Below, piece by piece: positions 1-64,000 of a stretch of 64,000 bases of DNA. The notes below the pieces were generated by a model. The model did not search any database. It worked only from the letters and a program-made list of their open reading frames with translations, and was not told where the DNA came from. Location: contig JBHLMN010000013.1 in the NCBI GenBank assembly GCA_048938105.1, positions 96,001 through 160,000 on the forward strand. The letters are read 5' to 3'. The translations under genes and the position numbers were made by a program. The DNA comes from Promethearchaeota archaeon (GTDB lineage Archaea > Asgardarchaeota > Heimdallarchaeia > Hodarchaeales > Hodarchaeaceae). How positions within the stretch are numbered: the first letter of the stretch is position 1; every line of letters begins with the position of its first letter.

Positions 1-98
1 AAACATTATTGGATTACTGAAATTAATCATCAATACGAAGAGAGATGAAGATTTTTTAAAAATAAAGCCGAATATGAATCATGTTGAGAATATATGCG

Positions 99-485
99 TT
101 AAATAGACGTATAAAGCTCAATTATCACAGAAAGTATGATTATGACACTAAGAATCCAGAGAAGTACAATAGCAATAGCGGATTTTTTACCAATTGGAAT
201 GTCTTTTTCCTCGTCTTCAGCTACTTTTTTCCGATATTCATTCAAAATTTCATTTGGGATCAGTCTTAAAGCAATAGAAACTCCTAGTGGAACTAATATA
301 AGATCATCTAAATACCCAAGAATTGGAATAAAATCTGGGATTAAGTCAATTGGGCAAAAAGCATAACCAATGATAAGAGCTAGAAACAGGCGTCTCCACA
401 AGGAGACTCTCTTATCCTTATACACTAAGTACAAAACGTATGTTTCTTTCTTTAAAGCACTGGCCTTTCGCTTTAGTTTTTCCAT
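99..485 (-). CDS. YkvA/DUF1232 family membrane protein
   Basis: YAFCPIDLIPDFIPILGYLDDLI signature. Confidence 0.9.
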   Translation of the reverse strand: MEKLKRKASALKKETYVLYLVYKDKRVSLWRRLFLALIIGYAFCPIDLIPDFIPILGYLDDLILVPLGVSIALRLIPNEILNEYRKKVAEDEEKDIPIGKKSAIAIVLLWILSVIIILSVIIELYTSI

Positions 486-568
486 TTTAATTCACTTCAA
501 GTTTGAAATTAAGCCAGCTAGTGTAAGTATAATACGTCTAGTTTAAAAAAAATAGCTTTCTGTTAACC

Positions 569-1354
569 TTATTTACAGGAAAATATAGATACTGGATTAT
601 GATGCACAAAACCTAGCTTTTTATAGAGATTGATTGCAAGGAAGTTGTCTTGAGTAACAAATAAAGTAGTAAACAACTTTTTCCTAAGGATTTCGCTTGT
701 AATAGTTGAAACCAAAGTTATACCAAGTGATTGTCCCCGAAAATCTGGTGACACAATAATATTACCTAAATGCCCCGCCTCAGGTGTTTCAAAGTGGGTT
801 CCTCCACAAGCAATAATTCTATCACCATTCTCAGTGAAAAAATAGAAATCACTCTCAAGTTGGATAGGATTCCAAGGATAAGTATGAATCGATCTGTAAA
901 ACTTATCTATACGTCTAAAATATTCTTTAGTTGCTTTCATCCATGTGTAATCTGAATTTCTAGGTTTAAATTGTGACTGGTTGGTGATCATACAATATTC
1001 GGAGCTTATATCTATTATATGGAAATAATTAATTAGATCTTCTTCTTTCAGGGTGAATGATACTAATGTAAACTCATTTTGAATGATTTCTTTTAAGTTA
1101 GAAAGAATAACTGTCTCATTTTCTGATAAATTACTTGGAAGGACAACAGATGGAGCTTTAAATCCTTTAAAAATAGTGAAAAATGAGATTAATTTCTTTT
1201 CATCAAAAACACCATAAATATTCGTGAGTTTGATACAGGGAGGATATAGATCCCCTATTAGGACTATATTGTTAAAATAATCGTCTTTAGCTAATTTGAT
1301 ACATCTATTAATCAATTCCTGATTTGTTTTTGGAATGAGACTGATTTTCAACAT
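569..1354 (-). CDS. GNAT family N-acetyltransferase (C-terminal GNAT domain)
   Basis: GNIIVSPDFRGQSLG motif A; NFLAINLYKKLGF motif B. Confidence 0.85.
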   Translation of the reverse strand: MLKISLIPKTNQELINRCIKLAKDDYFNNIVLIGDLYPPCIKLTNIYGVFDEKKLISFFTIFKGFKAPSVVLPSNLSENETVILSNLKEIIQNEFTLVSFTLKEEDLINYFHIIDISSEYCMITNQSQFKPRNSDYTWMKATKEYFRRIDKFYRSIHTYPWNPIQLESDFYFFTENGDRIIACGGTHFETPEAGHLGNIIVSPDFRGQSLGITLVSTITSEILRKKLFTTLFVTQDNFLAINLYKKLGFVHHNPVSIFSCK

Positions 1355-1457
1355 GATTCCTCAAGATTGTAATTACTTTGGGACTATTAAGGAATGAAAT
1401 CCGACTGATATGAAAATCCCCTCTTTTTAAAAGAATGCTACAAATAATGCCATTATT

Positions 1458-2570
1458 ATGATAGATCTACGAGATTTAGGATGGTCTTGTGGCAGCTATG
1501 AGATAGGGAGTAACAATGCAATAACTGACGTTCCTGGAGTTGCTATTGGCCACAAAACCATTAATAAAGGAGAAGGAGAGCTCATTCCAGGAAAAGGTCC
1601 TGTCCGAACTGGTGTGACTGTGATTCTTCCTCATAGTGGGAATATTTTTAAAGAAAAAGTACCTGCAGGTGTTTTTGTTGCTAATGGTTATGGGAAAGCT
1701 ACAGGAATTCCCCAAATCTTCGAAACAGGATGTCTCGAATCACCAATTGCAATAACCAACACATTAAATGTGGGTTTGGTTTTTGACGCTTTAGTAAGTT
1801 ATGCGATAAGAAATAATCCAGAAATCGGAATAAAAACTGGATCAGTGGCACCAATTGTCACAGAATGTTTTGATGGTTATTTGAACGATATCCAAGGTCG
1901 ACACGTTAGAGAACAACATGTCTTAGAGGCGATAACCCAAGCTGAGTCAGATAGAGTAGAACAGGGAAATGTTGGCGCAGGAACAGGGATGCAAGTTTTT
2001 GAATTAAAAAGTGGCATTGGTACTGCTTCGAGGGTTGTACTTAATGAACAAATTAGCCAAAATGAAGTCTATCACATAGGAACACTTGTTTTACCAAATT
2101 TTGGCCGTTTTAAAGACTTTCTTTTTTATGGTAACGAAATGGCATCATTGCTTGAACGGCGAAAATATTTACCAAAGGGGGACGATAAATGGGTTGCCAA
2201 GCTTGGAGGTGGGTCAATAATTGTCGTAATTGCTACAGACTTACCTTTTAATAGTCGTCAGCTGAATAGGTTAGCCCATAGAGGTGCACTGGGTATTGCA
2301 CGGACTGGGTCAATATTGAGTCATACAAGTGGAGATTTTGTAATAGCCTTCACTACTCAAAATAAAATTTCACATAATAATAAGGATCCATTTCTTAAAA
2401 GAATACTATTGAATGAAAATAGTCCCTTACTCTCAGAAATCTATCGAATGACTATTGATTTAGTTCAAGAAGCAATCTATAATGCAATGCTAGCCGCGGA
2501 AACTATGGTAGGCCGCGATAATAACATTCGAGTTACATTAGATCCTGCTGATCTTCCTAACCCTCCATAA
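1458..2570 (+). CDS. dmpA: DmpA-like P1/S58 family aminopeptidase
   Basis: NAITDVPGV, RTGVTVI, ECFDGYLND, GNVGAGTGM and G-SIIVVIATD autocleavage site. Confidence 0.9.
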   Translation: MIDLRDLGWSCGSYEIGSNNAITDVPGVAIGHKTINKGEGELIPGKGPVRTGVTVILPHSGNIFKEKVPAGVFVANGYGKATGIPQIFETGCLESPIAITNTLNVGLVFDALVSYAIRNNPEIGIKTGSVAPIVTECFDGYLNDIQGRHVREQHVLEAITQAESDRVEQGNVGAGTGMQVFELKSGIGTASRVVLNEQISQNEVYHIGTLVLPNFGRFKDFLFYGNEMASLLERRKYLPKGDDKWVAKLGGGSIIVVIATDLPFNSRQLNRLAHRGALGIARTGSILSHTSGDFVIAFTTQNKISHNNKDPFLKRILLNENSPLLSEIYRMTIDLVQEAIYNAMLAAETMVGRDNNIRVTLDPADLPNPP

Positions 2571-2605
2571 AATTATATATTCTTGGTTAGTATTAATTAT
2601 CTAAG

Positions 2606-3268
2606 TTATTCTGAAATAATCCTTTTAACTTCTCTTGGGGAGTCATTAGTTTCTTTAATTGACATACTGCTAAGATTAAGTTTGGTAAATACCTTTTTCT
2701 CTTGATTAATAAAAATTGAATTACTTTTTCGGATTGATTTAAATATCACGGGAATTATTTCCAACACACGTTTTGGTCGATCCTTAAAAACTAATGAAAC
2801 TAACTCTGTTGTCAATGCATAGTCTTCTAGCCGAACACAAGTTTCAAGGTGTATTTGTTGCTGAAGCTCAAACATATTCTCAAAATGGTCTGTTAATTCT
2901 TCGAGCTTTTTATAAAGAAAGGGAGTGTGTTGTGTTGTGACTAAAACAGCTAGTAAATTACTTCGTTCATCTATTAATACCTTTTTTTCACCCAGATCTA
3001 TCATGTTTAAGCAAGCAGAGCTATCAACGATTTCTTGCATCATTCGTGCAAGAGCTGTAAATCCCATTCCCACCAACTGGTTTTCGATCTGTGATATCAT
3101 TCCTAACTGGAAATGATGCGAAAATAAACAAATACCATCACTTTTACGAATGATATAAAGTGAAAGTAAATGTTGTTTCCAATTTTCTGAGGATCTGATG
3201 CTATTTTTCTCTAGGATTCGTTGTCTAAGCTGAACGAACCATTTTTTGTAATATTTCATGCTCTTCAA
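2606..3268 (-). CDS. longin/roadblock-like domain protein (Asgard-type)
   Basis: LYIIRKSDGICLFSHHF...QLVGMGFTALARMMQEI...LAVLVT...KLEELTDHFE pattern typical of the longin fold; recognised by eye. Confidence 0.6.
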   Translation of the reverse strand: MKSMKYYKKWFVQLRQRILEKNSIRSSENWKQHLLSLYIIRKSDGICLFSHHFQLGMISQIENQLVGMGFTALARMMQEIVDSSACLNMIDLGEKKVLIDERSNLLAVLVTTQHTPFLYKKLEELTDHFENMFELQQQIHLETCVRLEDYALTTELVSLVFKDRPKRVLEIIPVIFKSIRKSNSIFINQEKKVFTKLNLSSMSIKETNDSPREVKRIISE

Positions 3269-3351
3269 TTAGCTTTTAAATTTATTAATTTAAACTCCGA
3301 AGTTTTTTGTCTTAAAAAATAGTGGAGAAGATTTTTCCCTCCTTGAATTGT

Positions 3352-4608
3352 CTAATCAGAACTATCAACATCATAGACAAATTGAAGAGCAATTTCAGCT
3401 GCCTTAGCAATACTTGGGCCAGATAGCTTATCTGGTGTATCGTTCAGAGTGTGCCAATAGTTTGGAATACCTTTATTAGATAGCCCGAATAATGTTGTAG
3501 CATGAAAACCCTTACGTGAAAAATTTGCGGCATCAGATCCAGCAAACCGTAATGGTTCAACTTTAACGGGGATGTTTACTCTGTTGGCAGCCTGCGAAAC
3601 CTTCTCGAAGACTAAAGGTGAATGTTTAGCTAAAAACATGTTTTCTGCTGTGGCTACCAGGAATATATCAGCACTTAAACATTCGAGGTTGAGTAATAAC
3701 GCTTGTCGTTTTTTCAGCTCCTTATGATGAAGAGATACAAATCTTTTGGATCCTCTCATGTGTTCTTCACCAGCAAAGCTAATCAACCAAACTTCTGTCT
3801 GATCAGGTCTATTCTGAGAAAGAAATCTTCCACATTCAAGTGTAGCCGCAACTGCTGTTAAATTATCATTTGCTCCAAAAACAACTTTATTAGAACGAAG
3901 ATAAAGAGCTAAAATTATCACTAAGATAGTTCCAATTGGGAATATAATTATCTGGACTAAATCAATAACATAAAGAATAGTAAAGTTTTGTACCTCTCTT
4001 ATGAATGCAAATGGATCTACCTGAGAAAATTGTTGGTCAAGAAAAATTAGTACGAAAGTTTTGAGGACACCAAGGAGAGTACTTAAAACTGCTAAAATTA
4101 CAGCTAAAATAATTAAGATAGTTGATTTGCCTCCCAATTTACTCAATAAAGGAAATTCATAGGCTGAATCATGGTGACCTGATAAGAGAATCAATTTTCG
4201 CGGTTCCTTACGAGGTTTAATCTTTCCGATGATATGATATTCAGTTTTTTTAGGAAATAAAACGTCTATCACTTCATAGAGTAGGTTTTGTTGGATAAAA
4301 TATATCCCAAGGCCAATGAAGATGAGAAAACTTGATAATAACGGATGAATAACGAAATAAGCCACTACTCCAGCTATATAAAACAATGCTGTTATCCAAA
4401 TGAAATCTAAAAAGCCTCTAGGACGACATGTGAACTCTTCTTGGTTTATCTCATCACAAAACTCTTGGAGTTCTTCATAGATGATGTCACCTGCTTTCTT
4501 TTCTTCTTTCGAACCCGCTAGTCGAGGGCCTACTTCATTAAATATTTTCTGAATAAAATCAATCATTCTTTGCCCTGAAGGATCTATTCGGGGTTTGAAT
4601 TCAATCAT
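3352..4608 (-). CDS. membrane-bound M28 family metallopeptidase
   Basis: SGHHDS, GANDN, GEEH, GSDA and YWHT zinc-binding motifs; several TM segments. Confidence 0.88.
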   Translation of the reverse strand: MIEFKPRIDPSGQRMIDFIQKIFNEVGPRLAGSKEEKKAGDIIYEELQEFCDEINQEEFTCRPRGFLDFIWITALFYIAGVVAYFVIHPLLSSFLIFIGLGIYFIQQNLLYEVIDVLFPKKTEYHIIGKIKPRKEPRKLILLSGHHDSAYEFPLLSKLGGKSTILIILAVILAVLSTLLGVLKTFVLIFLDQQFSQVDPFAFIREVQNFTILYVIDLVQIIIFPIGTILVIILALYLRSNKVVFGANDNLTAVAATLECGRFLSQNRPDQTEVWLISFAGEEHMRGSKRFVSLHHKELKKRQALLLNLECLSADIFLVATAENMFLAKHSPLVFEKVSQAANRVNIPVKVEPLRFAGSDAANFSRKGFHATTLFGLSNKGIPNYWHTLNDTPDKLSGPSIAKAAEIALQFVYDVDSSD

Positions 4609-4689
4609 TATTTCTCACCTAAAAAAAAAGAAAACCTTCGTGAAATATTAGTAATTATAATGTTTTCAATGTATCGACAGAGGGAAAAA

Positions 4690-5565
4690 TTATTTTGATA
4701 AGAAAGAGAGAACAGCCTCGAAAAACTCATTGGGAGATTCGATCATAGGCCAATGACCACATTTTTCGATTACAACATGATTTGCGCCAGGTATTTGTTC
4801 GTGAAGAAGTTTAGACCCTAAAACAATATGAGGCATATCATCATCGCCATTGATAATTAATGTTGGAACATTTATATGGCGAATTACTTCTCTGAGATCA
4901 TAATTAGATGCTTCATAATTATTGAAGTATTGATGAGGTTTTGCTGAAACAATCATATTCATCAAATAAGTATTGACTTGTGAAGAAACCTTGTCAAAAT
5001 CATAGAAATGGATTACTGGCAGTAAGATCTTCAACAAAACTCTTTCTTTCTCATCCGTAGAAAGAGAATCATTGATTTGAAGCTTTTTAAGGGCAGATGC
5101 TGCCTCCTTATACCCTTTCCTATTTCTTAACCAACTATGATAATTTCCAAGGTTAATGTGAGGAGTAGTATCAATTAGAATTAAGCATTCGACCATTTTT
5201 ATATATTTAAGTGCATATTTCAGGGCAACAAATCCACCATGACTATGAGCAGCAATTGCGATTTGTGGAACCCCAAGATAAATTCTAAGGGATTCAATAT
5301 CTTCAACATATTCGTCCATACTATATGCACTAGGATCATTTATTCGCTGTGAACGGCCAATCCCACGAGGTTCAAGATAAACCACTGTTCTAATCTTCTC
5401 AAGTGGTTTAAGAGTTTCAATATAAGGAGTAGCATCTCCAGCCCAGCCAGCACCCCCTGGTTGTACTAGTAAGATTGGGCCGCTTCCCTGTACATAATAC
5501 CATATTTCTATTCCTCGAATATTTGCGAAATGCTCCCCTGGAGAAAGCATGTCATTATGACTCAT
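4690..5565 (-). CDS. alpha/beta hydrolase (proline iminopeptidase-like)
   Basis: QPGGAG, AHSHGG nucleophile elbow, GHWP. Start moved to ATG 5565 (MSHND) because the upstream extension in the ORF track runs through a GC-rich hairpin region. Confidence 0.82.
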   Translation of the reverse strand: MSHNDMLSPGEHFANIRGIEIWYYVQGSGPILLVQPGGAGWAGDATPYIETLKPLEKIRTVVYLEPRGIGRSQRINDPSAYSMDEYVEDIESLRIYLGVPQIAIAAHSHGGFVALKYALKYIKMVECLILIDTTPHINLGNYHSWLRNRKGYKEAASALKKLQINDSLSTDEKERVLLKILLPVIHFYDFDKVSSQVNTYLMNMIVSAKPHQYFNNYEASNYDLREVIRHINVPTLIINGDDDMPHIVLGSKLLHEQIPGANHVVIEKCGHWPMIESPNEFFEAVLSFLSK

Positions 5566-5619
5566 TCTTCTACCGTTCCTTTCGTAATAGGCTTCTCTCG
5601 CCAAATATATGAAAATATT

Positions 5620-5945
5620 GCGAGTACCTATCCACCCGCTCAAGGGCGAATGGAGCCCCCGCCAGGATGGTTGGGCGGGATACCTGTCCCCGTATAGGAC
5701 ACAGGCGTTGGAGTCAGACCAGTTTGAACTACGTGGACCCAGAGGATTTGATGTCACTTTACTTGATAGAGTCTTTCGCTAGCGTGCTCATCACCCAGCA
5801 ATCATTAAAACCGAGGTGTAGACGTTACTAGTTCACATTCCAAACAGTTCAGTGACTAAATTCATCAGTTAAATGTTCCTTATTACACCTCCAGCGGATT
5901 TGGTGCTAAGATAGATTTCCTTTGAGGGGGACTAATCTAGTCATA
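5620..5945. ncRNA. candidate structured non-coding RNA of unknown family
   Basis: GC-rich intergenic block with several stems (5631-34/5651-54, 5658-63/5674-79, 5683-87/5701-05, 5813-20/5884-91, 5912-17/5934-39); TATA-like box at about 5964-5971. Confidence 0.4.
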
Positions 5946-6020
5946 AATTATTCTCCCTTAACCTTTATATACTCACAATTTTCCGGGATGCCTCTAATTG
6001 ATCTTGTCCCGTGGACATTT

Positions 6021-6050
6021 TCCTAGAAATTCCTAGATTCTCCTAGAAAT
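6021..6050. repeat. three tandem 10-bp units TCCTAGAAAT/TCCTAGATTC/TCCTAGAAAT
   Basis: read directly from the sequence. Confidence 0.85.
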
Positions 6051-6162
6051 CATCAACAGATATATACCCTTTGATTAGTTGTATTCAATAACATCAATCA
6101 ACATTCTAAAACGTGAGATATTTAAAATCACTCTAGGAAGATGGTTTATGGATGGATTTGAA

Positions 6163-6234
6163 ATGAAAACAATACGAATCGAAGAAATGAACTGGCAAGC
6201 TATTAAGGAAGCCATTAACCAGGATTATAAATAA
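6163..6234 (+). pseudogene. 5' fragment (codons 1-20) of the creatininase-family gene, cut off by the insertion
   Basis: Translates MKTIRIEEMNWQAIKEAINQ|DYK*, the EEMxW N-terminus typical of creatininases; joins in frame to NQ|GYLTVVFGIGSIEQHG at 14629. Confidence 0.88.
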
Positions 6235-6235
6235 C
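6209..6235. repeat. attL of the integrated element (core TAACCAGGATTAT, 6216-6228)
   Basis: 13-bp core, with 1 mismatch, repeated at 14628-14640; TAA-N6-TTATAA geometry. Confidence 0.8.
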
Positions 6236-6342
6236 AGAATGATTTTATTTCCCTCTATTTCTAAAAAACTTGTTACACATGATACAAAATATAATAATCC
6301 CACGTATGAGAGCTTTATTGAATTAAATTTTGGGGATATATG

Positions 6343-7363
6343 CATGATTAAACTTCAATTTAAAATAGTAAACGAGTTTGAAATATCTGAAAATGCAATC
6401 GTTGGGTGGTTAAAGTCAGTTAATGAGTATGAAAGATATTTCTTAGAGAGAAAACACCTAAATCGACGCAACCTCGGCAATTTCGGAGAATTTATTGGCA
6501 AATTCATTCTTGAAAAGGAGTTTATACTTTATCAAAGAAAAACAAGTGATAGAAAAATGATACCTTGGCTTATGTTTGAAAAAGAAAATGTCTTACTAGA
6601 TAGCTATTATCTTGCCAATTTATTTTCAAATATAGAGGATGTGAGTGTTAAATCGAATATCAAAGCATGGTTGGGTGATGAAAAATTTTTATCCTTAAGA
6701 GAACATACAGGAGAGTATTTAGGAGAAATTTCTTTTGAAAAGAGAGTAGAATTGGGATTGGACGCTAATAATCAAATGATCTGCTGGAAAGAATGGAAAA
6801 AAAAGACTCTTAGATATGGACCTTTCATATTCACGTTTAAAGACCATATATTAGAGGATGTAAGGAAATCATTCATTGATTATTGGAAAAGAGAGACTGG
6901 TGCAAAATTAACGCTTACGGATACATTGGGAGTTCCTTTTGAATATTTAATAAAATGGTTCTTCCCAGAGGGGGAGAAAATAGAATATCAAAAGTGGAGA
7001 GAATATTTATACAAACGAGTGCGTTATTTTGACATTTCTTCTTTTTTGGCAAAAAACACTCAAATTGATGTGAATGATTTTATTTGCACAAATAAGGTAT
7101 TTCTCGATTTAGACTTAGATGTTTGGGGGATTCCAAAGGAAAATTCAGATTTTTTTAATAAAAAGTACTTGTATGCAATTGATTATAAATCACATAGGAT
7201 AAAATGTGTTGATCATGGAAAATATCAGACACCAGCTTTATACTTTCAACAAAGGAATTATGTAAAATCTCTCATCTTAACACAGATTGGGGTATTAATT
7301 CTATCTCTTCAATTTTGCGATTGCGGAAGAATATTTTGTAAATATTTAGTCCCAATGGTGTAA
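6343..7363 (+). CDS. PD-(D/E)xK superfamily nuclease-like protein
   Basis: RNLGNFGEF (GxxGE helix), DLDLDVWG and YAIDYKS motifs. Start probably ATG 6343 (MIKLQF); the ORF track start is 6239. Confidence 0.55.
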
Positions 7364-7874
7364 TGTATTCTTTTCAAAATTATAGCATGAGGATTAAATA
7401 GATGAACGTTACCTAATGGTTCATATTTAATGCTTATGGCTCCATTTGATATTGATGGAGAAAAAGCTAATGAATATATTATTAAACAATCTATTAAGTC
7501 TATTATTAGTCTTTTCGGGATTTTCATTAGGCCAATGCAACATCCATACACGAGTATTCTCAGTCTTGAGTAATGCGTTCTATGATCCTGAAATTTTCAA
7601 AGTATTACATAAACAAGGATTACTCGAAAAAACAAACAATATAGGTCAATGGAAGATTAAAGAGTCCTCCTACACCTTTTTACAAATATTTATTTGTAGA
7701 AAGGCTCTTTTATATCTGTTCTTTAAGAAACATATCGCAGTCACTTTTGTTCGGTATATTACTAATAGAAATTTTATAGAATCAATGTATACATTATGTA
7801 TTAGGTACGGGTACCTTACAGACGTAGTGCAAAATCTTAAATAGATGAAACGATTCTTTCTAGACTGATTAACA

Positions 7875-7997
7875 TTGATAGACTTAACGCCATTATATAA
7901 TGGACTTTGGACAATCCTTGGAGTCATTTTAGTCTTAGGACTCATAGCATACTTCGGTGATCTACTAGTATCATTTATAGATAAGATTAGTAAATAA
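7875..7997 (+). CDS. small single-TM membrane protein (40 aa)
   Basis: TTG start; MIDLTPLYNGLWTILGVILVLGLIAYFGDLLVSFIDKISK; below the ORF track cutoff. Confidence 0.4.
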   Translation: MIDLTPLYNGLWTILGVILVLGLIAYFGDLLVSFIDKISK

Positions 7998-8040
7998 TCA
8001 GAATTCAAAATAAAGATGATTTCAAGAGTATGAGGGAAGA

Positions 8041-8079
8041 CCACCTCCTCTCAGTCAGGAGTGGCATTATTTATTTTTT
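8041..8079 (+). terminator. hairpin plus T-rich tract
   Basis: CCA-C-CTCCT...AGGAG-TGG stem followed by TTATTTATTTTTT. Confidence 0.3.
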
Positions 8080-8109
8080 ATAGGCATATTATAGGAATAA
8101 GAGGAGACG

Positions 8110-8373
8110 ATGAGAATGAGTAATCAAATTTGTATAAGCTGTGGCAATAAAGCCAAGTACAATTGCTTGAATTGTAACAGACCAATTTGTGGTAGATGTA
8201 GAAGTAAACAGAAGAAGATCAAGGATGAATCTCTCCTTAGTTTAATAGGAAGTACAGCAGATAGTCTATATTACCGTCCTGCTGGGTTATGTAAGGATTG
8301 TAGACCTATTGTATTAATGAAAAGAGGAATCGATACTTATTTTAAATTGATTGATATAATAAGAATTAACTAA
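8110..8373 (+). CDS. small Zn-finger protein
   Basis: Four CxxC pairs (CISC, CLNC, CGRC, CKDC); GAGGAG RBS. Confidence 0.7.
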   Translation: MRMSNQICISCGNKAKYNCLNCNRPICGRCRSKQKKIKDESLLSLIGSTADSLYYRPAGLCKDCRPIVLMKRGIDTYFKLIDIIRIN

Positions 8374-8390
8374 GGGAGGTTAGATGATTT

Positions 8391-9038
8391 ATGAAATGTC
8401 CGCATTGCACAGTTGAAATATTCGCAGATAAAAAATACGAACAAATTTACAATTTTTCTGATAGAAAAGGAGATTGGAGATTAGTTTTTTTCAAATGTCC
8501 TAGTTGTATGAATTTTACTTTTGATCTAGAGAATGGAAACCGTAGTAAAACTGCGTTTGATATAAAAGAAACAATTAGAGTATATCCTAAAGGCAGCTCA
8601 CGTCCTCCTTGTCCTCAAGAAGTTCCTCAACATGTAGCAGAAGACTATACAGAAGCTTGCTTGGTTCTTATTGATAGTCCAAAAGCCTCTGCTGCATTAA
8701 GTAGACGCTGTCTTCAAAATATTCTTCGAGAAGCTGCTGAAGTTAATCCTAGCAATCTTTCAACAGAAATTCAAGAGGTATTAGATGGTAAAACTTTACC
8801 TACTTACATTGCGGAATCTATAGATGCGGTAAGGAATATTGGTAATTTTGCAACTCATCCAAATAAAAGCAATAGTACAGGTGAGATATTACCCGTCGAA
8901 CCAGAAGAAGCAGAATGGAATTTAGATGTACTAGAAGCATTATTTGACTTTTATTATGTCCAACCAGCTAAGATACAAAAAAAGAAGGGTGCATTAAATA
9001 AAAAATTAAAAGAAGCAGGTAAGAAACCTATGAAGTGA
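8391..9038 (+). CDS. DUF4145 (HEPN-like) domain protein with N-terminal Zn ribbon
   Basis: CPHC/CPSC; DYTEAC...SPKASAALSRRCLQ; RNIGNFATH (R-x-N-x-H HEPN-like motif); GGAGG RBS. Confidence 0.85.
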   Translation: MKCPHCTVEIFADKKYEQIYNFSDRKGDWRLVFFKCPSCMNFTFDLENGNRSKTAFDIKETIRVYPKGSSRPPCPQEVPQHVAEDYTEACLVLIDSPKASAALSRRCLQNILREAAEVNPSNLSTEIQEVLDGKTLPTYIAESIDAVRNIGNFATHPNKSNSTGEILPVEPEEAEWNLDVLEALFDFYYVQPAKIQKKKGALNKKLKEAGKKPMK

Positions 9039-9050
9039 GGAATTAATATA

Positions 9051-9755
9051 ATGACCAAAAAGATCTGTTTTTTAATTTGTCCTATTGGTAAGGAAGGTAG
9101 TCCAGAGAGAAAGAGAGCTGACCAGCTTTATAACCACATTGTGATTGAAATATTGAAAGAATATGATTTTGAAGTCATTAGAGCAGATAAAATCGGTAAA
9201 CCAGGAATAATTACTCTACAGATTATTGAACAGTTAAATAGTGCTGACTTGGTTATTGCTGATTTGAAAGGGCATAATCCTAACGTGTTTTATGAGCTCG
9301 GGATTCGTCATGTCATTGGAAAACCTATAATTCAGATATATCATCCTGATGAACGAATCCCTTTCGATGTATCTGGATTAAGAAGCATTACACTTGATAT
9401 ACAAGACTTAGATAGTGTAAAAAATTGCATAACAGAGCTAAAAGAGCAAGTAGAATCGATTTTGGAAAATCCTGAGGAATTAACATCACCTTATACTACT
9501 GCTATTGATTATCAAACACTAAGATCAAGTGAAAATCCGATTGGAACAGCTTTAGCGGATATCAAAGAAAGTATTGAGAGTCTAAGAACACAAATAGAAG
9601 AATTAGAACATTCTACAAGGTTTGTACCAATAACAAGAACGAGATTTGATTTAAGTAAATATTTTACTGATGACAAAGAACGAAAAGCTTACAAAACATT
9701 GCAAGAGGCTTTTGATGCACAACCAACTAATCAAAACAACAATGACGAGATTTAA
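9051..9755 (+). CDS. nucleoside 2-deoxyribosyltransferase-like (NDT/TIR-like) protein with coiled coil
   Basis: CFLICPIG...VIRADKI...ADLVIADLKGHNPNVFYELGIRH...IPFDV. Confidence 0.8.
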   Translation: MTKKICFLICPIGKEGSPERKRADQLYNHIVIEILKEYDFEVIRADKIGKPGIITLQIIEQLNSADLVIADLKGHNPNVFYELGIRHVIGKPIIQIYHPDERIPFDVSGLRSITLDIQDLDSVKNCITELKEQVESILENPEELTSPYTTAIDYQTLRSSENPIGTALADIKESIESLRTQIEELEHSTRFVPITRTRFDLSKYFTDDKERKAYKTLQEAFDAQPTNQNNNDEI

Positions 9756-9810
9756 AGCTTATTGCAATGATTACTTACTGAGTACATTAAGGATAGCGAA
9801 TCCTAATATC

Positions 9811-10371
9811 CTATTCCTCTTCTTCTACTTCATTAATTTCATTTAATTCTCTTGATTCTTCAATTAATGGTTGATGCTCGTTCTCCACACTTTTAGTTTC
9901 TTTAATCTCTCCTCTGTGGACATAAAACATAATAGTTAAAAGGAACATAAGGATTATGAAATATACCATAATTCCATTGGTAAATGAGGAGGAATAAGTA
10001 AATATTTCATCTAATGCATAATGCCCTTCCATAAAGTAAATGACCAGAGTAATAATACCTATCACTGATAAAATTATTGTCACAAGGATAATATGTCTTC
10101 CTATTATCTTATTTCTTTCATTTCCAAAGAAAGTATTTACTAGAAAAACGTACGAACTGAAAACACCAATTGTTAAGATCAACCAATTTTGCATTTCGGT
10201 TGGATCATAGGACAATCCATAATCGAGAAAGTATTGCAACATTATAAGACCACAGATAACGAAAGTAAAGCAGAGTGCTTCTTTGTAAGCCTCTTTTAAT
10301 CTTTGAGTATCAAACTTATTCCTAATTCCCTCTAACCTCATCTTGATCTTTTCTCCCATTAATATCAACAA
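9811..10371 (-). CDS. hypothetical 4-TM membrane protein with acidic tail
   Basis: Four hydrophobic segments; Glu-rich C-terminus; start uncertain (10371 or 10359). Confidence 0.65.
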   Translation of the reverse strand: MLILMGEKIKMRLEGIRNKFDTQRLKEAYKEALCFTFVICGLIMLQYFLDYGLSYDPTEMQNWLILTIGVFSSYVFLVNTFFGNERNKIIGRHIILVTIILSVIGIITLVIYFMEGHYALDEIFTYSSSFTNGIMVYFIILMFLLTIMFYVHRGEIKETKSVENEHQPLIEESRELNEINEVEEEE

Positions 10372-10528
10372 GTGTTTAAGAAAAACTCAGTTATTCAGTT
10401 AAATAAGCCTTTCGAACGCAGAAGAACTCTAAATGTTTTCTCCTGATTACGTACACCTCCCTCCTAATTGTTCATTGAAGTTTTGTTATATTCAATTCCT
10501 GAAATCAGGAGTTTTAATTTAGAACTTC

Positions 10529-11932
10529 TTAGAGAAATCCTCTCCTAATTTCTTTAGATATTTTCTCATAAGTCTTAGGGTTAATGTCAGCCCTTAGAAG
10601 AAGTAAATCAGAAATAGGCTGCCTAATCCCAAAATTATCGAATTTAGAGATGACCTTAATAGCGATCTTTGTGGTAATAATCTCTAAAATCTGATTTAAT
10701 TTTGGGTTTAATTCTTCAAGATTTTCAACGTATATAATTTCTGCTCCTGGCTTGACTCTGGCAAAATATTCTTGAACTTCAGGTGCAATCTTCTTTGTTG
10801 ATACTATTATCGCATAATCAGGTTTATAGAGACCAATTCGGCCTCCAAAAGGATACGCATGTCCCATTGAAAATTCGTTGTCCTTAAGTTCAAACATTAG
10901 CAATGTTCCCTCTAGATCAATAAAAGCATCTATTTCCTCGGTTCCTTCTAATAAATTAAGCAATATTTTATCTCTAGGAATACCGAGCTCGATTAATACT
11001 CTTACTAATTTAGCTGTCATCCAATAGCTATGATCTAACATTCTTTTTAAATCATCTGTCGGACTAAAAAGCGTTTCTATTCTTTCTTCAGATATTGGAT
11101 TACCACAAGAACACAAAACACCCATTTGGGTCATTTTTTCGATCGAATCTTTCGATTGAACTCTATTAATTTGGTTTGAAGTTTTATTACAAATCACAAC
11201 ATACTCTTGTGAAAGGAGATTAACCTTTGTCAATTCTTTAATGATTTCTTGAACTTCTTCTACTTCCCTACCTGCCTTTTTTTCGAGATCTGTGGCTAAT
11301 ATCCCACCTGATCTTTTTATTAAAAGAGCTAGATGTCTAATTGAAGGATTTTCTAGGTATATTGATAGCTCAAGATCATCTTCAGATATATTATTTGAGG
11401 GAATAAACCTTGTTTCTTCACTATTAGAGAGCCCTTCAAATTTTTGGTTTACTGTCTGAAGTTCTTCCCAAGCAAAAGTTAAATCAAGGTCATTTAATAT
11501 TATATTTAAACTGTTTAATAGGTTTTCAAGCTGATCAGGACTCTCATCAACTTTAAGACAACCTACCTCAAGAAAATATTTTCCCTTTTCATCTTTAGAA
11601 TCACCTTTTCTTTCTTCTTCTTCTTTATTTACTAGGATATATAGAAAACCATGTTCATTAGGAGTGTAATAAAGGTCTCCAATTATAGGATTCAAAGATT
11701 CTTTATAATATCTAAAAAGAGAGTAAGATCTATAGATAAAGTCTATCTCCAAATCTCTCATTTTCCTTGTTTTTAAATCTGATTCCTCAACACCGAATGT
11801 TTCAAAAAATCTCTTCTCAGCTTTCGATATTAACGGGTTGAATCCCTCTTCAGCTAGTTTATCTATAATAGAGTCGAAATATTCTATTTTATAATCAAAA
11901 GGAGTTATTTTCCTTTTTATTTTTATTGTCAT
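10529..11932 (-). CDS. multidomain protein: wHTH, Zn ribbon and C-terminal PD-(D/E)xK restriction-like nuclease
   Basis: LATDLEKK...IIKELTKVNLL (wHTH); CNKT...CSCG; EEIDAF...FELKD catalytic motif. Confidence 0.7.
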   Translation of the reverse strand: MTIKIKRKITPFDYKIEYFDSIIDKLAEEGFNPLISKAEKRFFETFGVEESDLKTRKMRDLEIDFIYRSYSLFRYYKESLNPIIGDLYYTPNEHGFLYILVNKEEEERKGDSKDEKGKYFLEVGCLKVDESPDQLENLLNSLNIILNDLDLTFAWEELQTVNQKFEGLSNSEETRFIPSNNISEDDLELSIYLENPSIRHLALLIKRSGGILATDLEKKAGREVEEVQEIIKELTKVNLLSQEYVVICNKTSNQINRVQSKDSIEKMTQMGVLCSCGNPISEERIETLFSPTDDLKRMLDHSYWMTAKLVRVLIELGIPRDKILLNLLEGTEEIDAFIDLEGTLLMFELKDNEFSMGHAYPFGGRIGLYKPDYAIIVSTKKIAPEVQEYFARVKPGAEIIYVENLEELNPKLNQILEIITTKIAIKVISKFDNFGIRQPISDLLLLRADINPKTYEKISKEIRRGFL

Positions 11933-12081
11933 TGTTAAACCCCTCTCTAAATGTACGGTTTTTCGGCTTTACTTAAAAAATCTCTTATTTAACCAAAGAT
12001 ATTTGTTCCCCTTGTTTTTATCTTTAGAATAATACTAATTCTTTAGTCTCATGATTATTTCTCTTAAATATCTTAATTAGA

Positions 12082-13157
12082 TTAGGTCGGAGTAACCTTA
12101 AGGAATCCAAAACCAATTAACTCTTTTATCAAGTCCATTGCTTTTGCTTTTAGCATATCTTTATCAAAAGAGATGTAACCTAAATCACTAAAATCACTGG
12201 CGAGACTTACTCCTGTTTCTTTAAGAATAACAATTTTTTTCCCGTATAAAACACCAGCTGCTCCTAATTCGAATACTGCATTATCACTCGGTCTAAAAAT
12301 CTCATTATCATTCTCATCAATGTACTTTTCATCAGCAGTGAATATTACAATCGCAGATGTACATTTATGCATCAAATCAGCTATTTTTTCTGATATGGGA
12401 CGTCCTATATGTGGTTCATCAACTGCAACGCTGTAAGGAACTTTAAATTCATCTAGTATGTTCTTAAGTTGCTCCAGTGGTTTTCTTTTTTTTCCATGAA
12501 TTATAAAAATCTTGTTAATATGTGGTTTTTCAATTAGAATAGCAGGGGGTGCTTCTACAGGCTCCTCTTCTTTCACCACTAATCCAAGATCTTCCATTTC
12601 TTCTAGTTCAGAGATCTCTTCATGCGTTGCTGGTACTCTAGTAGAAAGATTATCTAATCGTACATATGTGCTACCACTAATATCTTCCAAGATACCTAGT
12701 TCTGTTCCATTTTTAGTAATCATCTCATAACAAGTTGTGACATCATCCTCAGGAATTTTAAAGTCTCTAGTAAATGTATTCTGGATAGGTTCTAATTGGG
12801 GGAATTTATGAGTATCGTAACGCTCGAAAAATACTTTGAATACTTTAATAGAAAGCAAAGCCTCAAGAAGTGCATTATTTTTCTCTTCAATATTTTGTGA
12901 AGCAACTATTGATCTACCTCGTTCCGTTAGTGAAACACTCTTTGCAGCAAACTCCCTTTCGTAAGACCAAATTGACCTGAAGCAGTTATAAGGTTTCTGA
13001 ACCAGCTACTTGTTGGTGATTGCTCCAAAACCTTTGCAAGGTCTAAAATAGCATATGGTTCTCCTGCATTATAATCCTGGATCGCTTGTGCCACCCTTAC
13101 TGAATCCATTAAACTCTTTCTGGGAAATAGACTTTTTCTTCTCTTTTTCTTAGCCAA
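12082..13157 (-). CDS. TIR-domain (CAP12/Pycsar-like nucleotide-binding) protein with N-terminal wHTH-like region; frameshifted at about 12950
   Basis: IFIIHG...AIVIFTADE...RPSDNAVFELG...SDFSDLGYI. ORFs 12927-13157 and 12082-12858 join into 358 aa (GS-FAAKSVSLTERGRSIV) if one base is added in the 3-base run at 12949-12951. Confidence 0.75.
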
Positions 13158-13202
13158 TTCCTACTCACCTAATTCTTTAATGTTATTTTATGTTATTCTC
13201 CC

Positions 13203-13601
13203 TTAAATTCTACCAAAAATAATCATTAAAAGAAATATAATAAATGCAATCGTAAGAAAAAAGCTAGTAAACCCCGAACCACCACTCATTGTATATATGT
13301 CTCTTCCTAATTTGGTAGTTTTTTTAACACGATTATAATTTCTGGTTGGCGATACAACATCTGTGATGGCTTTTTTTGTTTCTTTTTTAACTCTTGAAGA
13401 TGCCAGTCTTTGTTTAGTAAAATCCGACCACGATTTATTTCTTTTAATTTTACCATATCTGTCAAAAGACATCGCTCTTGTTTTACCACGAACGTTTATC
13501 CTTCGCCAATCCTCTTCTTCACCACCTTTTATTGCTGCAAGCTTAATAATTATTAGAATTCCGATTATAGCAAATACTAATATAATTATTTCCTCAATCA
13601 T
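13203..13601 (-). CDS. hypothetical protein with N- and C-terminal TM helices and a basic loop
   Basis: Hydrophobic termini; Arg/Lys-rich centre. Confidence 0.6.
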   Translation of the reverse strand: MIEEIIILVFAIIGILIIIKLAAIKGGEEEDWRRINVRGKTRAMSFDRYGKIKRNKSWSDFTKQRLASSRVKKETKKAITDVVSPTRNYNRVKKTTKLGRDIYTMSGGSGFTSFFLTIAFIIFLLMIIFGRI

Positions 13602-13893
13602 GGTGAGACCCCTATACTTTTACCAAATTAGTAAGAAATCTGATTGTAAGTTATTTACCTTACTCACATTACTCTAACCAATTTCTCGGTCATGTTCTCT
13701 AGGAAAATCATCTATTTAAGATTTGCCTTCTAAGAGCTATATTCTTGTAGTGCCTAACTTCTGTACCTAAGGCCACCATATTTAAAATAATACATTCTTT
13801 AAAAAAGAATTAAAAGCCATTAAATACTCTATTCATAATAAGAAAGGTGATTTGATAATGAAATAAAATACTGAGGCTATTTTGACATTATTT

Positions 13894-14385
13894 TCATATA
13901 CCATTTAATTTAAAGATCAAAGAGATTGTGAAAAACAGAAAAAATATAAGAAACAACGATTCACCAGTGAAATAAGCACGATTGCACCATTTTTCTTTGT
14001 TGAGAACAAATTCAACTAATAATTCCTTATTTTTGAGTTTTCTCCATTCACTGGCCTTAATCTTTAGATGTTCTAAATAAGATTGTTTTTTTCCATTTTT
14101 ATCCAAGGGAAAATGGCTTTTAAACAGATAAAAATTGCCAGTAATCTCGTCATGATTGCTTCTAATGTACATAATTACAATTAACCAGACAATAGTAATT
14201 AGTAGAAAGATAATCGTATAAAATCCTAGATCTGCTCTCCAAGCAAAATAAACCATTCCAATACTGAGAGTAAATAGATAGTGTGTAAACGATAATCTAG
14301 TTTGTAGTCTCTCTTTAACAGCGGAAACAAGATATTCAAAGATCTTATCATCTAAATCAACTTCGTTTTGTTTATTATTAGACAT
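13894..14385 (-). CDS. hypothetical membrane protein (3 TM)
   Basis: Hydrophobic segments; GGTG RBS upstream. Confidence 0.65.
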   Translation of the reverse strand: MSNNKQNEVDLDDKIFEYLVSAVKERLQTRLSFTHYLFTLSIGMVYFAWRADLGFYTIIFLLITIVWLIVIMYIRSNHDEITGNFYLFKSHFPLDKNGKKQSYLEHLKIKASEWRKLKNKELLVEFVLNKEKWCNRAYFTGESLFLIFFLFFTISLIFKLNGI

Positions 14386-14619
14386 ATCAACACCTAATTA
14401 CACTTTAATTTATCTGATTCCCTCTATCCTTCTATTTTTATAGCACAAGTGATTATAAAAGTACTTATAAGAAGGAATTACCTAAAGAAATAAATAAACC
14501 TTTCGAACACAGAAATATACAATTTGTTGGCAAGATTTTGCGTGGTGTGTAGTTCACATATGCTGAAACAGCTGAATATACAGGTTTTTGTTTTTTTTGA
14601 CTTCACTTTTGAAGTCATT

Positions 14620-14647
14620 TTTGATTATAACCAGGGTTATTTAACAG
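14620..14647. repeat. attR of the integrated element, dif-like 11-6-11 (TTTGATTATAA CCAGGG TTATTTAACAG)
   Basis: Core matches attL at 6216-6228; coincides with the start of creatininase homology. Confidence 0.8.
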
Positions 14648-15324
14648 TAGTTTTTGGGATTGGATCTATTGAACAACATGGACCTCACTTACCAACCAAC
14701 ACGGATGCCTTAATTGGTGATGTTCTAGCTAATAAAGTAGCAGAAAGATTAAAGAATGCTTTACAAGCCCTTACAATGCGGGTAGGTTGTTCGCGTCATC
14801 ATATGGCTTTTCCTGGCACAATTTCGTATAAAGATTCAACTTTGAAAGCTGTTATCCACGATTATGTGCATAGCTTAGTACATCACGGTTTTAAGAACAT
14901 TATTTTAATCCCTAGTCATGGAGGGAATTTTAGACCAACACAAGAAGCGATTGATGAGCTCAAAGAAGAGTATCCCGATAGTAAAATTATTGGTTATACA
15001 GATCTTTTTGGGCTCTTGGATGCTTTACATAGATTTTCAGGGGAATTTGGCGTCACAAAAGAAGAATCTGGAGCACACGCAGGTGAATCTGAAGCTTCTC
15101 TTATGTTAGCTTTGGCAAAAGATCTTGTTAAAGAAGAATCTTTCGAACCTGGATATGTTGGAATAGTTGGACCAGAACAATCACAACTTATTTTTGAAAA
15201 GGGAATGACTGCATTAACAAAAAATGGTATTTTAGGAGATCCAACAAAGGCAACAAGTGATAAAGGCGAAGTATACCTTGAAAATCTAGTAAAACTTCTT
15301 GTTGACGAAATTAAAAGGAATTAA
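14629..15324 (+). pseudogene. creatininase/MftE-family amidohydrolase, 3' part of the interrupted gene
   Basis: GSIEQHGPHLPTNTD, HHMAFPGTIS, SHGGN, HAGESE and NGILGDP motifs; native N-terminus lies at 6163. Confidence 0.88.
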
Positions 15325-15432
15325 ATAATTAGTTTTTCTATCTCGCTCCTGAATTTTCCCTTAAAGAATTGAATGATCGGATATTAATGTGAGATTTTTG
15401 ATACAAGCTAAAGCTAAGAGGAATAAGCCAGA

Positions 15433-16518
15433 ATGAAGCAATTAAATTTTGCACTAGTAGGATGTGGACGAATCAGTGATTTGCATTATCGTGGTTATTT
15501 GCTGAATCCCAATGCAACTGTATATGCTATTTGTGATGTAGATATTACCAAAGCACGGGAAAAAGCAGTAGAGTGGAGTATTCCCAAAGAAAGAGTCTAT
15601 TCAGATTTCTCAAGGATGCTCAAAAATGATCAAATAGATGCGGTGGAGCTATTAGTTCCACACCAGCTCCATGCTCCTTTAACTATTGAAGCAGCAGAAG
15701 CAGGAAAACACATCTCTGTACAGAAACCTATGGCGAATTCCCTCAAAGAATGTGATGAGATGATAGCAGCAGCTAGAAAAGCAGGTGTCAAATTTAGAAT
15801 CTTTGAGAATTTTCGCTTTTATCCTCCTTATATTTTAGCAAAAAAGATGATTAATGAAGGAAAACTGGGACATCTCATTTCAATTCATATTAAATTGGGA
15901 GTAGGGACAGGTGGATGGGAAGTACCAAGTGAAGCTTGGATTTGGAGATTCGATCGAGATCAATGTGGAGGAGGGCCGTTGTGTTGGGACGACGGGTACC
16001 ATAAATGGAGTATTGCACGATGGCTTATAGAATCAGAAATTGAATCTGTATATGGACGGATTGACTTCACAGGTATTGTTGAAGATGATGGTGAGCCTAA
16101 AGTGGATTCCCCAGCAAAATTCATCTGGAAGTATAAAACACCAAGAACTTATGGCAGCATGGATGCCACTTATATGCGAAATTGTGAATTTCCTTCAAAA
16201 TATTACCCTGCAGATGAACGCGTTGAGATTACGGGGGATAATGGTTATATTTGGATCAATCAATGTACAGCGAACACCGTACGAAATGAAGCACCATTAA
16301 TCACTTATATCGGGGGAGAATTGGAGGAGTTTTTCGATATAGAGACTGATTGGCAGGCTAGTTTTACAAATGCTGTTAATCACTTCATTGAAGCGATAAT
16401 TGCTGGTACTAAACCAGAAATTAATCCCGAGGAAGGGAAAAAAATACAACAATTTGCGCAGGCAGCTCATTTATCTTGTAAAACCCATAGAGAAGAACAA
16501 CCAGATAAAATGGTATAA
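15433..16518 (+). CDS. Gfo/Idh/MocA family oxidoreductase
   Basis: [30 protein letters not shown]. Confidence 0.9.
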
Positions 16519-16526
16519 CAATCAGA

Positions 16527-18203
16527 TTGAGGAGAATGAATCCTATTATGAGGAGTACGAGAATCAAAGAAGGTGTTCAACGAGCTGCAGCTCGAGCTTT
16601 ATTAAAAAGTACAGGGTTAACACAGGAAGAAATAGATAAACCATGGATTGCTGTAGTAAATTCTTTTACTGAAATTGTGCCTGGCCATGTACATCTTAAA
16701 AAGATAGCTAAAGCTGTCAAAGAAGGTATATTAATGTCTGGAGGTGTGCCTTTTGAGTTTAATACAATTTCTGTCTGTGATGGGATTGCTCAGGGAACAC
16801 TAGGAATGAGATATTCTTTACCTAGTAGGGATGTAATTGTCGATACTATTGAGATAATGATTGAAGCTCACGGATTTGACGGAATGGTTCTTATTCCTTC
16901 CTGTGATAAGACCGTCCCTGCTCATCTTATGTCTGCTGCTAGACTTAATATTCCTTCAATTGTAGTAACAGGAGGACCAATGCTTCCTGGGCAGTATAAT
17001 GGAGAAGAACTCAGTCTTGTAGAGATGAGAGAGTTCATTGGTAAAGTTCGTAAGGGAGAAATGACGGATCAAGAACTCCTTCGTATTGAAGAGCTAGCAT
17101 GTCCTTCTGCTGGTTCCTGTAGCATGTTAGGTACAGCAAATACAATGGCTGTGGTCACGGAGGCATTAGGAATGTCATTACCAGGTTGTGCCACCAGTCA
17201 TGGAGTAATGGCAGATAAATTGAGAATAGCTCGAAATAGTGGCAAACAAATCATGAAGTTATTGAGAATCCCTCTCTTACCTAAACAGATTATGACTGAA
17301 AAGGCTTTATATAACGCTATTTCTGTTGATATGGCTATGGGAGGTAGTTTAAACTCAGTACTTCATTTAACAGCATTAGCAGAAGAACTTGAATTAGATA
17401 TTAATCTGAGAAGTTTTGATGAGATTAGTAAAAAAACTCCTGTTTTATGTTCATTAAAACCAGCGGGATCACATTCTCTTTGGAGATTAGATAGCTCTGG
17501 AGGAATTCCTGCATTAATGTCCGAACTTACACAAAACCTTTTCACAGAGGTTATTACAGTAACAGGTAAAACTATCAAAGAAAATCTAAATCAAATACCC
17601 TCTAGAGAAATCAAAGATTCAATAATTCACAGTTTTCAAACACCAGTCAGAAAAGAAGGAGGGATTGCTATTCTATATGGTAATTTAGCTCCCAATGGAG
17701 CTGTAGTTAAACAAACAGCTGTAAAATCCGAGATGATGGAACATCAAGGGGTAGCAAGAGTGTTTGAGTCTCTAGAATCTGGATTAGATGCACTTTGGGA
17801 TGGTAATATCAATTCAGGAGACATTATGGTTGTCAGATATGAGGGGCCTGTTGGTGGACCAGGGATGAGAGAGCAACATTCTATAACCTCATTAATCTCA
17901 GGATTGGGGGTGGATGCTGCATTAGTCACTGATGGCAGATTTTCTGGTAGTTCTCGTGGAGCAGTAATTGGTCATGTTACTCCTGAGGCAGCTGTTGGTG
18001 GGCCAATAGGAATAATTCAAGAAGACGATATAATCTTCTATTCTATTCCTGATAGAAAACTAGAAGTATTACTTGAGGAAAACATATTAAGAAATAGATT
18101 ACGAAATTTCATCCCTACTCCTCAAAAGATCCACAAGTCTCGAAGCGTTTTGAAAAAATATCGCAATTTAGTTAAATCTACTGATAAAGGAGCAGTTTTT
18201 TAG
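16527..18203 (+). CDS. ilvD: IlvD/Edd family dehydratase
   Basis: [49 protein letters not shown]; start may be an internal ATG. Confidence 0.85.
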
Positions 18204-18228
18204 AATAATCATTAGAATTGGGAACAGA

Positions 18229-18477
18229 ATGGAAACCAAATGGATCATAATCTTCATTGTATCTATTATAATCTCTGTACTAAGTCTTATCTTGTTCATA
18301 TTTTTTGATTTTCCTTTTTTATTCTTATTCCTATTTTTACCTTTTGTTTTTGGAATTAGGAACTCCGTTAGAGAAGAACAAGAGTATCCTCGGGTTTTTT
18401 GTAGAAGATGTGGTTCCAAATTACCTCCAGATTCAGTTTATTGTCCAAAATGTGGAATTTTCATTAATTCAAAGTGA
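18229..18477 (+). CDS. small membrane protein with C-terminal Zn ribbon
   Basis: 2 TM plus FCRRCG...YCPKCG. Confidence 0.75.
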   Translation: METKWIIIFIVSIIISVLSLILFIFFDFPFLFLFLFLPFVFGIRNSVREEQEYPRVFCRRCGSKLPPDSVYCPKCGIFINSK

Positions 18478-18558
18478 TATAAAATACTCAAAGCTTTCTT
18501 AAAGTTTAAGGAATTGGCTTTTTTCTACTTTTATCGTAGTTTAATTCTGGTGAAACAG

Positions 18559-20322
18559 ATGACTGTAACAAAGCTCACTGGTGGAGAGGCAGTAGCTAAA
18601 TATATAAAAGCCCAAGAAGTATCTTATGCAGTTGGAATACCTGGTCATGGATGTTTAGGTCTTGTTGATGCCCTTTTAAAGAATGAAATTCCAATAGTCC
18701 AAGTGAGACATGAACAATCCGCGTGTCATTTGGCTGATGGTTATTTTCGTGCAACTGGAAAGCCTTTAGTAGTTTTTACAAGCATCAGTCCAGGGGGATG
18801 TAATACAGTTGTAGGTGTGGCAACAGCTTTTGTTGATTCCAGTGCAATGATTGTTATCACTGGAGGAGTTCATGTGCGTTGGCAAGGGGTCGGTGTTCTT
18901 CAGGAAATAGAACGAAAGCATTGGGCAGATTTCCCTTCAATAATGAAACCAATTGTCAAACGTAGTTACCAAGTAACGAGTCTTGATCAGTTACCTTGGG
19001 TATTACACAATGCGTTTAAAATAGCCGTATCAGGTCGTCCTGGTCCTGTACATATTGACCTCCCAATGGATATTCAATCAGAAGCAAAGGAAATCGAACT
19101 CATTAAAGACCCCCCCTTTATAATCAACCAACAACGAGCTTTTCCAGATCCAAAGGTAATTAAACAAGTCGTTGACCTCCTATTAGAATCAAAAAACCCT
19201 GTCATATTAGCTGGAGGAGGAGTACTATTATCAAATGCTTACTCTGAGTTAAAACAAGTTGCAGAACATTTGGGTATTCCTGTATGTACCACATTAGCTG
19301 GAAAAGGAGCATTTGTTGAGGATCATCCCTTGTTTGGGTTTTATCCTGGAACCAAAGGTTCACCCGTTGGAAATGAATTGACTCGTAAAGCTGATGTGCT
19401 TCTTGCCTTAGGATGTAGATTTGCAGATGAGACCACAAGTAGCTATGAAAAAGGGATTTCATTCTCAATTCCACCAACTAAGGTTATTCAAGTGGATATT
19501 GATCCTGGAGAACTTGGAAAAAATTATCCCGTTCATCTTCCTGTCCTTTCTGACATCAAATCAACATTAAATCAAATACTCTTGGAATTACAACACCGAA
19601 ATATAAAACCAATTGATTTAGCTAATCATCAGGTAATTAAATGGTTAGAAAAGGAACGTAAAGACTGGTTTGAACAACTTGAAGTCTTACGACAGCATAT
19701 CTCTCCTATGACAATCTCGAGACTATTGATGGAATTAAGAAAAGCTTTACCAAGAGATGTTTTTGTGGTGACAAGTGGTGGGCATACACAAGCAGCTCTA
19801 TTTCAGGAGTTTCAAATTTTCTCCGAAGGAACACATATATCATCGGGGGGTTTTAGTACTATGGGATTTGGTGTTCCTGCAGCAATAGGTGTAAAATTGG
19901 CTCATCCTAATCGAACTGTTGTTTCTGTGGAAGGAGATGGAAGTTTTTTAATGACCTGTCAAGAATTAGCTACAGCACAACAGTTGAAGGTTCCAATAAT
20001 AATAGTAGTTGCAGATAATTCAGGCTGGATATCAATTAGAGACTTGCAAATCAATGCTTATGGGCATAATCGCGTTTATGGAACCGAATTTCTAAGAGAT
20101 AACAAACCATACGGCCCAGATTTTGCTCAATTAGCTAAATCTTTCAGTTGTTGGGCAAAAAAAGTAAATAATCCTGAAGAGTTTCAAAAATATTTTAAAG
20201 AGGCCCTTAAATGGCACGAAGGGCCAGCTCTTCTTTGGGTTAACGTTGAAAGAAACCATCCTCTTAGTGAAAGCCCTGTATATGGAGCTTGGGATGTACC
20301 AAAACCCACATATCTTGAATAA
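18559..20322 (+). CDS. ThDP-dependent enzyme (acetolactate synthase/IolD-like family)
   Basis: LTGGEAV, GIPGHG, VRHEQ, GRPGPVHIDLPMD, GDGSFLM...ADNSG; start set at ATG 18559 (MTVTK). Confidence 0.88.
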   Translation: MTVTKLTGGEAVAKYIKAQEVSYAVGIPGHGCLGLVDALLKNEIPIVQVRHEQSACHLADGYFRATGKPLVVFTSISPGGCNTVVGVATAFVDSSAMIVITGGVHVRWQGVGVLQEIERKHWADFPSIMKPIVKRSYQVTSLDQLPWVLHNAFKIAVSGRPGPVHIDLPMDIQSEAKEIELIKDPPFIINQQRAFPDPKVIKQVVDLLLESKNPVILAGGGVLLSNAYSELKQVAEHLGIPVCTTLAGKGAFVEDHPLFGFYPGTKGSPVGNELTRKADVLLALGCRFADETTSSYEKGISFSIPPTKVIQVDIDPGELGKNYPVHLPVLSDIKSTLNQILLELQHRNIKPIDLANHQVIKWLEKERKDWFEQLEVLRQHISPMTISRLLMELRKALPRDVFVVTSGGHTQAALFQEFQIFSEGTHISSGGFSTMGFGVPAAIGVKLAHPNRTVVSVEGDGSFLMTCQELATAQQLKVPIIIVVADNSGWISIRDLQINAYGHNRVYGTEFLRDNKPYGPDFAQLAKSFSCWAKKVNNPEEFQKYFKEALKWHEGPALLWVNVERNHPLSESPVYGAWDVPKPTYLE

Positions 20323-20326
20323 ATAG

Positions 20327-21757
20327 GTGAATTTCATGGAATTATGGAAAAAAGAAGAAACAGAATATATCCCTGGAAACCCTGTATTCTTCGCCCTTGC
20401 TACAATGGGTGATGCGATATCTTACCAAAATTTTACATTTCTGATATTTACATTCTATTACGCAGTCATTGGGCTTAATGTACTCTATATCGCATTAGGA
20501 TTTATAGCTTGGTCTTTATGGAATTCAATCAATGATCCTCTCATTGGATTGATTTCAGATAAAACAAAAACTCGTTGGGGTCGTCGAATACCATTCATTG
20601 TAGGATCATTCATTCCATTATCGGCAATTATGATTCTAATTTGGACACCACCATTTTGGAATGAATTTTGGAGTTACATTTACTTCCTAGGAATAATCGT
20701 GTTGTGGGATGCAATCTACACAACAAATTCACTAAATATGACAAGCCTTTTTCCTGAAATGTATCAAACTGAAGAGGAAAGAGCTAAAGCGAATAACTAT
20801 CGTCAAATTTTTCTGATTATAGGATTATTAATCTCATTTATTGTCCCCACATTAATAATCGCAGATTTAAAAGGAGAAACTGATCGAACAGCAACTATTG
20901 GCCAATATCAACTTGCTGGTGTTGTTATTGGGCTAATTGTCTTTCTGTGTTATTTTATCGGGATTCGTGGTGGTGCTTTTCGAGAACGGCCTGAATTTGA
21001 AGATGATGCGTTGAACGTCCCTGATTGGAAGAATGCTTTTCTCCATACCTTAAAGAATAGATATTTTCAAATTTTTGTGATTGCGAATACCTTTAACTGG
21101 TATATCTTTGGCATTTTAACAACCATTGCTCCATTGTATGCTACATCAGTATTACAGGACATTCCTACATTCCTAGTAGGAATCCTTTTGGGATTTACTT
21201 TTATTTCTGCTGCATTTTTCGTTAATTTATGGAAATATGTAGGAAATCGTTTAAGAGATTTAAGAAAAACATGGATGATTTCATTAGCTGTTTTGGTATT
21301 AGGATTACTACCCTTTTTTGTTATCGATGATTGGATTCTAGGAATTATATGTTTTTGCTTTCTTGGGATCGGTATAGCTGGCAGTCTGTATCTAAAAGAT
21401 CTTATAATGAGTGACATTATTGATGAAGATGAACTTCGAACTGGAGTCAGAAGGGAAGGCGCATATTATGGTGTAAATGCGTTTATAATGCGCTTGTCTA
21501 TCATTCTGGTATTTGTTTCTATTGCTTTAGTTTTCAGTGGGTTTGGATGGGAACAATATTTCGGGGCAAATGTCGATCCTCAAAAACTAGAAGACTTTCG
21601 GTTGGGGCTTCGTTTACTCTTTTCAATATTTCCAGTGGTTGCTTCGCTATTATCGATATTTATAATTAATTATTTTAGTCTTTATGGAGAAAAATTGCTA
21701 GATGTGAAGGATAAGCTCAAGGAAATCCATCAAGCGAAGATAGATAAAGCTGCATAA
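20327..21757 (+). CDS. MFS glycoside-pentoside-hexuronide (GPH) family transporter
   Basis: NDPLIGLISDKTKTRWGRRIPF; DIIDEDELRTGVRREGAYYG. Confidence 0.9.
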   Translation: MNFMELWKKEETEYIPGNPVFFALATMGDAISYQNFTFLIFTFYYAVIGLNVLYIALGFIAWSLWNSINDPLIGLISDKTKTRWGRRIPFIVGSFIPLSAIMILIWTPPFWNEFWSYIYFLGIIVLWDAIYTTNSLNMTSLFPEMYQTEEERAKANNYRQIFLIIGLLISFIVPTLIIADLKGETDRTATIGQYQLAGVVIGLIVFLCYFIGIRGGAFRERPEFEDDALNVPDWKNAFLHTLKNRYFQIFVIANTFNWYIFGILTTIAPLYATSVLQDIPTFLVGILLGFTFISAAFFVNLWKYVGNRLRDLRKTWMISLAVLVLGLLPFFVIDDWILGIICFCFLGIGIAGSLYLKDLIMSDIIDEDELRTGVRREGAYYGVNAFIMRLSIILVFVSIALVFSGFGWEQYFGANVDPQKLEDFRLGLRLLFSIFPVVASLLSIFIINYFSLYGEKLLDVKDKLKEIHQAKIDKAA

Positions 21758-21792
21758 GTTTCATGTCTTAGATTCATCAAAGAAAGGAATAC

Positions 21793-22944
21793 ATGAAGAC
21801 AATGCATTTCAGAAAATTAGGAAAGACAGGAATCAAAGTCTCTGTTTTAGGATTTGGATGCATGAGGCTTCCAACACTTAAACCTGGAGAGCCTACGATT
21901 AATCGTGAGGAAGCAATTCGGTTAATCAGAAAGGGAATTGACTCTGGAATTACATATATTGACACTGCATATCCATATCACGGGAAAGAGAGTGAAATCG
22001 TTGTAGGACAGGCCCTAAAGGATGGATATCGCGAAAAAGTGACTCTCGTGACAAAATGTCCTGTAGGAATGCCTGATTTCACAGAATCAGCTCATTATGA
22101 CAAATATCTCAACGAGCAATTGACAAAACTCGATGTGGACTACTTAGATTTTTATCTTTTTCATGGCATCAATGGGAAAACACTTCACGAAAAAGTGTTA
22201 GAATTGAATCTTATCGAAAGGGCAAAAGCCGCAAAAGCAGCAGGAAAAATCAAACACATTGGCTTCTCATTCCATGATACACCAGAAGTTCTCAAGGAAA
22301 TCATTGATACAGGACACTTTGAATTGATGTTGGTTCAGTATAACATTATAGATCAAATCAACGAAGAAATGTTAGCATATGCAGCTGAAAAAGGATTAGG
22401 AATAGCAATTATGGGACCCGTGGGTGGTGGTAGATTAGCAGGTATTCCTCCAGAATCAATGCGACAATGGGTAACAGAGGATAGAAACAATTTCGTAGAT
22501 CTTGCTCTTAAATTTGTATTGAGTAATCCTAATGTCTCTGTTGCTCTTTCAGGGATGGGATCAGAAGAAATGCTAGACGATAATTTAAAGCTGGTTTCTA
22601 AAGAAAACTACAATTTGTTAACTAATGCTGAAAAAGAACGAATTCAAAACATTGCAAACAAATTCAAAGAACTCTCAGATGTTGTGTGCACAGGTTGTGG
22701 CTATTGTATGCCTTGTCCAAATGAAGTGAATATTAAAGAAATATTTAATTTCCTAATTCGATATCAAATATATGGGCAAAAAGAAGACACCAAAGTTATG
22801 TATGCTCAGATTGGGAAGGTTCGTTGGTTACCTGGGAAAGATGCAACAGCTTGTATTGAGTGTGAGGAATGTCTAGAAAAATGTCCTCAAAATATTCCCA
22901 TAATTGAACAGTTGAAGGAAGCTCATCGAATTCTGGGGGAATGA
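21793..22944 (+). CDS. aldo/keto reductase with C-terminal 4Fe-4S dicluster
   Basis: LGFGCMRLP, IDTAYPY, GFSFHD; CTGCGYCMPCP and CIECEECLEKCP. Confidence 0.92.
   Translation: MKTMHFRKLGKTGIKVSVLGFGCMRLPTLKPGEPTINREEAIRLIRKGIDSGITYIDTAYPYHGKESEIVVGQALKDGYREKVTLVTKCPVGMPDFTESAHYDKYLNEQLTKLDVDYLDFYLFHGINGKTLHEKVLELNLIERAKAAKAAGKIKHIGFSFHDTPEVLKEIIDTGHFELMLVQYNIIDQINEEMLAYAAEKGLGIAIMGPVGGGRLAGIPPESMRQWVTEDRNNFVDLALKFVLSNPNVSVALSGMGSEEMLDDNLKLVSKENYNLLTNAEKERIQNIANKFKELSDVVCTGCGYCMPCPNEVNIKEIFNFLIRYQIYGQKEDTKVMYAQIGKVRWLPGKDATACIECEECLEKCPQNIPIIEQLKEAHRILGE
22706..22892 (+). repeat. 187-bp direct repeat, copy 1 (AKR 3' region)
   Basis: Matches 24065-24251 except for one mismatch (22761 A vs 24120 G). 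Confidence 0.95.
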
Positions 22945-23172
22945 ATAGATATTAAAGAGTGTATTCTCTGAAGGGAAGGGTTTATCGGTTATTTGGCAGA
23001 ATGTGGAATTTTTCTAGATAGTTTAATACAGCCTATCATTGATGAAACGATTAAAATTGATGCTGAGTTAAATTATAACCTAAAAATCCCTACGGATTAT
23101 TCTACATGGGTCATTCTTTTGGTGAGGTTCAAAAACGAGAAAGAAAGAACAAAAAAATATCATGTAATAATA

Positions 23173-23898
23173 TTACTTCTTTTTCAGTCGAATATAAAGA
23201 GTAGTAAAAATTGCTAGGAAACCTATTGAGAAACTTTGTCCTGATATCAGTTCCTCAATCGTAGTTGTAGTGGAAGATTTTGTTGTACCATATTGCCATC
23301 CAATTCCAGGCATAATTACAAGTTGTAAACCTGAAGGAGATGTGGCGATCTTTCTTGCCAAAATTCCAGTGGTAGTATTCCACTCATATTTCACGTCAAG
23401 AATTTGATTGAATTTTAGGTTAGTCGTAGCTATTGTCTCAGTAATAGTCGAATTAATGTAGGTAGAGTGAGTCAAATTTTCCAAGAGGTTTTTTTCGTCA
23501 AATAATAATTGGAAGAAGTTTATACTATCAAATTTAATTGGTAGTATAAGTAAATGAAAATCAGAGCTATTTTTAGGGGGGGAAATCACCATATCACCCT
23601 CTATTACAACGAATATGTCAAGTCTACTACCATTTAAAAAATTGAAATCCAATGGTGGTTTAGAGCGAAGTGAAATCTTGTTATCCCCTCCTAGAGTGTT
23701 AATTCCTCCAATTAAAGTTGGTTCATTGTATTGTTCATTTGTTTTCAAATTATGCAATTCTGATTTTAATGCTTTCCAATGATAGCTCTTAACTTTTATA
23801 ACAGGAGACCATTCAGATTGTACACCCTCAACAAATACAATAGAAATAGATAGAAGAATGATGATGTTAGAACATAGAAAGATTTTTGCTAATTCCAT
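23173..23898 (-). CDS. secreted/surface protein with signal peptide, Ser/Thr linker and C-terminal TM anchor
   Basis: N-terminal hydrophobic signal; TTKSSTTTT; TM plus RLKKK. Confidence 0.7.
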   Translation of the reverse strand: MELAKIFLCSNIIILLSISIVFVEGVQSEWSPVIKVKSYHWKALKSELHNLKTNEQYNEPTLIGGINTLGGDNKISLRSKPPLDFNFLNGSRLDIFVVIEGDMVISPPKNSSDFHLLILPIKFDSINFFQLLFDEKNLLENLTHSTYINSTITETIATTNLKFNQILDVKYEWNTTTGILARKIATSPSGLQLVIMPGIGWQYGTTKSSTTTTIEELISGQSFSIGFLAIFTTLYIRLKKK

Positions 23899-24064
23899 AT
23901 GTTTCTACTTCAATGAAGTGTCTCTTAATATTGTATATAATATGCATATAAATTTATTCGTTCACTTATACATTGATTGTTCTGTTTAATCTGGTTATAA
24001 ATAAACTTGGAGAGCTAGTTAGTTGATGTTGAGGTTTGATAATAACACCCTCTTTGTACAAAAA

Positions 24065-24306
24065 GTATGCCTTGTCCAAATGAAGTGAATATTAAAGAAA
24101 TATTTAATTTCCTAATTCGGTATCAAATATATGGGCAAAAAGAAGACACCAAAGTTATGTATGCTCAGATTGGGAAGGTTCGTTGGTTACCTGGGAAAGA
24201 TGCAACAGCTTGTATTGAGTGTGAGGAATGTCTAGAAAAATGTCCTCAAAAAATCCAAATAATAGAGCAATTGAAAGAAGCCCATCAAGTACTTGGAAGT
24301 GAATAA
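24065..24306 (+). pseudogene. duplicated 3' fragment of the AKR gene (repeat copy 2) with a diverged tail
   Basis: Near-identical to 22706-22892, then synonymous/conservative divergence; lacks CTGCGYC. Confidence 0.85.
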
Positions 24307-24338
24307 AACAAAAGTATCCGAATCTCATTTTTATGTGT

Positions 24339-24353
24339 GAAAAACCTTTATAT
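24339..24353 (+). promoter_or_regulatory. archaeal BRE + TATA box
   Basis: GAAAAACC-TTTATAT about 30 nt upstream of ATG 24383. Confidence 0.6.
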
Positions 24354-24382
24354 GGAAAGAGACATTTATACTTTGAATTATT

Positions 24383-25036
24383 ATGACAAACTCTTTATCA
24401 TGTAAATATCATCCATCGAGAACAGCAATGGACAAATGTGAGCAATGTGGTGCTTTAATATGTTTAGAATGCAAAAAAATTCACAAAGTAACACACAGAA
24501 CTTCTTCTAGTTCATTTGATGATGATTTTCATCACTCTGATACATACACTACACGACATATCTTTTGTCCATTGTGTTACTACGATAATATCGAGAAAGC
24601 AGGGACTAAAGGTCGATTTTTTCTCATCTGTCCAGTTATATTTTTGATATTCTTTATTGGTTTTGCTTTATTTTTGTTGAGCTCTGTGCTCGATTTCATT
24701 GAATCCTGGAACCAGAGTGGTGGAGGAAATCTTCCTGGTCCTGGGCCAGAAATAATTCTATTTATTTTCCCTATATTTTTAATTGTTCCAATAGCAATGA
24801 TTATTTGCATGTTACGGAATTTCTTCATTACGGCTCCACGTGCAGCGCAACAAGCAAGAGCTGATCGTGAAGCGTTCTTACGAGAAATTGGCATGGAAAG
24901 AGAGTTTCCCCCAAGAGATGAATTTCGTACTGATTCTTTTAACCGTTCAAAGAAATCTCAATTTTGTAGAACCTGTGGGTCGAGAATATCAGCTGATGAA
25001 ATTTACTGTCCATTTTGTGGATCATCCGTAGAATGA
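24383..25036 (+). CDS. B-box-like Zn finger, 2 TM and Zn ribbon membrane protein
   Basis: CKYHP...CEQCG..ICLEC...CPLC; TM pair; FCRTCG..YCPFCG. Confidence 0.8.
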   Translation: MTNSLSCKYHPSRTAMDKCEQCGALICLECKKIHKVTHRTSSSSFDDDFHHSDTYTTRHIFCPLCYYDNIEKAGTKGRFFLICPVIFLIFFIGFALFLLSSVLDFIESWNQSGGGNLPGPGPEIILFIFPIFLIVPIAMIICMLRNFFITAPRAAQQARADREAFLREIGMEREFPPRDEFRTDSFNRSKKSQFCRTCGSRISADEIYCPFCGSSVE

Positions 25037-25146
25037 TTCTCTCCCTGGAAAGGTAATTACTATAAGATTGTCAGCAACTCATTTCTCAAGCTATAGATTT
25101 GAAAAACCTTTCAATGGACTAGTGAACTAATCAGGGATCATGTAAG

Positions 25147-26313
25147 CTATTGTAATATGTCTATCAATACTTCTTTCTTTAATTCAATTGGATTATACCC
25201 CATACTCGATGATTTCTTTGCTTTTTCGACAATAATCTGCACAATAGAATCAGTTAAGGAAAACTCCGATAATGTTGGTACATTTAATTCTTTTGTTAAG
25301 CTTTTCAAATAGTCTACTAAAGCATCATGAGCATCAGTAATCGAGGGATATGTTTTTTCAGAGACGATTTCCCCTAGTTTTGCATATTTTACAAGGGTTT
25401 TATTCTTTGGATCCATCATCGTTAATTGCTTAATATTTGCTTCTATTGTAGGGGCAAGGAGAGCTGCACATATGACTCCATGAGGGATTTTTAATCCTCC
25501 CATTGGTGAAGCGAAACCATGTACAGCTCCTAAACCAGCGTTTGCTAAGCAGATTCCACTTAATAAAGATGCCAAGGCCATGTTCTCCCTTGCTTCTAGT
25601 GATTGACCATTTCTGTAACAGGTGAGAAGAAATTTTGAGGCCTTTTTAATTCCCAACAGAGCCCAACTATCAGTTAGGGGTTGGGATTTGTTTGATGTAT
25701 AAGCCTCAATCAATTGGGTTAAAGCATCCATTCCGCAAGTTGCAGTAACAGACTGGGGAACTGTCAACATTAACCTCGGATCAACAATTGCAATTTTAGG
25801 AATTAAAAATGGGCTACGAATGCTAGCTTTAAATTCCTCCTGTTCTGCTAGGATTACTGCGTTCTTTGTTACTTCACTTCCTGTTCCTGCAGTGGTTGGG
25901 ACTGCTATAATTGGTAATGGAGGTTTAATAATTGTTGCTCCTTTTCCAATTACTTCCATATAATCTCGTGCTGAACCCCCATTTGTGTATAATCCCGCTA
26001 TTGCTTTGCAAGCATCAATGGTACTACCTCCACCAATAGCTAAGAAGCAATCTGCCTTAAATTCTTTAGCTTTCTGTACACCTAAATCTATGGTTTCAAT
26101 AGTTGGTTCCCCTCTAATTAAATAGGTCTCAAAACGTATTTCTTGTTTTACTATTGAAACCGTGAAAGTTTCTCTTGTTTCAGGGGAGTTTAATGCACTT
26201 CCACTAGCAACCACAAATAATCGTGCTCCAAATTCTTTCACAAGAGTACCAATATTATGAAACTGCTTAGGACCAAAAAATATACGAGGAGTAGGAAGAA
26301 ACTCAAATTCCAT
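25147..26313 (-). CDS. iron-containing alcohol dehydrogenase
   Basis: IGGGSTIDACK, PTTAGTGSEVT, GMDALTQLIE, GAVHG, HGVIC. Confidence 0.92.
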   Translation of the reverse strand: MEFEFLPTPRIFFGPKQFHNIGTLVKEFGARLFVVASGSALNSPETRETFTVSIVKQEIRFETYLIRGEPTIETIDLGVQKAKEFKADCFLAIGGGSTIDACKAIAGLYTNGGSARDYMEVIGKGATIIKPPLPIIAVPTTAGTGSEVTKNAVILAEQEEFKASIRSPFLIPKIAIVDPRLMLTVPQSVTATCGMDALTQLIEAYTSNKSQPLTDSWALLGIKKASKFLLTCYRNGQSLEARENMALASLLSGICLANAGLGAVHGFASPMGGLKIPHGVICAALLAPTIEANIKQLTMMDPKNKTLVKYAKLGEIVSEKTYPSITDAHDALVDYLKSLTKELNVPTLSEFSLTDSIVQIIVEKAKKSSSMGYNPIELKKEVLIDILQ

Positions 26314-26322
26314 GGTTTTCCC

Positions 26323-26640
26323 CTATTTTGAAAGAAAAGCTGCTTCGGTCTCTGGGAAGAGATTCTTATGTTTGATACCTTCACGAGGCTTGGCCATCAT
26401 TTCTTCAACAGTTTCTCGCCATTTTTGGTAATGAGTGGTGGTTTTATGATCATCCATACCACTTTCATCCCGATAGACCTCATACAAAAAGAAACGATCT
26501 GGATCATCTAAACCTTGTAAAACATCAAATCTTAAGTTCTTAGGTTCTTTCCTTGTATTTCTAGCATTCTCTAACGAAGCTTCTATGAACGCCTCTCGAT
26601 ATTCAGGCTTAACAAAGACACTAACACATGCAATAAACAC
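26323..26640 (-). CDS. ABM family, LsrG-like protein
   Basis: EPKNLRFDVLQ...FFLYEVY...HKTTTHYQKWRETVEEMMAKPR. Confidence 0.85.
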   Translation of the reverse strand: MFIACVSVFVKPEYREAFIEASLENARNTRKEPKNLRFDVLQGLDDPDRFFLYEVYRDESGMDDHKTTTHYQKWRETVEEMMAKPREGIKHKNLFPETEAAFLSK

Positions 26641-26809
26641 ATTCTAAACCTCCTAGATGTATTAATGGAGAAAAGCTTAGGAGGTTTTTAAGAGGATTTC
26701 TGATCTTGAAGTTATTTTAAAATTATCCAAAATCTGAGTTTAGTGTGATCTCTCTCATCGCTATCTTTCTTATAGGAGTAGTAAAAAGGGAGAAAGCTTG
26801 TAAAAGCTG

Positions 26810-27946
26810 TTAATCTTTGATTAGGAATTCATCTAATCGGTTTCTTGCTTTTTCTCGTTTTTTCCTATGATTTTCAAGGAATACATTGATTTTATCTATT
26901 AAAATGGCTTTCAATTCACCAGTGAGTAAATCTCCATTTCGATAATCTTCTTCTAATGTCTTTAGCTTTTTATCGTCCTCTTCAAAGAGGATCTTTAACC
27001 ATTGAAAACTAACGTCAATGTCTGGATCGCCCCCTTTTTTCCGATGTTCCTCGATAGATACTTGACCCCCAGAAAACGCATATTTAACAATCTTCTTTTC
27101 AACTGTTTTAGGGTCATCCGTCACATACACAGTTTGAGTGGGGTCAGAAGCAGACATCTTACCTTCAGGCCCGCCAAGAGCAGGAAGGAACGAACATTGA
27201 ATACTGGCAGGTTTGTAAAATCCTAACCGTGGAAGAACATCTCGAGCCAATCTAAAATGTGGATCTTGGTCTATTGCGTGTGGGATGAGGCAGGGCACAT
27301 TTTTTCCCTGTCTGACGCTTTCCAAGACTGCAGGAACTGCTTGTATGCTTGTATAAAATACGCTTCCAATATTAATGGAGTTATCGAATCCGAACGAAGC
27401 TTTAACTGTTGAATAAGTAATTTTCTTGGCAATGGGAAGAGCGATGTTATAGAACGTTTGAGCATTGTCTGTATCAATAATGATTTCAGTATTTTTAGGA
27501 TCAAACCCTAAAGCAATCACATCACAAGCATTTTCGATTGCATAAGAGTAAGTATCTTCCTTACTCAATTTTTCTTCAAATAAAAACTTCTCATCATCAG
27601 TCAATTGGAAGATAAACTTAACATTGAATTTATCCTGTAACCATTTAGTAAAAATCCAAGGGACTAGATGCCCAATGTGAATACCTTCTGAGGGACCCCT
27701 ACCAGTGTAAAGATGGAATTTATTTCCCTTTTCCCATTCATCTAGGATGAAATTCATGTCTCGGTGGGTAAAAAAGGTTCCACGACGTAACATGTAGTGT
27801 AACTCTCCAGTATGCTTTTTAATTCTTTCAAGGAGAGATTCATCTATCGGTTCTGTTCCAAATCGTTCCATTAGTTTGGTGTAGTCTACTTTACCATGAA
27901 CTTCCCATGGTGTGACAACGAAATCATTTTCATTCTCTTTAGTCAT
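26810..27946 (-). CDS. trpS: tryptophan--tRNA ligase (archaeal/eukaryal type)
   Basis: VTPW, YTGRGPS, HIGH, AIDQDPHFR, KMSAS, AFSGG. Confidence 0.97.
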   Translation of the reverse strand: MTKENENDFVVTPWEVHGKVDYTKLMERFGTEPIDESLLERIKKHTGELHYMLRRGTFFTHRDMNFILDEWEKGNKFHLYTGRGPSEGIHIGHLVPWIFTKWLQDKFNVKFIFQLTDDEKFLFEEKLSKEDTYSYAIENACDVIALGFDPKNTEIIIDTDNAQTFYNIALPIAKKITYSTVKASFGFDNSINIGSVFYTSIQAVPAVLESVRQGKNVPCLIPHAIDQDPHFRLARDVLPRLGFYKPASIQCSFLPALGGPEGKMSASDPTQTVYVTDDPKTVEKKIVKYAFSGGQVSIEEHRKKGGDPDIDVSFQWLKILFEEDDKKLKTLEEDYRNGDLLTGELKAILIDKINVFLENHRKKREKARNRLDEFLIKD

Positions 27947-28346
27947 CCTTTAGAAACTCCTGAGTTCTTGCATGGTTGATTTAGGGTAAAAAGGGCCCAT
28001 TTTTTTTAATTTAGTATTGCTCATAAACAATTTATGAATAAAGGGATCTACAATAAATGGTGTATTAATCTTCTTTGCACTTAAGCTGCAAAATCCTATC
28101 TTAGAAAAATGTCTTCGAAAGAAATAGTAAAACCTAAAGAGGATGCTCAACTTTATCCTTTTTGAATCAAGAAAAAGTGCTGGTGGTTGTCCACTAGCGA
28201 CAAATTCCATTGGTAGAGCATTCTCATCTCCAAGTGGTTGGTTTTATTTCGTATATTAAAATCTTGCCAATGGTGATAAATATGTTGATTGAAATGAAGG
28301 TGTGAGCTAGCAAATTGATGAGATTTGGGTATTTTGAGGGTATTTA

Positions 28347-28853
28347 ATGCCTCTAGGCCTTACTTTGTTACTGGATCCTGACGTTTCTCAATCAATGATC
28401 AAAGAACTTGACCAACATTTAATTGCTGTGTTTCCTATTAAAAACATTGAAGTTATTAAATCAGTTGAACTTCCTAGTTCGTGCTGGAATAGATCTCGAA
28501 AGCAGTTTGAAGCCAATTGCTTGTTAGCTTTTGCTAAATCTTTTAAAAGTATTGGAATTGTAGTACTAATAATATCTAAAGATGCTTATGTATCAGGCCT
28601 GAATTTTGTCTTTGGGGTTGCATCTAGAGGTATAGGAGCTGTTGTTTCAAGCTGTAGACTTGAGAATGATCCAGATTTTTTGAAAAAGGAAATAACTCAT
28701 GAATTAGGGCATGTATTTGGATTAAGTCATTGTACGCTTCCTTGTGTCATGACTTTTTCAAACAGTGTTTGGGAAGCTAGAATCAAGAGTAATACATTCT
28801 GTGAAAGATGTCAGAAACAGCTAAAACAAGAGGTTCAAGAAGGATTTAAATAG
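28347..28853 (+). CDS. amzA: archaemetzincin (M54 Zn metalloprotease)
   Basis: LNFVFG; HELGHVFGLSHC..CVM.FS....CERC. Confidence 0.88.
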   Translation: MPLGLTLLLDPDVSQSMIKELDQHLIAVFPIKNIEVIKSVELPSSCWNRSRKQFEANCLLAFAKSFKSIGIVVLIISKDAYVSGLNFVFGVASRGIGAVVSSCRLENDPDFLKKEITHELGHVFGLSHCTLPCVMTFSNSVWEARIKSNTFCERCQKQLKQEVQEGFK

Positions 28854-28892
28854 ATACTATTTCTACAAGGAGAAAAAGAAAAGGGATATCCA

Positions 28893-29372
28893 ATGAAAGA
28901 TCAAGAAGTGTTTAATGAAGTCTTAACCCAGGCCTATAAAAGAATGCATCGGTATACTTGTGCAGAAGCATCCCTGCAAGCTTTACTGACCCTATGGAAT
29001 CTTCCTCTTGAAGATATTTCTTGGGCTACTGGAGGATATCTTGGAGCCATTCTCTCTGGAGAAACTACTTGTGGACTTCTAATTGGCAGTAGTATTGCTA
29101 TTGGCTTTCACTGTGGTCAAGGGAAAAGAGAAATACCTGAAAAATGTGAAGAGGAGAGAAATATGGCTATTCAAGCAATAGGCGAATTATATACGGACTT
29201 CTTGGAAGAATTTGGATCTACTAAATGTAAGAAATTATGTAATGTAGATTTTAGAAAAGGAGAAGAAATCGCTCATTATTTAGCAACGAAAGGGTGGAAA
29301 CAGACCTGTGATATATTTTTAGATTTTGTGATACGAAAATGTGTGTCAATGATGGAGGAAGGAAAAATCTAG
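28893..29372 (+). CDS. C-GCAxxG-C-C family putative redox protein
   Basis: CAEA...TCGLLIG...FGSTKC...TC. Confidence 0.85.
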   Translation: MKDQEVFNEVLTQAYKRMHRYTCAEASLQALLTLWNLPLEDISWATGGYLGAILSGETTCGLLIGSSIAIGFHCGQGKREIPEKCEEERNMAIQAIGELYTDFLEEFGSTKCKKLCNVDFRKGEEIAHYLATKGWKQTCDIFLDFVIRKCVSMMEEGKI

Positions 29373-30118
29373 AATTTCTTAATAGCCTCTTCCAATTGTT
29401 TACGGGCTTCTGTAGAAAACCAGTGTTTTAAAAAGGATTGTTCTTTTTCTGTTAAGTACTTCATTATTTGAGCTTCAACATTCTCAATCCTATTACGTTT
29501 GATCATCGTAAAAGCTTCTTGTGGTAATGAACCCAAGTATTTAGCTTTATCTACCGCTTCGTTTTGTACTTGCTTTAATGGAACTACTTTATCGACCATA
29601 CCCATTTGAAGTAATTTTGCAGATGGATAGAAGTTCCCAGTATATGTTATCTCCTGAGCATTCCGCGCTCCTACAATCTGACGTAAAATGCAATCACCAG
29701 GATATGGAACAGGAACTCCAAGCTTGATTTCATTGAGTCCCATGAGTTTACGCCCTTCACTTATGATTCGATAGTCACAACAAAGTGCTAAGATGCAACC
29801 ACCCGCTATCGCATGTCCTGTGATTGCTGCAATTGTGGGTTTGGGAAAAAAGTATAAATCTAAACAGAGACGATTGTATGATCGATAAAAAACCTTGAAA
29901 TCCTCTAGAGAAAGCTTAATTAACTCTGGAATATCAAAACCAATGGCAAAAAATTTCTCATTTGAACTAGTAAGCACGATACTACGAATATCTGGATTTT
30001 GTTCTATTTTTTGAAGATTTGTGGTTAATTCATTGACCAAATCAAGATTTATTGCATTCGTGATTCCTCTATTTAATTTTAGTATCCCAACAGATTCAGA
30101 GACTTCTATAGTAATCAT
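29369..30118 (-). CDS. enoyl-CoA hydratase/isomerase family protein
   Basis: FFAIGFDI, AAITGHAIAGGC, GLNEIKLG. Confidence 0.92.
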   Translation of the reverse strand: MITIEVSESVGILKLNRGITNAINLDLVNELTTNLQKIEQNPDIRSIVLTSSNEKFFAIGFDIPELIKLSLEDFKVFYRSYNRLCLDLYFFPKPTIAAITGHAIAGGCILALCCDYRIISEGRKLMGLNEIKLGVPVPYPGDCILRQIVGARNAQEITYTGNFYPSAKLLQMGMVDKVVPLKQVQNEAVDKAKYLGSLPQEAFTMIKRNRIENVEAQIMKYLTEKEQSFLKHWFSTEARKQLEEAIKKF

Positions 30119-30297
30119 TTTCAGCTACCAACTCCTAGATATAGAATTTAAAAATCCAAGATTGGAATAACCTAAAAGATTCAATTTGAAAAACTGTTCG
30201 GTATAGGCACTTTTGAATCACTCTTTTTTGGAAAGACTTCAAGCAATATCTCTTTGAAATAGAATTTCTGTTTCACCAAGGCTTTTAAAAAAACCAA

Positions 30298-31371
30298 TTA
30301 TAAAGCAAAAGATAACTTTTGCTTATACCACGGATTTTCTGAAATAAAATTACCAAATTTTTCCATTGACTCTGATAGTGAGACAGTATAATTGAAACCA
30401 GTACTTCTAATCTTACTATCATCTGCCCATATATCTTTTCCGAGTTTATCGAATAATACTGGGATCAGAATTGAATTTTCTTTTGCCTTCTTTATTTTTC
30501 TAACACAGCGAGCCAAATAATACATTGGTTTGAATATAAATAATGGAATCGAAATAATTGACAACTTTTGTTTTTGGAGAGCATGACCTAATTCTTGGAC
30601 AACCTCACGAAGTGTCGGAGTGCAGCTAACAAGGTTATATACTTCTCCATTACCTTTTCGGAAATCGGAAAGAAAAACAATGGCACGTGCGACATCTTTA
30701 GTATCAACAAGGCTTATTTTATCCTTACCACCACGAGGTAAGGGAACTAAACGACCAATGAACATTCTTGAGAACATATCTAATGTAGAACTAGAGCCAC
30801 CAATTATTCCAGATGGACGGAGAATAGTTATCAATTTTTGAGGGTGTTTAAATTGATATTCCCAAACAAGCTCTTCTCCAAGAGCTTTAGTGAGTTCATA
30901 ACTCTTTTTCATATGTAAATCAATTGGTTGATTTTCTGTAATTCCCTGCTCATTAGTCCCATTCATCTGGCCATAAACAGCAATGGAGGAGAGATAAATC
31001 AGTTTCTTTATTTCATTCTGATGAAAAGCTTGAAGAACTCTCTCTGTTCCATTCACATTAACATCATATAAGAGCTCATAGGGCTGCCATAAGTTGAATA
31101 TTGCCCCACAGTGTATCAATACAGACGACTCGGGATCTGGTACTTGAGTAAATGCCATTACATCTTGGTAGTTTCTCAAATCGCCAGAAAATATGTCAAT
31201 CTTTTTTTCTTTACACCTTGCTAGAAATTCTTGTCTATGGTGATTTCCTTTTTTTTCACGAATTAATAATCGTATTTTGGAAGGATTTTCAGCGTAAAAT
31301 GTTTCACTAAGTAAATAACGAACAAGTGCTTGCCCAACTAAACCTGTACTACCTGTAATCAATAATGTCAC
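30298..31371 (-). CDS. NAD-dependent epimerase/dehydratase (extended SDR)
   Basis: TGSTGLVG, NVNGT, SSIAVYG, YELTK, LRPSGIIG. Confidence 0.9.
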   Translation of the reverse strand: MTLLITGSTGLVGQALVRYLLSETFYAENPSKIRLLIREKKGNHHRQEFLARCKEKKIDIFSGDLRNYQDVMAFTQVPDPESSVLIHCGAIFNLWQPYELLYDVNVNGTERVLQAFHQNEIKKLIYLSSIAVYGQMNGTNEQGITENQPIDLHMKKSYELTKALGEELVWEYQFKHPQKLITILRPSGIIGGSSSTLDMFSRMFIGRLVPLPRGGKDKISLVDTKDVARAIVFLSDFRKGNGEVYNLVSCTPTLREVVQELGHALQKQKLSIISIPLFIFKPMYYLARCVRKIKKAKENSILIPVLFDKLGKDIWADDSKIRSTGFNYTVSLSESMEKFGNFISENPWYKQKLSFAL

Positions 31372-31451
31372 TCATTAACCCTCACAATTCATATACATAA
31401 TTTGAAGAGAGATATCAATAAAATAACCCAAAAAATATCAAGATATAATAA

Positions 31452-31952
31452 ATGGATAAATTTTCAGAGGAAAATAAAATGCATGGATCAACACCTAAAG
31501 GGAATAATAGATTGGTACAAGAAAACAAACAACTAATTATTTCTGTTAGAAGTGATCCTCTGTTAAGTCTGGTTATCTTTCAGTTCTTAATTTTTGGAAT
31601 AATTGGGCTAGCAGGATTTGTGGGATGGTTGTTATCTCTAACTTATCAATTATCCGCCCCAGGTTATTTAAATTATATCGCAGATCATCTTGAACACTGG
31701 ACGGCCAATTTTTCTTTGTGGGGAGTGCTAAGCTTATGTGTTGGGTTTTTAAGTTTTGGAGCGGCTATTTTAATCAGAAAAAATGACCTAATAGGAGCAA
31801 GTCTAGAATTATTTGCCTTTCTATTAGGTTTTGCAACAAATATGATCATTGCTCGTAATCCCCCTGCTCATATTGCCGTAGGAGCCATCATTGGTTGGAT
31901 TTTAATAATTCCCACTCTATTCTACTTAATTAGACTTAATAGAACTAGTTAA
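31452..31952 (+). CDS. hypothetical 4-TM membrane protein
   Basis: Hydrophobic segments. Confidence 0.6.
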   Translation: MDKFSEENKMHGSTPKGNNRLVQENKQLIISVRSDPLLSLVIFQFLIFGIIGLAGFVGWLLSLTYQLSAPGYLNYIADHLEHWTANFSLWGVLSLCVGFLSFGAAILIRKNDLIGASLELFAFLLGFATNMIIARNPPAHIAVGAIIGWILIIPTLFYLIRLNRTS

Positions 31953-32009
31953 AGCTCATAGTTTCTTAGAAAGAAATATCTTAAGAATTATCACATATAT
32001 CTGTAAATC

Positions 32010-33041
32010 ATGTTTAATCCTGGAAATATCGGTTCTTTAAAGATACGGAATCGTTTTATTCGCTCTGCTACAGCTGAATTCGTAGCAAACGATGAAAATG
32101 GTACAATAACTAAAGAATATCATTCTCTATACTCAAACCTTGCGTTGGGGGAAATAGGACTTATAATTCAAGGACATCTTTATGTTATGGATGAGGGGAA
32201 AGCTCACACAAACATGGCTGGTATAGCGCATGATAACCAGATAGCTGGTTTGAAAGAAATCACAAAGTTAGTTCATGAAGCAGACACAAGGAATCTGATC
32301 GGTGCGCAGTTGAACCATGGAGGTGCATATTCAGTAAGTACTAAAACTGCTTCACCTCGAGAGGACAAAGAAATCAAAGTCATGAGCGATGAGGACATTG
32401 AAAACGTAATTAAAGGCTTTCGAGAGGCTGCTTTGCGGGCAAAAAAAGCTGGGTATGATGCGGTTCAAATTCATTCGGCTCATGGCTATTTATTAAGCCA
32501 GTTTCTTTCTAATAAAACAAATGAACGAACTGACTCCTGGGGTGGAAGTCTAGAAAACAGAGCACAATTATTGTTATCAATATATCAGGCGATAAGATCA
32601 GCAGTTGGATCTAATTACCCAGTATTAGTGAAAATGAATGGTTCCGATGATCCTTTGGAGGGTTTCCCTGTAAATGAAAGTTCTAAAGTAGCGAGTTGGC
32701 TAGCTAACGAAGGACTTGATGCTATTGAGATAAGTGGAATGAAATCCACTCGTACAGTCAAACCAGAGAAAGAAGCATATTTTGCCTCTACAGCTAAAGG
32801 GATAAAACAACATATTAGTGACATGCCCCTTGCATTAGTTGGCGGACTTCGTTCTCTAGCCCAAATGCAAGAGCTTCGAAAGGATTTTGTGGACTTTATT
32901 TCCATGTGTCGTCCCTTTATAAGAGAACCTAACATTGTACAGAAGTTTAAAACAGGAAAAAAAAGAACTGATTGTATTTCCTGTAATCGATGCTATAAAG
33001 CACGAAATATTTCCAAATGCTTTGAAAAAGACAACATTTAA
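32010..33041 (+). CDS. NADH:flavin oxidoreductase (old yellow enzyme family)
   Basis: NRFIRSAT, QIHSAHGYLLSQFLS, RTDSWGGSLENR, CISCNRC. Confidence 0.93.
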   Translation: MFNPGNIGSLKIRNRFIRSATAEFVANDENGTITKEYHSLYSNLALGEIGLIIQGHLYVMDEGKAHTNMAGIAHDNQIAGLKEITKLVHEADTRNLIGAQLNHGGAYSVSTKTASPREDKEIKVMSDEDIENVIKGFREAALRAKKAGYDAVQIHSAHGYLLSQFLSNKTNERTDSWGGSLENRAQLLLSIYQAIRSAVGSNYPVLVKMNGSDDPLEGFPVNESSKVASWLANEGLDAIEISGMKSTRTVKPEKEAYFASTAKGIKQHISDMPLALVGGLRSLAQMQELRKDFVDFISMCRPFIREPNIVQKFKTGKKRTDCISCNRCYKARNISKCFEKDNI

Positions 33042-33063
33042 TTAAATTCTAATCCATTTTTAC

Positions 33064-33723
33064 TTACATCAGTAAAATGATAGAACCTATTAAGACGAAT
33101 AATAAACCACAAACTATGTCTATCTTGTCCCTCGGAATTCTAGTAGCTATTTTCTCACCAGCATATACTCCTATCCCATTTACTAAAGATAAAGCAATCA
33201 CGGCTCCAAATAAAACTCCCCAAGGATCAAATTGAGTAGCTAAACCAATTCCCATCAACATTGTCTTGTCACCTAGTTCAGCTAAAAACATGAAAGTAAG
33301 TGAACTTATGAATCCTCCTTTCTGAATGACATTTTGTAAATAGATCTCGCAATGTTCCATGTCTGGACAATTTTCATGAGGTTTATCGCATAGTTCTAGG
33401 TTTACAGGACATATTTTAATCTGTCTATCATTTTGCCTTCGGAATTGAATTAATAAGAAGATGATTCCGCCAAGTATGAAAAGAATACCAATAATTGGCT
33501 TTAAAAAGGAAACTTCAATGGTGTTTTTCATAACAATACCAATTGTTACAGCAATTATTGTAACTCCTGATAAGCCCAATATAGCCCCAAAAAACACTTT
33601 TAATGGGCTTCGATATTTCATACTCAAAGCAAAAGCAGTTAACTGAGTTTTATCACCCATTTCCATAATGAAAACGGTTGAAAAAGATAGTAAAAGTGCT
33701 TGAGCTATTTCAATCATAGTCAT
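33064..33723 (-). CDS. TMEM165/GDT1 (UPF0016) Ca2+/Mn2+ transporter
   Basis: Two motifs, EMGDKT and ELGDKT. Confidence 0.9.
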   Translation of the reverse strand: MTMIEIAQALLLSFSTVFIMEMGDKTQLTAFALSMKYRSPLKVFFGAILGLSGVTIIAVTIGIVMKNTIEVSFLKPIIGILFILGGIIFLLIQFRRQNDRQIKICPVNLELCDKPHENCPDMEHCEIYLQNVIQKGGFISSLTFMFLAELGDKTMLMGIGLATQFDPWGVLFGAVIALSLVNGIGVYAGEKIATRIPRDKIDIVCGLLFVLIGSIILLM

Positions 33724-33801
33724 ATGGGTTAATTCCTAGAATAAACTTCAAGATGGAAATCAAGACCACAACAATACTTATTTTGAAAAATTGATGATAT
33801 A

Positions 33802-35736
33802 ATGAAAAAAGCTTTTATGGTTACCAAGTTGGGAAAAACATCCAAAACTAAACTACAGATCATTTTTTTTCTCTTGTTGTTGATATTAATCGGTTCTCTG
33901 ATTCTACTAATTCTGGAAGTGTTTCCAACCCCCTCTGATCGTATACAATTTCCAACACCAGATTATAAAGGTCATTTACCTTTAAGTACTGCCATACATC
34001 AATCTAAACCATCTCAAGATCTCAGGAACCATATAATTGAAAATAAAAGTATTTCTCAGTTAATGTGGGCTCTTCAAGGCGAAACACACGGCCCTCGTTT
34101 CCGAACTGTGCCTTCTGCTGGTGCAACATACCCCCTGGAAATATTCATTGTCAGTAATGGAACATCTGCTCTTAAGAAAGGGAATTATAATTATATTCCT
34201 CAAGGGCATCAACTGAAATGTATTTCTTCATCGTACAATTGGACAACATTACTTTCAGCACTTTTTAGTGAAGACCAGGAGGCAGTATCCAATGTGAGTA
34301 CTATATTCTTTATTTTGGCTGATTATAATCGTACTACTTTCAAATATAAAGAAAGAGGATATCAATATGTACATTTGGAAGTAGGGCACGCTATTCAAAA
34401 TTTCCTTTTACAACTGGTTTCTTTAAATTTGAAAACAAGAATAATAACAAATTTTGCCTCACAAAAAATCCAGGAATTTCTAGATACAACGCTAGAACCA
34501 ATGGTAGTGCTACCTGTTGGCATTAATGGAGGTTCTAGCTCTCCTTTCGTTAAACTCAAACAACTTAGTTCAAGTAACACAGAAGAAATGACTGTTGAGC
34601 AAGCTATTGCTAAACGTGAATCTGTGAGAGATTATCAAAGTGGGAAAATTCCCCTCTCGGTAATTTTAGATGTGTTAGAAGATAGTATCACAATTCCTCA
34701 CATTGTTGGAAATAATTCCCAGTTCGATTTCCGTTTAGTAGCTAATGCTATAGATGGATTACCAATCGGTTCATATCAGTATTCTCTAGAAAAAAAATCT
34801 TTATATCAATTATATCAAGGAGATTTACAGTCTAACATCACGGACATGATTTCAAGACAATCATGTGTTGTATTAGCTCAATTAGATGCTGTTATCTCGG
34901 TTGATGAAGATTGGATAAATCAACAAGTTGATTCTCGTTTTTCTCGTAGAATTATGATGTATGATGTTGGTATGATAGCTCAAAATATCTATCTCAAATG
35001 CGCCGCTACTGGTCTAGGGACAGTTGTTATTGGTGCTTTTTCCGAAAGTGGGTCTTCTCAACTCTTAGATATTCCTAGAAAATATACTCCAATCTATGTT
35101 ATACCGATTGGTCTGACACCTGATTTCTTTGAGGAACCAACTGGCTTTCAGCTTTCATTATCAGAAATGGCAAGGTGGACAGGTCTATTGTTATATGTTC
35201 TCTTCTTTATTAGCCTATATCTATCCCTTCCTTTGTTAAAGAAACGTTTGAAAAAGAAAATACGTTGGTTACATTGCATATTTGGCATAGTCGCTTTAAT
35301 AGGAGGTATTTTTCATTATATGATTATTCATGGTCATGTTTACAATCTTTGGGAATTTCTAAACGTAACTTCTTATTTCAATGCTCTGATTTACTTCGCA
35401 TTTAACTTGTTTTCATTTCCAGAGACTCAATATGATGTAGGGATGCTCATGGCAAAGCTCACTGTATGTTTTGGAATCATAGCTGTTATTACTGGGATTT
35501 TGTTTGCTTTCAAGCTGGTTAACCAAAGGAAAATTGTTCGTGCAACTCACAAATATATTATCTTCTTCACATTAATCTTTGCGATTATTCATAATATGTT
35601 AAACGGAGTGATTTTTGCCACTGAGCCTTTTATTTTCCTTTTACTCAATATAATGGCCATTGATCTATATTTTCTGTTATTAGTCTCTCCTGATTTTATC
35701 AAAACTTCTCAGAAGAAGGATCTTTTTTATCAATAA
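33802..35736 (+). CDS. tandem SagB/ThcOx nitroreductase-fold domains fused to a cytochrome b-like membrane domain
   Basis: RTVPSAGATYPLE, EVGHAIQN, AIAKRESVRDY, AQNIYL..AATGLGTVVIGAF; C-terminal TMs with two H-x13-H pairs. Confidence 0.8.
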   Translation: MKKAFMVTKLGKTSKTKLQIIFFLLLLILIGSLILLILEVFPTPSDRIQFPTPDYKGHLPLSTAIHQSKPSQDLRNHIIENKSISQLMWALQGETHGPRFRTVPSAGATYPLEIFIVSNGTSALKKGNYNYIPQGHQLKCISSSYNWTTLLSALFSEDQEAVSNVSTIFFILADYNRTTFKYKERGYQYVHLEVGHAIQNFLLQLVSLNLKTRIITNFASQKIQEFLDTTLEPMVVLPVGINGGSSSPFVKLKQLSSSNTEEMTVEQAIAKRESVRDYQSGKIPLSVILDVLEDSITIPHIVGNNSQFDFRLVANAIDGLPIGSYQYSLEKKSLYQLYQGDLQSNITDMISRQSCVVLAQLDAVISVDEDWINQQVDSRFSRRIMMYDVGMIAQNIYLKCAATGLGTVVIGAFSESGSSQLLDIPRKYTPIYVIPIGLTPDFFEEPTGFQLSLSEMARWTGLLLYVLFFISLYLSLPLLKKRLKKKIRWLHCIFGIVALIGGIFHYMIIHGHVYNLWEFLNVTSYFNALIYFAFNLFSFPETQYDVGMLMAKLTVCFGIIAVITGILFAFKLVNQRKIVRATHKYIIFFTLIFAIIHNMLNGVIFATEPFIFLLLNIMAIDLYFLLLVSPDFIKTSQKKDLFYQ

Positions 35737-35821
35737 TGTTAAGTGAAAAATGTGAAACAAGAACTTAGATGTAACATCAGACACGAAAAACTTATTCAAT
35801 GAATAATGGTTACTAGTCCAT

Positions 35822-36739
35822 ATGGTGCGTACTTCAAGAAAACGTATTGCGATATGTTGCCACGGATTTCTAGGCGAACCCGGAATGCTAAAAGAAATAG
35901 AGGTAACGCTTAATGAAGATCCTTTTGATCAGATATATGATCTTGTGTCTAATCTGTCTTACTATAGTTCAAAGTACGGTATTAATTTCACTCGGCCTTT
36001 TGATTTGAAAACCCCCATATACAAGAAGGACTCCAATCAATCACTTGCTCACCATCTTTTTCTTCAGATATGTTCAATTCTCAAGGATTATAATGAAGAA
36101 GAAGTAGATTTAGACATTTATGCGCATTCTATGGGTGGATTAGTAACACGAAGTATGATAAAATATCTAACAGAGAAAAAACAAACCAGTATTTGGATAA
36201 GAAATGGAGTTATCAGAAATATTTTTTTGTTAGGAACTCCTAATCACGGTACTAGATTAGCACAACGCGCAATAAATATTCCTGTTGATATTTTGATGAC
36301 AGGATTGAATATTCTGCTTGAACTTCCTGATGAGGTTACCTCTGAAGATTTGAAAATACTTAATTCTCAGTTCATCCAAATGATACCAAATTCATCTTTC
36401 CTTAAACAACTCAATGAACCTTCAAAAATTCTAGAAGAATCGATCAATTGGTTTACAGTAAGAGGTTTGAAATGGATTGGGCAACTTGGATGGTTACCAA
36501 TGGTGTGGCAACCATTTCTCTTTAGAAAGTTTTGGATTGATCGTCATTTCCCATTCTTGCATGTTGGTATAATTCCAAACGATGGATTAGTGGATGCTAG
36601 CCGCGTGCCCCTGAAATACGCAACTAATCTAACTATTCCAAGTGCTACTCATATGAGTCTTCTTTATTGGAAGAGTAAAAAGTCAGGAATAGAAGTCTTA
36701 AACAAACTTAAACCAATAATTCTTGGTAGGAGAATTTAA
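35822..36739 (+). CDS. alpha/beta hydrolase (lipase/PGAP1-like)
   Basis: CHGF, AHSMGG, LGTPNHG, NDGLV, ATH. Confidence 0.85.
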   Translation: MVRTSRKRIAICCHGFLGEPGMLKEIEVTLNEDPFDQIYDLVSNLSYYSSKYGINFTRPFDLKTPIYKKDSNQSLAHHLFLQICSILKDYNEEEVDLDIYAHSMGGLVTRSMIKYLTEKKQTSIWIRNGVIRNIFLLGTPNHGTRLAQRAINIPVDILMTGLNILLELPDEVTSEDLKILNSQFIQMIPNSSFLKQLNEPSKILEESINWFTVRGLKWIGQLGWLPMVWQPFLFRKFWIDRHFPFLHVGIIPNDGLVDASRVPLKYATNLTIPSATHMSLLYWKSKKSGIEVLNKLKPIILGRRI

Positions 36740-36903
36740 TCATATCTGTTTTCTTAACTAACAGTAATATAGAATTTAACTAGATGAACAACTTTTATTT
36801 TTAATAAGAGAACCTCAAAAATATACCTGAATATACTTTAAAGAAAGCTCCAACAGCATTATTTTTTCCAAAATATACAAAAGAAAACTGGGCAGAATCA
36901 AAT

Positions 36904-37977
36904 ATGAAAATAAATATTGAACCTTTTCCTGAAACAGAGCTAAAGCAAAAATACTCCTCAGAAGATAACTTAGGTTTTGGAAAAATATTTACTGATAGAA
37001 TGTTAGTCATGGAATATAAGAATGGTGTTTGGCAAGATCCTACGATAAAAAAATATTCACCAATTACACTTGATCCCTCAGCTATCGTTTTACACTATGC
37101 TCAGGAAATTTTTGAAGGCCAAAAAGCTTTTAGTACTCCAGATGGACATATTAACTTATTTCGTCCAGATCGTAATGCTGCTCGCTTTAATTCTTCCGCT
37201 AGACGGATGATGATGCCAGAAGTAGATCTAGAAGTCTACTTAACAGGATTAAAAGAGTTAATAAGACTCGAGAAAGATTGGACTCCAAAATCTCCAGGTA
37301 CATCATTATACATTAGGCCAACAATGATTGGAACAGAACTTGGGTTAGGTGTACGGCCCTCTACTGATTATCTTTTCTATATTATTCTCTCACCCTCAGG
37401 ATCATATTTTTCTGAAGGGTTCCAATGTGTCAAGATTTTTGTTAGTGAATTCTATATTCGTGCTGCTCCTGGTGGTACTGGTAGTGCGAAAACAGGAGGT
37501 AATTATGCAGCTAGCTTACTAGTGGGGAATGAAGCTGAAAACTATGGTTGTAGTCAAGTACTATGGCTTGATGCCATTCATAAGAAGTATGTTGAAGAAG
37601 TTGGTGCTAGTAACATCTTTTTTGTTTATGATGATGTCATTTACACGGCACCTTTAACCTCTGGAACGGTACTACCAGGAGTAACTAGAGATAGTACAAT
37701 TCAATTGGCGAAAGATGGAGGTATGACATTAAAAGAAGAAGCGATTTCAATAGATGAGGTTATTGAAGGGATATACAATGGAAAAACATCTGAAGTATTT
37801 ATGAGTGGAACTGCTGCCTCAATTGCACCTGTTGGAAGTCTTTATTATCAAAACAAAGAACATATTATAAACAACTTTGAGATCGGTGATATTTCAAAAA
37901 AGCTTTATAAGCAATTGACTGATATTCAATATGGGAAGGTTGAGGATCCTTATGGATGGATTGTCAGAGTAGTATGA
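36904..37977 (+). CDS. ilvE: branched-chain amino acid aminotransferase
   Basis: LHYAQEIFEG, LYIRP, KTGGNY, EEVGASN, LPGVTR, GTAA. Confidence 0.95.
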   Translation: MKINIEPFPETELKQKYSSEDNLGFGKIFTDRMLVMEYKNGVWQDPTIKKYSPITLDPSAIVLHYAQEIFEGQKAFSTPDGHINLFRPDRNAARFNSSARRMMMPEVDLEVYLTGLKELIRLEKDWTPKSPGTSLYIRPTMIGTELGLGVRPSTDYLFYIILSPSGSYFSEGFQCVKIFVSEFYIRAAPGGTGSAKTGGNYAASLLVGNEAENYGCSQVLWLDAIHKKYVEEVGASNIFFVYDDVIYTAPLTSGTVLPGVTRDSTIQLAKDGGMTLKEEAISIDEVIEGIYNGKTSEVFMSGTAASIAPVGSLYYQNKEHIINNFEIGDISKKLYKQLTDIQYGKVEDPYGWIVRVV

Positions 37978-38086
37978 TGTCATTTCGATCAACTATCTAC
38001 TCTAAAGAAGCTTCTTAGAAGAGAAATTTTCAAATATATAACCTAATATCCTTTATATCTCCATTATCTTTAAATAGGCGATCAGT

Positions 38087-38740
38087 ATGACCAAAACATT
38101 TATAGAATCCAATCCTGATGAATTACACATAATTCGTAGAGGAAATAAGCTCCAGAGTGTCTTTTTTGTGATAATGGGTTTTTTCTTTCAATTATTATTT
38201 GTTTGGGCTTATTGGAGTTTATTGGATGCAACAGGGCCTTGGGCGTTTTTTTGGCTTGGTTTAATAAATAGTGATTATTTTCCTTTCATTTCACTGTTAT
38301 TCTTGTTTGGTGGAGGGTGTTTTTTGATTGCAATAAAGGAAGGGGGTTGGATTGAGAGTTGGATTATTAGAAGGGAGTTACCTACAAAAAAACCAGGGAT
38401 ACAAAAGCAATGGCAGCTCTTCAAATGGTCTGGGGTGAAAACAGTACCAAAAGATCAAATTCGATCAGTTAGGGTTCACACAATTCCACTAGACACTTTG
38501 AAACTCTTCAATCGTTATCAGCTTGAAGTAGATTGTCAAATTACTCCTAATTCCCCTATAGAAACTCATGTCCTTTATTCAGATGATAGTGAATTAGCAG
38601 GTGGCACAATCATACGATTGGCTAATCAAATTCAGGAAATTTTAAATCTAACTGAAGGTGTCGAGAGAACAGAGGCCCCATATCCAACTTTAGTAAGATC
38701 TAACAATTTCAAAGAAAAAAAAGATGTAAGACAAGATTGA
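38087..38740 (+). CDS. hypothetical membrane protein (2 TM plus soluble domain)
   Basis: ORF with two hydrophobic segments; TATA-like box at about 38052. Confidence 0.65.
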   Translation: MTKTFIESNPDELHIIRRGNKLQSVFFVIMGFFFQLLFVWAYWSLLDATGPWAFFWLGLINSDYFPFISLLFLFGGGCFLIAIKEGGWIESWIIRRELPTKKPGIQKQWQLFKWSGVKTVPKDQIRSVRVHTIPLDTLKLFNRYQLEVDCQITPNSPIETHVLYSDDSELAGGTIIRLANQIQEILNLTEGVERTEAPYPTLVRSNNFKEKKDVRQD

Positions 38741-38754
38741 AATTCAATCTTGTG

Positions 38755-40197
38755 TTAAAAATATTGAGTAGGATCTCGCATACCTCGTTTTCTTCGGTCT
38801 CGTGCAGCCAAAGTTTTGAATTCCGTACGAAGTTCTTTGGGGAGACGACTTGGCTTTTTGTAACCTTCAATAGTATCTTTTGCATAAGAATAAAGGAAAG
38901 AACGGAAAGCTACTTTCATAGGCATAGTGACAACATTATAGGGTAAACTTCCTAAAAAGAGGAATATGAAAGCAAATAGAATCCCAAATCCGATATCTCG
39001 GCTAACTGCAAATCCGAGGCCAAATCCAGCCAAAATCCATATTAAAGAATTAATTATGGCAAAGATGAACGTTGTAAGTCCAAATCCAGACTCTCCAACT
39101 AATACATCTAATAACGAATTCCAAGTTGTTTTTGCTGAATCCTTAATAGATTCTGTTAATCCTCGTTTATTCTGGACTATTGATATTAGCGTAAAATAAT
39201 TCATAAACATCCAGATCGCGCCAAGGAGTGAAATAAATAGACCTGCGATGACACCACCAATAATTCCAGCGATAATTGCACCACCGCCATATTGTCTGTC
39301 AGTAGCTCTTGATTGACTTCTTCCTGCTGATGTAACTATTTGCATAATCATCTTAACAGTTGCCATTGCAAAAGCAAATTTGATGATTATAGGAAACACT
39401 TGACGCACATCTTTCATTGCAGAGCTCAAGTCTGGATCCAAACCTCGATACCAATCACTGGCATAGGAAATTACACCAGCAGATAAACTGTAATATACAC
39501 CCAAATATACAATTAAGTAGATATATTCAAATAAAATGGCAAAAATATAACCTGGGAGAGCAAGTTCGGTTTCACCTGTTGAGTTCGTAACTGTAAAAAG
39601 ATTAAGGATTTCTAAAAAACCAAATAGCATGAAAAATCCTGTAATAATGGTATAAATACCTAGAAGGATAGGCATAGCTATTACTGCTTTTTCATCAAGT
39701 ACAAGTTTGGCTGAAAATTCAACAAATTGGCCAGAACGTTTAATTAAAGTAAATTTCCAAATAACAAAAATAAAGAATAAAGCTCCAAGTCCTGCAATAA
39801 TTAACGCAATTAAGGCTGCTTCAGGATCGTAAATAAAAATCAAAGCTCCAATTCCAATCATTAATAGAGGAAAAAGAATACAAACTGCGATAGTGACTTC
39901 TTGAGCAAGTTTACTCATAATCCAGACAATTACATATGCCAATATGACTGTAATAAATAGAAAGATTGCTGCAAAAGCAATTAAAAGTGGCAAAAACGGC
40001 AGTGTAACGGGGAGTAATGTGTAAATGACCTCTGAAATGGATTCTAGCGTCTCAGTATTTTCAGGAGCAAATATATAGTGCACAAAAGAGTATGCACCAA
40101 AAACATAGAGAATTACTACTATTAGCATATATAACCATGTTGGTATGCTAGAAAAATCAGTTTTTATGTCAGGTTTTCTATATTCAGATAGACTCAC
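38755..40197 (-). CDS. multi-pass membrane protein, CTL/SLC44 (choline transporter-like)-like
   Basis: About 10 TM; SAGVISYASDWY, MNYFTLISIV..KRGLTESIKDS and RSFLYSYAKD resemble CTL/Pns1 blocks (by eye). Confidence 0.55.
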   Translation of the reverse strand: MSLSEYRKPDIKTDFSSIPTWLYMLIVVILYVFGAYSFVHYIFAPENTETLESISEVIYTLLPVTLPFLPLLIAFAAIFLFITVILAYVIVWIMSKLAQEVTIAVCILFPLLMIGIGALIFIYDPEAALIALIIAGLGALFFIFVIWKFTLIKRSGQFVEFSAKLVLDEKAVIAMPILLGIYTIITGFFMLFGFLEILNLFTVTNSTGETELALPGYIFAILFEYIYLIVYLGVYYSLSAGVISYASDWYRGLDPDLSSAMKDVRQVFPIIIKFAFAMATVKMIMQIVTSAGRSQSRATDRQYGGGAIIAGIIGGVIAGLFISLLGAIWMFMNYFTLISIVQNKRGLTESIKDSAKTTWNSLLDVLVGESGFGLTTFIFAIINSLIWILAGFGLGFAVSRDIGFGILFAFIFLFLGSLPYNVVTMPMKVAFRSFLYSYAKDTIEGYKKPSRLPKELRTEFKTLAARDRRKRGMRDPTQYF

Positions 40198-40359
40198 ATC
40201 AATTCACCATAGATAGATTCATTTGTCAGAATTTGTCATTTTACGATAAAAGGGGTTTATTAATTGAGTGTTGTCAAACTATTAATGTATTTTTATGTAT
40301 TAAAAAAGATTATCCCTTGTTGATAATTAAGAAGAATAGTTATCGAAATAGAAGACCTT

Positions 40360-41244
40360 CTATTTAGCAGCTTCAAACTTGATTATGGAGGACACTGATA
40401 CATCTAGGAATTTTTTTCCAAACGCTGAAGATAAAGCACACTTTCCACGTAAACCAGTGCAATGGCAAGGAGCCATGATTCTTATCGGATATTTCTTTAA
40501 TTCTTGAACTGTAAATGAAAGACGGTCATATGAAGCATCATGGAGATGCAAGCCGCCTAAAACTCCAACTATTTTGTTAGAATCAATTAATTCCCTAGTT
40601 TTAGTAATTGTATTAACAATCCCAGCATGACAACAACCTGCAAGAATTACAATAGAATCATCAGCTAAATGAAAAACTAAAGAAAGGTCGTCCTCTAACT
40701 TATCTGGAATGTTTTTCCCATCTTTCACTGTTGTGGCATCTATGAGTCTTCCTGTTAATACTTCATAGTCATTTCTACGAGGAACCTCACCTGTTGTCAT
40801 AACTGATTCAGTAAATTTGTGAGGTGTTGTCGTTGTTATTAGATCAGCTTGTTTTTTGAGATCCTCTATCGATTCAAAGAATCCTTGAATTCCTATGTCA
40901 TAAATTTTACCTTTATCAATAAAAATCTTAGGTGAAAGTGCCTGAGGATGACAAATGACAGGAATTCGTTTCGTTAGACCAATAGCTTCTTTCAATCCCC
41001 CTACATGATCCCAATGGCCATGACTTAGAACTATTGCATCAATAGTAGTAAGATCAACTTCAAGTTTCTTAATATTATGAAGAAAAGCAACAGATGAGGG
41101 GCCAGTATCAAATAAGAGATTTAATTGAGAGGAATCACTAAAGTATGCTTTTGCAAGAGCTGAGAATCCCGACTCACCAAGAGTTCCTCCTGGTCCTGCC
41201 ACATTTTCAACAAGTATTTGAATATCTAATTTTTGAATTTTCAA
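40360..41244 (-). CDS. MBL-fold metallo-hydrolase
   Basis: LFDTG, SHGHWDHVGG, GCCHAG, GGLHL, PCHCTG. Confidence 0.9.
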   Translation of the reverse strand: MKIQKLDIQILVENVAGPGGTLGESGFSALAKAYFSDSSQLNLLFDTGPSSVAFLHNIKKLEVDLTTIDAIVLSHGHWDHVGGLKEAIGLTKRIPVICHPQALSPKIFIDKGKIYDIGIQGFFESIEDLKKQADLITTTTPHKFTESVMTTGEVPRRNDYEVLTGRLIDATTVKDGKNIPDKLEDDLSLVFHLADDSIVILAGCCHAGIVNTITKTRELIDSNKIVGVLGGLHLHDASYDRLSFTVQELKKYPIRIMAPCHCTGLRGKCALSSAFGKKFLDVSVSSIIKFEAAK

Positions 41245-41253
41245 TTTATCACT

Positions 41254-41955
41254 TCATTCGATCATTCGCAATATTGATGGATAATTCTTAAGAGCACCAA
41301 GACTTTGGATAAAAAAACAAGTGATGAGGTAATAGATAACTATCTTTTGCATCACCACTCGAATGAATAATGAGACTGAAATATAGGTTTCAGGAAAGAA
41401 TGTTGTAACCAAAGATACCGCTCCATATATGACAATAATAATACTAAAAACTAAGAATATCAGATGATAAATCCTTGGTATAAATTCTCTTTCTTTAAAT
41501 AAGGAATACATTAAGCTTGATACGATAAATGAGACAACAAAAGCTAGAAAAACTATCAAGTCATGCAATAAAGGGAAAAGGTTTGTAGGAGTCAGTGCAA
41601 CGCAGCTGAACAAAGTGGCATTTAAAGTTCCTAGAACGGAGAGGGGCCTCAATTTTTTTGGATTTTCAGTGTTAATAACACCAGGAATTGCTATAAAATA
41701 TGCAGCGAACGAAATACTAGCCAACATAAGAGTAATAAAGAAAATAATGGCTGAAATTATATTTGGATTGCCAAATGATTGGGTTCTTCCGAGATCACTG
41801 AAAAAGTTAAGATAGAAAGTGTATCCTGAACTATTCGGATTAATACGTGTTCCTCCTCCATAGATGAACATGGCTAGAGAGGAAAAAAGAATAAATTGGA
41901 AACAGCCAAAGATTGTAAATAGAAAAGCCAGATTTCTCCAATTTAATTCACTCAA
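41254..41955 (-). CDS. DUF998-like membrane protein
   Basis: YGGG...NFFSDLG; 6 TM. Confidence 0.65.
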   Translation of the reverse strand: MSELNWRNLAFLFTIFGCFQFILFSSLAMFIYGGGTRINPNSSGYTFYLNFFSDLGRTQSFGNPNIISAIIFFITLMLASISFAAYFIAIPGVINTENPKKLRPLSVLGTLNATLFSCVALTPTNLFPLLHDLIVFLAFVVSFIVSSLMYSLFKEREFIPRIYHLIFLVFSIIIVIYGAVSLVTTFFPETYISVSLFIRVVMQKIVIYYLITCFFIQSLGALKNYPSILRMIE

Positions 41956-43936
41956 TTACATTCACCTTAACTGTCATCTGAGAAGATCCACGATTAGCCC
42001 AACAATAATAGGGAATTGTAACAACATCTGATCCTTCATTCGTTTGGCCTTTTATTGTACATATTCCATTAAATAGTTCTGATGGTTCAACATATAAAGA
42101 ATTGTTCATTATTTTGGCTCGAAAGATGTCAAAATTAGGATTATCAATCTCTTCCAAACAATAAACGAGTGGGCCTCGTGTAATAGTAGAATTTCCCAAA
42201 CATGTTTTGACATTGGGATGAGAATTGAGAATTCGTATTTTCATAGGGAAGTAAACTTCGATTTCATCCCTTGATTTCCATTTTCGTTTCAAGAAAATAT
42301 AATTTGATCTGAATGGAGAATAACCTGACGCAGTTTCAGAATGAATGGTCTCCTTATTAACAGATTTTTGTTCTTGATCATTTATTTTCACAGAATATTC
42401 ATCAACCCAGCTTGGAATTCTTAATGCCAAGGTGAAAAATAGTGGGGAATCAATTTCTAACAAGATTTTGATAGTTCCTTCCCAAGGTAAGTTCGATCTC
42501 ATTTTAATATTAATTGGTGGGCTATTTGAATTAAGAGAAATCTTTCCGCTGCTGCTAATAAACTGATTTACCCAAATTGTGTCACTAGTATAAGTATAAA
42601 GATATTGGCTAATAATAGCCAATGTTCGTGTTAAATTTGAAGGACAACAAGGTATTTCAAACCATTCTTTACGAGTTAGATCTCCCCTTGAAGCCAGAGG
42701 ATTCTTGTAGAGATATGATTTTCCATCCTGAGACAAACCTACTAGGGCAGCATTGTAAAGTTGCCATTCTAAAAGGTCCGCAAACTTAGCTTCTTGAGTA
42801 AGAAGTGTCATCTGCCAATTCCAAAATATGGATCCAAGACTCGCACATGTTTCGCAATATGCATGTTCAGGATCAAGTTCGTAATCATGTCCAAAACCTT
42901 CAATTCTTGGTAGTGAACCAATACCACCAGTCACGAACATCCTGAACCTAACCATATGATCCCAAATAGTTTGGAGTGTTGGTATAAATTTACCGTCTGT
43001 TTCATATGAATACATTGCTGCAGCAGTCATCAAATATGAAAAACGTACTGCATGTCCTTCAGGAGTTTTTTGTTCTTCTAAGGGGAGATGATTCTGAAAA
43101 TACCTGCCAGAAGCATAATTGTATAAAACACGACGTTTAACTCCCGATGGAAAAGCAGTATAAACATTTTCGGGTAATTGAAAGTCTTGATCTTCAGGAT
43201 GATCCATCAAATAGTTCTGCTTTAATTTCTCAACCCTTTTTTTTCTTCGATTGTGACTGATATCTTGTTTTAATAATAATAACCACTTGAATCTAGATTT
43301 TCCTCTTCTTTGGATAAATTCATTGGCAAGTTCCAAGTATTGTTTGTCTTTTGTAATCCGATAAAGCTTTATCAATGATATTTCAATTTCTTGATGCCCA
43401 GGAATAGCATTATTACTAGTATTTAATTTTAAAAATTGGTGAACCAAAAGATCTGCGGGTTTTTTTGTCATTTCAAGAATCTTGGGATCCTGACTAAATT
43501 CATAATAAGATATTAGAGCTTCAATAAGATGACCTAGACAATATAATTCGTGTTCGATCCATAAATTTGTCCATCTTGTATTAGGAAAGTGGATTTGATT
43601 GAATGTGTAAATGTATCCATCACTCTCTTGAGATTTTTGAATCAATCCAATGAAATCATCTAATATTGATTTTAATTTATCGGATGGGGACGTGATATAG
43701 ATACGACTCGCCGCATCAAGCCATTTAAAAGCGTCAGAATCCGAAAAGAACCATCCTTCACGAAATCCGTCTTTTTCACCAGCTAGAATTCGAAAATTGT
43801 CAATACACCTTGTTTTTTCTAGTTGATTCCACTGATGAAAAATCGCTTTTTCCTTATTTATCTTTAAGTGAGGGGTCCAGAATGGATCATCAATCTGTAC
43901 TTGGTTTAATCCTAATTGGTTGCTGAAACGATTCAT
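41948..43936 (-). CDS. glycoside hydrolase family 127 (beta-L-arabinofuranosidase-like)
   Basis: HELYCLGHLIEA, GHQEIE, GHAVR, YCETCA, PCCPSN. Confidence 0.93.
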   Translation of the reverse strand: MNRFSNQLGLNQVQIDDPFWTPHLKINKEKAIFHQWNQLEKTRCIDNFRILAGEKDGFREGWFFSDSDAFKWLDAASRIYITSPSDKLKSILDDFIGLIQKSQESDGYIYTFNQIHFPNTRWTNLWIEHELYCLGHLIEALISYYEFSQDPKILEMTKKPADLLVHQFLKLNTSNNAIPGHQEIEISLIKLYRITKDKQYLELANEFIQRRGKSRFKWLLLLKQDISHNRRKKRVEKLKQNYLMDHPEDQDFQLPENVYTAFPSGVKRRVLYNYASGRYFQNHLPLEEQKTPEGHAVRFSYLMTAAAMYSYETDGKFIPTLQTIWDHMVRFRMFVTGGIGSLPRIEGFGHDYELDPEHAYCETCASLGSIFWNWQMTLLTQEAKFADLLEWQLYNAALVGLSQDGKSYLYKNPLASRGDLTRKEWFEIPCCPSNLTRTLAIISQYLYTYTSDTIWVNQFISSSGKISLNSNSPPINIKMRSNLPWEGTIKILLEIDSPLFFTLALRIPSWVDEYSVKINDQEQKSVNKETIHSETASGYSPFRSNYIFLKRKWKSRDEIEVYFPMKIRILNSHPNVKTCLGNSTITRGPLVYCLEEIDNPNFDIFRAKIMNNSLYVEPSELFNGICTIKGQTNEGSDVVTIPYYCWANRGSSQMTVKVNVIE

Positions 43937-43991
43937 GATTAGTCAGCTGGAAACGGAAAAATTTGTCAATCTACTTAATTGTATTGAAAAA

Positions 43992-44537
43992 TTACTCAAG
44001 TAGTTTAGACATTTCTAAACGGATATCATGTTTCCGACAATCTTGATTGCTGTATCCAATTAGGTCAAAACCAGTTAATGAAAAACCACATTTTAAATAA
44101 AATTGAATAGCATTGTAATTAGAACTTTGACATTCGAGAACCAGAGCTCTGGATTGCCATTCCTTGGCTTTTATTTCTGCGAATGCCATCAATTTTGTAC
44201 CAAATCCTTGATGATGAAATTGTTTATCAATAGCAATATCCCAGATACGGGTAACATTATTCCATTCTTGCTTTCCAACAACCAAATGCCCAATTTCTCT
44301 TTCTTCATCATTTACTATAATATAATATTTAGCGTTTTCTTTGTGGTCTTCAAAGAGATTTTCATTGATACATTTTGTGAATGTTGTAGGAAATGCCTTT
44401 AACGACCAGTCAAAAATCCATCCTTTGTTAGTATCTTTCTTAATAACTTGAACATCATAATAATAATCGGATTGGAAAGTAAAAGTCACTTCTTTATTTT
44501 CAGGAAAGTCTTTGGCAAAAATTTGGATGATTTTCAT
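43992..44537 (-). CDS. GNAT acetyltransferase (streptothricin acetyltransferase-like)
   Basis: WNNVTRIWDIAI..HQGFG; LECQSSNYNAIQFYLKCGF. Confidence 0.85.
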   Translation of the reverse strand: MKIIQIFAKDFPENKEVTFTFQSDYYYDVQVIKKDTNKGWIFDWSLKAFPTTFTKCINENLFEDHKENAKYYIIVNDEEREIGHLVVGKQEWNNVTRIWDIAIDKQFHHQGFGTKLMAFAEIKAKEWQSRALVLECQSSNYNAIQFYLKCGFSLTGFDLIGYSNQDCRKHDIRLEMSKLLE

Positions 44538-44699
44538 CTATTTTCACACGAATTGCCATTATATGAATGATGTAAGAAAATTTCCCTTGAAGGATTGATT
44601 TCTTAGGTGGTTATAAGGAACTATCTGATTTCTTTCTTGATCAATAGTAACTCATCTGGAACCTATCTCTTCTGAAAGTGATATTGCTTGAACAAAAAG

Positions 44700-44783
44700 G
44701 TGAGAGTCATCAGAACTGAACGGATATGGTTCAAATCAACTACTAAACTCAGATAGCTTTGCCAGTACAAATTTCTCAATAAC
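44700..44783 (+). pseudogene. relic of a second tnpB 5' end
   Basis: VRVIRTERIWFKSTTKLR*LC aligns with MIVTRTEQIWLKTHKTFSWFC of the adjacent TnpB. Confidence 0.7.
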
Positions 44784-46093
44784 TTAGAACAAAGAACCTC
44801 TCAGGAAATTCAACCAATGTGAGGGCCACCTAATGATAGTCACTCGTACAGAACAGATTTGGTTAAAAACACACAAAACCTTTTCATGGTTCTGTCATCT
44901 CTCAAAAAATCTCTATAACGAAGGAAATTACCTTATCCGTCAGGAGTTTTTCAATCATAGTAAATGGATTCGGTATAATTCCCTATATCATCTCCTTAAA
45001 ACTTCGGATAATTATCACCGACTTCCTGCTCAAACAGCTCAGCAGGTGTTGAAGATCCTTGATAGGAGTTGGAAATCCTTTTTTATCGCTATCAAAGCAT
45101 TGAAGAAGAATAAGTCGAAATTTAACGGGAAACCAAAACCCCCTGGATACAAACCAAAGAATGGGGAGTTTCTGCTAGTTTTTACTAAACAACAGGTGAA
45201 ACTAAAAAATAGTGTCTTGCAATTTCCTAAAAAGGTAAGTATTAACCTAAAAACCAGACTTCATGACAAACCAGACATTAGAGAGGTACGAATTATCCCA
45301 AAAGGGGTAGGTTATGTGGTAGAAATCGTTTATAAGAGAAAAATCCATCCTAAACCTTTGAATAAAGATAATATTGTGGCTATCGATTTAGGGGTACGCA
45401 ATCTCATAACTACAGTCAATAACAATGGTTTAAAACCATTTGTTATTAAAGGTGGGGTTGTTAACTCCATTAATCAATACTATAATAAAAAGCGGGCCAG
45501 AATTCAATCAACATATGACCATCTAGGAATTAAAAGAGGAAAAGCTATACAAAAATTAACCCATAAACGTAATAAAAAAATCAATGACCATTTCCATAAA
45601 ATTAGTAAAAAAATTATTGAGTACTGTGTATTGAATGACATCGGAACCGTTGTTATCGGGTACAATCCCAATTGGAAACAAAATTGTCATATTGGTAAAA
45701 AAAATACACAGAGTTTTGTCACCATTCCATATTACAAGCTAATTCAGCAATTGGAATACAAAGCTGAAGAACAGGGAATGACTGTTATTAAACAAGAGGA
45801 AAGCCATTCTAGTAAATGTTCTTTTTTGGATGATGAACCAATCGAACATCACGATAAATATCTAGGGAGAAGATTTACTAGAGGATTATTTAAATCCTAT
45901 AAAGGTATTATTATTAATGCTGATGTGAATGGGGCATATAACATTCTGAAAAAAGCATTCCTGAACGCGGTTGACGCTGACAGGATAGAGGCTGTTGGGT
46001 TACATCCCACACGATGGAGACTAGCTTCGGTGACGGGCTAGTTGATGACCTCGTGTGAATAAAATTAAATATACTATAAATAATTTTAATAAC
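44784..46093 (+). mobile_element. IS200/IS605-family tnpB-only element (ends approximate)
   Basis: tnpB without tnpA; 3' hairpins at 46021-46041 and 46061-46087; ends in AATAAC. Confidence 0.6.
44833..46041 (+). CDS. tnpB: RNA-guided endonuclease TnpB (rearranged RuvC type)
   Basis: AIDLG, VIGYN, QEESHSSKCS, NADVNGA. Confidence 0.92.
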   Translation: MIVTRTEQIWLKTHKTFSWFCHLSKNLYNEGNYLIRQEFFNHSKWIRYNSLYHLLKTSDNYHRLPAQTAQQVLKILDRSWKSFFIAIKALKKNKSKFNGKPKPPGYKPKNGEFLLVFTKQQVKLKNSVLQFPKKVSINLKTRLHDKPDIREVRIIPKGVGYVVEIVYKRKIHPKPLNKDNIVAIDLGVRNLITTVNNNGLKPFVIKGGVVNSINQYYNKKRARIQSTYDHLGIKRGKAIQKLTHKRNKKINDHFHKISKKIIEYCVLNDIGTVVIGYNPNWKQNCHIGKKNTQSFVTIPYYKLIQQLEYKAEEQGMTVIKQEESHSSKCSFLDDEPIEHHDKYLGRRFTRGLFKSYKGIIINADVNGAYNILKKAFLNAVDADRIEAVGLHPTRWRLASVTG

Positions 46094-46190
46094 CTAGCTT
46101 AATAAATATTGTTGAGGATTAGTCAATTAGAAGCTGTAAAATGATTTGAGAAAAATAAGAAGTTAATTTTATGAGAGAAGTGTCTAATAG

Positions 46191-47882
46191 ATGGCAATAA
46201 CAGAAGAATTGAGGGATATACAACAGTTAATAACCCAATGTCATCTAAGAAAGGCATTATCTAAAGTAAAAAAGTTGGAAAAAAGAGAGAAGCTCAAAGA
46301 AAAAGATTTTAACAACATCAATCTTATGAAAAGTAATATTTTCATTAAATTAGGTAATTTTGAGAAGGCAGAAGAGCTTTCTCGCAAAGTATTGTTGAAA
46401 AGTGAACGAATAAAAAATGAAATGCAGAAGATTGATGCTTGCATAATGGTAGCTAAGGCGTTATTAGCACTTGGGAAATATGATGATAGCTATCTCATGG
46501 TTAAAAAAGGAGAACAGCTCCTCGATGCAATCATAGTACAATCACCAAAGACAAACTTCTTTAAAGCTGAAATTTTAAGGGTTTATGGTGTTATATCTTG
46601 GAATAAAGGACAATTTGAGCTAGCTTTAGACTACTATCGTCAAAGCTTTGTTATTTTCGAGAAAATAAGAGATGAAAGGGGAATAGGAAAAATTCTCAGT
46701 AATATCGGTTCTATCTATCAGATAAAAGGAAAATTCGCCCTAGCAATTGAATATAAACAGAATGCTGCGCAAATTTTAGAAGAAATTGGTGATCAACTTA
46801 ATTTAGCATCTACATTCCAAAATATTAGTGAAATTTACACGAGTAGAGGAAAACTGGGTTTAGCATTCGAGTATGCACAGAGAAGCCTGATAATCTTCGA
46901 AGAACTCGAGATTAAACATGCTATAGCTGAAAATCTTTGTGTCATTGGAGAGATCTTTAAGGCTAAAGGGGATCTAGATGCAGCTCTAGAATTCTATAAA
47001 AGAAGTTTAACTCTTTATGAAGAAGTCGGAAGACCAGGCGCTTTACCCCTAGTTAATATGGGAGAGATTCATCATGCTAGAGAAGAATATGAGCTTGCGT
47101 TGCAATGTTACAAACAAAGCTTAGATATTTTCAAAGAATGGAATCTTTTAGAGACGGCTATGCTTTATTATGACTTAATCAAGTTAAGTATTGATACGAA
47201 AACTCTTGAGCAAGCTAAGATATACGTACAACATCTACAAAGGATTAATAAAAAGGAAGACAATTTAGTTTTCAATCAACTATACCGCCTAGGCCAAGCC
47301 ATGCTTCTAAAAACAAGTAAGAGAATCACAAATATTGCAACAGCACAAAAAATATTCAAACAAGTAGCCACTGAAGAAATTGTATATTTTGAGTTAACAG
47401 TTGATGCTATTCTTAATTTATGTGAACTCCTTCTAATTGAATTACGATCTTTTGGTAATGAGGAGGTTTTTAGGGAAGTAAAAACTTGGTCGAATAATTT
47501 ACTTGAAATTGCCCAAATGCAACACTCTTTTTCATTACTTGCTGAGACCTATCTTCTCCAATCTAAACTTGCTTTGTTAGAGTTAGATCTTGAAAGAGCC
47601 CAGAACCTTTTAAGTCAAGCAAAAAAATTAGCTGAGGAAAATGATCTGCAACAACTCCTCACTAAGATATTAGACGAACAATTCCTATTACATGAACAAT
47701 CAAGTAAATGGGAACACTTACGTGATCAAAAGCTTTCAATTAAGGAGAGGATAAATCTCATCCAGTTCGAAGACTTACTGGATCGAATGCTTCATAAAAG
47801 GTTTTATCAGAAACAAGAAGAGATCATGGAGTATGCAGCTGAAGCACAACAATTAATTGAGAAATGGGAAAAAGAAGAATGA
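46191..47882 (+). CDS. tetratricopeptide repeat protein (Asgard-type)
   Basis: Repeated GxxxxAlxyyxxSL TPR units. Confidence 0.9.
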   Translation: MAITEELRDIQQLITQCHLRKALSKVKKLEKREKLKEKDFNNINLMKSNIFIKLGNFEKAEELSRKVLLKSERIKNEMQKIDACIMVAKALLALGKYDDSYLMVKKGEQLLDAIIVQSPKTNFFKAEILRVYGVISWNKGQFELALDYYRQSFVIFEKIRDERGIGKILSNIGSIYQIKGKFALAIEYKQNAAQILEEIGDQLNLASTFQNISEIYTSRGKLGLAFEYAQRSLIIFEELEIKHAIAENLCVIGEIFKAKGDLDAALEFYKRSLTLYEEVGRPGALPLVNMGEIHHAREEYELALQCYKQSLDIFKEWNLLETAMLYYDLIKLSIDTKTLEQAKIYVQHLQRINKKEDNLVFNQLYRLGQAMLLKTSKRITNIATAQKIFKQVATEEIVYFELTVDAILNLCELLLIELRSFGNEEVFREVKTWSNNLLEIAQMQHSFSLLAETYLLQSKLALLELDLERAQNLLSQAKKLAEENDLQQLLTKILDEQFLLHEQSSKWEHLRDQKLSIKERINLIQFEDLLDRMLHKRFYQKQEEIMEYAAEAQQLIEKWEKEE

Positions 47883-47948
47883 AGCTCATTTGAGTCAAAA
47901 GGATTATCTCCCTAATAAATGTAATTTTAGTTACAAAGTTGATTAAAA

Positions 47949-48662
47949 ATGGATAAAGAAGGGTTTAAAGAGGGAATAGAAGAAATTATAGAAAATGCAA
48001 CAAAAAAAATATTTGAAGAATGGGAAATTCTTGATGAAATAAAGGGACCTAATCCTGAGACTTTAGAATTTCTTAACAATGTTGATGAATTAATTAGGAA
48101 AGAGGCTGGTATCAATGGAGGTGAAATCAAGATTAAGAAATCTATCGAAAAATTCGTTAGGTCTAGAAGGGATTTGGGTGAAATAACAATAGGAAGTAAC
48201 ATTATTAAGAAAATAGAAATCATTGATGACTATAAAGAATACAATAGATCTCTAAGATCCATTGCTTATTATCAATTGATACCTGTGATAGATGCTAAGA
48301 AACCAATTGTACGTATACTCAATTGGACTGTAAGTCATCATCCTCGTTGGGTTATCTGGTTTACCAGCCCAATAGCAAAAGGGATTCAAGCTAGAACAGG
48401 GGGTGAATACCTTGTTGCTCACAGTTTAAATGAGAAAGAATCTGAAGATTATGATTTACTTAAAAAATTTAGTAAATTCCCATGTTTTGGGAGAAGTGAT
48501 GGAATTGACATTCTTCTTAGTTATGAAACAATAGATACCGCTGTGAAATTTGTTGATAAATTCCTACCTACTATAATGGAAAGAAATTTGTATGGTGACC
48601 CTGATTTTTTACTGTTCTTACAGAACTATAGACAAACAATGTTAGAATTAACAGACTATTGA
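47949..48662 (+). CDS. hypothetical protein
   Basis: 237-aa ORF; no recognised motif. Confidence 0.65.
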   Translation: MDKEGFKEGIEEIIENATKKIFEEWEILDEIKGPNPETLEFLNNVDELIRKEAGINGGEIKIKKSIEKFVRSRRDLGEITIGSNIIKKIEIIDDYKEYNRSLRSIAYYQLIPVIDAKKPIVRILNWTVSHHPRWVIWFTSPIAKGIQARTGGEYLVAHSLNEKESEDYDLLKKFSKFPCFGRSDGIDILLSYETIDTAVKFVDKFLPTIMERNLYGDPDFLLFLQNYRQTMLELTDY

Positions 48663-48705
48663 GTTATTTACCTTGAGAAAGTTACTGAAATATATTCTTC
48701 TGATC

Positions 48706-49344
48706 TCATTCAAGTTTTTTAAATAACGGTTCCACTTTTGACCAACCTTTTACAAAAATCATCAAGCAAATGATAATGGTTGCGAGCAACAGTAGAGCCA
48801 AAACAAGAGCTTGTTCGAAAATAAACCTCAACAGTGCCCAAGGGAGAGTAATAAAGCTGAATATGAGACTAATGAGGAGTGCAACCATTCCTCTTTGCTG
48901 CCAAACAAGCAATTTTTCTTCTGCAACTTTGTTAGAAGTATACATTGCCATTTGAATCATTCCAACTCGTATAAAACACACATACGAGATAAAGCTTAAT
49001 AAAAATAAACTAATGAATATTAGAAGCATATATTCGAAGTGTGTTGGCCATAAATTGCTAAGATGCAATTTAATAAGTATCTCCATGATTAAATTACCCA
49101 ATATAGCAATCTCAGCTAAGAGGGGTTCATCTAGGAATGGAAAAACATCAGTTCCTTGTGCTCTGACACTAATAACAAAGGCACTCGTAGCCATGTAAAA
49201 TCCAGCTAGGATGGCACTTGCAGTAGAAAAATGTCCAGCAAGATCCATCATAGATTCTCTTAAAGCAGCTCTGCTCTTATCTTTCTCAACTTCTCTTATA
49301 TTATTTTTTGACTCTTGTTCATCAACCAAATTACACATCCCCAT
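48706..49344 (-). CDS. hypothetical membrane protein
   Basis: 4-5 hydrophobic segments. Confidence 0.65.
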   Translation of the reverse strand: MGMCNLVDEQESKNNIREVEKDKSRAALRESMMDLAGHFSTASAILAGFYMATSAFVISVRAQGTDVFPFLDEPLLAEIAILGNLIMEILIKLHLSNLWPTHFEYMLLIFISLFLLSFISYVCFIRVGMIQMAMYTSNKVAEEKLLVWQQRGMVALLISLIFSFITLPWALLRFIFEQALVLALLLLATIIICLMIFVKGWSKVEPLFKKLE

Positions 49345-49582
49345 ACCTGAAGATTAGAAATAATGTCCAACCTTGAATTTGTCTAAATAGGATTAATCTT
49401 TTTATAATACTTTTCACGGATAATAACAATTTTTTCTATTTTTTCGCTATTCTTCCAGGATTTTCTTTTTATCATTCTGCCACAATAAAAAACCTTATAT
49501 TCTGCTTCTAACATGTTAAAAATGCTTTTAAATGACAAATTAAGACTTTAATGAGTCCATCGTTATTCTAGAAATTGCTGTT

Positions 49583-50248
49583 GTGAAAATTTTGGTCACG
49601 AATAGAGAAAGTAAATGGTCAGAAGAGGAACTTATCTCTTTTAAGAATAGATGGAGAGCGACGACTATACCAGTCAATGTCAAGATTGATGTTCCTCAAA
49701 CTACTCTGCACTTGGATCAAGTTCTTTCTATTATTCGATCATCAGAAAGAATAGCTGTAGAGGATTGTATCTGTCGAATAGAGCTCCAGAATTGTGATTT
49801 TCCCCTAAAAGTATGCCTCTCGCTTAATTTGAACGCAACTAAGAATGTGGAAGGTGGTACAGCAGAATTCATCTCCAAAACTGAAGCGGAAAGAATTGTA
49901 TTAGAAACTCATCAAAAAGGACTTGTACACCTAGCTTTACATCGTCCTGAGGAAGATGAAAAGAACATCCAAGCAATCTGTAGTTGTTGTTCTTGCTGTT
50001 GTCATGCTCTTCAAGGGCTTTTATTGAAGAATATGAAAGGATTAGTGAAAAAAAGTAAGTATGTTTCAACTCATGATCCAGAAAAATGCGTCAATTGTGG
50101 AGAATGTATTTCTAGTTGCCATTTTAAGGCTAGAACGCTAAGTCAAGAAGGAGATATGATCTTTAATCAGAATAATTGCTTTGGCTGCGGCCTTTGCATC
50201 ACTAGTTGTCCCGAGAATGCAATAACAATGATTGAACGCGTTTTTTAA
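49583..50248 (+). CDS. 4Fe-4S dicluster protein with Cys-rich N-domain
   Basis: CICR, GLVH, CSCCSCCC; CVNCGECISSC and CFGCGLCITSCP. Confidence 0.88.
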   Translation: MKILVTNRESKWSEEELISFKNRWRATTIPVNVKIDVPQTTLHLDQVLSIIRSSERIAVEDCICRIELQNCDFPLKVCLSLNLNATKNVEGGTAEFISKTEAERIVLETHQKGLVHLALHRPEEDEKNIQAICSCCSCCCHALQGLLLKNMKGLVKKSKYVSTHDPEKCVNCGECISSCHFKARTLSQEGDMIFNQNNCFGCGLCITSCPENAITMIERVF

Positions 50249-50289
50249 TAGTATATTCCTAAGAGGATAAGAATTCGAGAGTAATAGAT

Positions 50290-50862
50290 ATGGGTAAACA
50301 AAGGATAGTCATCATTAAAGGTAGTCCAAGGAAGAAGGGTAATAGTTGTGTTCTAGCAGAATCCTTAGCTAAGGGAGCTAAAGATAATGATGCAGATGTA
50401 GAAGAATTTTTTCTTCAAGATATGGAAATAAAACCCTGTAACGCATGCAATGTATGCATCAATCAACCAGAGAAAGGTTGTATTATTAAAGATGATATGC
50501 AAAAAATCTATGTTTCTCTTCGTTCTGCTGATTCAATAGTTATTGCCAGTCCAATATATTGGTTCAATATTAGTGCTCAAACAAAATTATTTATTGACCG
50601 ATTATATGGTTTAATTGAACCAAACAGACATGTCTTAAAAGATAAAAGGATTGCAATAATTCTAACTTACGGGGACACAAATCAACATTCCTCTGGTGCT
50701 ATACATGCGATAAATTCATTTAAGGATATGTTCAGATATATTGGCGCCGAAATAACAGAAATTATCCATGGGAGTGCAATGGATGCTGGTGAAATAAATC
50801 AAAATCAGAAATTAATGGAAAATACTTACTTATTAGGAAAAAAGTTAAGCCTTGAAAAATAA
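50290..50862 (+). CDS. iron-sulfur flavoprotein / flavodoxin family
   Basis: GSPRKKGNS, CNACNVC...C..KDDM, ASPIYW. Confidence 0.9.
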   Translation: MGKQRIVIIKGSPRKKGNSCVLAESLAKGAKDNDADVEEFFLQDMEIKPCNACNVCINQPEKGCIIKDDMQKIYVSLRSADSIVIASPIYWFNISAQTKLFIDRLYGLIEPNRHVLKDKRIAIILTYGDTNQHSSGAIHAINSFKDMFRYIGAEITEIIHGSAMDAGEINQNQKLMENTYLLGKKLSLEK

Positions 50863-50894
50863 AATATTTGTTTAAAGAATTAAACAGGCCAGAC

Positions 50895-51161
50895 CTATCT
50901 TCTCATCTTATTTAGAATTTTCTTTGACCAGATCATTATGGGATTTCTTGAACACGGTTGTTTGAATACCTTGTGAATTCTAAACATTGAGTCAACATCT
51001 TTATTTTCTGTGTTCCAGAATGATGCCAGTGTCTCTGTGAGGTCCCAAGCTTCAGATGCAGATGTTGCAGAGATGAATGCGCAATTATCCATCTTTCTAC
51101 CGCCGAAATAAAGTGTATATTTTGCACAATAAAGCTTTTCAACCAAACCGTTGTTAGACAT
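50895..51161 (-). CDS. hypothetical protein
   Basis: 88-aa ORF with ATG start. Confidence 0.45.
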   Translation of the reverse strand: MSNNGLVEKLYCAKYTLYFGGRKMDNCAFISATSASEAWDLTETLASFWNTENKDVDSMFRIHKVFKQPCSRNPIMIWSKKILNKMRR

Positions 51162-51372
51162 AATACATTCCTTAATAATATTATAATTACGTGGTTCTTA
51201 AATACATACAAGACACTGAGAACATATGACAGGATTTTGGTTGTTTACTCCTCGACCTATTTTATAAAAATGTTCTTTGTTTCAAATAAAATCAATGATC
51301 AATTTTCAACAAGAAAAAGATTGTTGTGATGTTTTTAGATAATTGTTATTCAGAGAATCATCTATAATAAGG

Positions 51373-51999
51373 CTATTCTTTCGATATTTCCAATTCCATA
51401 AGGTATCCTTCAATAAAATCAATTTTTCGATTTGATATAAAATAGAAAGGAAATGCGATGAAAATCACAAATATTATAACGAATAAACAAGTACTAAAGA
51501 GCAATAAAGCAGGATTTTGTAACCATATACGATTAGGGTTAATATACATAATAAAAAAAATCAAAATTATAATACTAACCGATATTAGGCTTGAGATAAT
51601 AATCGCTAAGCCCCTTCTTTTATATCGTAATTCAGGTGAACTATTTTGGTATATTCTTCCATTTAAATTAAATGGTTCAACCAGAGTAATATAGAATAAA
51701 ATATAATTATTTATTGCAATAACTAGAAAAATGAAGTTATAAAAATCATTAATATTATCAATTATTTGTCTAGTCACAGTCCAACTAGCAGAATTAATTA
51801 ACATTTTTACAATTACATAAATAAAACCAAGTGCTATTGTTAAATACACACCAATCGTTATCTGTAAAAACCTTGGAGCTTTTGGAGGGAATAATGAATC
51901 CTTCTTAAAACGCGTTCCAATAAATTCAAAGTCAGAGATATTGCGATTGGGATCAGGCATTTCACAATTGACTCCTTTCTTCATATCAACATCATTCAA
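51373..51999 (-). CDS. hypothetical 4-TM membrane protein
   Basis: Hydrophobic segments; start probably MPDPN (GGAG RBS). Confidence 0.65.
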   Translation of the reverse strand: MNDVDMKKGVNCEMPDPNRNISDFEFIGTRFKKDSLFPPKAPRFLQITIGVYLTIALGFIYVIVKMLINSASWTVTRQIIDNINDFYNFIFLVIAINNYILFYITLVEPFNLNGRIYQNSSPELRYKRRGLAIIISSLISVSIIILIFFIMYINPNRIWLQNPALLLFSTCLFVIIFVIFIAFPFYFISNRKIDFIEGYLMELEISKE

Positions 52000-52355
52000 A
52001 GCTCAAACTTATGGTTTTGAAACATATAGAAATATAATTCAGAGAAATACGGCAACTCTTACATTTAGATAAAGAAAACTCATGACCCATTTTGATTAAT
52101 CATATCGTGAGAAAATAATTTTATAGCTTTATTTCTATGCAAATTGCTAGGTAAAATAGAGAAAAGAGGAGTTCAAAGGAATATATTTCATATCAGAAAA
52201 CAGTAATGAACAAGAAGATTTAACACTTTCATATGGAGTCCCAATCCGAATATATCGCAATACTCCCTAACCTAAACAATAATCGATTGAGAATACATAT
52301 AAACAGGAGCTTCAACATATTAATGGAATCATAACTCATTTATTTACTTTACAGG

Positions 52356-53060
52356 GTGAAATACTTGTTTACCAGAGCATTAACACAGAAAGAGCAGCAA
52401 ATTTTGTTAAAAATTCAGGGATTCGTGAAACGTTGCCATGCAAAAAGTGATTCACATGATTATTCACATGTTTTCATGGTAACACGGACTGCAATCAAAA
52501 TTAGTAAGAATATTGAAGATCCAGTAGACCCTTTTATAGTAATAGCAGGATCTTTACTACATGATATTGGCAAAACCACTTCAAATTTTGCGGATTTTCA
52601 CGGTTTGTTTGGAGGTAGTATAGCTGAAGAATTCTTAGAAGGTATTCAAATAGATCCTGTAATAAGTGATAAGATCTGTCGTGTGGTGATACGACATACA
52701 CCTACGTCTGGTATACCACCAGAGGCGCCAGAAGAAAAGGTGGTTTATGATGCGGATACACTTGATCGTTTAGGATTAATGGGTTTATTACGAGGCTTTA
52801 TTGGGAAAGAAGGATCAATGCAAGGAATTCTTGAGAAATATATGAAAAGTCGCCAGCTAGATTATGAGAAGCTGAATTATGAATACTCACGTGAGTTAGG
52901 GGTGATGGGGGCTCAAGAATTGGAGGGATTTTCTCATGTGATTCAAAAGCGGCTTGATGATCGGATGAGTAGCATCGAGCATATCTTTGAAAAGGAAGGA
53001 TTATTAGAGAAAAACCCAGTTGCAGAGACTGATAAGAAAAAGAGAGAAAAGAAAAAGTAA
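52356..53060 (+). CDS. HD domain phosphohydrolase
   Basis: HDYSH, LLHDIGK, DADTLDRLG. Confidence 0.88.
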   Translation: MKYLFTRALTQKEQQILLKIQGFVKRCHAKSDSHDYSHVFMVTRTAIKISKNIEDPVDPFIVIAGSLLHDIGKTTSNFADFHGLFGGSIAEEFLEGIQIDPVISDKICRVVIRHTPTSGIPPEAPEEKVVYDADTLDRLGLMGLLRGFIGKEGSMQGILEKYMKSRQLDYEKLNYEYSRELGVMGAQELEGFSHVIQKRLDDRMSSIEHIFEKEGLLEKNPVAETDKKKREKKK

Positions 53061-53295
53061 ACCTCTATAATTAATTTTCGACTACAATGTAACTATTCTT
53101 ATATTAGGTTTATAGTTCGATAGAGATCCAAAAATGACTGGAAAAATCGTAGATAAGAGAAAACGAGTTACACCAAGTATTATTAGAGGTCTAGTTATCT
53201 TAATTTTATTCTATATAGTATTAATGTTATTCCTAACCCTTATTACTAATAATCAGACATTGAAAATATAGAAACATATCTCAAGGAGTAGAGAA

Positions 53296-54306
53296 ATGAA
53301 AACATGTCCATACTGCAATGCAACATTAAAAGTATATGCAAAATTCTGTTCAAAGTGTGGGCAGAAAATATCTCAAAAAACTGTTTTCCCACCAGTTCTA
53401 CAAGGAAAAATAGATATTGAGTTTACAAAAGAAAGAGTATCTTTGGAACGTGCTTTGCACAGTTTTGATGGAATTTTTGCTGATAAAACCTTAGAACCTG
53501 CAACCAATAAAGAGCTGTGGGAAAATAAGAAAAATTGGTATTCAAATCAGAAGAATAGATTTTTACAAGGAAATATCTCAAATGAGCTGTTCTATAATCA
53601 GTTGAAGAATCTGAATGAGTATATGCAATCAACGGTTAAGATTCCAGAGGATAGATTAGGATTAAGCTTAAAAAACCAAATTACATCCGATTTTTCGGAG
53701 GGAAAATTACCTAAGAGGATTAGTAAGAAACAGAATGATGTAAAAGTTCAAATTTCTGAACCAAATCTTATAATAGAACCTGAAGCAGTTGAAAAAATGG
53801 TTACTGTAACATCACCTAAAGAATCTGTGAGTGAGGAAAAAAGATCTTTATTTACATCTATTCAGTATCAAGTTCAAGACTTGGTATTTGAGCAGGATGA
53901 TACTGGTCCTTTTGTACGCATTATTCCCTATTCGGGGTCACTTGAGGAAATCAGGGTAGATTTTTTCAAGAATCAAATAATAATGAGTGGCTGTTTGAGG
54001 CGTCAAAATCTCCCTCTAGTAAATCTTGAGTTGAAAATTAATGAAGAACCAAGACAGCCATCCTGGGATGATCCTTGGCTGGATATTACCTTATCTGGGG
54101 AGGAAAGGATCCTCAAACGGATTAAATTACGAAGTGAGATAGCTAATCGGTTAGCTTCTTTAGGGACAGCCTTAATTAAGGTCGAGTCAGAAGTTAAAGG
54201 AGAAATTTGCTTACATTTAACATGTAAAGAAACTCAGGACGCTATAAGGCTTGCTTACTCGCTGCTTAAAGACTTACAATTATTCCTTGAAATTTCTTTC
54301 TACTAA
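53296..54306 (+). CDS. zinc-ribbon domain protein
   Basis: CPYC...FCSKCG at the N-terminus; GGAG RBS. Confidence 0.75.
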   Translation: MKTCPYCNATLKVYAKFCSKCGQKISQKTVFPPVLQGKIDIEFTKERVSLERALHSFDGIFADKTLEPATNKELWENKKNWYSNQKNRFLQGNISNELFYNQLKNLNEYMQSTVKIPEDRLGLSLKNQITSDFSEGKLPKRISKKQNDVKVQISEPNLIIEPEAVEKMVTVTSPKESVSEEKRSLFTSIQYQVQDLVFEQDDTGPFVRIIPYSGSLEEIRVDFFKNQIIMSGCLRRQNLPLVNLELKINEEPRQPSWDDPWLDITLSGEERILKRIKLRSEIANRLASLGTALIKVESEVKGEICLHLTCKETQDAIRLAYSLLKDLQLFLEISFY

Positions 54307-54312
54307 TCTGAA

Positions 54313-54714
54313 TTATGACCAATTTCCCACAACGATAGCTTTGGTTCTTCGAAATCCAAGCTGTTGCCAAAAAGGTATAGTTTCTTCTAAAACTGTTGCT
54401 GAAACTGTTGGTGCTCCCAGCTGCCTGAAGGTTTTAACTATTTCAGTAACTAAAGTGGTTCCAACACCTTGTCTTTGATACGCAGGATGAACTGAAAGCT
54501 GATGGATCATTGCTCTTGATCCATCATATACTCCCCTTATTACCCCTATAATTTTCCCCTTAATTTCACACACAAGAAAAACCGCTGCATTGCATGATTT
54601 GACTCTCGTCATCGCTTCTGGTCCGTCAACCTCTGGCATACCATATTGATTATTAAGTTCCAAGATCTTAACGACATCTTCAATATCATGAAGTTTAAAA
54701 TTCCTAATTAACAT
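54313..54714 (-). CDS. GNAT acetyltransferase
   Basis: LSVHPAYQRQGVG; FWQQLGF. Confidence 0.88.
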   Translation of the reverse strand: MLIRNFKLHDIEDVVKILELNNQYGMPEVDGPEAMTRVKSCNAAVFLVCEIKGKIIGVIRGVYDGSRAMIHQLSVHPAYQRQGVGTTLVTEIVKTFRQLGAPTVSATVLEETIPFWQQLGFRRTKAIVVGNWS

Positions 54715-54800
54715 CTAGTAATCACTCCAAATTATTTTACCATCAAACAACTAGTAGAGAAATTGTGTGACTGATAAAAGTGAAATAACTAGTATTGGAG

Positions 54801-56081
54801 CTAAGATAAATCCCATAGATTTGTCGTAGATAGGGAAACTCCGTGTATAATTTTCTTTTGGTCTTCACTTATTCCTTCAAAAATCTCTTCCATACGCTCT
54901 TTTCCTTCACTGAACCTGCTAATCTGATGATGACTACCTTTCGTAATAGATGAAATAATTTTGGTTACTATAAAGCCATAAGATTCCCGCCCAGCTAAAT
55001 GTGGGTTTGTGTTTACAACAGTAGTATGGATTCCTTCTCTTTTAATCATCTTTGAAACTGAAACTACATCTTTGATAGCTAAGTCTTCAAATCTTCTCAA
55101 TACAATGCCCACATCGTTAAACTTCCGAGTTTCTCCAGTCTCTAAGCTTCTGTAAAGTGGAACATTAGCATTTCCATCTGTAATAATAACCATAACAGGA
55201 ATTGCTGCTTTATCCCTACGTCTCGTTTCTTTCAAAACTTCCCTTGCTTTTAGCATACCAGCTGCCAAAGGTGTGAAACCACTAATCTTCAACTGAAGTA
55301 ACTTATTTGCTACTACTCCTAAATTGGTAATAGGATGTTGGACAACAACAGCTCTTGTTTCCTTGAGAGCTACTATCCCTACTTTATCTCTATATCTGTA
55401 AGCGTCTCGGTGAAGTTTTAATAAGGCTTCCTTTGCTTCTTCGATACTAAACAACATTGATCCACTAAGATCAATGACAAAGACCAAAGTCATGGGAGCC
55501 TTATACAATCGTAATTTTTCACAAGCATCCTCTAAGAATATTGTGAGGGTTGTTTCCTTAGATGTTTCTCTGTTTCCCTGTTTTCTCGCTGCAGATCTAA
55601 TTGTTGCTGGTAAGTGGATGTCTTTTGGTTTTCCTCTTGGTCTTTTCCATCCCCATGGTCGTCCTCGATGGAGCGTTGTTATCGTTTCTCCTCTTTTACC
55701 AGCATAATTACTAATTCCTCTGATAGGAGGCTTTTTTTCGAGAAATAGTTTAAAAGGCGCTAATACACTTTCTTTAATCTTGGAAAGAAAGGTCTTACCC
55801 TCATATAAATCTGGTGGTTTTAGTGCTAAACTAACTGTAGGGATTCCTTTCATTTTTCCTTTTATAGGGTCATCAGAGATCTCTCCCCTTAAGTTATCCG
55901 ATCCTTTCACAATACCATCTATTACGGGAGCTTCTTTCGGACTTGATTTCATTTTTTTTCCAAAAGCGAATCCTGGACCTAATCTACTAAAAAAAGCAAA
56001 GATTTTTGCACGAGACTTACTGATCTTTTTTTCTGCAATAGCCTTTTCTTTATCAGATGCGTCATCCTGAGCCCAGATCAA
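54801..56081 (-). CDS. chlD: vWA (MIDAS) portion of a ChlD-like chelatase subunit, in the -1 frame of the upstream AAA+ ORF
   Basis: [33 protein letters not shown]. Confidence 0.8.
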
Positions 56082-57184
56082 GGCCCGTCCTTTTGGTTTT
56101 TTACGTTTTTTTTTTGAGTTTCAGGAGGTCGGATTTTCTCTGTATATTTTACCTCTTTGACTTTTGCTTTAAATACCTTAGAAATTTCTTCTGAAGTAGC
56201 TGGTTCCAAAAAGCCCCCCTTCCTTGTTCTGTGGCTCAGAGTAAGTTCAGAAGCCATTAAAATGTCAGCTAGGGTAGTAAAGACTCTGTTTTCAAATGCT
56301 GCAAGTGTGCATGCAGCTTTATTTATTACGATGTCAGGTCTCATTCCATCAACCCCTAAATCTAAGCACATCCTGCAGATAGCTTCAAGAAGCTTTTCTG
56401 GCATCTCAACTTGTGGTAGAATTGTCCTAGCATCTGTTATCCGCTTTCGTAGTTCCTCCTGGTTTGGTTTGTATTTATCAAAAAAGCTTTCAGGATTTCC
56501 TTCAAACTCGACATTTCTCTTAACTACTTCCATCCTATCTTTAACAGTTAATATTTGGTCTACACTTACAGATAATGAGAAGCGATCCAAGAGTTGTGGT
56601 CGAAGTTGTCCTTCTTCAGGATTCATGGTACCAATGAATATGAAACGAGAGGGATGACGAACTGAGATTCCTTCGCGTTCTACCACGTTCCAACCTGTTG
56701 CAGAAGCATCTAACAAATCATCAGCAACATGGTCAGGGAGGAGATTGACTTCATCAACATATAAGATATTTTGATTTGCTTCTGCTAGAACTCCAGGTTC
56801 TAAAGCCCCTATTCCATGTTTTATTGCTTTTTCAACGTTTAAACTCCCTACTACTCGATCCTCTGTAGCTCCGAGTGGAAGATCAACAACCACCATGTCT
56901 CTTTTTTCCATTTGCAGCTGATCTCCCCTTTGGTAATGTTCACTGCATTTTTCACACATATTTGTGAGGTCATAAGGATTGCAATTAAAGGGACAACCTT
57001 TCACAACATCCAGTTTTGGCAAAATTGCAGTTAATCCTCGCACCACGGTTGTTTTTCCAGAACCTTTAGGGCCCTGAACTAATACTCCACCAATTTTAGG
57101 ATTGATCGCGTTGATTAGAATGGCGAGTTTTAGCTTATCTAATGAAACAATAGCCGAAAATGGAAATGATAACCTTTTTTGCAT
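56078..57184 (-). CDS. chlI: ChlI-like AAA+ chelatase ATPase
   Basis: [52 protein letters not shown]. Confidence 0.9.
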
Positions 57185-57279
57185 ATATCTTGACAGTTAG
57201 AAAAAGCATTATTATAATTGATGATTCATGAAGGAAGAAATTGTCAAGAAACTTCCATCATCCACGCAAAAAAACTTAG

Positions 57280-57623
57280 TTATTTCTTTAATGTCGCGAT
57301 TTCTTTTTGAATTTCTTGGATTAATATGTCATAGGGGCATAAAAGGCTTAAATTAATATTATCAATATTTTGGAGATTGTTATCTATTAATTGGGGTAGT
57401 CCTGTAGGAACATATACAATGCCTTTGCGAATAAGTCGAAAAATTTCCTTCAAAATAGTTTTTTTTCCTTAAGAGTTCGAATTCCTAGCAAATTCATGAT
57501 GAATCGAAGATTCTGAGTATCAGTATCCTTAAAAGATAATAAGATCAAAGCACGATCCGCTAACTGATTTATCTCTGCTTCAGAAATTGCGATATCTGGA
57601 AAGGTATGCTTGTTATTACTCAT
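57280..57623 (-). CDS. small hypothetical (possibly wHTH-like) protein, frameshifted at an A8 run (57459-57466)
   Basis: MSNNKHTF...LKEK, then the -1 frame continues (K)TILKEIFRLIRKGIVYVP...EIATLKK*; 114 aa when joined. Confidence 0.5.
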
Positions 57624-57848
57624 TGTAATTTCACAAAAAATTCATTTACAGCTGTTGTGAAGGGCTGTACTATTCCAAAAACCTGTTAAAATTTAATTTG
57701 CAATAGTAAATAAAAGATTAGCTAGATAATCTGTTCTAATAACGGAATACAATCTCTAATAATTACATCTAAAAAATGCATATATTGAAAGTTTTTTCAG
57801 TAAAAGAACTTTGTCTAACTTATGTTCATATTACGGAGATAGATCCAA

Positions 57849-58160
57849 ATGGCGGACGTTAAGGTCAATACACAACACATTGAAATGTTTAGACGTGAAA
57901 TTAAGCGATTAATGACATTATTGTTACTTTTTCTAGCAACAGTCGTCCTCGGACTAATTGTGAGATTAGCTTATCCACAAACCATTCCATTGAGTTATCT
58001 TGAATTACAGGAACTACTTCCCCCAATTTTCTTAGTTCTGTATTTAATTGCACAAGTATCATCATTTTTCACGATTTTCTTTGCAGGATATTTTCTTGCA
58101 GAATATCGAATTGCCCGGAAAACTGAGAAATGTAGCAGTATTGAAGATGAACTAGAATAA
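57849..58160 (+). CDS. hypothetical 2-TM protein
   Basis: Two TM segments; GGAG RBS. Confidence 0.65.
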   Translation: MADVKVNTQHIEMFRREIKRLMTLLLLFLATVVLGLIVRLAYPQTIPLSYLELQELLPPIFLVLYLIAQVSSFFTIFFAGYFLAEYRIARKTEKCSSIEDELE

Positions 58161-58326
58161 CTCTATAATGAAAAAAATTGTTTAACTAAAATGGTATTGG
58201 GCTTAATTATATTCAATTATCATACATTTTGAGTTCTCTTCTCATTCATGAGTTACCTAAAAACTGTGAAAAAGATCAGGGCAATAATTTTATTTAAGTA
58301 CACCGTAACTTCGGTTTGGAGGTTCC

Positions 58327-58767
58327 ATGTTGGTTAGTAATGATGAAACAGTAACATTATTTTCCCAATTCTCCCAAATCGATCAAATTGGAGTTGTTGT
58401 TAAAGATATGGAAGCAACTATGAAGTTCTATGAGTCATTCGGGCTAGAATCCTTTCTTACACTAGAATCAGTAATAAATTCTGCGAAGCTAAAGATTGGA
58501 TTACTCCAGTTAGGGGATGTACAGCTAGAATTAATACAGGTTCTTGAGGGAGAAACTAGTCATTCCAAATTTCTCCAAGAAAGAGGAGAAGGAGTTCACC
58601 ATTTAGGGCATATAGTCGTCGATTTAGAAGAAGAACTATCTAAACTAGAGGAAAAGGGAATCAAAGTGTTGGAAAGAGGTATTGTCCACGAAATGGTGAA
58701 GTTTGCCTACTTAGACACTGAAAAGACTTTGGGCGTTATATTAGAACTAATTCAATTAGAGCTCTAG
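58327..58767 (+). CDS. VOC family protein (methylmalonyl-CoA epimerase-like)
   Basis: IDQIGVVV, LELIQ, GEGVHHLG, FAYLDT...LELIQ. Confidence 0.9.
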   Translation: MLVSNDETVTLFSQFSQIDQIGVVVKDMEATMKFYESFGLESFLTLESVINSAKLKIGLLQLGDVQLELIQVLEGETSHSKFLQERGEGVHHLGHIVVDLEEELSKLEEKGIKVLERGIVHEMVKFAYLDTEKTLGVILELIQLEL

Positions 58768-58855
58768 ACGTTATTTTGATGCAGATAAGAAAAAGATAAT
58801 AAGAAACTCATTTTCAGAGTGCACAAAGAATATTCTTATTATCTAATAGGAAACA

Positions 58856-60502
58856 TTGTCCATGCAAAAATCCAAAGATAAATTCTTGACTGGGTTTAAC
58901 AAATACTCCTTTTCTCTTCCTCCTCGTTTCTATAAAATTATAAATAAAGAGAATGTGAAGAATAGTCTTCTCTTCTTTACTTTAGCAAATCTCTTATGGT
59001 TAATATTTCGAACAGGTACAAAACCTTCAAGAATAGTATACCCCTGTCAGCGAGCTGCTTTGGATAACCTTTCAGTCTCTTTTAGTGGATTGATTCCTCT
59101 CTCAATTGCTCCCATCGTTACGACAATCAATAGCTTTTTCTCTAAAAATAGAACAACAATCTTTGTAATGCTCATGGTTGGAGTAATCAGCAGTGGTATT
59201 TTTCTTGTATTACCAACTCCAAATCCTTCTCAAGAAATTCAATTGGTAATTCGATCTAATACTGAAACTCTTCCTCCCTATTCTGATATTTATGTAGTAA
59301 ACGGACGACCTGTTGCACATATCAGTGAACTCATTACCTTAATGAGTTCATACAATTTTTTCTTTTACAAGTCAAGTACAGTGGGAATAAAGCAGGGGCC
59401 TGATGGTTTAATTGCACCGAATGATGTTGTTTTAGTAAAATTTAATTCACAATGGTCTCAACGAGGGGGAACTAACACTGATGTGTTGAAAGAGTTGATC
59501 CAAGCCGTCATCAGCCATCCTGATGGATTCGTGGGAGAGATTGTGTTGGCAGATAACGGCCAAGGACGTGGAAGTATGAACTATGTATCAAGTAACGCTG
59601 AAAATCGATCTCAGTCAACTCAAGAAGTAGCTAATATGTTCTCGTCAATGTACAAGGTTTCAACCTACGATTGGCAACAAATTAGGAGTAATCATGTTGA
59701 TGAATATTCTGAAGGAGATCTAAAGGACGGTTATTTTGTTTATGATGAAGTAGATCCTGAAACAGGGATCTATGTTTCTTATCCTAAATTTGAAACAGAA
59801 TTTGGTACTAAAATCAGCTTTAAACATGGTATCTGGAATGGAACTGGTTATGAAAGGCGATTAAAAGTAATAAATCTGCCTGTTCTCAAATCACATGTCA
59901 TATATGGGGTTACCGCCTCCGTAAAGAACTACATGGGTGTACAATCAGAAAGTTTAGCTAATGGGCATTCAACTGTAGGAACTGGTGGAATGGGGACATT
60001 ACTGGTAGAATGTGGCTTGCCTACTCTCAATATTATAGATGCAATCTGGGTTAACGCAAATCCTTATCCTTCTAGCTCAACTGGACCAAGTACAAGTTAT
60101 AATCAAGCCACAAGAGTAAATATACTTTTGGCAGGCATTGATCCTGTTGCGCTTGATTATTGGGCTGCAAAATATGTTCTTTATCAGACTGCAAACTTCA
60201 TCGGATATGATGATGCTCATACAGTAGATCCCGATAACACAGAGAAAAGTGGTTTACAGGAAGCTTTTGGTGTCTGGTTGAACCTTACAAAAAACGAGCT
60301 TCTGAGAGGGAATTACAACGTCACTACAGATGAGAAACATATGATTATATGCCAAGAGCAAGTGTCTACTATTTCTTCCTCAACAAATCTAACAAGTTCT
60401 CAGATCCCAGGTTTTGAGCTTGTATGGATCATCTTAAGTTTAATGATTGGTATCTTGTTTTTTCGAAACAGAAAAAAAGAACATAATAAAACCTTATCAT
60501 AG
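58856..60502 (+). CDS. DUF362 domain protein with PGF-CTERM-like anchor
   Basis: RTGTKPSRIVYPCQRAA, VKFNSQW, INLPVLKSH, DPVALD; IPGF + TM + RNRKK; start uncertain. Confidence 0.8.
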   Translation: MSMQKSKDKFLTGFNKYSFSLPPRFYKIINKENVKNSLLFFTLANLLWLIFRTGTKPSRIVYPCQRAALDNLSVSFSGLIPLSIAPIVTTINSFFSKNRTTIFVMLMVGVISSGIFLVLPTPNPSQEIQLVIRSNTETLPPYSDIYVVNGRPVAHISELITLMSSYNFFFYKSSTVGIKQGPDGLIAPNDVVLVKFNSQWSQRGGTNTDVLKELIQAVISHPDGFVGEIVLADNGQGRGSMNYVSSNAENRSQSTQEVANMFSSMYKVSTYDWQQIRSNHVDEYSEGDLKDGYFVYDEVDPETGIYVSYPKFETEFGTKISFKHGIWNGTGYERRLKVINLPVLKSHVIYGVTASVKNYMGVQSESLANGHSTVGTGGMGTLLVECGLPTLNIIDAIWVNANPYPSSSTGPSTSYNQATRVNILLAGIDPVALDYWAAKYVLYQTANFIGYDDAHTVDPDNTEKSGLQEAFGVWLNLTKNELLRGNYNVTTDEKHMIICQEQVSTISSSTNLTSSQIPGFELVWIILSLMIGILFFRNRKKEHNKTLS

Positions 60503-60604
60503 AGATTAGGCCGTTAGGTTTAGTTTTCATTAAAATCGTTTCAATTATTCATATTTTCTTTGTTAGATATTGGATACTTAACCCCCTTTTTTATGATTTC
60601 ACTC

Positions 60605-61381
60605 TTAAACATTAATTCTAACACCATTCTGCCATAATTTTTCAAGAATTTTCTCTGATTTTGAATCAACTTGATTCAATCCAACATCTAAAAGCTGGAG
60701 ATTAACCAGATCTAAGAGCTCTAACGGAAGAGTATTTATTTGGTTATCACGTAGAATAAGCTCTTCAAGATTTGTAAGGTTAGCAATTGTCTTGGGAAGA
60801 GAACCTATACTGTTAGATTTTAAAAACAGTACACGCAATGATTTAAGTTTTCCTAATGAATCTGGCAATGAACTTAATTGATTATGATATAAATCGAGAA
60901 ACCAAAGATTCTTAAGTGAACCAATAGAAGCTGGAAGACTTCTTAATTGATTGTCTCTTAAGCTTAGTTTTTCCAAATTAAAAAGACTATCAATATGTTT
61001 TGGGAAGTCAGTTATCATATTATCAGAGGCATTGAGTTCGACTAACTTTGTTAGCCCTCTTAAAGCGGGGAGAACTCTCAATTTATTATGTTCGAGATCT
61101 AAAATTCTTAGATTTCTTAAGTTGCTTAGCGTCTTAGGAAGCGATGATATATAATTATAGCTTAAAATAAGTGTTTCAAGATGATTCAAGTTTCCTAGGC
61201 TATCTGGTAACGATATTAATCGATTAATATCTATTTTTAATGTTTTTAAGTTCGAAAAATCCTCTATAGTATTAGGTATTGACTCCAATTCATTATTGCT
61301 TAAAATCAAATGTTCTAGAGTCTCACATTGCAGAATTTTCGGGAATTTCCTTAATTGTTTTCCAGATAAATTTAACTCCAA
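60605..61381 (-). CDS. leucine-rich repeat protein
   Basis: About ten LxxLxLxxNxLxxLP repeats; start uncertain. Confidence 0.9.
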   Translation of the reverse strand: MELNLSGKQLRKFPKILQCETLEHLILSNNELESIPNTIEDFSNLKTLKIDINRLISLPDSLGNLNHLETLILSYNYISSLPKTLSNLRNLRILDLEHNKLRVLPALRGLTKLVELNASDNMITDFPKHIDSLFNLEKLSLRDNQLRSLPASIGSLKNLWFLDLYHNQLSSLPDSLGKLKSLRVLFLKSNSIGSLPKTIANLTNLEELILRDNQINTLPLELLDLVNLQLLDVGLNQVDSKSEKILEKLWQNGVRINV

Positions 61382-61659
61382 TTTTACACAAGTTCCATTT
61401 TCTTCTGAGATTAGGAGATAGCTATATACTCACCATTAAAGTAACAGGTCAGCGGAATGTTTTCATACCGTTCCTTTCAAAATAGGCCTTTACTAACAAA
61501 TATAGCTTTTGATAGCTTTTTGTTATTAGCACCTATCCGTTTAAAAGAACTTGAACAGAGGCCCCGTCCATATGCTTACCTTGTCCAACCTAAAATACAG
61601 GATAACGATCAAATTTCTTTTGAAACAACTCCTTAAACCTCAGCTTCTTACTATAGGAC

Positions 61660-63050
61660 TCCCAATGAAACCCGTGAATTCATTCAGGGGAGGAATTGGG
61701 GAAGGAGAAAAGATTATTTGCAGTATTATACCACCACATATAATAATATATAATATTACAAATGAAATAATTGTTAAATACTTATACATTTTGTTATAAA
61801 GCAAAAATACTTTGATCTTACTCTCATCTAAGCTTAAATATTTGGAGAACCCCAGTCTAGGTGTCATGCGGCGAACTATCCAATGTCCACTACCTGCTGA
61901 AAATGAGCTATTAGAAACGATAAAAACCTATAACAAAGCAGTTCAGCATGTTATTGATAGAGGATGGTCAAGAAGGACTTTCAACAAAAATACCCTCCAC
62001 TTTGAAACGTATAAAGCTGTTCGTAAAAGATATCCTTGTCTACAGTCATCACTTGTCCAGTGCGCTCGCGATATGGCAGCTGACATACTTAAGCGTGAAA
62101 AATTCAACCATAACCGACCTATTAAAAAGGTATTAAGTGGGATTCGATATAATCAACGCACATTCACCCCCTTCTTAGAAACAGGGGTGATTTCTATTAG
62201 CACAATCGCTGGTCGAAAAAGATATCCGTTTATAATCCCTGAATATTTCCAGCAGTACCTTGTTTTTGGGAGGATCAGCTCACTAACACTCTATTATAAC
62301 AAAAAAAGGAAGAAAATCATCGCGTATTTGACAATGGAGTTACCAGATATTCCTGTGGAAGAACCTTCTTCCTTTCTAGGAGTAGACCGGGGTATTAAAC
62401 GGATAGCCGTTTGTTCCAATAATATGTTCTATCCCACTAATCATATACTAGCTGTGAAGTGGAAGTATCAACAATTACGAAAACGCCTTCAGTCAAAAGG
62501 CACTCGATCCGCCAAGCGTAAATTACGGTTGGTTAGTGGTCGAGAGAGACGGTTTATGACTGATGAAAATCGTAATCTAGCTAAATGGATCTGTAATATG
62601 CCTAATAATTGTATTGTATTAGAAAACATTCGTGGGTTGAAACAACATAGCAAAAAGGAGAACAAAGCATCTAAAAAACTTCGTCGGAAATTTAGTAATT
62701 GGTCTTATTACCAACTCGAACAATTTATCATTGAACGTGCTGAAAAGGTTGGAAAGACGGTTTTATTTGTCAATCCTCGGTATACTTCGCAGAGGTGTTC
62801 GTGTTGTGGTTATATTTCCTCTCATAATCGTTGTTTTCAATCGTCCTTTGTGTGTGGTAACTGTTCTCTCCAATTGAATGCTGACCTTAATGCTGCCCGT
62901 AACCTATCTGATTTTGGCATGTCCGAGATCAGGAGGGCTTCTGTCAATAGCCCTAATGTAGCGGTCCTTCCCATGACCATAGGAATTTCCTCGTTGAGTC
63001 GTGGGACGGTTCTAGCTACAAGCCATTGAATTCATTCAGTGGTAATTGAC
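61660..63050 (+). mobile_element. IS200/IS605-family (IS1341-like) tnpB-only element
   Basis: Matching subterminal hairpins CCCGTGAA-TTCA-TTCAGGGG (61671-61690) and CCATTGAA-TTCA-TTCAGTGG (63023-63042); right end TTGAC; left boundary approximate. Confidence 0.75.
61866..63029 (+). CDS. tnpB: RNA-guided endonuclease TnpB (canonical RuvC, Zn finger)
   Basis: GVDRG, VLENI, YTSQRCSCCG...CGNC, NADLNAA; start ATG 61866 (MRRTIQ). Confidence 0.92.
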   Translation: MRRTIQCPLPAENELLETIKTYNKAVQHVIDRGWSRRTFNKNTLHFETYKAVRKRYPCLQSSLVQCARDMAADILKREKFNHNRPIKKVLSGIRYNQRTFTPFLETGVISISTIAGRKRYPFIIPEYFQQYLVFGRISSLTLYYNKKRKKIIAYLTMELPDIPVEEPSSFLGVDRGIKRIAVCSNNMFYPTNHILAVKWKYQQLRKRLQSKGTRSAKRKLRLVSGRERRFMTDENRNLAKWICNMPNNCIVLENIRGLKQHSKKENKASKKLRRKFSNWSYYQLEQFIIERAEKVGKTVLFVNPRYTSQRCSCCGYISSHNRCFQSSFVCGNCSLQLNADLNAARNLSDFGMSEIRRASVNSPNVAVLPMTIGISSLSRGTVLATSH

Positions 63051-63088
63051 TTGTGATAAAGCTTAAGAAATAAATATGTCAAAAGGAC

Positions 63089-64000
63089 ATGAAGATGAGG
63101 TACAAAAGACTTTTTTCAATCAGTTTGATAATATTAACTTTTTCTATAATTATTACTTTAGTTCATTGCACTAATCTTGAAAAAATATCGAAGGAAGGAT
63201 CGTTAACCCTCCATAGTGTGGAAATTGATGGGGAACCCCAACAGTATTACCTCTATCTTCCTTCTCAAGAACCAATTGGAGTTATTCTTGTTATTCCTCC
63301 TTTGGGTGGTAATCATGAGACCTACTTAATTGGTGCTAATTGGGGATCTTCTGAAGGGAATATGACAGAGTCTCCGCTTGTACGAACTGCAAAAATATAT
63401 AATTTAGCATTAATATTTACTGAAGGTTCGAGTAATGGGTGGTATGCTCCTGATGATGGTGAGAAGAAGGTATTGAGGTGTATGGAGGACGCAAATAACA
63501 CTTTCCTTAAATTAAATAGGAAAAAGTGGTTTATTTACGGTTTTAGTATGGGAGGTGCAGGAACAATAACTATCACAGTACGCCACCCGAATTTGTTTAG
63601 TGGTTTATTCTCTGGAGGGGGATTACCTGACCTCACAAATGATATGTGGATAGCTCATTATAGCAGATGGTGGCCATGCGAAGAATTAATACAAACTGCT
63701 TCTCCCCAACAACACCTAGAAGTATTTTACAACAGAACAATCTTTTTAGCTTGTGGTACAGCTGATCCCATTTTTGTTAATTACGATAATTTTTCACAGA
63801 TTCTTGATACTCATGGGATTAGGCACTATTATTATAGAGGTAACGAGGGACATACAAATCAAATATTGCTTGAAACTATGAATCAAACATTCAACATGTT
63901 TTCTCACCATTTATTTGGCACTCTCGATACATTCTTTGAGGACTATACATCCCCTTTGACCCCCATTACCATTTCTAAGTCAACACAATGGAGTGATAAT
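63089..64000 (+). CDS. secreted esterase (alpha/beta hydrolase), truncated by the window end
   Basis: Signal-like N-terminus MKMRYKRLFSISLIILTFSIIITLV; GFSMGG nucleophile elbow; GTADP; EGH. Confidence 0.8.
   Translation, partial: MKMRYKRLFSISLIILTFSIIITLVHCTNLEKISKEGSLTLHSVEIDGEPQQYYLYLPSQEPIGVILVIPPLGGNHETYLIGANWGSSEGNMTESPLVRTAKIYNLALIFTEGSSNGWYAPDDGEKKVLRCMEDANNTFLKLNRKKWFIYGFSMGGAGTITITVRHPNLFSGLFSGGGLPDLTNDMWIAHYSRWWPCEELIQTASPQQHLEVFYNRTIFLACGTADPIFVNYDNFSQILDTHGIRHYYYRGNEGHTNQILLETMNQTFNMFSHHLFGTLDTFFEDYTSPLTPITISKSTQWSDN

Follow-up and report, generated by a model that had tools for sequence, protein, structure and literature searches.

The skin element (Bacillus sigK) and the nifD, fdxN and hupL elements of heterocystous cyanobacteria carry their own recombinase, are conserved at their locus and are excised during development. 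Here we describe a window of 64,000 nucleotides (contig JBHLMN010000013.1, positions 96,001–160,000) from a Hodarchaeales (Asgard) archaeon, in which a creatininase-family gene is interrupted after codon 20 by 8,412 bp, leaving pieces at 6163–6222 and 14635–15324. As in these gene-interrupting elements, a coding gene is divided at a short core by several kilobases of DNA whose exact removal would reconstitute the open reading frame (ORF). In contrast to them, no recombinase was found in the insert, the insertion is missing in relatives and excision is presumptive. The first-pass annotation of this DNA had likened the insert to skin-type elements, a comparison that we do not retain because those carry their own recombinase and undergo developmental excision, whereas the insert has no recognisable recombinase.

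The pdif/dif modules of Acinetobacter plasmids are comparable in another respect, as they are small modules that are bounded by a repeated site, form arrays, are shuffled and contain no recombinase. The module system described below also resembles integron cassettes and CALINs, including those of archaeal integrons (PMC9668308), in that small promoter-poor modules, among them toxin-antitoxin pairs, are bounded by a repeated site and are shuffled in arrays between genomes, with no recombinase in the module. It differs from them in its site, an 11-6-11 inverted repeat of duplex type in place of a folded attC, and in having no conserved IntI-type integrase next to an attI; the sole Xer-like integrase beside a site lacks such adjacency in relatives. 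Moreover, the copy studied here lies outside any array, within a gene.

Xer-exploiting integrative elements (IMEX) have been described in bacteria only: a review of archaeal recombinases does not use the term and a review of Xer systems gives IMEX for bacteria only. Like IMEX, the insert encodes no recognisable recombinase, probably depends for its integration on a chromosomal tyrosine recombinase, and shows a junction spacer that comes from the target side, as happens when strands are exchanged at one boundary of the spacer; its attachment site may likewise be dif-like, with a good arm and a degenerate one. Unlike IMEX, which insert at chromosomal dif itself, it occupies a pseudo-site inside an archaeal coding gene; its cargo consists of defence genes and not of a phage, and its enzyme is a candidate only. 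Integrated elements of Atabeyarchaeia such as Yucahu-i (PMC11529989) likewise reside in an Asgard host, measure ~8–11 kb, have an AT-rich att core of ~11 bp at both ends and carry defence or accessory cargo. Yucahu-i, however, carries a tyrosine integrase, and reads show its excised circular form (PMC11529989), whereas the present element has neither an integrase nor an observed circular form. Asgard genomes are large and rich in bacterial genes, and the route by which these archaea acquire genes is an open question.

The interrupted creatininase-family gene

The gene and its insert comprise the following features:

6163–6234, plus strand: creatininase 5' fragment, 20 native codons (6163–6222) followed by three codons from the element (DYK) and a TAA stop; agrees with the N-termini of intact orthologues
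6224–14635, unstranded: inserted module, 8,412 bp, with boundaries ambiguous by the 8-bp core (6216/6224 to 14627/14635)
14635–15324, plus strand: creatininase 3' fragment, 229 codons and stop, intact

The 5' piece encodes MKTIRIEEMNWQAIKEAINQ, after which the reading frame continues through DYK to the stop that ends at 6234, and the 3' piece encodes GYLTVVFGIGSIEQHGPHLP... and is open until its own stop. An exact 8-bp core, TAACCAGG, is found at 6216–6223 and 14628–14635, with a core-to-core distance of 8,412 bp; the next base is A or G and TTAT comes after it, so that the 13-mer has one mismatch between the junctions. These coordinates agree with the first-pass annotation, which had reported a gene split by an insert of this length with a shared core at both junctions, and its reconstruction of an intact 249-aa ORF by deletion between the cores was also correct, as the joined pieces contain no stop. 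The 3' piece covers positions 17–236 of 238 of the Pfam Creatininase profile (PF02633, E = 3e-61), and the N-terminal stretch that it lacks is exactly what the 5' piece carries; with both pieces the host gene is a full-length member of PF02633, although "creatininase" is used here as a family name only.

An alignment of orthologous loci, proposed as a check in that annotation, revealed empty sites with synteny kept in the same-genus genomes G014, G009, G015 and G011, whose intact orthologues show 82, 82, 78 and 74% identity, respectively. The joined ORF, for which an end-to-end comparison with homologues had likewise been suggested, aligns over its full length with orthologues that are intact and syntenic in no fewer than four congeners. 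At the empty sites the two pieces are contiguous, for example as MKTIRIEEMNWQDVKEAINQGYTTVV, with the DNA sequence GCAATTAACCAGGGGTATACAAC. The neighbouring genes are the same in the orthologous loci, with an alpha/beta hydrolase upstream and a GFO/IDH/MocA oxidoreductase and a dihydroxy-acid dehydratase downstream; what had been called a downstream catabolic gene cluster is only this conserved neighbourhood. The locus constitutes a natural experiment: as the gene is uninterrupted in sister species but split here, the crossover can be placed within 8 bp, at an arm/spacer boundary.

The core repeat by itself is unremarkable in 9 kb of AT-rich DNA, and a repeat search of the locus did not rank it; decisive is its exact placement at both break points of the gene. 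No base was lost or gained when the gene was cut, and both junctions are clean and reciprocal, without filler. The module has a GC content of ~0.29–0.35, as compared with 0.34–0.45 in the flanks, and is absent from every congener examined. The insertion is real and precise: foreign DNA has entered a coding sequence where the two share a short core. As the genome is a metagenome-assembled draft of 65 contigs with 7% contamination, one might suspect that unrelated DNA was joined inside the gene during assembly. Both gene halves, however, are co-oriented on a single contig of 185 kb, and their junctions are reciprocal and share a core, an outcome that two independent chimeric joins would not give, and such an artefact is hardly credible.

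The split gene shows no decay, with dN/dS values of 0.08–0.16 versus 0.07–0.11 in intact orthologues and 11 lineage-specific residue changes versus 7–13. Together with the exact restoration of the ORF by excision between the cores, this could indicate a programmed intervening element of the skin or nifD type, whose condition-dependent excision would re-enable the creatininase-family gene. Absence of decay is equally explained by recent insertion, however, and the arrangement is not conserved, the insert being missing from all congeners examined. A programmed element is further disfavoured by the defence-type cargo, the lack of an element-encoded recombinase and the poor quality of the left junction as a site, and we consider it very unlikely. 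The suggestion that excision would restore the enzyme gene stands insofar as the ORF is rebuilt in sequence, but neither a circular form nor an empty allele, that is, no excision product, was detected in the assembly or the metagenome collection.

Junctions and the conserved right end

The elements of the two junctions are as follows:

6208–6235, unstranded: attL, GAAGCCATTAA / CCAGGA / TTATAAATAAC, a gene-derived left arm, spacer and weak element-derived right arm
14492–14619, unstranded: conserved site-adjacent non-coding region, with 72–77% identical copies in genome G000 (C6:239885 and C3:5803) and further copies in G006 and a metagenome contig beside unrelated cargo
14620–14647, unstranded: attR, TTTGATTATAA / CCAGGG / TTATTTAACAG, a canonical class-c arm followed by gene-derived spacer and right arm

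The last ~150 bp of the insert finish with the sequence TTTGAnTATAA, which forms an arm of a dif-like 11-6-11 site. In its canonical form this site consists of an 11-bp arm, the spacer CCAACG and another 11-bp arm; one arm is of a single type, TTAAACGACAT, and the other falls into a few classes, the present module belonging to class c (TTTGAnTATAA). The class-c arm is preceded by GAAGTCAT boxes and a conserved region of ~130 bp. In the insert, these boxes are paired at the end of the region (14600–14618) and inverted, whereas they are direct in other copies. No support was found for an RNA nature of the 14492–14619 region.

Seven good class-c copies, including this one, were identified in the genome, and all the other right-end copies continue as ...TATAACCAACG. 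These other ends have only the ~150-bp end in common; their cargo is different and the 339-aa gene described below is not found alongside. In the insert, conservation ends at the arm/spacer boundary, between TATAA and CCA, and gene sequence comes next, the spacer CCAGGG being gene-derived. The identical end variant, TTGATTATAA, occurs on a metagenome contig together with the canonical CCAACG spacer and with unrelated cargo alongside, so the spacer at the junction moves with the target side. The spacers of attL (CCAGGA) and attR (CCAGGG) both depart from CCAACG, at two to three of six positions.

Because it is bordered by an 8-bp direct repeat, the insert might also be viewed as a transposon with TAACCAGG as its target-site duplication. 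In every other copy, however, TAACCA is part of the conserved element end and is followed by ACG at any locus, which is unexpected for a target duplication. Terminal inverted repeats were not detected by a repeat search or by inspection of the ends by eye, nor was a transposase by Pfam, and transposition of this kind is highly improbable.

Against the class-c site matrix, attR is the eighth best of 11.7 million genome positions, while attL is a poor site with a score of -19.2. The reconstructed attP has a canonical class-c arm, but its spacer is a variant and its other arm weak; it ranks 68th of 11.7 million positions. The uninterrupted target, attB, is only within the top 0.5% of genome positions. 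By eye, it shares the inner arm bases and seven of the 11 positions of one right-arm variant (TAA-CCA..G-TTAT...ACA), and it retains the inner TAA/TTA bases that flank the spacer on both sides. Because this resemblance is modest, the case for the target as a site is made chiefly by where exactly the junction falls.

Dif-like sites in the genus

The pattern TAACCAACGTTAWACGACAT, with up to three mismatches, is present in 20 of the 21 genomes of the genus; compared with a reversed control, matches numbered 20 versus 0 in G000, 19 versus 1 in G011 and 11 versus 1 in G009. A fully symmetric 11-6-11 copy is located in G000 (C53:230109). In G009 and G011, arrays of sites bound modules of ~1.5 kb that include, as judged by eye from translations, a PIN toxin-antitoxin pair and a PadR-like and RDD pair. 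Interspecies homology breaks exactly at the site in four pairs of loci. Among them, L029 and L023 are 99% identical across 400 bp upstream of the site and unrelated downstream, whereas L024/L043 and L030/L036 are 94–97% identical downstream and unrelated upstream. These comparisons indicate that the dif-like sites are real recombination breakpoints. The filled and empty creatininase loci agree with this role: the module ends in one 11-6-11 arm, and the junction lies where arm and spacer meet. The first-pass annotation contains no mention of the right end as a copy of a genus-wide module-boundary site.

An enzyme-independent origin of the junctions also has to be weighed, namely illegitimate or microhomology-mediated joining of broken or circular DNA at the 8-bp TAACCAGG, which would amount to a dead-end disruption. 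The poor match of the target to the site, the non-canonical spacer and the lack of an excision product in the collections searched speak in its favour. Chance joining does not, however, readily account for a junction placed precisely between arm and spacer of a site that serves as a recombination breakpoint elsewhere, for clean, reciprocal junctions free of loss or filler, or for the inner TAA/TTA bases kept in the target. On balance, we regard it as unlikely.

Gene content of the insert

The insert encodes TIR proteins, a DUF4145/PD-T7-4-like protein and two putative PD-(D/E)xK-type nucleases:

6344–7363, plus strand: 339-aa protein with a putative split PD-(D/E)xK nuclease core, a large insertion, a probable C/H zinc site and an Hjc-like fold; gene callers start at ATG 6344, the frame being open back to 6239
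7446–7700, plus strand: 3' gene-end remnant and terminator-like hairpin, 79–87% shared with intergenic DNA of G009 and G018
8110–8373, plus strand: 87-aa zinc-finger protein, borderline B-box (PF00643, 24.5 bits versus a cut-off of 24.1)
8391–9038, plus strand: 215-aa DUF4145 protein, PD-T7-4-like defence candidate (PF13643, 5e-14; PDLC04109, 1.9e-21)
9051–9755, plus strand: 234-aa TIR-like/nucleoside 2-deoxyribosyltransferase-like protein with a coiled-coil tail (Pfam weak, below cut-off; PADLOC TIR effector, 2e-8)
9811–10371, minus strand: 186-aa multi-pass membrane protein with no assigned family
10529–11932, minus strand: 467-aa protein without a Pfam family, from a widespread hypothetical-protein family; models resemble Card1-type or Mrr-type nucleases
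12082–12858, minus strand: 258-aa CAP12/Pycsar-type TIR protein, PADLOC candidate PDC-S35 (PF10137, 1e-17; PADLOC, 3e-20)
12927–14385, minus strand: three small ORFs without family, of 76 aa, 132 aa and 163 aa, the latter two membrane proteins

No recombinase was detected in the 8.4-kb insert by Pfam, PADLOC, two ESM-Atlas look-ups, an exhaustive HMMER search or fold search, with the family-less small ORFs remaining. By its predicted gene content, the block is a defence-type module that lacks an integrase.

Both large family-less proteins come out as nuclease-type folds. The alignment of the 339-aa family has conserved E, D, (D/E)xK, Q, C, H and CxC residues. The model of this protein (pLDDT 77.5) gave as its best fold match the Holliday-junction resolvase Hjc (1gef, Z 6.8), and nearly all top rows were PD-(D/E)xK nucleases; Hjc, splicing endonucleases and VRR-NUC matched at Z 5.8–6.8, below the level that is safe alone, and the homing endonuclease I-Ssp6803I was also among the matches. 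ESM-Atlas structure rows agree with PD-(D/E)xK, at low TM. For the 467-aa protein, the ESM-Atlas look-up gave a features score of 0.98, and structure TM values of 0.73 to unnamed clusters and 0.39 to Card1_endonuc clusters.

The element might therefore mobilise itself by an enzyme of its own that was not recognised as such, the leading candidate being the Hjc-like 339-aa putative nuclease, acting for example as a junction-resolving or homing-type enzyme, and the second the 467-aa nuclease-like protein. The 339-aa gene is the first inside attL, its best folds are archaeal Holliday-junction resolvases with the homing endonuclease among the matches, and an integrated element of another Asgard lineage has a junction resolvase beside its integrase (PMC11529989). 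PD-(D/E)xK nucleases, however, cut DNA without precise rejoining, and Z values below 8 are not decisive. Furthermore, the family is very rare, with six relatives among 1.84 billion representatives in an exhaustive HMMER search; these lie on short contigs without dif-like sites, and the gene does not accompany other class-c ends, whose cargo differs. Self-mobilisation appears quite unlikely.

Candidate recombinases and a probable route of integration

The genome encodes an XerA orthologue (E = 1.9e-59 to Pyrococcus abyssi XerA, 4A8E) and a second Xer-like integrase with a dif-like site 530 bp upstream. In other genomes, no site lies within 1.5 kb of relatives of the second integrase, and this type is patchy in the genus, whereas XerA and the site are both nearly universal, so that co-occurrence cannot separate the candidates. 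Only the 11-6-11 architecture of the site points to tyrosine-recombinase chemistry.

The insert is probably a module of the dif-like cassette system that entered a weak pseudo-site with the help of a tyrosine recombinase acting in trans, for which XerA and the second Xer-like integrase are the candidates. In its circular form, the module would carry attP = TTTGATTATAA-CCAGGA-TTATAAATAAC and would have recombined with a weak look-alike attB, GAAGCCATTAA-CCAGGG-TTATTTAACAG, in the creatininase ORF. Strand exchange would take place within the shared TAACCAGG, at the arm/spacer boundary, and would be catalysed in trans by one of the two chromosomal enzymes; its reversal would rebuild the gene exactly. 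Both the non-canonical spacer and the element's own left end, which supplies only a weak right arm, weigh against this route, and the module may be trapped, with excision perhaps inefficient, because attL has two poor arms. Site-specific integration, as originally proposed for this locus, is upheld in its precise insertion at a shared core and the empty sites in relatives, but not in the picture of a self-contained element: since the right end copies the genus-wide boundary site, the insert is better viewed as an integrase-less module mobilised in trans.

If integration of a cassette-system module is the correct reading, modules can land outside arrays, carry defence genes but no recombinase, and inactivate a conserved metabolic gene, perhaps reversibly. 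Should the enzyme be XerA, the module would be an archaeal counterpart of bacterial IMEX, none being described in the literature searched. More speculatively, Hodarchaeales may exchange modules genus-wide on dif-like sites with no dedicated integrase in the modules, possibly by means of the housekeeping XerA, and modules with drifted spacers (CCAACG to CCAGGA) might be diverted to new targets, coding genes among them, and there act as reversible gene interrupters. The ~130-bp region with its GAAGTCAT boxes could then serve as a platform for accessory factors, comparable to the cer/psi accessory sequences. In this scenario, the locus would be the first filled/empty pair in which the crossover of an Xer-exploiting element of an archaeon is mapped within 8 bp. 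The attB, attP, attL and attR sequences are defined substrates for biochemistry.

An insert within a creatininase-family gene

An 8,412-bp element (6224–14635) splits a creatininase-family gene of this Hodarchaeales archaeon, and the features on which the first-pass annotation had based such a split (two gene pieces, a shared core and a joined reading frame) were all found. The pieces are as follows.

6163–6222, 5' piece: 20 residues, MKTIRIEEMNWQAIKEAINQ, followed by three further codons and a stop at 6232–6234
14635–15324, 3' piece: 229 residues, covering positions 17 to 236 of the 238 of the Pfam Creatininase profile (E = 3e-61)

An exact 8-bp core, TAACCAGG, is present at both 6216–6223 and 14628–14635, where the next base is A or G, followed by TTAT; when the 8,412 bp from one core to the other are taken out, a 249-aa ORF results. 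Intact orthologues of this ORF are encoded in four genomes of the same genus (G014, G009, G015 and G011) and are, respectively, 82, 82, 78 and 74% identical to the 3' piece. Their N-termini match the 5' piece, and their DNA is continuous across the site, e.g. GCAATTAACCAGGGGTATACAAC in G014. The neighbourhood is also shared: upstream, on the opposite strand, is an alpha/beta hydrolase, and downstream come a GFO/IDH/MocA oxidoreductase and a dihydroxy-acid dehydratase. The insertion is therefore real: the empty-site comparison suggested by the annotation returned uninterrupted, syntenic orthologues in all four genomes, and the joined ORF fits its homologues through both of its pieces. An assembly artefact is not credible as the source of the split, because it would take two independent chimeric joins that happened to be reciprocal at one core.

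Within the coarse resolution afforded by dS values near saturation, the split gene appears to be free of decay, with dN/dS of 0.08–0.16 between the joined ORF and the orthologues and 0.07–0.11 among the intact genes themselves. Lineage-specific residue changes number 11 in the split gene and 7–13 in the others. No second copy of the orthologue was found in this genome; the one related gene is a distant paralogue, 38% identical across ~100 residues. These data would fit a recent insertion and a reversible one equally well.

The right end of the element and a genus-wide dif-like site

Approximately 140 bp at the right end of the insert recur in two more long copies in this genome (C6:239885, 77%; C3:5803, 72%) and several short ones, as well as across the genus and in one metagenome contig. 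The records of the relatives are Candidatus Hodarchaeota/Heimdallarchaeota MAGs, including the closed chromosome CP070695.1. Every other copy reads ...GAAGTCATTTTTGAnTATAA-CCAACG, often followed by TTAAACGACAT or a variant of it. The copies can be read as a duplex site with a 6-bp spacer (CCAACG, or CGTTGG on the other strand) between two ~11-bp arms; a fully symmetric copy, ATGTCGTATAA-CCAACG-TTTAACGACAT, is found at C53:230109. With three mismatches at most allowed, the pattern TAACCAACGTTAWACGACAT was detected in 20 of the 21 genomes of the genus; it occurs 20, 19 and 11 times in this genome, G011 and G009, respectively, as opposed to 0, 1 and 1 matches for the reversed control.

Three copies in G009, a closed genome, are spaced 1.5–1.7 kb apart; as judged by eye from the translations, the modules that they delimit are a PIN toxin-antitoxin pair, one lone gene and a pair of PadR-like and RDD genes. 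Homology between species ends exactly at the site: upstream of it, loci L029 and L023 share 99% identity over 400 bp, whereas their downstream sequences are unrelated, and in the pairs L024/L043 and L030/L036 the downstream sequences are 94–97% identical and the upstream ones unrelated. Copies that have the same ~150-bp end lie beside unrelated cargo. The genus-wide pattern, the arrays of ~1.5 kb, the homology breaks and the differing cargo show that recombination takes place at these sites and that the modules between them can be exchanged; the arm in this element, TTTGAnTATAA, is of class c. The site scan found no canonical site internal to the element, and a canonical-type match near 35,268 is probably due to chance, as it falls within an ORF. 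The conserved stretches 7533–7698 and 7933–8051, considered as extra sites, proved to be other things: the remnant of a gene together with the terminator (7446–7700 is what is left of a gene 3' end and the terminator) and other shared intergenic DNA.

Two boxes of the sequence GAAGTCAT lie immediately beyond the class-c arm, both in the element (14600–14618) and in other copies (L047 in G009, at 6547, 8080 and 9816; L048 in G011). The pair is inverted in some copies (ATGACTTCAC TTTT GAAGTCAT) and direct in others (ATGAAGTCATTTTGAAGTCAT), an arrangement that suits protein binding more than an RNA hairpin, which suggests a putative binding site for an accessory protein. By comparison with the accessory sequences of cer and psi (PMC5357621), the ~130-bp region beside the site may bind an accessory factor, which we offer as a lead only. 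A small RNA in the right end, of the bridge-RNA or guide-RNA kind, was rejected: an Rfam search of the whole element returned nothing at E up to 1, the conserved right end folded with z-scores of -1.35 and -1.11 on the two strands, and the consensus fold of five right-end copies (-6.7 kcal/mol) had no covariation support. At L049 (G009:C1:3941382–3941421, minus strand), the class-c arm is followed by the reversed spacer, TGTGTATAA-CGTTGG, the arrangement that would remain after a site-specific inversion at two sites of opposite orientation.

Junctions and crossover

At the right junction, attR (14620–14647), sequence of the gene itself, CCAGGG-TTATTTAACAG, comes directly after the canonical arm TTTGATTATAA, and the match to other copies stops at TATAA|CCA. 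At the left junction, attL (6208–6235), the left end of the element, CCAGGA-TTATAAATAAC, comes directly after GAAGCCATTAA of the gene. The reconstructed empty target, attB, is GCCATTAACCAGGGTTATTTAAC, and the reconstructed circle junction, attP, is TGATTATAACCAGGATTATAAATA. Strand exchange would have taken place at the arm/spacer boundary, with the spacer and right arm kept on their own side, which would explain why the core TAACCAGG comprises the inner three arm bases and all but one of the six spacer positions. In the metagenome copy, this arm variant, TTGATTATAA, stands beside the canonical CCAACG, as fits a junction spacer supplied by whichever target was used.

The other class-c sites, 24 in number, that went into a scoring matrix allowed 11.7 million genome positions to be ranked; attR came 8th and the reconstructed attP 68th, whereas the reconstructed attB fell only in the top 0.5% and attL only in the top 5%. 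Because of the low rank of attB, the target is a weak look-alike, TAA-CCA..G-TTAT...ACA, which agrees with one right-arm variant at 7 of 11 positions. tRNA genes were considered as targets, and the window contains none. The element's own spacer is itself a variant, identical to the target at five of six positions. Since tyrosine recombinases (Cre, Flp, lambda Int, Xer) generally require matching spacers between partners, the drifted spacer could have sent the module to its new place.

The 8-bp core could also be read as the target duplication of a transposase. This is unlikely, as TAACCA belongs to the conserved end at all other loci and the element has neither inverted terminal repeats nor a transposase. 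We regard microhomology joining, with the core as the shared sequence, as improbable.

Candidate recombinases

The genome encodes a XerA orthologue (C14:173919–174839; E = 1.9e-59 to Pyrococcus abyssi XerA) and a second Xer-like integrase (C56:201270–202139; E = 4e-21 to Thermoplasma acidophilum XerA); a third tyrosine recombinase gene has an internal stop codon. XerA-type genes, like the site, are present in essentially all genomes of the genus, whereas the second integrase type is patchy and the site is not. One site lies 530 bp upstream of the second integrase and others are within 15 kb of it; no site was found within 1.5 kb of its relatives. No tyrosine or serine recombinase genes were found near the element or the other class-c ends of this genome. 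The enzyme would be either the XerA orthologue or the second integrase, and the test for a dedicated integrase is not decisive either way.

In the region around the second integrase (L059, C56:186000–204000), the other sites are at 197796, 189247 and 188087, and all the sites share one strand, an integron-like layout that is not kept around the relatives of this integrase in other genomes.

Gene content of the element

Cargo of the element.
6344 (ATG start): 339-aa protein, first gene inside attL
8110–8373: small zinc-finger protein, 87 aa, borderline match to Pfam B-box (24.5 bits against a cut-off of 24.1)
8391–9038: DUF4145 protein, PD-T7-4-like
9051–9755: TIR-like protein
10529–11932: 467-aa protein of a widespread unnamed family, predicted structures resembling Card1-type and Mrr-type nucleases
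12082–12858: CAP12/Pycsar-type TIR protein, candidate system PDC-S35
Also in the element: several small membrane proteins

The recognizable cargo is of defence type. Pfam and PADLOC searches matched no tyrosine or serine recombinase, transposase or other known mobility enzyme among the element ORFs. Among 1.84 billion representatives, no more than six are relatives of the 339-aa protein; their alignment reveals kept E, D, (D/E)xK and Q residues and a Cys/His cluster. A model built with this alignment reached pLDDT 77.5, as opposed to an unusable 33.6 for a single-sequence model of the 374-aa frame. The best structural matches of the alignment-based model include Hjc, a Holliday-junction resolvase of archaea (Z = 6.8 over 91 residues, rmsd 3.1), as well as splicing endonucleases, VRR-NUC and restriction enzymes. 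Although every single Z is under the level that would be safe by itself, the matches form a picture consistent with a PD-(D/E)xK nuclease, with which the ESM-Atlas structure rows are in line; Foldseek against the PDB gave nothing with an E of 0.001 or lower for the better model. The contigs carrying homologues are short, and no site of this dif-like kind is found on them. With the Pfam, PADLOC, family and structure results taken together, no enzyme able to both cut and rejoin DNA was found in the element, and self-mobilization by the Hjc-like nuclease has low odds.

The 467-aa protein, whose predicted structure resembles ligand-activated nucleases of the Card1 type, is flanked by the two TIR-type proteins, and this could be a defence pair of TIR signal and nuclease effector, of a kind that PADLOC does not include as a system. 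The zinc-finger gene lies directly upstream of the DUF4145/PD-T7-4-like gene in this Asgard defence module; B-box domains typically belong to the TRIM proteins of eukaryotes. A direct repeat of 47 nt (72%; 10377–10423 and 14468–14514) contains AAATAARCCTTTCGAACRCAGAA and, on the other strand, resembles a BRE/TATA promoter before the minus-strand genes starting at 10371 and 14385.

Excision and comparison with known systems

In sequence, recombination within the cores would restore the ORF exactly. Several observations suggest that excision would not be efficient: both arms of attL are poor, the assembly contains neither an empty allele nor a circle (of the four junctions, only attL and attR), and a degenerate pattern for all four had no matches in the metagenome collection, which may lack the records of this genome. 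Excision at a biologically meaningful rate is possible but less likely than not.

The likeness to skin-type elements proposed in the annotation holds for the split gene rebuilt on excision but not for the machinery, as the element has no recombinase of its own by Pfam and PADLOC; a skin-like excision programme is accordingly improbable. Bacterial IMEX combine a dif-like attP with the lack of a recombinase of their own; the element resembles them in the latter, and its reconstructed attP has a canonical class-c arm with a variant spacer and a weak second arm, but it is not located at dif. As in integron/CALIN and pdif-module arrays, modules are bounded by repeated sites, but the element has neither attC nor IntI. 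It thus fails defining features of each of these groups, IMEX, integron/CALIN and skin elements. The literature on Asgard mobile elements describes integrase-bearing elements, viruses and aloposons, and no mention of such dif-like sites was found in it; Xer-exploiting elements in archaea appear in neither a review of archaeal recombinases nor one of Xer. The contribution of this locus is a filled and empty pair inside a coding gene.

Elsewhere in the genome, locus L004 (C61:201837–203316) gives a hint of archaeal origin, as it encodes a large surface protein with beta-helix repeats and a PGF-CTERM-like tail (SSPGFELGLVIFIIICG...).

Follow-up and report, generated by a model that had tools for sequence, protein, structure and literature searches.

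An island without an integrase in a creatininase gene of a Hodarchaeales archaeon, and host XerA as the probable enzyme of a genus-wide family of crossover sites

An insertion of 8,412 bp interrupts the creatininase gene of a Hodarchaeales Asgard archaeon in the 64,000-nucleotide stretch of DNA analysed here (the window), and this island, lying outside the arrays, belongs to a module system spread across the genus. Judging by its sequence, its right end is the standard end module of a family of 28-bp crossover sites with an 11-6-11 layout. We hold it somewhat more probable than an even guess that a tyrosine recombinase drives this module system, host XerA working in trans being the likeliest enzyme. 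That mobile DNA hijacks Xer recombinases is well established for bacteria; for archaea, no case of XerA being exploited by mobile DNA was found in the published literature. The locus offers what arrays alone could not give, namely defined attP, attB, attL and attR sites together with a known empty allele, so that substrates of 28-60 bp would suffice for an in vitro test of the enzyme.

The wider proposal gives XerA a larger role, and we put its chances at about even. Hodarchaeales would have turned their single XerA into a genome-wide gene-capture machine, with dozens of co-oriented sites, two spacer classes and modules for defence and metabolism, in which stray insertions disrupt core genes and may seed new arrays. 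If true, archaea would here have their first IMEX/dif-module system, and the lineage concerned stands near the eukaryotic ancestor; the proposal would explain how defence genes are imported and reshuffled without dedicated integrases in a eukaryote-adjacent lineage, and it would raise the question how XerA, without FtsK, is regulated on a chromosome with about 70 sites.

The insertion, its cargo and its empty allele

Joining the ends inside CCAGG takes out 8,412 bp and leaves a creatininase of 249 aa without interruption (PF02633), and the attP and attB reconstructed in the first-pass annotation are correct. Intact orthologues with 73-83% identity are present in four sister species (G014, G009, G015 and G011), where the upstream neighbour of the gene is the same in all four and the downstream neighbour is common to G014 and G009. 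Q-G is the reading at the junction in each of the five closest orthologues, so the spacer of attB is CCAGGG and that of attP CCAGGA. The direct repeat at the island ends matches at 12 of 13 positions (P about 1.5e-6 for a fixed pair of positions), and attL and attR are hybrid sites standing as direct repeats, not as an inverted pair. The contig is chromosomal and carries core genes, the host is an Asgard archaeon, as first proposed, of Hodarchaeales type, and a Logan contig from the probable source run covers the whole island with zero differences. Neither an excised circle nor an empty-site joint was seen in the contigs of the source run; the other two runs, with 2 and 6 partial reads, barely cover the organism, so they have little power. 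The coordinates of all features are collected in the table.

Features of the insertion and its surroundings (positions in the window)
Feature	Position	Strand	Remarks
Creatininase 5' piece (codons 1-20)	6163..6223	+	a stop just inside the island now ends the frame
attL	6208..6235	+	target left arm GAAGCCATTAA, spacer CCAGGA, island left-end arm TTATAAATAAC
Island without integrase	6219..14630	.	8,412 bp; GC 0.317 vs 0.36-0.37 in the flanks
339-aa PD-(D/E)XK nuclease-like protein	6344..7363	+	structural lead only, TM <= 0.6
Small zinc-finger (B-box-like) protein	8110..8373	+	
DUF4145 / PD-T7-4-like defence protein	8391..9038	+	
TIR / nucleoside-deoxyribosyltransferase-like effector with coiled coil	9051..9755	+	
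Membrane protein, unknown family	9811..10371	-	
467-aa protein, unnamed mostly bacterial family	10529..11932	-	
CAP12/Pycsar-type TIR gene (PDC-S35-like)	12082..13157	-	two ORFs: 12927-13157 and 12082-12858
Small membrane-anchored orphan ORF	13203..13601	-	
Orphan membrane protein	13894..14385	-	transcribed away from attR
Conserved right-end module	14492..14630	+	72-77% identity to ends at class-A sites (C6 and C3 of the same genome; G006)
attR	14620..14647	+	class-A left arm TTTGATTATAA, target spacer CCAGGG, target right arm TTATTTAACAG; 13.9 bits on the class-A model
Creatininase 3' part	14631..15324	+	stop-free

The cargo consists mostly of antiviral-type genes. The 339-aa protein has two homologues of about 40% identity, both on short contigs without family sites. 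A Card1/Mrr-like nuclease domain is suggested for the 467-aa protein, whose look-alikes include no recombinase and whose single-sequence fold reached a pLDDT of only 36, and the CAP12/Pycsar-type gene is apparently split by a frameshift. An in-frame ATG at 14560, in the end of the island, could provide a substitute N-terminus for the 3' part of the creatininase. As had been noticed from the open reading frames, the island holds no recombinase: genome-wide searches with PF00589, PF00239 and PF07508 gave zero matches in it, a six-frame HMM search built from the local tyrosine recombinases found no integrase relic there (E at least 0.24), and no replication or transfer genes were recognised among the cargo.

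The target is a weak site, equalled or outscored at 3,175 positions of the genome; the orthologues do not keep a strong site there, and it is not the chromosomal dif. Five of the six spacer bases are common to attP and attB, with weak arms. The dif-like character ascribed to attP in the first-pass annotation is not borne out by the host's standard, its arms scoring -2.7 and -6.0 bits on the host's own arm model, which also fits the motif linked to xerA (the host dif itself was not found), and the inverted TTATAA pair carries little weight, TATAA-N6-TTATA having 42 copies in the genome, one of them in the island (14448). The left end of the island fits neither site class, with a non-canonical spacer (CCAGGA) and an arm of -6.0 bits which is not the family right arm and which, with the register moved by 2 bp in attL, rises only to 0.1 bits. 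Relatives of this left end and of the first ORF were absent from the JGI metagenomes and five relatives searched.

A genus-wide family of 28-bp sites

The island is not a lone element; its right end ties it to the family, and more strongly than the palindrome does. The module there contains an inverted repeat (14598-14617) and a class-A left arm, and its homology to other end modules ceases at the border of arm and spacer, exactly where the gene is split. A 20-bp end motif has 24 matches in six genomes of the genus and none in reversed-pattern controls of those genomes. About 70 sites of the family occur in the host genome in two spacer classes, A (CCAACG; 27 sites vs 2 in shuffles) and B (CCAGCC; 43 vs 1), which normally join gene modules and form mostly co-oriented arrays. 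Among class-A site pairs with swapped flanks, 210 are one-sided (145 left-only and 65 right-only) vs 3 two-sided; each arm travels with its own flank, and the exchange maps inside the spacer of the 28-bp site.

The two arms of a site differ: the right one is conserved (median 9-11 bits) and the left one variable (median about -0.7; -0.6 for the usually poor left arms of class A). The conserved bases of the family arm are the outer CGACAT, arms are also found flipped to the opposite side of the spacer, and G020 has the intermediate spacers CCAAGG and CCGAGG alongside the same TTTGAATATAA-type arm. In a viral collection there were zero class-A matches and zero relatives of the recombinase on contig C56 discussed below; two class-B matches, both inside a phage gene, are due to chance.

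No single conserved chromosomal dif was found in the genomes compared, which are incomplete MAGs related by kinship, and no description of a dif of Asgard archaea was found in the literature. Likeness to attP led to no close copy in G000. Sites with two symmetric arms, which number about one per genome when two mismatches are allowed, are non-syntenic and have unrelated spacers; the one at the radA-pyrE junction is restricted to the closest subclade, not a proven dif, and is a candidate resident target. TAACCAACGATCAATGACAT, of which several genomes have one copy each, is a module end that they share and not dif. The comparison of xerA and dif with attP, proposed earlier, succeeded for the gene, found no dif, and gave a poor arm match for attP.

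XerA and the competing explanations

The host carries a single XerA (G000 C14, about 173.98-174.84 kb), which is bona fide by its NF040815 score (278 bits vs a cut-off of 220), its intact catalytic residues and its best match, PDB 4a8e. Upstream of xerA, at most 90 bp from its start, a family arm (TTTGACGACAT-like) is present in 12 of 13 genomes of the genus and then in four of five held-out ones (16/18), as well as in one of two sister-family genomes. Both orientations are seen, and the flanks cannot be aligned (p <= 0.002 each for the first 13 genomes). Single arms show no enrichment genome-wide (213 vs about 190 in shuffles), so only the conserved position counts, and this conservation favours XerA as the enzyme; the arm is a candidate for the sequence that XerA binds in Asgard archaea. 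Being a half-site, the motif before xerA could also be bound by another regulator, which counts against this explanation, as do the poor arms of attP, the weak attB, the island att spacer, which differs from CCAACG at two to three positions, the failure to find a single conserved dif, and the family sites next to the RHH plus tyrosine-recombinase units described below. From these sequence comparisons, XerA appears the most likely enzyme for the island and for the site family. The island would then be a cargo module, not itself autonomous, within a tyrosine-recombinase system that spans the genus and has 28-bp 11-6-11 crossover sites. It may have existed as a circle or as part of a larger incoming molecule, with an attP composed of a class-A left arm, CCAGGA and the module's own right arm, and one off-target recombination of this attP with the cryptic creatininase site would have put it in place, XerA possibly being assisted by arm-like repeats in the end module.

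The first-pass annotation had proposed a recombinase-less module moved in trans by host XerA or a helper integrase into a cryptic site within a gene. Movement in trans by a tyrosine recombinase and the landing in such a site are supported; as to the mover, XerA is the likeliest on account of the arm before its gene, while a helper integrase is still a strong competitor, though one we consider rather unlikely. By this account an RHH plus tyrosine-recombinase family on autonomous elements (G000 C56:201303-202139 and relatives) moved the island in trans without XerA. In eight of ten units of the genus, a family site in fixed orientation stands 50-500 bp upstream (p 0.0003-0.03 each), and one adjoins the held-out unit G020:C94 too, which is the usual layout of an integrase next to its att site; the C56 enzyme is intact and forms one end of a 13-kb unit that has class-A sites as its borders; and in Atabeyarchaeia, two integrases less than 25% identical have a common 11-bp att motif which resembles class-A left arms (PMC11529989). 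However, these helpers are patchy, with close C56 relatives in 6 of 82 genomes, and most pairs are only 20-48% identical, yet the arm next to them is the same, and so is the spacer next to two distant clades. Nor does a helper account for the arm kept before xerA, and in five site-bearing genomes (83-95% complete, though incomplete MAGs) such recombinases are absent and XerA is the sole tyrosine recombinase found.

The linkage of the arm both to xerA and to the RHH-recombinase units, together with the asymmetry of conserved right and variable left arms, would also suit joint action, XerA taking the conserved arm and the helper the variable one, or with the helper activating XerA as XafT does for TLC phage; we regard this as improbable, for arms flipped across the spacer are equally explained by a single tolerant enzyme. 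Very improbable in our estimate is an illegitimate or microhomology-driven event, or another enzyme, with the family end module at the right border a mere passenger. The left end without relatives, fitting neither site class, speaks for it, as does the direct repeat, which with a 2-bp gap extends to about 20 bp and ends in AACAG; against it, the end-module homology runs exactly to the point of the gene's interruption, between arm and spacer, and the join is precise and in frame.

Comparison with known systems

The action proposed for XerA resembles that in bacterial IMEX and pdif modules, yet would take place away from the chromosomal dif. With IMEX (CTX, VGJ and TLC phages, GGI, EludIMEX-1; PMC5357621) the island has in common the absence of its own integrase, 11-6-11 att sites, tolerance of degenerate arms and a proposed host Xer. 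The differences are that XerC/XerD act there (PMC5357621), while a single archaeal XerA would be used here, and that the target there is the chromosomal dif, whereas the island landed in a cryptic site within a coding gene and its replication or transfer genes, if any, were not recognised. The pdif/xrs (dif) modules of Acinetobacter (PMC6449649, PMC11705084) likewise hold accessory genes between 28-bp Xer-type sites without a recombinase of their own, and show many sites besides dif, two spacer clusters and one more conserved arm. Those modules lie between inverted C/D and D/C pairs, are mostly on plasmids and depend on XerC/XerD, in contrast to the chromosomal, mostly co-oriented arrays here, in a host with a single XerA; xrs cassettes form cointegrates and do not excise (PMC11705084), whereas hybrid sites in direct repeat flank the island, as they would an integrated circle.

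Integrons and CALINs, including archaeal ones (PMC9668308), also have co-oriented arrays of swappable accessory genes with a recombinase often not nearby, but they use attC hairpins (55-140 nt), unlike the short 28-bp junctions here with genes facing both ways; for an IntI-type integrase, the two recombinases of the host genome score 173 and 64 on TIGR02249 against a cut-off of 265, and neither passes. Yucahu-i and mini-Yucahu-i of Atabeyarchaeia (PMC11529989) are Asgard elements too, with an 11-bp att common to unrelated integrases and resembling class-A left arms. Yucahu-i differs in having its own integrase and helicase and observed circles, with XerA unmentioned (PMC11529989); mini-Yucahu-i is a nested 2.6-kb circularising element whose listed genes include no integrase (PMC11529989). 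With XerA/dif of Pyrococcus abyssi (PMC2958812; review PMC8371274), our case has in common a true XerA orthologue and the 11-6-11 geometry, and the inner TATAA/TTATA bases of attP are those of the P. abyssi dif (PMC2958812); whereas the archaeal dif is described as single-copy (PMC2958812; PMC8371274), here about 70 related sites conserve the outer CGACAT.

The insertion and its cargo

The 8.4-kb island is a real insertion. Its ends lie where the first-pass annotation had placed them (see the table), and a crossover within the common CCAGG removes 8,412 bp and rebuilds a stop-free creatininase (PF02633) of 249 aa. This gene is intact in four sister species at 73-83% identity, with the same hydrolase gene upstream and, in two of them, a common oxidoreductase downstream; these orthologues fix the empty site and identify the island as an insertion. 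They read Q-G at the junction, which indicates CCAGGG as the target spacer and CCAGGA as the element-borne one, the latter either brought by the element or due to a later mutation. GC content is lower in the island than in the flanks (0.317 versus 0.36-0.37). Since the 3' part of the split gene is free of stops and its synonymous/non-synonymous balance comes near that between intact orthologues, the insertion looks recent, or else the creatininase is still used, with an ATG that lies in frame in the island end as its start. No circular form was found in the reads, a test of little power.

The ORFs of the island are defence-like or orphan, including a DUF4145/PD-T7-4 ORF, a TIR/NDT-type effector, a frameshifted CAP12-type TIR gene, membrane proteins and two probable nucleases, which are leads only. 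The earlier statement that the cargo holds no recombinase agrees with our results: neither a recombinase nor a relic of one was found in the island, including by the proposed HMM check, a six-frame search with a model of local recombinases, and the genome has three tyrosine-recombinase loci and four that are resolvase-like, all on other contigs. Two short gene fragments match array-associated loci of four related genomes (G009, G018, G005 and G019) at 74-87%, which suggests that the island is a mosaic of older modules. Elsewhere in the window, two ORFs of ~390-400 aa are candidate TnpB-family IS accessory proteins by sequence appearance.

Features and their coordinates (G, genomes, G000 being the one under study; C, contigs of G000; L, loci)
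Feature	Location
attL	window:6208-6235
attR	window:14620-14647
Gene fragments in island	window:7533-7698, 7933-8051
Second TATAA-N6-TTATA	window:14448-14475
TnpB-family accessory-like ORFs	window:44833-46041, 61866-63029
Gene-less mini-modules	L085:9891-9989, L098:13379-13431, L050:1147-1200, L075:5189-5242, L041:9072-9133
Defence-rich array	C63:8748-72664
13-kb unit with recombinase	C56:200741-213867 (recombinase end, L065)
Broken tyrosine recombinase	C45:377-844 (L003)
Symmetric sites, radA-pyrE	L125:1501-1528 (G014), L154:3118 (G008), L156:1136 (C11), L206, L207
Symmetric sites, scattered	C14:86371, C14:250384, C18:78217, C63:92690, C2:22058, C28:1273, C47:22221
Second inverted repeat near xerA	L180, L181, L178, L183

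The right end and its site family

The palindrome, once taken as the key to the island, did not hold up in this role, as the genome holds 42 copies of TATAA-N6-TTATA but nothing close to attP; the second palindrome, upstream of the last ORF of the island, is probably a promoter or chance. Judged by sequence recurrence, the informative feature is instead the right end. The stretch of 40-140 bp that leads up to the attR spacer is found again in this genome and its relatives, ending at the spacer, and a 20-bp end motif is matched 24 times in six genus genomes and never in their controls.

These ends are part of a 28-bp (11-6-11) site family with two spacer classes, class A (CCAACG, 27 sites versus 2 in shuffles) and class B (CCAGCC, 43 versus 1), both clustered in arrays that are mostly co-oriented. 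Matches to a strict class-A pattern occur in 15 of 21 genus genomes, and widening the pattern slightly gains just one match each in 3 of the 61 other genomes of the class. Among 166 class-A sites compared, 145 pairs have the left flank alone in common, 65 the right alone and 3 both, and each arm goes with its own flank, so that exchange takes place inside the spacer. In ~11% of class-A sites, the left arm is preceded at 12 and 24 bp by arm-like repeats, which might perhaps be accessory binding sites; that of the island scores only 3.5 bits. Between tandem class-A sites lie gene-less mini-modules of 46-61 bp, each with a pair of short repeats and the same ones turning up across species and contexts; a role as accessory binding sites, or as mobile promoter/operator units, is conceivable for them. 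Within the defence-rich array, class-B sites change orientation between 42.9 kb and 50.6 kb.

As class A, attR scores 13.9 bits. For attB the score is 3.3 bits, which ranks first in 6 kb of the empty allele, though 3,175 positions in the genome do at least as well, and for attP it is 1.8 bits. These low scores point to an off-target event, in which recombination would have occurred at a weak site in the creatininase gene. Tyrosine recombination prefers partners whose spacers agree, and those of attP and attB are identical at five of six bases. The related genome G020 has spacers CCAAGG and CCGAGG with a similar arm, intermediate between CCAACG and CCAGGG. The left arm of the island fits neither class, no relatives of it were found, and its origin may be an earlier cryptic site.

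Candidate recombinases and the search for dif

The host gene on C14 is a true XerA, with P. abyssi XerA as its closest structure. An arm model built from array sites of this genome only has its best-type match directly upstream of xerA in 12 of 13 genus genomes, and the arm is also there in 4 of 5 held-out genomes and 1 of 2 sister-family genomes. It occurs in either orientation amid unalignable DNA. A coding function does not account for it, as most genomes have it out of frame or with a stop behind it. It is most simply read as a predicted autoregulatory XerA half-site, in which case the array arm would be the XerA binding sequence. Moreover, five site-bearing genomes show no tyrosine recombinase besides XerA, and we lean slightly towards a XerA-dependent insertion. 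Many xerA promoters also carry a second inverted repeat (GGATAAT...ATTATCC-like) upstream of the arm.

That a helper integrase alone, of the type encoded in two-gene RHH + tyrosine-recombinase units, moved the island is a serious rival explanation, though a less likely one. Of 10 such units in the genus, 8 have a family site upstream, always oriented the same way, as does one held-out unit, and an Asgard parallel exists in Atabeyarchaeia, where unrelated integrases share an 11-bp att (PMC11529989). The RHH-linked enzymes have a patchy distribution, and most are 20-48% identical to one another, a poor fit with a single conserved arm. That XerA and a helper integrase acted together we hold to be improbable. 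One candidate autonomous element is a 13-kb unit on C56, bounded by class-A sites. It carries defence-like genes and, at one end, RHH + tyrosine recombinase, and the inverted arms of its reconstituted attP are near-perfect. Another tyrosine recombinase, broken and with an internal stop, is on C45, a contig of 5.9 kb whose genes look foreign.

The host dif was looked for among symmetric two-arm sites and not identified. Such sites are not syntenic and have unrelated spacers, and were rejected. Several are scattered between genes of this genome; among them, C14:86371 and C28:1273 have 118 bp of right flank in common, with different spacer and left flank. The symmetric site at the radA-pyrE junction, whose spacer differs per species, is confined to one subclade and was rejected as dif of the genus; it is possibly a resident target or a subclade dif. 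Modules are inserted at it in G009 and G011, and its locus in G000 has no pyrE.

Relation to known systems

IMEXs are not mentioned in the archaeal recombinase review, nor Xer in the Asgard mobile-element papers, within a search without most subscription papers; with this coverage, the absence of an earlier report of archaeal Xer hijacking is not proven. Strictly, the island is neither an IMEX nor a pdif module nor an integron: it is not at dif as an IMEX is, it differs from pdif modules in its direct rather than inverted site pair, its chromosomal location and its host's XerA, and it lacks the IntI of integrons. The proposal of a trans-mobilised, Xer-exploiting element is supported in part, and by analogy the island resembles an IMEX or dif module in its lack of an integrase, its Xer-type sites and, likely, its use of a host enzyme.
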